Below, in pieces: positions 1 through 15,374 of a DNA stretch of 15,374 nt (positions within the stretch are counted from its first letter, which is position 1; each line of letters starts with the position of its first letter). The position numbers and the translations under genes are program-made. The stretch is from Pseudomonadota bacterium (GTDB taxonomy: Bacteria; UBA10199; 2-02-FULL-44-16; JBDRGF01), in the NCBI GenBank assembly GCA_043818055.1, contig JBDRGF010000135.1:1-15374 (forward strand), written 5' to 3'. A model generated the notes under the pieces. It had not been told where the DNA came from and did no database searches. It saw only the letters and a list, made by a program, of their open reading frames with translations.

Positions 1-30
1 AAATTTGATGCTTCCCCCGATCAAAAATTA

Positions 31-39
31 TGCTATCAT
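31..39 (+). promoter_or_regulatory. Putative extended -10 promoter for glnE
   Basis: TGcTATCAT (TGn plus a 5/6 match to TATAAT), about 20 nt upstream of the ORF start. Confidence 0.4.
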
Positions 40-59
40 TGCACCTACTTTAAAAGAGG

Positions 60-2285
60 ATGTCGCGGCATATAACAATGGATCCATTTCAACTAGACAA
101 CATTGTTTCCAAATTACGGGAGTATTCAGCCCCCTTGGCGCTAAAGCTCTCTCATAAACCACAATTGCTGGAATATTTAAAGAAAAACATCGATGCGAAA
201 TGTTCAAAGGATGACCTTGTCCGCGAATTCGAAACTGTCGAGGGTTCTGCCCTAGAGAAACTCTACAACTTCAAATACCAGCAGCTTTTTCTTTTGGCCG
301 CAAGGGATATCAGAGGTGATGATATACAGGATATCCTCACCCAGTGGAGCGCTGTAGCTGATATAATTGTGAACCAGACTTACAATCTCATCCTGGACCA
401 GATGATTATTGAGAAGGGAAAACCGACGTCACCAGGGTGTATCATAGCCCTTGGAAAGTTGGGGACAAGAGAACTCAATTTCAGTTCGGATATCGACCTG
501 CTTTTCATTTATGAAAAAGAGGGTGTGAACGAAAAAGGACTTTCCGATCACGAGTTCTACACCAAGCTAGCGTCAAAGGTTACTGAGGTTTTGACTAAAC
601 AGACTGAAGCCGGTTTTTTATTCAGAGTCGATCACGATCTCAGGCCAGAGGGTGCGAATGGAGTGCTCGCAAACTCACTTTCGGCAATCGAATATTACTA
701 TCAGTATTTTGGTCGCGACTGGGAAAAGATGGCGATGCTGCGCGCACGATTCATCGCAGGAGATGAGAGGCTTGGAGAGAGCTTCATCGAATTAATCACG
801 CCATTTGTCTATAAAAAGGCATTTTCATTTGAAGATCTCGAGGCTCTTAAAAATTTAAAGGAACTTGTGAATAAAAATGCCGATTCGGCAAATCCTTTGG
901 ACATAAAATTTTCATTGGGGGGAATAAGAACCATAGAATATTCCGTTCAGATCTGGCAACTCCTCTTCGGAGGAAAATGGCCTCAATTCAAACAGCAGGG
1001 GATACTTCCAGCAATAGATATTTTAAGCAGCACACACCTCCTTCCTCCACAGATATGCTCCCATTTACGCGAAAGCTATATCCTTCTAAGAAGCATAGAG
1101 AACAAACTGCAGATTGAGGATGAGAGACAGACATATCTGATCCCATCAAATTTAGAAAAACAGGACAGGCTTGCATCCCTGTTATTCCATGAAGAAAAAG
1201 CAACTCACAAAAGATTAATGGATGAACTGAGCAAACATCTCGCATGGACCAAAGAATATTTTAAACATCTCATGGAGTCCGACTTCGAGCTCTACCAGCT
1301 AAATCAGGCATTCATCGAAAATCTCGTCTCCTGTAAGAGCGAAGAGGAGATGATCGATTCTCTCGCCTGGTTCAGACGACAGGAGACAAGGAGAATTCAG
1401 CATCTGGATCTTGAAGGTGAAATCAGTTTTCCCCAGACGATGCATCTGCTCACCAAACTTGCTGAAGTGATCATCAAACAGGCCACGAATATCGTAACAA
1501 AAGATTTAGACCTTAATGGTTTTGCTATAGTCGCCTGTGGAAGCCTCGGCGCGGAAGAGATGAACTACGAATCTGACATCGATCTCTTCTTCATATATGA
1601 TAACCCGAAGAGGCAGGAAGAATTCACAAAGATTGCCAGAAGAATCATCTCGATGATCACGCTGCCGACTAGATACGGCACAGCATATCGCGCAGATGCC
1701 GAGTTGAGACCATCAGGACAGGGCGGATCCCTTTTGACAAGCTTAAAGAACTTCGAGAATTATCAAAAGGATGAAGCCAAATTATGGGAGAGAATCACTC
1801 TTCTAAAAGCCCGCGCGATCGGGCCTGATCAGAAATTGTCACAGAAAATAAACAGCATAATTTCAAATTTAATCAGCCAGATTAAATTTGATCCTGAGAA
1901 AACCAAGAAAGAGATAATCGATCTGAGAAAAAAATATATCGATTCCTACGGCGATAAAAGTGAAGATTCGTTTGACATCAAACATTCAGCTGGAGGACTC
2001 GAGTGCATAAATGACATTCTATCCTATTCTAAAATCTTCAATGTGACCCTCGATCCCGAGGTTAACATATTCCTAAAAGAAACGAAGATCAGCTATCAAC
2101 GACTGATCGCGATGATACGCCTGTATTCGTCGAGGGAATTTAACCGACTCGATATGGATGCTGCTTATATTGATAACATCATCGATCTCATGGGATATAA
2201 AAACAGCGAAGCGCTGATGACCGAATATGAAGAAAATATGAAAAAGGTGTTGGAAATTTATGAGAAGGTGTTGGGAAAGATATGA
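60..2285 (+). CDS. glnE: Bifunctional glutamine synthetase adenylyltransferase/adenylyl-removing enzyme, compact form
   Basis: Two GlnE nucleotidyltransferase motifs (ALGKLGTRELNFSSDIDLLFIY and ACGSLGAEEMNYESDIDLFFIY), plus GFLFRVDHDLRPEG, GRDWEKMAMLRAR, DIKFSLGGIRTIEY and YRADAELRPSGQGG. The start may be 60 or 78. Confidence 0.9.
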   Translation: MSRHITMDPFQLDNIVSKLREYSAPLALKLSHKPQLLEYLKKNIDAKCSKDDLVREFETVEGSALEKLYNFKYQQLFLLAARDIRGDDIQDILTQWSAVADIIVNQTYNLILDQMIIEKGKPTSPGCIIALGKLGTRELNFSSDIDLLFIYEKEGVNEKGLSDHEFYTKLASKVTEVLTKQTEAGFLFRVDHDLRPEGANGVLANSLSAIEYYYQYFGRDWEKMAMLRARFIAGDERLGESFIELITPFVYKKAFSFEDLEALKNLKELVNKNADSANPLDIKFSLGGIRTIEYSVQIWQLLFGGKWPQFKQQGILPAIDILSSTHLLPPQICSHLRESYILLRSIENKLQIEDERQTYLIPSNLEKQDRLASLLFHEEKATHKRLMDELSKHLAWTKEYFKHLMESDFELYQLNQAFIENLVSCKSEEEMIDSLAWFRRQETRRIQHLDLEGEISFPQTMHLLTKLAEVIIKQATNIVTKDLDLNGFAIVACGSLGAEEMNYESDIDLFFIYDNPKRQEEFTKIARRIISMITLPTRYGTAYRADAELRPSGQGGSLLTSLKNFENYQKDEAKLWERITLLKARAIGPDQKLSQKINSIISNLISQIKFDPEKTKKEIIDLRKKYIDSYGDKSEDSFDIKHSAGGLECINDILSYSKIFNVTLDPEVNIFLKETKISYQRLIAMIRLYSSREFNRLDMDAAYIDNIIDLMGYKNSEALMTEYEENMKKVLEIYEKVLGKI

Positions 2286-2295
2286 AAAGAAAAAT

Positions 2296-2420
2296 CGCAT
2301 GTAGTATGTAGTAAAAAACCCCACCCTCATCCGGTCGTTCGACAAGCTCACGACCACCTTCCCCCTGAGGGGGAAGGGCTTTGTTTTTTTGGTTTTTCTA
2401 CATGCTACATACTACATGCG
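2296..2420. repeat. Nested intergenic palindromic element between convergent glnE and dksA
   Basis: Perfect 16-bp inverted repeat CGCATGTAGTATGTAG (2296-2311 / 2405-2420) enclosing hairpins GGTCGT..ACGACC (2333-2355) and CCTTCCCCC-TGA-GGGGGAAGG (2357-2377). Confidence 0.85.
2357..2390 (+). terminator. Probable intrinsic terminator of glnE
   Basis: 9-bp GC-rich stem followed by GCTTTGTTTTTTT. Confidence 0.6.
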
Positions 2421-2430
2421 CCTTTGATTT

Positions 2431-2796
2431 TTACTCTGCAAAGCCCTTTTCGCGCCTCTCTTCCTCTTCCTTACAGCGAATACAAAGATCAGTGACAGGA
2501 CGTGCCTTGAGGCGCTCGAAACCGATCTCCTCTCCACAACTTTCACAGATTCCGTAGTTTCCCTCTTTGATCTTTTCGAGCGCTGCGTTTATCTTCTTGT
2601 ACAAAAAGAGCTCTCTGTCCCTTAGACGAAGATTCATCGCCTGATCAGACTCGCTTGAAGCCAGATCGACTTCATCAGGCAGATCTGCCTGCTCAACACC
2701 GATCCCTCCTTCGCGAAAATTCTGACCAACATTTATCAATTCAGCGCGGCGCGCTTCAAGCACCTGAGCAATCTCCTTCAGATCTTTTTTCTTCAT
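2431..2796 (-). CDS. dksA: RNA polymerase-binding transcription factor DksA (TraR/DksA C4 zinc finger)
   Basis: Coiled-coil tip DEVDLA (DxxDxA), ALEKIKEGNYGICESCGEEIGFERLKARPVTDLCIRCKE. ATG at 2796 follows the SD-like AAGGGAG. Confidence 0.92.
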   Translation of the reverse strand: MKKKDLKEIAQVLEARRAELINVGQNFREGGIGVEQADLPDEVDLASSESDQAMNLRLRDRELFLYKKINAALEKIKEGNYGICESCGEEIGFERLKARPVTDLCIRCKEEEERREKGFAE

Positions 2797-2821
2797 TATG
2801 AACTCCCTTCTTAGTTTTAAA

Positions 2822-2858
2822 GGCTGGGCACTATCTCCCGATCCAGTTTTTTTGTCAA
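2822..2858 (-). promoter_or_regulatory. Sigma70-type promoter of dksA with GC-rich discriminator
   Basis: Minus strand: TTGACA (2858-2853), 17-nt spacer, GATAGT (2835-2830), then GCCCAGCC. Confidence 0.6.
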
Positions 2859-2960
2859 CGATGAAGTGCCTCACGACTAACCCGTTGTAATGATTCGTAA
2901 TATTTATTTTTATGAACAATCTGATTGATTCAGAACCATACCGATGGTATCGGAATTCCC

Positions 2961-3458
2961 ATGCGCGCACGGATGAAAAATCCCCAGACTATCTCCGAGA
3001 TTTTAGGCAACAAATCGGCCAGATGGAAAACGAAGCTGATCCTCGATCGCTGTGAGCTGTGGAAAAAATGGAAAGAGATCGTAGGGTCCGAGCTTTCGGA
3101 TAAGATTTTTCCTGCAAGATGGAAAGGGAACATCCTCGTAGTCTGCGCTCAAAGTCATAGCTGGCTGAACGAGTTAAACTTTCTTAAAAAGGATCTTCTC
3201 GAAAACATCAAAAAAAAACTTCCCAAAATACATATCACTGATATCCGTTTCGAACTTGGAAAGCCTGTTGATATGGAACTCATCCATGAGATCAATGTCA
3301 CCGTTCCAATATCAGAATGCAAGGTCACAGCTGATGAGATGGAGTATATCGATCAGGTTTCAAATGAGATAGAGGATGAGGATGTCAGGGAGAGCGTAAA
3401 AAAGTCGATGATGCATTTTTTCAGACATAAGAGGAAGAAAACTACTTCCCCTCTCTGA
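2961..3458 (+). CDS. DciA / DUF721 family protein (replicative helicase loader-type)
   Basis: Typical pattern ISEIL...LWKKWKEIVGSELSDKIFPARWKGNILVVCAQSHSWLNELNFLKKDLLENI...ITDIRFELG. Start at ATG 2961 or 2973. Confidence 0.8.
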   Translation: MRARMKNPQTISEILGNKSARWKTKLILDRCELWKKWKEIVGSELSDKIFPARWKGNILVVCAQSHSWLNELNFLKKDLLENIKKKLPKIHITDIRFELGKPVDMELIHEINVTVPISECKVTADEMEYIDQVSNEIEDEDVRESVKKSMMHFFRHKRKKTTSPL

Positions 3459-4083
3459 AACAGCTGATCACTTCCTCTGCAGGGATGGCCCCGTCACGGA
3501 TTACCCTCATCGTATCAAGAGCCACATCGACAACAGTTGAACCTTTTGATGGATAGCACTCACCTCCATCGACGATACAGGGAAGCTTCTCACCGAAATA
3601 TTTCTTAACATGTTTGACGGAGAGCGACGGGGGAAAGTCTGTGAGGTTGGCGCTTGTGGTGGTTATCGGTCGGCCAAACGTCGAAACCAGCGCCTGCGAT
3701 ATCGGATGGGAAGAGAATCTGACACCGATCTTGCCGGTGTTTGTGACGAGATTTTTTGGAATCTTTGGGTTAGCGTTAAAGATGATAGTAAGCGAGCCTG
3801 GCCAGAATTTGTGAATGAGAGGAAAGGCGGAATCGGGGATGCTCACCACAATCTCGCTCAACATCTCAAGCCCCGAAACTAAAACAGAGACGGGCAAACC
3901 GTAATCCCGCGCTTTAAGATCGTAAATCCTCTTCACTGCCCGTTTACTGAAGAGGTCTGCGCCAAGGCCATAGATCGTCTCCGTCGGATAGGCTATGACG
4001 TCGCCGTTCCGAAGAAATTCGACTGCCTCTTCTATACCGGTCTGATCCGGATTATCCTGATCGAGCTTTATAAATTTAGTCAT
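3442..4083 (-). CDS. tsaC: L-threonylcarbamoyl-AMP synthase (YrdC/Sua5 family)
   Basis: VIAYPTETIYGLGAD, IYDLKAR, FWPGSLT, ITTTSAN and STVVD motifs. No Sua5 C-terminal domain. Confidence 0.93.
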   Translation of the reverse strand: MTKFIKLDQDNPDQTGIEEAVEFLRNGDVIAYPTETIYGLGADLFSKRAVKRIYDLKARDYGLPVSVLVSGLEMLSEIVVSIPDSAFPLIHKFWPGSLTIIFNANPKIPKNLVTNTGKIGVRFSSHPISQALVSTFGRPITTTSANLTDFPPSLSVKHVKKYFGEKLPCIVDGGECYPSKGSTVVDVALDTMRVIRDGAIPAEEVISCFREGK

Positions 4084-4086
4084 ATA

Positions 4087-4548
4087 TTATTGAGCCAGAT
4101 TGTTACGATAATCTTTCAACTTTTCCAAGTACTTTTTATCGCTCATCGCCAGGAGTTCCAATGAAAAGATCGCCGCATTCTTCGCCCCAGCCTTGCCAAG
4201 GCTCATGGTAGCGACAGGCACTCCGGCGGGCATCTGCGAGATGGAGAGAAGAGAATCGAGCCCCCCCAATGTTGATGCGGGCAACGGCACGCCGACTACG
4301 GGAAGCGTCGTGTGCGAAGCTACCACCCCGGGCAGATGAGCGGCAAGCCCTGCCATAGCGATGATGACCTTCACTCCACCATCCCTCGCGCCACTCACGA
4401 GTTCTTTAACCTTATCAGGGTTTCGGTGCGCAGAAGCAACTTCCAGTTCATAAGATATTCCAAATTCATCAAGAAGCTCTATTGCAGCCCTTGCATATTC
4501 ATCATCGCTCTTGGAACCGATGATTATCAGCACATCTACCTGTTTCAT
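4087..4548 (-). CDS. purE: N5-CAIR mutase / AIR carboxylase catalytic subunit
   Basis: GSKSD, VASAHRNP, AGLAAHLPGVVASHTTLPVVGVP, GGLDSLLSISQMPAGVPVAT. SD GGAGG precedes ATG 4548. Confidence 0.96.
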   Translation of the reverse strand: MKQVDVLIIIGSKSDDEYARAAIELLDEFGISYELEVASAHRNPDKVKELVSGARDGGVKVIIAMAGLAAHLPGVVASHTTLPVVGVPLPASTLGGLDSLLSISQMPAGVPVATMSLGKAGAKNAAIFSLELLAMSDKKYLEKLKDYRNNLAQ

Positions 4549-4560
4549 AATTTCCTCCAA

Positions 4561-4596
4561 ACTCAAGCTCTCACGCTCTTAAGCTCCCAAGCTCTT
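4561..4596. repeat. Octamer tandem repeat (AAGCTCNN-like) at the purD-purE junction
   Basis: aagctctc acgctctt aagctccc aagctctt. Bases 4578-4596 are the exact reverse complement of 9682-9700. Confidence 0.75.
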
Positions 4597-5853
4597 TTTC
4601 CCCACATCCTTCCTATAATAACAGCCTTCCCAGCTAATCCTCTCAGCCGCTTTATATGCCGTATCGATCGCGGCCTTCAGGTCTGCGCCCTTCGCTGTTA
4701 CACCCAAAACTCGCCCGCCATCGGTTACCACGTTTCCATTTTTTAGTTTTGTTCCTGCGTGAAACACAACTGTGTCGGATTCTGAAACGGTATTTTCAAG
4801 ACCTGAAATATCTAGCCCTACTCTGTACTTCTCCGGGTAGCCTGAGCTTGCCATGACAACGCAGACTGAAGGACTAGGATCCCATTTAAGTTTAATATTC
4901 TCAAGTTTGCCATCTATCGCAGCTTCAAGGATATCAACTAAGTCAGTCTCAAGGCGTGTCAAAATCGGCTGCGTCTCGGGATCACCAAATCGAACGTTGA
5001 ACTCCAGAAGCCTTGGATCGCCATGTTCATCTATTATGAGCCCCGCATAAAGCGTACCCACAAAGGGAGAGCCTAATGCCTTCATGCCCTTTACTGTCGG
5101 CCACATGATCCTCTGCATAATCTTTTCGTTGAGGAGATCGCTTGCCAATACGGAGGGAGAATATGCTCCCATTCCGCCTGTGTTAGGGCCAAGATCGCCA
5201 TCCAGAAGCCTCTTGTGATCCTGCGAAGTTTCGAGCGGGAGAATATTTTGACCATCACAGATGGCAATAAAGGACATCTCAGTGCCAGTTAAAAATTCCT
5301 CTACGACTATTCGTCTTCCCGCCTCTCCAAACTTTCCCTCTTCCAGAATCGCTATAGCAGCCTTCATGGCTTCGTCAAACGAGTTACATATTATAACACC
5401 CTTCCCGGATGCAAGCCCGTCGGCCTTCACAACACATGGATACGAGCAAACTTTAAGATGCGCTTCGATATTCCGCACCGAATCGAAGATCGCAAACTTA
5501 GTCCCCGGAATCGAATTCCTCAAACAGAACTCTCTTGTGAAGACCTTGGAGGATTCAAGACGGGCGGCTTTGGATGATGGCCCAAAGATGCGAAGGCCCT
5601 CTTCATTGAATCTGTCAACAATCCCAACTGTCAGAGGCCTTTCAGGACCGACGACAGTCAAATCGACCTGATGCTTCTTTGCAAATTCTATCAATCCATC
5701 GATATCGTTGGCGTTGATATCAACATTCTTTGCAAAACTTGCTGTTCCCGCATTTCCTGGGGCAACAAATATCTCGCGCACCTTGGGCGACTGAGCAAGC
5801 TTCCATGCAAGAGCATGCTCACGACCTCCGGAACCAATTACTAATACTTTCAT
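4579..5853 (-). CDS. purD: Phosphoribosylamine--glycine ligase
   Basis: MKVLVIGSGGREHALAWKL, VVKADGLASGKGV, QDHKRLLDGDLGPNTGGMGAYSP, EFNVRFGDPETQ, GGRVLGVTA. Confidence 0.97.
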   Translation of the reverse strand: MKVLVIGSGGREHALAWKLAQSPKVREIFVAPGNAGTASFAKNVDINANDIDGLIEFAKKHQVDLTVVGPERPLTVGIVDRFNEEGLRIFGPSSKAARLESSKVFTREFCLRNSIPGTKFAIFDSVRNIEAHLKVCSYPCVVKADGLASGKGVIICNSFDEAMKAAIAILEEGKFGEAGRRIVVEEFLTGTEMSFIAICDGQNILPLETSQDHKRLLDGDLGPNTGGMGAYSPSVLASDLLNEKIMQRIMWPTVKGMKALGSPFVGTLYAGLIIDEHGDPRLLEFNVRFGDPETQPILTRLETDLVDILEAAIDGKLENIKLKWDPSPSVCVVMASSGYPEKYRVGLDISGLENTVSESDTVVFHAGTKLKNGNVVTDGGRVLGVTAKGADLKAAIDTAYKAAERISWEGCYYRKDVGKKSLGA

Positions 5854-5865
5854 CAACCCACCTTT

Positions 5866-5955
5866 CGTACGGCGTACGGCGTGATATAAACCATGTGCTA
5901 CGATCGCTATACGCTATACGCTATACGCTATACGCGGTACGCCGTACACCGTACG
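5866..5955. repeat. Heptamer-based inverted repeat with internal (CGCTATA)4 tandem at the purH-purD junction
   Basis: CGTACGGCGTACGGCGT (5866-5882) versus ACGCCGTACACCGTACG (5939-5955), 16/17 complementary; CGCTATA x4 at 5905-5932. Confidence 0.85.
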
Positions 5956-5959
5956 CTTT

Positions 5960-7540
5960 TTAATGTCTAAAATGCCTCTCGCCCGTGAAGATCATCGCTA
6001 GTCCAAGTTCGTCAGCTTTTTTTATCACATCATCATCCTTTATCGATCCGCCCGGCTGAACGATCGCTGTGGCTCCTGCTTTCGCGGCCTCTTCAACACC
6101 ATCCGGAAATGGAAAGAACGCATCAGAGGCCAAAGCGACCACACGGGGAGATCCCGTTTGAGACTCCTTCCACTTCGAGTTTGCAATCTTCACGGAATCG
6201 ACTCTGCTCATCTGACCCGCACCAACACCCAAGAGACGATCGGCATCGGAGAAGACTATCGCGTTTGACTTTACATGTTTGACGATCCGCCATCCCAAGT
6301 CGAGTGCATTTAGCTCATCTGCTGTTGGCTTTCTCGCAGTCACAACCCGACCCTCACGAACGCTCTTTACAAAGGGATCTCTGCCCTGCACCAACACTCC
6401 TCCGACAACCCTTTTAAAAGACAAACCTTCGACAGTTTGTTTTTTAATCAGCTGTGGCAATTCAAGCAACCTCACATTTTTCTTTTTCGAATATACTTTA
6501 AGCGCCTCATCAGAAAAGGATGGGGCGACTACGACTTCAAAATAAATTTTGGCCATCTCTTCAGCCAGGTCAGCATCGATTTCGGAGCTAACTGCAACGA
6601 TACCGCCAAAGGCCGACTTTGAATCGCAAATAAAAGCCTTGAGAAAGGCATCATTGACTGATTGCTTTGAAACCGCAGCTCCACAGGGATTGGCATGCTT
6701 GACGATGATGCACCCATAAGGACTGTTTCCCAATTCCCTGAGCATCTCTATGGCCGCATCAGCATCGGCGATGTTGTTGTATGAGAGCTCTTTGCCCTGC
6801 AGCTGTTTTGCTGAAACGAGCGATGGTTCGGATGTATGACCATCAGCATAAAAGGCGGCCATCTGGTGCGGATTTTCGCCGTAGCGTAGCCCCTGAATCT
6901 TTTTCAAATTAAGCGTCATCGACTGTGGAAAAGTATTCCCATCCTTTTTCTCCCCACAGTTCGCGAGATAATCGGATATCGCGCGATCATATCGGGCGGT
7001 TAGCATAAAGGCCTTCTTCGCAAGTCGAGACCTTGTTTCGCGAGAAACCTCGCCGGCATCTTTTAATTCATCGATCACTATTTTATAATCAAGGGGATCG
7101 ACGACGATTGAAACAAAGGCATGATTCTTCGCTGACGCTCGCACCATCGAAGGACCACCGATGTCGATATTCTCTATAGCATCATCGAATGTACAGTCGG
7201 GTTTGGCTACTGTCGATTCGAAGGGATAGAGGTTGACGACGACGAGATCGATCTCCGAAAGACCATTCTCACTTAGCTCCCTCTGATGTGTCTCGTTATC
7301 CCTTATGGAGAGGATGCCGCCATATATCTTCGGGTGAAGCGTCTTGACGCGGCCATCCATAATCTCAGGAAACCCTGTAAAATCGGAGACTTCGGTAACT
7401 TCAATCCCGCCATCCCTCAAGGCCTTAGCCGTACCACCTGTGGAAAGGATCTCGACGCCTAATTTCTGAAGCTCTCGCGAGAAGTCGACAATTCCAGTCT
7501 TGTCAGACACGCTTATCAACGCCCTCTTCACTTTGGCCAT
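5960..7540 (-). CDS. purH: Bifunctional AICAR formyltransferase / IMP cyclohydrolase
   Basis: RALISVSDKTG, GRVKTLHP, ENIDIGGPSM, LRYGENPHQ, KHANPCG, GAGQMSRVDS, ASDAFFPF, TGERHFRH. SD AAGGAGA. Confidence 0.98.
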   Translation of the reverse strand: MAKVKRALISVSDKTGIVDFSRELQKLGVEILSTGGTAKALRDGGIEVTEVSDFTGFPEIMDGRVKTLHPKIYGGILSIRDNETHQRELSENGLSEIDLVVVNLYPFESTVAKPDCTFDDAIENIDIGGPSMVRASAKNHAFVSIVVDPLDYKIVIDELKDAGEVSRETRSRLAKKAFMLTARYDRAISDYLANCGEKKDGNTFPQSMTLNLKKIQGLRYGENPHQMAAFYADGHTSEPSLVSAKQLQGKELSYNNIADADAAIEMLRELGNSPYGCIIVKHANPCGAAVSKQSVNDAFLKAFICDSKSAFGGIVAVSSEIDADLAEEMAKIYFEVVVAPSFSDEALKVYSKKKNVRLLELPQLIKKQTVEGLSFKRVVGGVLVQGRDPFVKSVREGRVVTARKPTADELNALDLGWRIVKHVKSNAIVFSDADRLLGVGAGQMSRVDSVKIANSKWKESQTGSPRVVALASDAFFPFPDGVEEAAKAGATAIVQPGGSIKDDDVIKKADELGLAMIFTGERHFRH

Positions 7541-7628
7541 GGGATCTCCTTTTCAAAAGAACAAGGCTCACATAGAGGGAATCAACTTAAATTTCAACCT
7601 TAAAGTGGAGAAAAACGCTGAAAAAAAC

Positions 7629-7922
7629 ATGGCCATAAGATTTTCACAAGCCACGCCAAATCAGGTGAGCATCGCTTTGCAACAAATTCTAAATAATCCC
7701 CCCAATTTAAACTTCCACATGGATGAGATATCTGCAGTTGAATATGACCATGAAAAACCGATCGAAAAGTGCAGCGATTATCTTAAATCCAGACGCTCTC
7801 AAATTAAAAATAGTGATACGAAGAAAGGTGAGTACATTCGAAAGGCGCTGCGGGCGACACTACAGATCAAAAACCTGAACCGAAAAGAAGACAAACCAAA
7901 GAAAAAGAAACTAAATAATTAA
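7629..7922 (+). CDS. Hypothetical small basic protein (~97 aa)
   Basis: Open frame filling the gap between purH and the convergent 7929 gene, starting at ATG 7629. No motif recognised. Confidence 0.45.
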   Translation: MAIRFSQATPNQVSIALQQILNNPPNLNFHMDEISAVEYDHEKPIEKCSDYLKSRRSQIKNSDTKKGEYIRKALRATLQIKNLNRKEDKPKKKKLNN

Positions 7923-7928
7923 CCCTCG

Positions 7929-8660
7929 TCATTCCCTTGCCAGAAGTCTCTTAGCAAGTTCGTTCAAAAATTCACGAAATTTTTCCATCGCCCATTCACG
8001 CGCAGACCATCGTTCGACGAGCTTTATGTCGATCTTCTTTTTCACGGCTATCTGCAGGGCATCAGAGAGCGCTTCTTCATCACCCCATCTGTAGTAGGTC
8101 GTGAGACGACAGCGCACACAATCGGTGGCATTGAGCAGCTTATACTCTCCATATTTCGATTTTACTTTCGTATATTCCGTAACCAGCTCATCTCCCACGG
8201 TCACAGGAGGGGCCGGAAAATTGAGGGTGTAAGGACAGTCAGAACGCTTAAATGTCCTTAAGTCAACCGGTCTGAAACCGAACTTCTTTAACTTACTTTG
8301 AACCTCTTCGATGGGAAAGTTTTCCATCATAAAATCGAAGCGATCGACATGCATCATATTACCAGCGTGAACCGCAGCGCATGCCCTTCCCACCAGAACG
8401 ACATCAAACCCGCACTCTTTCAGCCACGATGAAAAAAGGCCTGCCAATTCACCTACTGCTGTTTTTTCCCAGTCAATGCGCGGAAATTTTGGACGACCTC
8501 TTTTAACTTTGGGTTTAGCCTTTTTGGGAGTTATCTTTTTTGCTGATTTTTTAGAAATCTTTTTCTTTTGAGAAGGCGATTTTTTACCAATCTTCTTTTT
8601 TAAAGATGATTTGCGTTTCGAACCTTTACGTGATTTTTTATTTACTCTTTTCAATGCCAC
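7929..8660 (-). CDS. Hypothetical protein: Lys/Ser-rich histone-like N-terminus with AT-hook plus nucleotidyltransferase-like domain
   Basis: N-terminal KKSRKGSKRKSSLKKK...KVKRGRPK; C-terminal VVLVGRACAAVH...DRFDF...FPAPPVTVGDE...LLNATDCVRCRLTTYYRWGD. Start uncertain (8684, 8669 or GTG 8660). Confidence 0.7.
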   Translation of the reverse strand: MALKRVNKKSRKGSKRKSSLKKKIGKKSPSQKKKISKKSAKKITPKKAKPKVKRGRPKFPRIDWEKTAVGELAGLFSSWLKECGFDVVLVGRACAAVHAGNMMHVDRFDFMMENFPIEEVQSKLKKFGFRPVDLRTFKRSDCPYTLNFPAPPVTVGDELVTEYTKVKSKYGEYKLLNATDCVRCRLTTYYRWGDEEALSDALQIAVKKKIDIKLVERWSAREWAMEKFREFLNELAKRLLARE

Positions 8661-8761
8661 GGAAGGCATAATGGCATAAAACAAAAATAATTACAAATGA
8701 TTGTATGGGGACAAGTTGCCAGGGTCAAGCGAGATCTTTTACCACATGCTACATGCGCTTC

Positions 8762-9352
8762 TTACAACTCCCTCCTCGCTTCCAGTGCCCGTGATAGCGT
8801 GTTTGGATCGATATACTCGAGCTCTCCGCCAACGGGTATCCCTGAGGCAAGACGAGTCACTTTTATCTTGAGCGGCTTGATGAGCTTGCTTATGTAAAGG
8901 GCTGTCGTCTCTCCCTCCACATCGGAATTAGTGGCTAGAATGACTTCACTCACTTCAGTCCTGGCGAGCCTGTTCATGAGCTCGGAGGCTTTGATCTCTC
9001 CCGGACCTATCCCATCAAGAGGTGATATCGCACCGTGAAGAATATGATACGTCCCCTTGAAGGCATGCGTCCTCTCGATCGCCAGAGCATCGGAGGGATC
9101 CTCAACAACGCAGATAGATTTCTGATCGCGGTTATGATCAGAGCAGATCCTGCAGGGATCGACCTCAGTCAGATTTTGACAATGTGAGCAAAACCCCACC
9201 TTATCCTTAACATCTAGAAGAGATTGCGAAAGGCAGCGCGAGTATTCAGCCGGTTGTTTTAGGATATAAAAGGCGAGCCTCGTGGCTGTCCTCTCCCCTA
9301 CCCCCGGAAGCTTTGAAAGATTGTGGATAAGCCGCGCCAATGACTCACTCAT
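8762..9352 (-). CDS. recR: Recombination mediator RecR
   Basis: LSKLPGVGERTATRLAF (HhH), C4 zinc finger CSHC..CRIC, Toprim ICVVE, EVILATNSDVEGETTALY, VTRLASGIPVGGELEY. ATGA overlap with ybaB. Confidence 0.97.
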   Translation of the reverse strand: MSESLARLIHNLSKLPGVGERTATRLAFYILKQPAEYSRCLSQSLLDVKDKVGFCSHCQNLTEVDPCRICSDHNRDQKSICVVEDPSDALAIERTHAFKGTYHILHGAISPLDGIGPGEIKASELMNRLARTEVSEVILATNSDVEGETTALYISKLIKPLKIKVTRLASGIPVGGELEYIDPNTLSRALEARREL

Positions 9353-9660
9353 AAAAGATTACCAAGCCCTCCGAGGCCTCCAAGCATCCCTGACATGCTC
9401 TCCTTCATCGATTCTTCCACCTGTCGAAATGCTTCGTTGACGGCAGCAACGACAAGATCCTGCATCATCTCCACATCATCAGCAGAGACAATCGTCGGAT
9501 CGATCTTAAGAGATAGCAGTTCATGCTTGCCGTTGACCTTAGCTGTAACCATTCCACCACCGGCATTTGCTTCAAAGATCTTTTGGGAAAGTTCCGCCTG
9601 CTTCTTCTGCATCTCGCTCTGCATCTGTTGCGCCTGCTTCATCAATTTTTTCATATCCAT
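9349..9660 (-). CDS. ybaB: Nucleoid-associated protein, YbaB/EbfC family
   Basis: MKKLMKQAQQMQ, AGGGMVTAKVNG, DDVEMMQDLVVAAVNEA; canonical position between dnaX and recR. Confidence 0.95.
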   Translation of the reverse strand: MDMKKLMKQAQQMQSEMQKKQAELSQKIFEANAGGGMVTAKVNGKHELLSLKIDPTIVSADDVEMMQDLVVAAVNEAFRQVEESMKESMSGMLGGLGGLGNLL

Positions 9661-9681
9661 GGTTAAAACCTCCGTATATGT

Positions 9682-9753
9682 AAGAGCTTGGGAGCTTAAG
9701 CAATAAATCTTCCAGATCTTTTCTACTTAAGTTCTCAAGCTCCTAAGCTCTTA
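9682..9753. repeat. Octamer-based inverted repeat at the dnaX-ybaB junction
   Basis: TAAGAGCTTGGGAGCTTAAG (9681-9700) versus CTCAAGCTCCTAAGCTCTTA (9734-9753), 18/20 complementary. Confidence 0.8.
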
Positions 9754-11349
9754 TTTTGTCTTCACATCATGCAATGTTGCGCCGAAGATGTCTGTTGCCT
9801 GTTTTACGAGATCGCTGGAAAGCGCCTTCTTTGTCATCTGATTCTTTTCATCGAGCGCGTCCTTCTTGTCAGAAGTGCCGATGACCTTCACATCCCATTT
9901 CACAGGCCTTCCATAAAATGACTTCATCGCATCTTCAAACTGGGCTTTTCTGTCAATTTCGCCCAGCATATCAGCGTACAAAGGATTTTGAAAATTCAAA
10001 GATATCGTTCCACCATCTGAAATCGAAACCTTTCCATTGTTAACTATCGAAGCAAGCTGCGGAAGCTTACCGACAAGGTTTCTCATAAACCCTTCCCAGG
10101 TAGGATCGTTTGAAGCGGGTTTAGAACTCTGAGCCGGACTTGTTATCGGTCTCTGCGTGACGTTCTGTCCGACGTTCGGGATTGAATTTTGGAAGGGGAT
10201 CTTCGCGCTAGTTGCCGACTGCAAAAGATTTAAACGGCTTAATATCTCAGAGATGCCCATTGCACTCTCGACCTTCGCGGCCCTCATGAGCAGAACTTCG
10301 AGATACATCTTTGGAAAAGAGGATCGCGAGATCTGGCTCGTTCCGTCGTATAGCATCGTGAAGATTCTCTGTAATCTCGTCACGTCGAATTTTTCAGCGA
10401 TCGAACTCAAGCCCTCGATTTCATCCGCGGGAAGGTCCAAAGCCTTTGAATCCTTGCCACACTCCTTGATGACGAGAAGATGCCTGGCTGAGGAGAGAAG
10501 CTCCGAGGCAAATTTAGAGATGTCGGCACCCATGGTGAACATCTCGCCGACAAGATCGATCACTCCATTAATATTCTGATCTGCTATAGCATGGAGCGTG
10601 CTGTGAAGGATCGTCCGATCCATCAATCCCAGCATGTTCCTGACATTTGTTCCCTCTATAGCACTTCCCGAAAAGGCGATCGCCTGATCGAGCAAAGACT
10701 GGGCGTCGCGAAGCGAGCCTGTCGCTTCATGCGCGATTATCCTCAAGCTGTCATCATCAATCGAAACGCCTTCGACATTGGCCACCTTTCTCAGCGATTC
10801 AACGACCTTCGACACAGATATGCGTTTTAAATCAAAGCGCTGGCAGCGGGATAGAATCGTCGCGGGGATCTTGTGGGACTCTGTCGTCGCAAATATGAAC
10901 ACCACATGAGCAGGAGGCTCCTCGAGGCTTTTGAGCAGCGCATTGAATGCCGAAGTAGAGAGCATATGAACTTCATCTATTATATAGATCTTATATCTTC
11001 CGGCTGTCGGCATGTACTTGAGGCGCTCCCTGATCTCCCTAACATCGTCAACGCCGGTGTTCGAAGCTCCATCGATCTCCTGGACATCCATGAATGTGCC
11101 TGAAGTTATCTCCTTGCAGGAGACACATTCGCCACAAGGCTCCTGAGCTGGCCCCTTTTCGCAATTGATGGCCTTGGCCAAAATTCTAGCGATGGTGGTC
11201 TTGCCGATGCCTCTAGCCCCGCAGAGCAGATAGGCGTGATGGATGCGAGAAGCCTTTATGGCGTTCTGCAAGGTCTGCGTCACATGCTCCTGCCCAATCA
11301 CTTCGGCGAAGCTCTGTGGTCTAAATTTTCTGGCTATTACTTTATACAT
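9751..11349 (-). CDS. dnaX: DNA polymerase III subunit gamma/tau
   Basis: ARKFRPQSF, Walker A GARGIGKTT, zinc module CEKG..PCGECVSC, EIDGASN, Walker B IIDEVHML, ILSRC, GSLRDAQSLLDQ. Confidence 0.97.
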   Translation of the reverse strand: MYKVIARKFRPQSFAEVIGQEHVTQTLQNAIKASRIHHAYLLCGARGIGKTTIARILAKAINCEKGPAQEPCGECVSCKEITSGTFMDVQEIDGASNTGVDDVREIRERLKYMPTAGRYKIYIIDEVHMLSTSAFNALLKSLEEPPAHVVFIFATTESHKIPATILSRCQRFDLKRISVSKVVESLRKVANVEGVSIDDDSLRIIAHEATGSLRDAQSLLDQAIAFSGSAIEGTNVRNMLGLMDRTILHSTLHAIADQNINGVIDLVGEMFTMGADISKFASELLSSARHLLVIKECGKDSKALDLPADEIEGLSSIAEKFDVTRLQRIFTMLYDGTSQISRSSFPKMYLEVLLMRAAKVESAMGISEILSRLNLLQSATSAKIPFQNSIPNVGQNVTQRPITSPAQSSKPASNDPTWEGFMRNLVGKLPQLASIVNNGKVSISDGGTISLNFQNPLYADMLGEIDRKAQFEDAMKSFYGRPVKWDVKVIGTSDKKDALDEKNQMTKKALSSDLVKQATDIFGATLHDVKTK

Positions 11350-11361
11350 AAATACGCACCA

Positions 11362-11427
11362 CGTGAAGCGTCTATCGTGAAAGCAAAAAAAGTTTTTTAA
11401 TACGCTTCACGGGTGGACGCTTCACGA
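11362..11427. repeat. Imperfect inverted repeat (GCTTCAC family) between ffs and dnaX
   Basis: CGTGAAGCGTCTATCGTGAA (11362-11381) versus TTCACGGGTGGACGCTTCACG (11406-11426). The right arm recurs at 11692-11717. Confidence 0.75.
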
Positions 11428-11441
11428 CCTACGGAATTTTA

Positions 11442-11542
<101 letters not shown>

Positions 11543-11732
11543 AAATTTTCAAAAGTCTACAGTTGTCTGGGGTTAATGTATCCATCTGAAAAAAGCAATG
11601 CAAAAAATTGACAATTGTTGATAGTACAGTATGTAGTATGTGGTATGAAATACGTTAAGCGTCAGTCGGAGTCAAGTGGCTCTTGCGCTTCACGCTCCAC
11701 GGGTGGACGCTTCACGATTATTAGGAGAATAT

Positions 11733-12797
11733 ATGAATGAAACTTTTTCACAAATCTTAAAGCAGGTCTATCTTGGAAATTCAGTGCAGGCATATTTAAT
11801 CGCCCTTGCAACATTTCTTATAGCCCTGATCCTTTTTTACATCGTCAGGGTAGTCATATTGAGCAAATTGTCGAAACTCTCAAAGCTCACAAAATTCAAA
11901 TACGATGAGATCATCATACGGCACCTTCGATTGCTGAAAACCCCTGATTTTGTCATCTTTTCAATCTATATTGCCGCTCAATCTTTGACTATAGCTCATC
12001 TGTTGGAAAGTGTTATCAGCGGCATATTCACCATCCTCATCGCATATCATCTTGTAAAAATGAGCTATGACCTCATAAGAGAGTTCATCACCGCAAAAAT
12101 ATCCGGGGATGAACATGTCGATCCGGCCAGAGTTTCAGCCAGCAAGAACATACTCATCCTGATCAACTGGGGGATCTGGATTGCGGCGACACTCTTCGTC
12201 CTGAATAATTTAGGTTTCAATATCACGACAGCCATCGCGGGGCTCGGCATCGGCGGTGTGGCTGTGGCTTTGGCTGCCCAGTCGATACTGAAAGACGCCT
12301 TCTGCTCGCTCACCATCTATCTGGACAAGCCGTTTGTGGTCGGAGATTTTATAATAGTCGGAGATAAGATGGGTGTTGTGGAGCACATCGGAATAAAAAC
12401 TACTCGCGTACGATCGCTTCAGGGAGAGCAACTCGTCTTCGCAAACGGCGACCTCACAGACAGCCGCATCCAGAACTTCAAGAGGATGGAGATGAGGCGA
12501 GTCCCATTTTCCATCGGAGTGGTCTATGGAACACCGCTTGAAAAGCTCAAGAGAATACCCATGATCATAAAGGAAATCGTTGTAAACCATAAAGATGCGA
12601 CCTTCGACCGGGCGCATTTTAAGAGCTATGGTGATTATAATCTAGAATTTGAGATCGTCTATTTCGTCCATAGCAACGATTACAACAAATACATGGATAT
12701 CAACGAGAACATAAACCTCGCTATCTATGAAGCCTTTGAAAAAGAGAAGATCGAATTCGCCTTCCCGACACAGACTATTTTTATGAATAAAGAATAG
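11733..12797 (+). CDS. Small-conductance mechanosensitive channel, MscS family
   Basis: Several N-terminal TM segments, TM3 AGLGIGGVAVALAAQ, DKPFVVGDFI, GVVEHIGIKTTRVRSLQGE, IEFAFPTQT. SD AGGAG precedes ATG 11733. Confidence 0.93.
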   Translation: MNETFSQILKQVYLGNSVQAYLIALATFLIALILFYIVRVVILSKLSKLSKLTKFKYDEIIIRHLRLLKTPDFVIFSIYIAAQSLTIAHLLESVISGIFTILIAYHLVKMSYDLIREFITAKISGDEHVDPARVSASKNILILINWGIWIAATLFVLNNLGFNITTAIAGLGIGGVAVALAAQSILKDAFCSLTIYLDKPFVVGDFIIVGDKMGVVEHIGIKTTRVRSLQGEQLVFANGDLTDSRIQNFKRMEMRRVPFSIGVVYGTPLEKLKRIPMIIKEIVVNHKDATFDRAHFKSYGDYNLEFEIVYFVHSNDYNKYMDINENINLAIYEAFEKEKIEFAFPTQTIFMNKE

Positions 12798-12890
12798 CGA
12801 TCAGCTAAAAACAAATAAAACACTCATAATTTCCCGCCTTTTTTAAAAAAAAGAAGCAATTAACCGGCTAATCGAGTCACGTGTGAGTGG

Positions 12891-13517
12891 CTAGAGATGA
12901 GGTATAAATTTTAGGGAGAAGGAGATGGAGGCGAGAGTTTTATGAAGACGCGAGAGTCTGCGGAGAAGGGTTTTTTTATGGTGATAATCCATTTTGTGAT
13001 TGCAGAAGAGACAATCCTGGGGGAGGTTGATGAGTTCACTGATGCGAAGCCCTGTAAATCTTAAGAGGAGGAAGAATTTGGAGTAGAGATTGTTGAGATT
13101 GCGCCAGCGATCGATGAGGAGTTGATCGGTTTGAGAGGAGAGAGGTTTTGGGAGATACTCAGGGACTTTTGGGAGGAGCTTTCTGTCGAGGAGAGATAAT
13201 AGGGATTCATCGACAGAATCCTGCTCGACTTCCCAGGCTAAATATTTTTTAACGGCGAGAAGGTAATTGACCCTGCTGTAAGGAGCGAGTTTTTTATTGT
13301 TCAGATAGAGTATGTAATTTTGAAGTTGAGATTTGGACAGATTAGCCAGATGTTTTTTGGAGATGGGAGTTGTTTTAAAGATGAGCTTCAGATAGGTATG
13401 GAAGTGGGATAGGTTAGAGCGGTAGGCATTGACCGTCGATGGTTTACACCAGGCGAGTTGGAAATCGAGATAAGCCAGCATGCTATTAGAGAGATTTTTT
13501 GTTTTCAATTGATCCAT
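12891..13517 (-). pseudogene. Second tyrosine recombinase, lacking most of the catalytic domain
   Basis: SAM-like core-binding domain (KPSTVNAYRSNLSHF...LAPYSRVNYLLAVKKYL), LPKPL, and box I LLRFTGLRISELINL. No K, HxxR, H/W or Y motifs before the stop. Confidence 0.7.
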
Positions 13518-14538
13518 AGTTACTTTCTAATGAGTTAATAGCCTTGTGGTATTCTTGGGCGATATCGGCGGTTGACATATGGATATAATCCATAGTGATT
13601 TCGATATCAGTGTGGCCCATAAGCTTTTGAACAACGGGGAGAGAAACACCCTGAGTGATTAAATTGGTGCAGAAGGTATGACGGAAGAGGTGAGGATGAG
13701 CAGATTTAAGAGCATGCCTTCTACGATATCTAAAAAGAGTTCTTAATCCGACATTGGTCATAGGCCGACCGCGGGAGATACCTTTAAGAGAGACAAAGCA
13801 TCTATTGTGGGAGGCGTGCGGACGTTCGTGGTGAAGATAGAAGGTGAGGGTATTTTTTACCGATTCAGAAATAGGGAGGAAACGTTCTTTTTGTCCTTTG
13901 CCTCTTATCTTGAGCTTATCATCATTAAAATCGATATCGCTGATTTCCAGAGCGAGCACCTCACAGGATCTTAAACCACAGAAGAGCATGAGATAGATGA
14001 TGGCGAGATCACGATACTTTTTCAGGCTGGCGATGAACTTCTTGATCTGAGTTGGAGATAGCGGAATAATGAGAGAAGCGGGAACTTTAACAGATAGAGA
14101 GTTTTTTTTCTTCTTGATGCGTACGTTGCCGAGGAGGGCTTTATTTCTAACGCCTTTATAGAAGCCTGTAGTTGATGAGGATAGAAAAAGTTTATCACCT
14201 AAGCCCTCTTTATAGAAATTGAGGAAGGCTTTGATTACAGCAATACGGCGGTTGATAGTTCTGGGAGCAGCATTAAGCTTTCTTAAAGCCAGAACAAAAT
14301 CGATACCATCATCCAGTCCACCAGGAGAAATATTCTTTGAGTTCAGAAATCGATAGAAGCTGAGCAGATCGTAGGCGTATGCGATTAGAGTAGAGGTAGT
14401 CATACCCGTAACGAGTCTGTTTTGAAGGAATCTCTCAACCTCCCGAATGACGTCACCGTTATCATCATAGAGAATACACGGGATATCCTTTGGTGGGAAG
14501 GCGAGATGGTCATCGTTAGTAAAGCGAAGTATGGTCAT
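13486..14538 (-). CDS. Tyrosine recombinase/integrase with complete catalytic set
   Basis: LMLFCGLRSCEV (R), RGKGQKER (K), HPHLFRH (HxxR), LMGH (H), ITMDY (Y). SD AAAGGAG; ATGA overlap with the upstream ORF. Confidence 0.93.
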   Translation of the reverse strand: MTILRFTNDDHLAFPPKDIPCILYDDNGDVIREVERFLQNRLVTGMTTSTLIAYAYDLLSFYRFLNSKNISPGGLDDGIDFVLALRKLNAAPRTINRRIAVIKAFLNFYKEGLGDKLFLSSSTTGFYKGVRNKALLGNVRIKKKKNSLSVKVPASLIIPLSPTQIKKFIASLKKYRDLAIIYLMLFCGLRSCEVLALEISDIDFNDDKLKIRGKGQKERFLPISESVKNTLTFYLHHERPHASHNRCFVSLKGISRGRPMTNVGLRTLFRYRRRHALKSAHPHLFRHTFCTNLITQGVSLPVVQKLMGHTDIEITMDYIHMSTADIAQEYHKAINSLESNYGSIENKKSL

Positions 14539-14969
14539 TCGAAGCTCCTTTGGCTGATGGTAAAGCAATCACGAGTATAAAGGAGAGGGGCAATCGATCG
14601 ATTCTCTTTTGCAAACTTAGGGAAGTTCCAGAATTTCATTTGTTTTTCGGTAAGTTGCAGAATATCGATTCTCTTTTGCAAACTAAAACCCGAGATGGAT
14701 TTTCTCAAATTAGATTGAGCCCGATTGTTGTTAAAGTAGGTTGGATGACCGAGGCGATATTGTTTCCAGTAACCGCGATGATTCTCTCGCCAGTCCTGCA
14801 GCCCTTTGAGATAGTCATACCTGTTCTTTTGCTTCCAGCGTTTGTGACTGAAAAGTTTTTGCTGATGTTTACATTTCCCGTCTCCACAGGAGACCTGCCG
14901 ATCACCTGAACGTGGATGGGGAATGAACATCTGTTTACACCACGGACATCTCTTCTTTCTTCTTCTCAT
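14535..14969 (-). CDS. Hypothetical basic protein with N-terminal Cys4 (CPWC...CGDGKC) putative zinc finger
   Basis: MRRRKKRCPWCKQMFIPHPRSGDRQVSCGDGKC followed by Trp/Arg-rich helical pseudo-repeats. Its stop overlaps the integrase start. Confidence 0.75.
   Translation of the reverse strand: MRRRKKRCPWCKQMFIPHPRSGDRQVSCGDGKCKHQQKLFSHKRWKQKNRYDYLKGLQDWRENHRGYWKQYRLGHPTYFNNNRAQSNLRKSISGFSLQKRIDILQLTEKQMKFWNFPKFAKENRSIAPLLYTRDCFTISQRSFE
14597..14684. repeat. Perfect 21-bp direct repeat ATCGATTCTCTTTTGCAAACT
   Basis: Copies at 14597-14617 and 14664-14684; period 67 bp. Confidence 0.9.
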
Positions 14970-15374
14970 CTGTGAATGTTTCTCAGAAGAGGAAACATTA
15001 CGAAAGATAACCGGCGATGAGAATCTCGTTTCTTATAAGTGCTTTTACTGTTGCATGATTTTTGTCACCCTCACTCCCCGCTAATCACCCACTCAAATCG
15101 TCAGTGAGCCAAAAAAGATCACACAAAAACCCTCATTCCCCCTCAAAAATAATTCTTCCCAAATATCAATGGGTTAAACCTTACGCTCCAAATCACCTTG
15201 TTTTTACATCAATCTTTTCCCAATTATTAGCCGCCTTAATCCGACAGCGAAAAAAGAGAGAAGCGAGTAAGAGCATGAAAGATATGAGAAAGCACAAGTA
15301 AGGGTGATGAAAAGGATTCACCGGATGGGTGAAAGATTAGGGGAGTTTAAGGACTTCACCAGAAATTGTTCAGG

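Follow-up and report, generated by a model that had tools for sequence, protein, structure and literature searches.

A damaged copy of a multicopy, Tn554-related element and its likely sigma-28-type promoter targets

Genes and copies of the element

The window, meaning the whole stretch of 15,374 nucleotides analysed, carries three minus-strand ORFs beyond the host gene mscS (Table 1). The original prediction read them as a Cys4 zinc-finger ORF followed by tandem tyrosine recombinases, and its coordinates, the ATGA overlap between ORFs A and B and the 32-nt overlap between ORFs B and C are confirmed. The description of tandem recombinases holds for ORF B, which is intact, and fails for ORF C, which is not whole because its catalytic part is deleted. 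ORF B encodes 360 aa from a TTG (13486-14568), or 350 aa if translation starts at the ATG at 14538, where a ribosome-binding site is present; its catalytic residues are invariant in 33 of 33 sequences.

Table 1. Features in and around the element, by window position
Feature	Position	Strand	Details
mscS, host gene on the left flank, outside the element	11676..12797	+	
A/T-rich left target flank with terminal A8 tract (upstream part of a likely promoter), downstream of mscS	12841..12852	+	
7-bp spacer NNN-GCAA (GAA-GCAA in this copy) on the target-derived side; predicted crossover region	12853..12859	+	
L end: TTAACCGG inverted repeat plus conserved CTAATCG-GTCA	12860..12879	+	9 loci in G000; G041
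ORF C: TnpB-like tyrosine recombinase with in-frame internal deletion	12891..13517	-	208 aa
ORF B: intact TnpA-like tyrosine recombinase	13486..14538	-	R200, K224, H293, R296, H319, Y328 (TTG-start numbering)
ORF A: Cys4 (CxxC...C...C) accessory protein, unnamed family	14535..14969	-	144 aa
21-bp direct repeat, copy 1, within ORF A; likely (predicted) protein-binding site	14597..14617		
21-bp direct repeat, copy 2, within ORF A, in a different reading frame	14664..14684		
Second TAACCGGC, probably within the leader (chance, or R-end vestige), not the working boundary	15008..15015	+	
Presumed ISL3-type element end fragment, lodged in the leader	15033..15110	+	85-86% identity to ends on C24, C3, C151
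Outer leader plus inner R-end portion (TTATTAG-CCG at 15224-15233)	15111..15233	.	
Presumed IS1380-type element end, inserted in the R end	15234..15374	+	

ORF C joins roughly the first 175 residues in frame to the last 33. About 170-175 codons are gone at the junction 12992/12993, and with them the catalytic Lys, HxxR, His and Tyr, leaving a protein predicted to be catalytically dead. An assembly artefact is ruled out by contigs from two studies (runs X1 and X2) that bridge the junction; one of these studies additionally shows the undeleted form, as a loose end. The deleted part exists in sister copy C131 of the same genome, a copy that has the last 137 bp in common with the window. Homologues of ORF C measure 315-399 aa (median 376) in a search that admitted up to 672.

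Comparison with other loci defines a family about 3 kb long and free of cargo, which encodes a Cys4 protein, a TnpA-like recombinase and a shortened TnpB-like one. In the following, G000 is the genome carrying the window, G041, G047, G087 and G088 are other genomes, and C-numbers are loci within them. The order A-B-C recurs in G088:C217 and A-B in G041:C38, and G087:C77 has four genes in the order A-X-B'-C. Among ORF C homologues on contigs of at least 2.2 kb, 48 of 71 match an ORF B homologue in exact longest-contig size (shifted controls, 1-9 of 120), and the contigs pairing the two have a median size of 2.94 kb. The proposed conservation of a three-gene order, Cys4-Int-Int, is supported. 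Gene order, ends, deletion and multicopy state are demonstrated.

Searches for further copies yielded little. An intact three-gene copy with both flanks was not recovered, a genome-contig search with ORF B returned one distant locus only, and a metagenome-contig search with ORF A returned one identical locus only. Viral-contig searches gave one spurious ORF-less match, one chance repeat match in a methylase gene and, in one search, no matches; 79 distant integrases also appeared among the viral contigs.

Ends and boundaries

Family ends consist of an 8-bp inverted (T/A)TAACCGG beside a 7-bp spacer, NNN-GCAA, and the inverted ends share 8-10 bp. G000 contains nine L ends and six R ends, mostly at contig ends. 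At all nine of its L junctions GCAA is constant and NNN variable. The flanks are rich in A+T, averaging 83% at 12 L junctions against 76% at unoccupied promoters and 57% in the genome. The left boundary originally proposed is at most a few bases off, and TAACCGG is indeed relevant.

The right boundary had been placed at 15015 and probably lies some 220 bp further out, at 15224-15233, split there by an insertion sequence. Locus C33 matches 15198-15246 at 94% and displays the whole R end around a MITE, and the R end of 15224-15233 stands intact ahead of a Cys4 gene in G041:C2. We take the splitting sequence to be an IS1380-type element; its 47-aa transposase stub has no Pfam match. The leader also holds a fragment that we label ISL3-type from an adjacent transposase and the terminal motif. 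Position 15110, 2 bp outside the start of metagenome contig L002, was considered as a right end and ruled out, since the sequence there matches ends of another IS family. The window's right flank beyond the contig end was not found in the assembly. With the active site of ORF C lost and the R end split, the window copy is probably immobile.

The original prediction had instead bounded an element at 12861-15015 by direct repeats of TAACCGGC serving as the crossover core. Both copies exist, 22 nt past the last stop and 38 nt ahead of the first start as described, and about 10 bp of the region around 15008 look like the palindromic R end of G088:C217, so that this region could be a vestigial end. 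Every other copy, however, has inverted ends with GCAA outside them, and the family R-end sequence sits at 15224-15233. A shared exact 8-mer arose in 814 of 5000 random pairs of 100-nt windows at equal distance, a chance level of 16%. Related elements have leaders of about 110-345 nt, and a boundary at 15008 would leave about 40. The direct-repeat reading is thus largely refuted already and very improbable: the left copy belongs to a true inverted-repeat end, the right copy most likely lies inside the leader, and the predicted crossover region is the NNN-GCAA spacer outside TTAACCGG. The empty allele predicted earlier is consequently not the one to be expected. Neither an empty allele nor a circle junction was seen in either read lay-out, which consist of contigs with patchy cover and leave the C30 flank uncovered.

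Pattern searches needed restraint. Across the phylum the R-end pattern alone gave 30 matches against about 35 for a reversed control, showing no enrichment, so the count was limited to junctions linked to genes of the element or to a shared leader sequence; an L-end search allowing one mismatch returned noise. G087:C77, the only locus at which target-site duplication can be tested, has ACA as its left and TCC as its right junction triplet, which rules out a duplication there.

Promoter targets and the proposed route of movement

Insertion occurs next to a promoter motif. Five of the six R junctions in G000 adjoin GCAAC-N14/15-NCCGATAA with an exact -10 box, against a background of 81 among 11,659 GCAAY sites, and at these five the promoter core is left intact. 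The exception is C94, whose R junction lacks a -10 box; G087:C77 has three mismatches. A ribosome-binding site and an ORF follow 51 of the 81 GCAAC/-10 sites, compared with 47 of 400 controls. The motif is found in 93 of 93 genomes of the phylum (reversed control, 0-4). Location beside this motif and absence of a target duplication at the sole both-ended locus are both demonstrated.

The target resembles sigma-28 (FliA/WhiG) promoters in its -10 box, GCCGATAA, in its tightly and invariably spaced bipartite form and in its position upstream of genes. It differs at -35, where it reads GCAAC followed by a T-tract rather than the published TCTAAAG (PMC12784957). The best FliA-like host sigma factor scores 138.6-139.9 bits with the FliA_WhiG model, below the cut-off of 189.6. 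From its sequence the target is likely a phylum-wide sigma-28-type promoter, for which we infer the cognate sigma factor. A literature search for a paper on the Bdellovibrio FliA motif found none.

Other mobile DNA uses the same sites. Of the 81 strict promoter sites in G000, five have the end of this element 4 nt ahead of GCAAC (counting from CCGGTTA), 11 carry another element at offset 0 and seven an IS1380-type end at offset 12. The offset-0 element is presumably a group II intron; an Rfam search of it gave no match to a group II intron model. That three unrelated mobile families sit at fixed offsets from one motif points to a shared landmark.

Together these observations make it fairly probable that the stretch from 12860 to about 15233 represents a multicopy element of about 3 kb in a damaged, non-autonomous form; the element's recombinases are related to those of Tn554, its ends are inverted copies of TTAACCGG, and it likely uses a circle to enter the -35 box of likely sigma-28-type promoters. 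The TnpA-like and TnpB-like recombinases would join both ends across the 7-bp NNN-GCAA spacer, and the resulting circle would recombine with NNN-GCAA-C at a promoter. The four shared bases would permit strand exchange and restore GCAAC, so the host gene would keep its -35 and -10 boxes, with transcription of the element pointing away from that gene. Target recognition likely lies with the recombinases, which would read the core, the flanking A/T tracts and the -10 box, perhaps with assistance from the host sigma factor.

A different division of labour keeps the same element and ends and lets the host choose the target: promoter-bound sigma-28-type RNA polymerase, or DNA that it bends or opens, would position these recombinases as well as the two unrelated families. 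The three sets of fixed offsets argue for this, as do the Cys4 repeats, which vary between G000 and G087 at a constant target. Each family could nevertheless read the DNA motif independently, an intron by base pairing, and C94 was inserted without a -10 box. Host choice is unlikely on this evidence.

Transfer of the spacer bears on the circle route. The variable triplet of the R end was likely acquired at a previous insertion site, a behaviour shared with Tn554-family and SE elements. On the R side in G000, NNN follows the element subtype exactly (TAG twice, TTA three times), which suits a fixed end as well as a footprint, and TTA is common to the R ends of G000:C33, G041 and G047. This pattern would accord with conservative cut-and-paste, a lambda/Tn916-like double-strand exchange in which NNN is built into the R end and the promoter is left empty after excision. 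Against it, four G087 copies bear four different triplets; between two of these copies the leaders diverge at just 3 of 108 positions, yet two of the three NNN bases differ. TAG, a rare triplet present at 1 of 65 promoters, recurs on the target side of sister copy C112, and carry-over of the spacer is reported for the closest relatives. A fixed triplet with conservative exchange is, on these grounds, quite unlikely. A report on Tn552-II describes a 7-bp att together with an imported 7-bp i-att (PMC12486829).

Kinship with Tn554 and the Cys4 protein

Both recombinases and the L end are demonstrably related to Tn554-like elements. The nearest described systems are Tn554 and its TnpA-TnpB-TnpC relatives (Van Houdt 2012, PMC3414803), among them Tn552-II/Tn553 (PMC12486829). 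In trees that contained no RIT or SE proteins, the ORF C family groups with TnpB (support 100/97) and ORF B falls among TnpA (88/88, a moderate value on a branch that is not strongly supported). Identity to Tn554-like proteins is 28-35% for the TnpA-like and 27-37% for the TnpB-like recombinase. Among the best plasmid matches of ORF B, those opened proved to be TnpA-like genes. For full-length ORF C, 5 of 17 plasmid matches were opened or tied to an opened locus, and all five are long TnpB-like genes. The window's L end is nearly identical to the left end of a Mycobacterium Tn554-like element; the motif also occurs at left ends of Rhodococcus relatives, and TTAACC is common with Tn554 itself. 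A TTAACC terminus lies beside a target-derived spacer at four of seven Tn554-like loci examined.

Like Tn554, the family combines tandem TnpA-like and TnpB-like recombinases, the first of the TnpA group and, from its residues, predicted to be catalytically intact, with a TTAACC(GG) terminus adjoining a 7-bp target-derived spacer, target specificity and, at G087:C77, no target duplication. Unlike Tn554, its second recombinase has about 376 aa rather than 610-830 and lacks the N-terminal 180-220 aa. It has no TnpC/DUF6262, the L end directly following ORF C, and begins with a Cys4 gene instead; relatives without TnpC are listed in PMC3414803. The gene block is inverted relative to the L end, with the motif downstream of ORF C, whereas Tn554 genes read inward, and the element is cargo-free and uses many promoter targets rather than radC or one gene.

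Two other groups share parts of this design. SE and GInt elements likewise have two catalytic tyrosine recombinases, short terminal inverted repeats, a spacer that differs between the two junctions and no mobilisation genes. Their four core genes are intA-tfp-intB-srap, compared with three genes in G000 and G088 and four in another order in G087; no Tfp or Srap was recognised. SEs span 6-58 kb rather than 3 kb, occupy a different host phylum and seldom exceed two copies, compared with at least seven per genome. RIT elements are also multicopy, cargo-free and about 3-3.5 kb long with three overlapping co-oriented ORFs. They have three recombinases and 28-34-bp terminal repeats, compared with two recombinases (ORF A is not one) and 8-bp repeats here, and the opened plasmid matches are Tn554-like pairs; two pHG1 stretches examined held no RIT proteins. 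The view of a minimal cargo-free tyrosine-recombinase transposon fitting neither RIT nor textbook Tn554 is supported. The recombinases and the terminal motif belong with relatives of Tn554.

The Cys4 protein stands apart from known families. ORF A matched nothing in Pfam or NCBIfam, did not match DUF6262 and showed no similarity to Tn554 TnpC (E 0.13). Its predicted structure (mean pLDDT 69, pTM 0.42) had no Foldseek match at E 0.001 and no VIA match at Z 5, and its atlas matches are all unnamed; none of this shows a new fold. Cys4 genes contain two or three DNA repeats, and in G088 20 bp of the ORF A repeat are identical at the same 67-bp spacing. The protein likely binds these repeats in its own gene, and a role as an accessory or regulatory factor replacing TnpC is plausible. 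The proposed role as targeting factor is disfavoured: the repeats are unlike between G000 and G087 while the target is identical, so the target is not accounted for by sequence specificity of Cys4.

The window copy is probably dead, and interest rests in the family. A bolder, doubtful reading sees a widespread undescribed Tn554-like branch with a sigma regulon as its safe harbour. Such elements would recombine into a sigma-28-type -35 box and rebuild it, placed by the host sigma-RNA polymerase, a landmark also used by the two unrelated families at fixed offsets; Cys4 would be a portable head module with in-gene binding sites, common to tyrosine-recombinase, serine-recombinase and IS21 elements. 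Insertion just ahead of promoters would let the element spread without severing host genes from them. Targeting and rebuilding the -35 box of a single promoter class would amount to a safe-harbour strategy, for which literature searches did not turn up a published case. How Tn554 transposes is described as unresolved (PMC10214605). The present form, cargo-free at 3 kb and lacking TnpC, has a short TnpB and finds dozens of natural targets in each genome; it offers a minimal test system, which could address the need for two recombinases and the manner of spacer carriage.

A literature search on IS21 elements with an extra zinc-finger ORF found nothing relevant. The Cys4 family comprises 1,489 representatives at E 0.001 or better and has no Pfam model. 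Its gene also comes first in IS21 and serine-recombinase modules, and the family connects three kinds of recombination machinery.

Genes of the window copy and kinship with Tn554

The window element is real but dead; it belongs to a widespread variant of the Tn554 kind that has not been described before. On re-reading, its three minus-strand ORFs, their overlaps and two copies of TAACCGGC lie where the original prediction placed them. The predicted tandem of tyrosine recombinases holds for the TnpA-like ORF B, which is complete; its catalytic R, K, H, R, H and Y recur without exception in all 33 sequences aligned (itself and 32 of the 120 homologues listed). The TnpB-like ORF C is reduced to the core-binding domain plus the first catalytic Arg. 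Full-length ORF C homologues have 315–399 residues (median 376), with each catalytic motif kept in 118–120 of 120. ORF C ends in 33 residues that exactly match the tail of its counterpart in a sister copy (contig C131 of the same genome, G000), and that counterpart retains HRLRH, LGH and Tyr. Its shortness and identical tail show that about 170–175 codons have been deleted. In two studies, contigs run across this junction without any further difference, and one run contains the undeleted form as well.

Features of the window and the evidence for them
Feature	Position	Strand	Remark
Small SRP RNA gene	11443-11538	minus	upstream of dnaX; Rfam RF00169, 47.3 bits
L end	12860 side		downstream of ORF C, near mscS
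ORF C	12891-13517	minus	TnpB-like
Deletion junction	12992/12993		within ORF C
ORF B	13486-14538	minus	TnpA-like tyrosine recombinase
ORF A	14535-14969	minus	Cys4 protein
TAACCGGC copy	15008		could be a vestige of an end
End fragment	15033-15110		presumably ISL3-type
Match to C33	15198-15246		94%
R end	15224-15233		best placement
Inserted element	begins 15234		presumably IS1380-type

ORF B shares 33–35% identity with the TnpA-like proteins found in actinobacterial elements and 28% with Tn554 TnpA, while full-length ORF C aligns with TnpB from about residue 180–220 on. A first tree did not resolve the placement of ORF C. In a second, built after trimming long rows and dropping three long-branch and three redundant ones, and with neither RIT nor SE rows, the ORF C family joins TnpB (100/97) and ORF B falls among TnpA (88/88). 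Over 15 bp the L end matches the left end of a Mycobacterium element, and it shares TTAACC with Tn554, a motif found in 4 of 7 loci examined; it lies upstream of tnpA in Tn554-like elements but downstream of the genes here. The Cys4 element would work like a Tn554 member, yet we do not file it as one because the long TnpB, the TnpC and the gene polarity relative to the terminus were each looked for and not found, which bears out the predicted poor fit to textbook Tn554. A literature search, with most subscription papers outside it, returned no published description of a Cys4-Int-Int layout or of promoter -35 targeting.

Among 93 phylum genomes, ORF B (E 1e-60) and full-length ORF C (1e-25) each occur in three and the Cys4 profile in six, counts that are lower bounds because repeats are often unassembled. 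The expected three-gene order recurs as A-B-C on G088:C217 and as A-B on G041:C38 (contigs of two such genomes), but in G087:C77, from a third, A is followed by X, a small helix-turn-helix-like gene that is joined to the end of B and precedes C. This contig and C162 of the same genome (loci L084, L086) carry internally deleted derivatives with the four-gene layout (Cys4, X, B, C), and internal deletion seems common in the family. A protein collection yielded 415 ORF B and 249 ORF C matches. Among the 71 ORF C rows with contigs of 2.2 kb or more, 48 have a longest contig exactly as long as that of an ORF B row (median 2.94 kb; shifted controls 1–9 of 120); these equal lengths are indirect evidence of co-location and a repeat unit of ~3 kb. 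P0103 and P0400, homologues of ORF B and ORF C, carry archaeal source labels, which may reflect transfer or mis-binning. G000 also holds another tyrosine recombinase tandem (C47) and a frameshifted integrase next to a Cys-rich transposase-like ORF (C72).

Ends of the element and spacer triplets

GCAA-TTAACCGG occurs nine times in G000 (reversed control 0). Two of these L ends, on the window (all of contig C135) and C131, are of the window's type; the other seven, ~130 bp from contig ends, are a collapsed sister element, whose ends we read as an ORF C-like tail at one end and a Cys4 gene at the start. At the right end of C30 (L027 1860–1885), the ATG of the sister's Cys4 gene is shifted by one base relative to the reading frame beyond an A8 run that recurs in contigs of two runs, reflecting either slippage or a shared break; the Cys4 gene of G041:C2 shows a frame change too. 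The opposite ends (n=6 in G000) read CCGGTTA[A/T]-NNN-GCAA[C/T], and G087:C77 carries both ends, around 2.2 kb. These six ends and the two-ended copy show that the termini are inverted repeats of 8 bp, each next to a spacer of 7 bp (NNN-GCAA), and not the predicted direct repeats. The 8-mer pair behind that prediction is weak by itself, since an exact 8-mer is common to both members in 814 of 5000 pairs of random windows.

Judged from sequence, the window's R end is best placed within its match to C33, a contig on which the complete R end is interrupted by a MITE that has made a 4-bp duplication; the same end is intact on G041:C2, ahead of a Cys4 gene. The inserted element begins at the position of C33's split; its transposase stub has no Pfam match, and its far side was not found in the G000 assembly. 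The TAACCGGC copy nearer the genes resembles the G088 end over ~10 bp, but as a boundary it would leave a leader of ~40 nt against 110–345 nt in related elements.

The two triplets of G087:C77 differ, with ACA on the left and TCC on the right, and thus there is no target duplication. L-side triplets vary like those of unoccupied promoters. R-side triplets in G000 track subtype (TAG twice, TTA three times) and therefore travel with the element, which would move through a circular intermediate. They may be renewed from the donor site: four G087 copies carry four triplets, two of them differing at 2 of 3 triplet bases yet only 3 of 108 leader bases, and copy C112 has the rare TAG on its L side. 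The linkage to subtype speaks against such renewal. Neither the circle junction nor the empty allele proposed as checks appeared in patchily covering contigs from 5 of 10 listed runs (two lay-outs × 4 runs).

A likely promoter motif at the insertion site

Right flanks carry GCAAC and a T-tract, then NCCGATAA. With a spacer of 14 or 15 nt, G000 has 81 GCAAC-to-NCCGATAA sites; every other spacer length from 8 to 23 gives 0–4. At 51 of the 81, a ribosome-binding site and ORF follow on that strand no more than 200 nt away, versus 47 of 400 control GCAAY sites; in the opposite direction the count is 10 of 81. The motif GCAAC-N14/15-NMCGATAA is present in 93/93 phylum genomes at 4–88 copies (reversed control 0–4). 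Its -10 half equals the sigma-28 consensus and its -35 half differs, as given in PMC12784957. The host encodes a FliA/WhiG-like sigma, scoring under the family cut-off, among unnamed genes on C90. We infer that the motif is likely a phylum-wide promoter of the sigma-28 type whose -35 box is non-canonical.

An exact -10 box stands at 5 of 6 R junctions in G000, compared with 81 of 11,659 GCAAY sites. Six junctions elsewhere (G088:C217, G041:C2, four in G087), counted only where element genes or a shared leader link them to the element, have 0, 1, 1, 2, 2 and 3 mismatches; the background for two or fewer, measured in G000, is 5.7%. The other 19 of 25 R-pattern matches were set aside because the reversed control equalled the pattern in count. 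Run X1 adds one flank with the -10 box, absent from the assembly. After insertion, both promoter boxes stay ahead of the host gene and the element genes face away from it. The sequence evidence for promoter-directed insertion is strong.

Two unrelated mobile families share the motif at fixed offsets (G000 contigs C14, C16, C17, C18, C20, C28, C33, C60, C111, C125, C130, C156, C164 and C165). One, directly before GCAAC at 11 strict sites, we take from its end motifs to resemble a group II intron, with no Rfam match; the other has IS1380-type ends 12 nt before GCAAC at 7 strict sites, and several further such ends lack the motif. This common use explains the nesting in the window, on C33 and on C18.

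The Cys4 protein and its in-gene repeats

ORF A has no Pfam or NCBIfam match, and its family counts 1,489 representatives at E 0.001; 136 of the best 150 show the Cys4 pattern. Eleven plasmid records match weakly (E 1e-5 to 9e-3); of four loci opened, the Cys4 gene heads serine recombinase-ParB-RepB in three and X-IstA-IstB in one, and A-X-IstA order also occurs on G056:C214. Four Cys, one Tyr, one Trp and one YW pair are invariant across these contexts. Eight of nine Cys4 genes, the ninth being a contig-end fragment, contain 2–3 direct repeats with a spacing of 67–81 bp; the repeats lie about equally far from the start in each gene and often fall in different reading frames (codon-shuffle controls 0–7 of 200). 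Repeat type tracks the Cys4 protein rather than the recombinase: the window's repeats resemble those of the serine modules, and G087 repeats share their 5' part with the G056 IS21 repeats. We infer that the Cys4 protein may bind its in-gene repeats in an accessory or regulatory role. It is improbable as a reader of the target, and so as the proposed targeting factor, since the target is constant among elements whose repeats differ. Cys4 genes with internal repeats head serine recombinase-ParB-RepB modules and IS21-type elements at loci L018, L020 and L021 (plasmids), L019 and L103, and the IS21-type elements with a Cys4 head carry an extra small helix-turn-helix-like gene.
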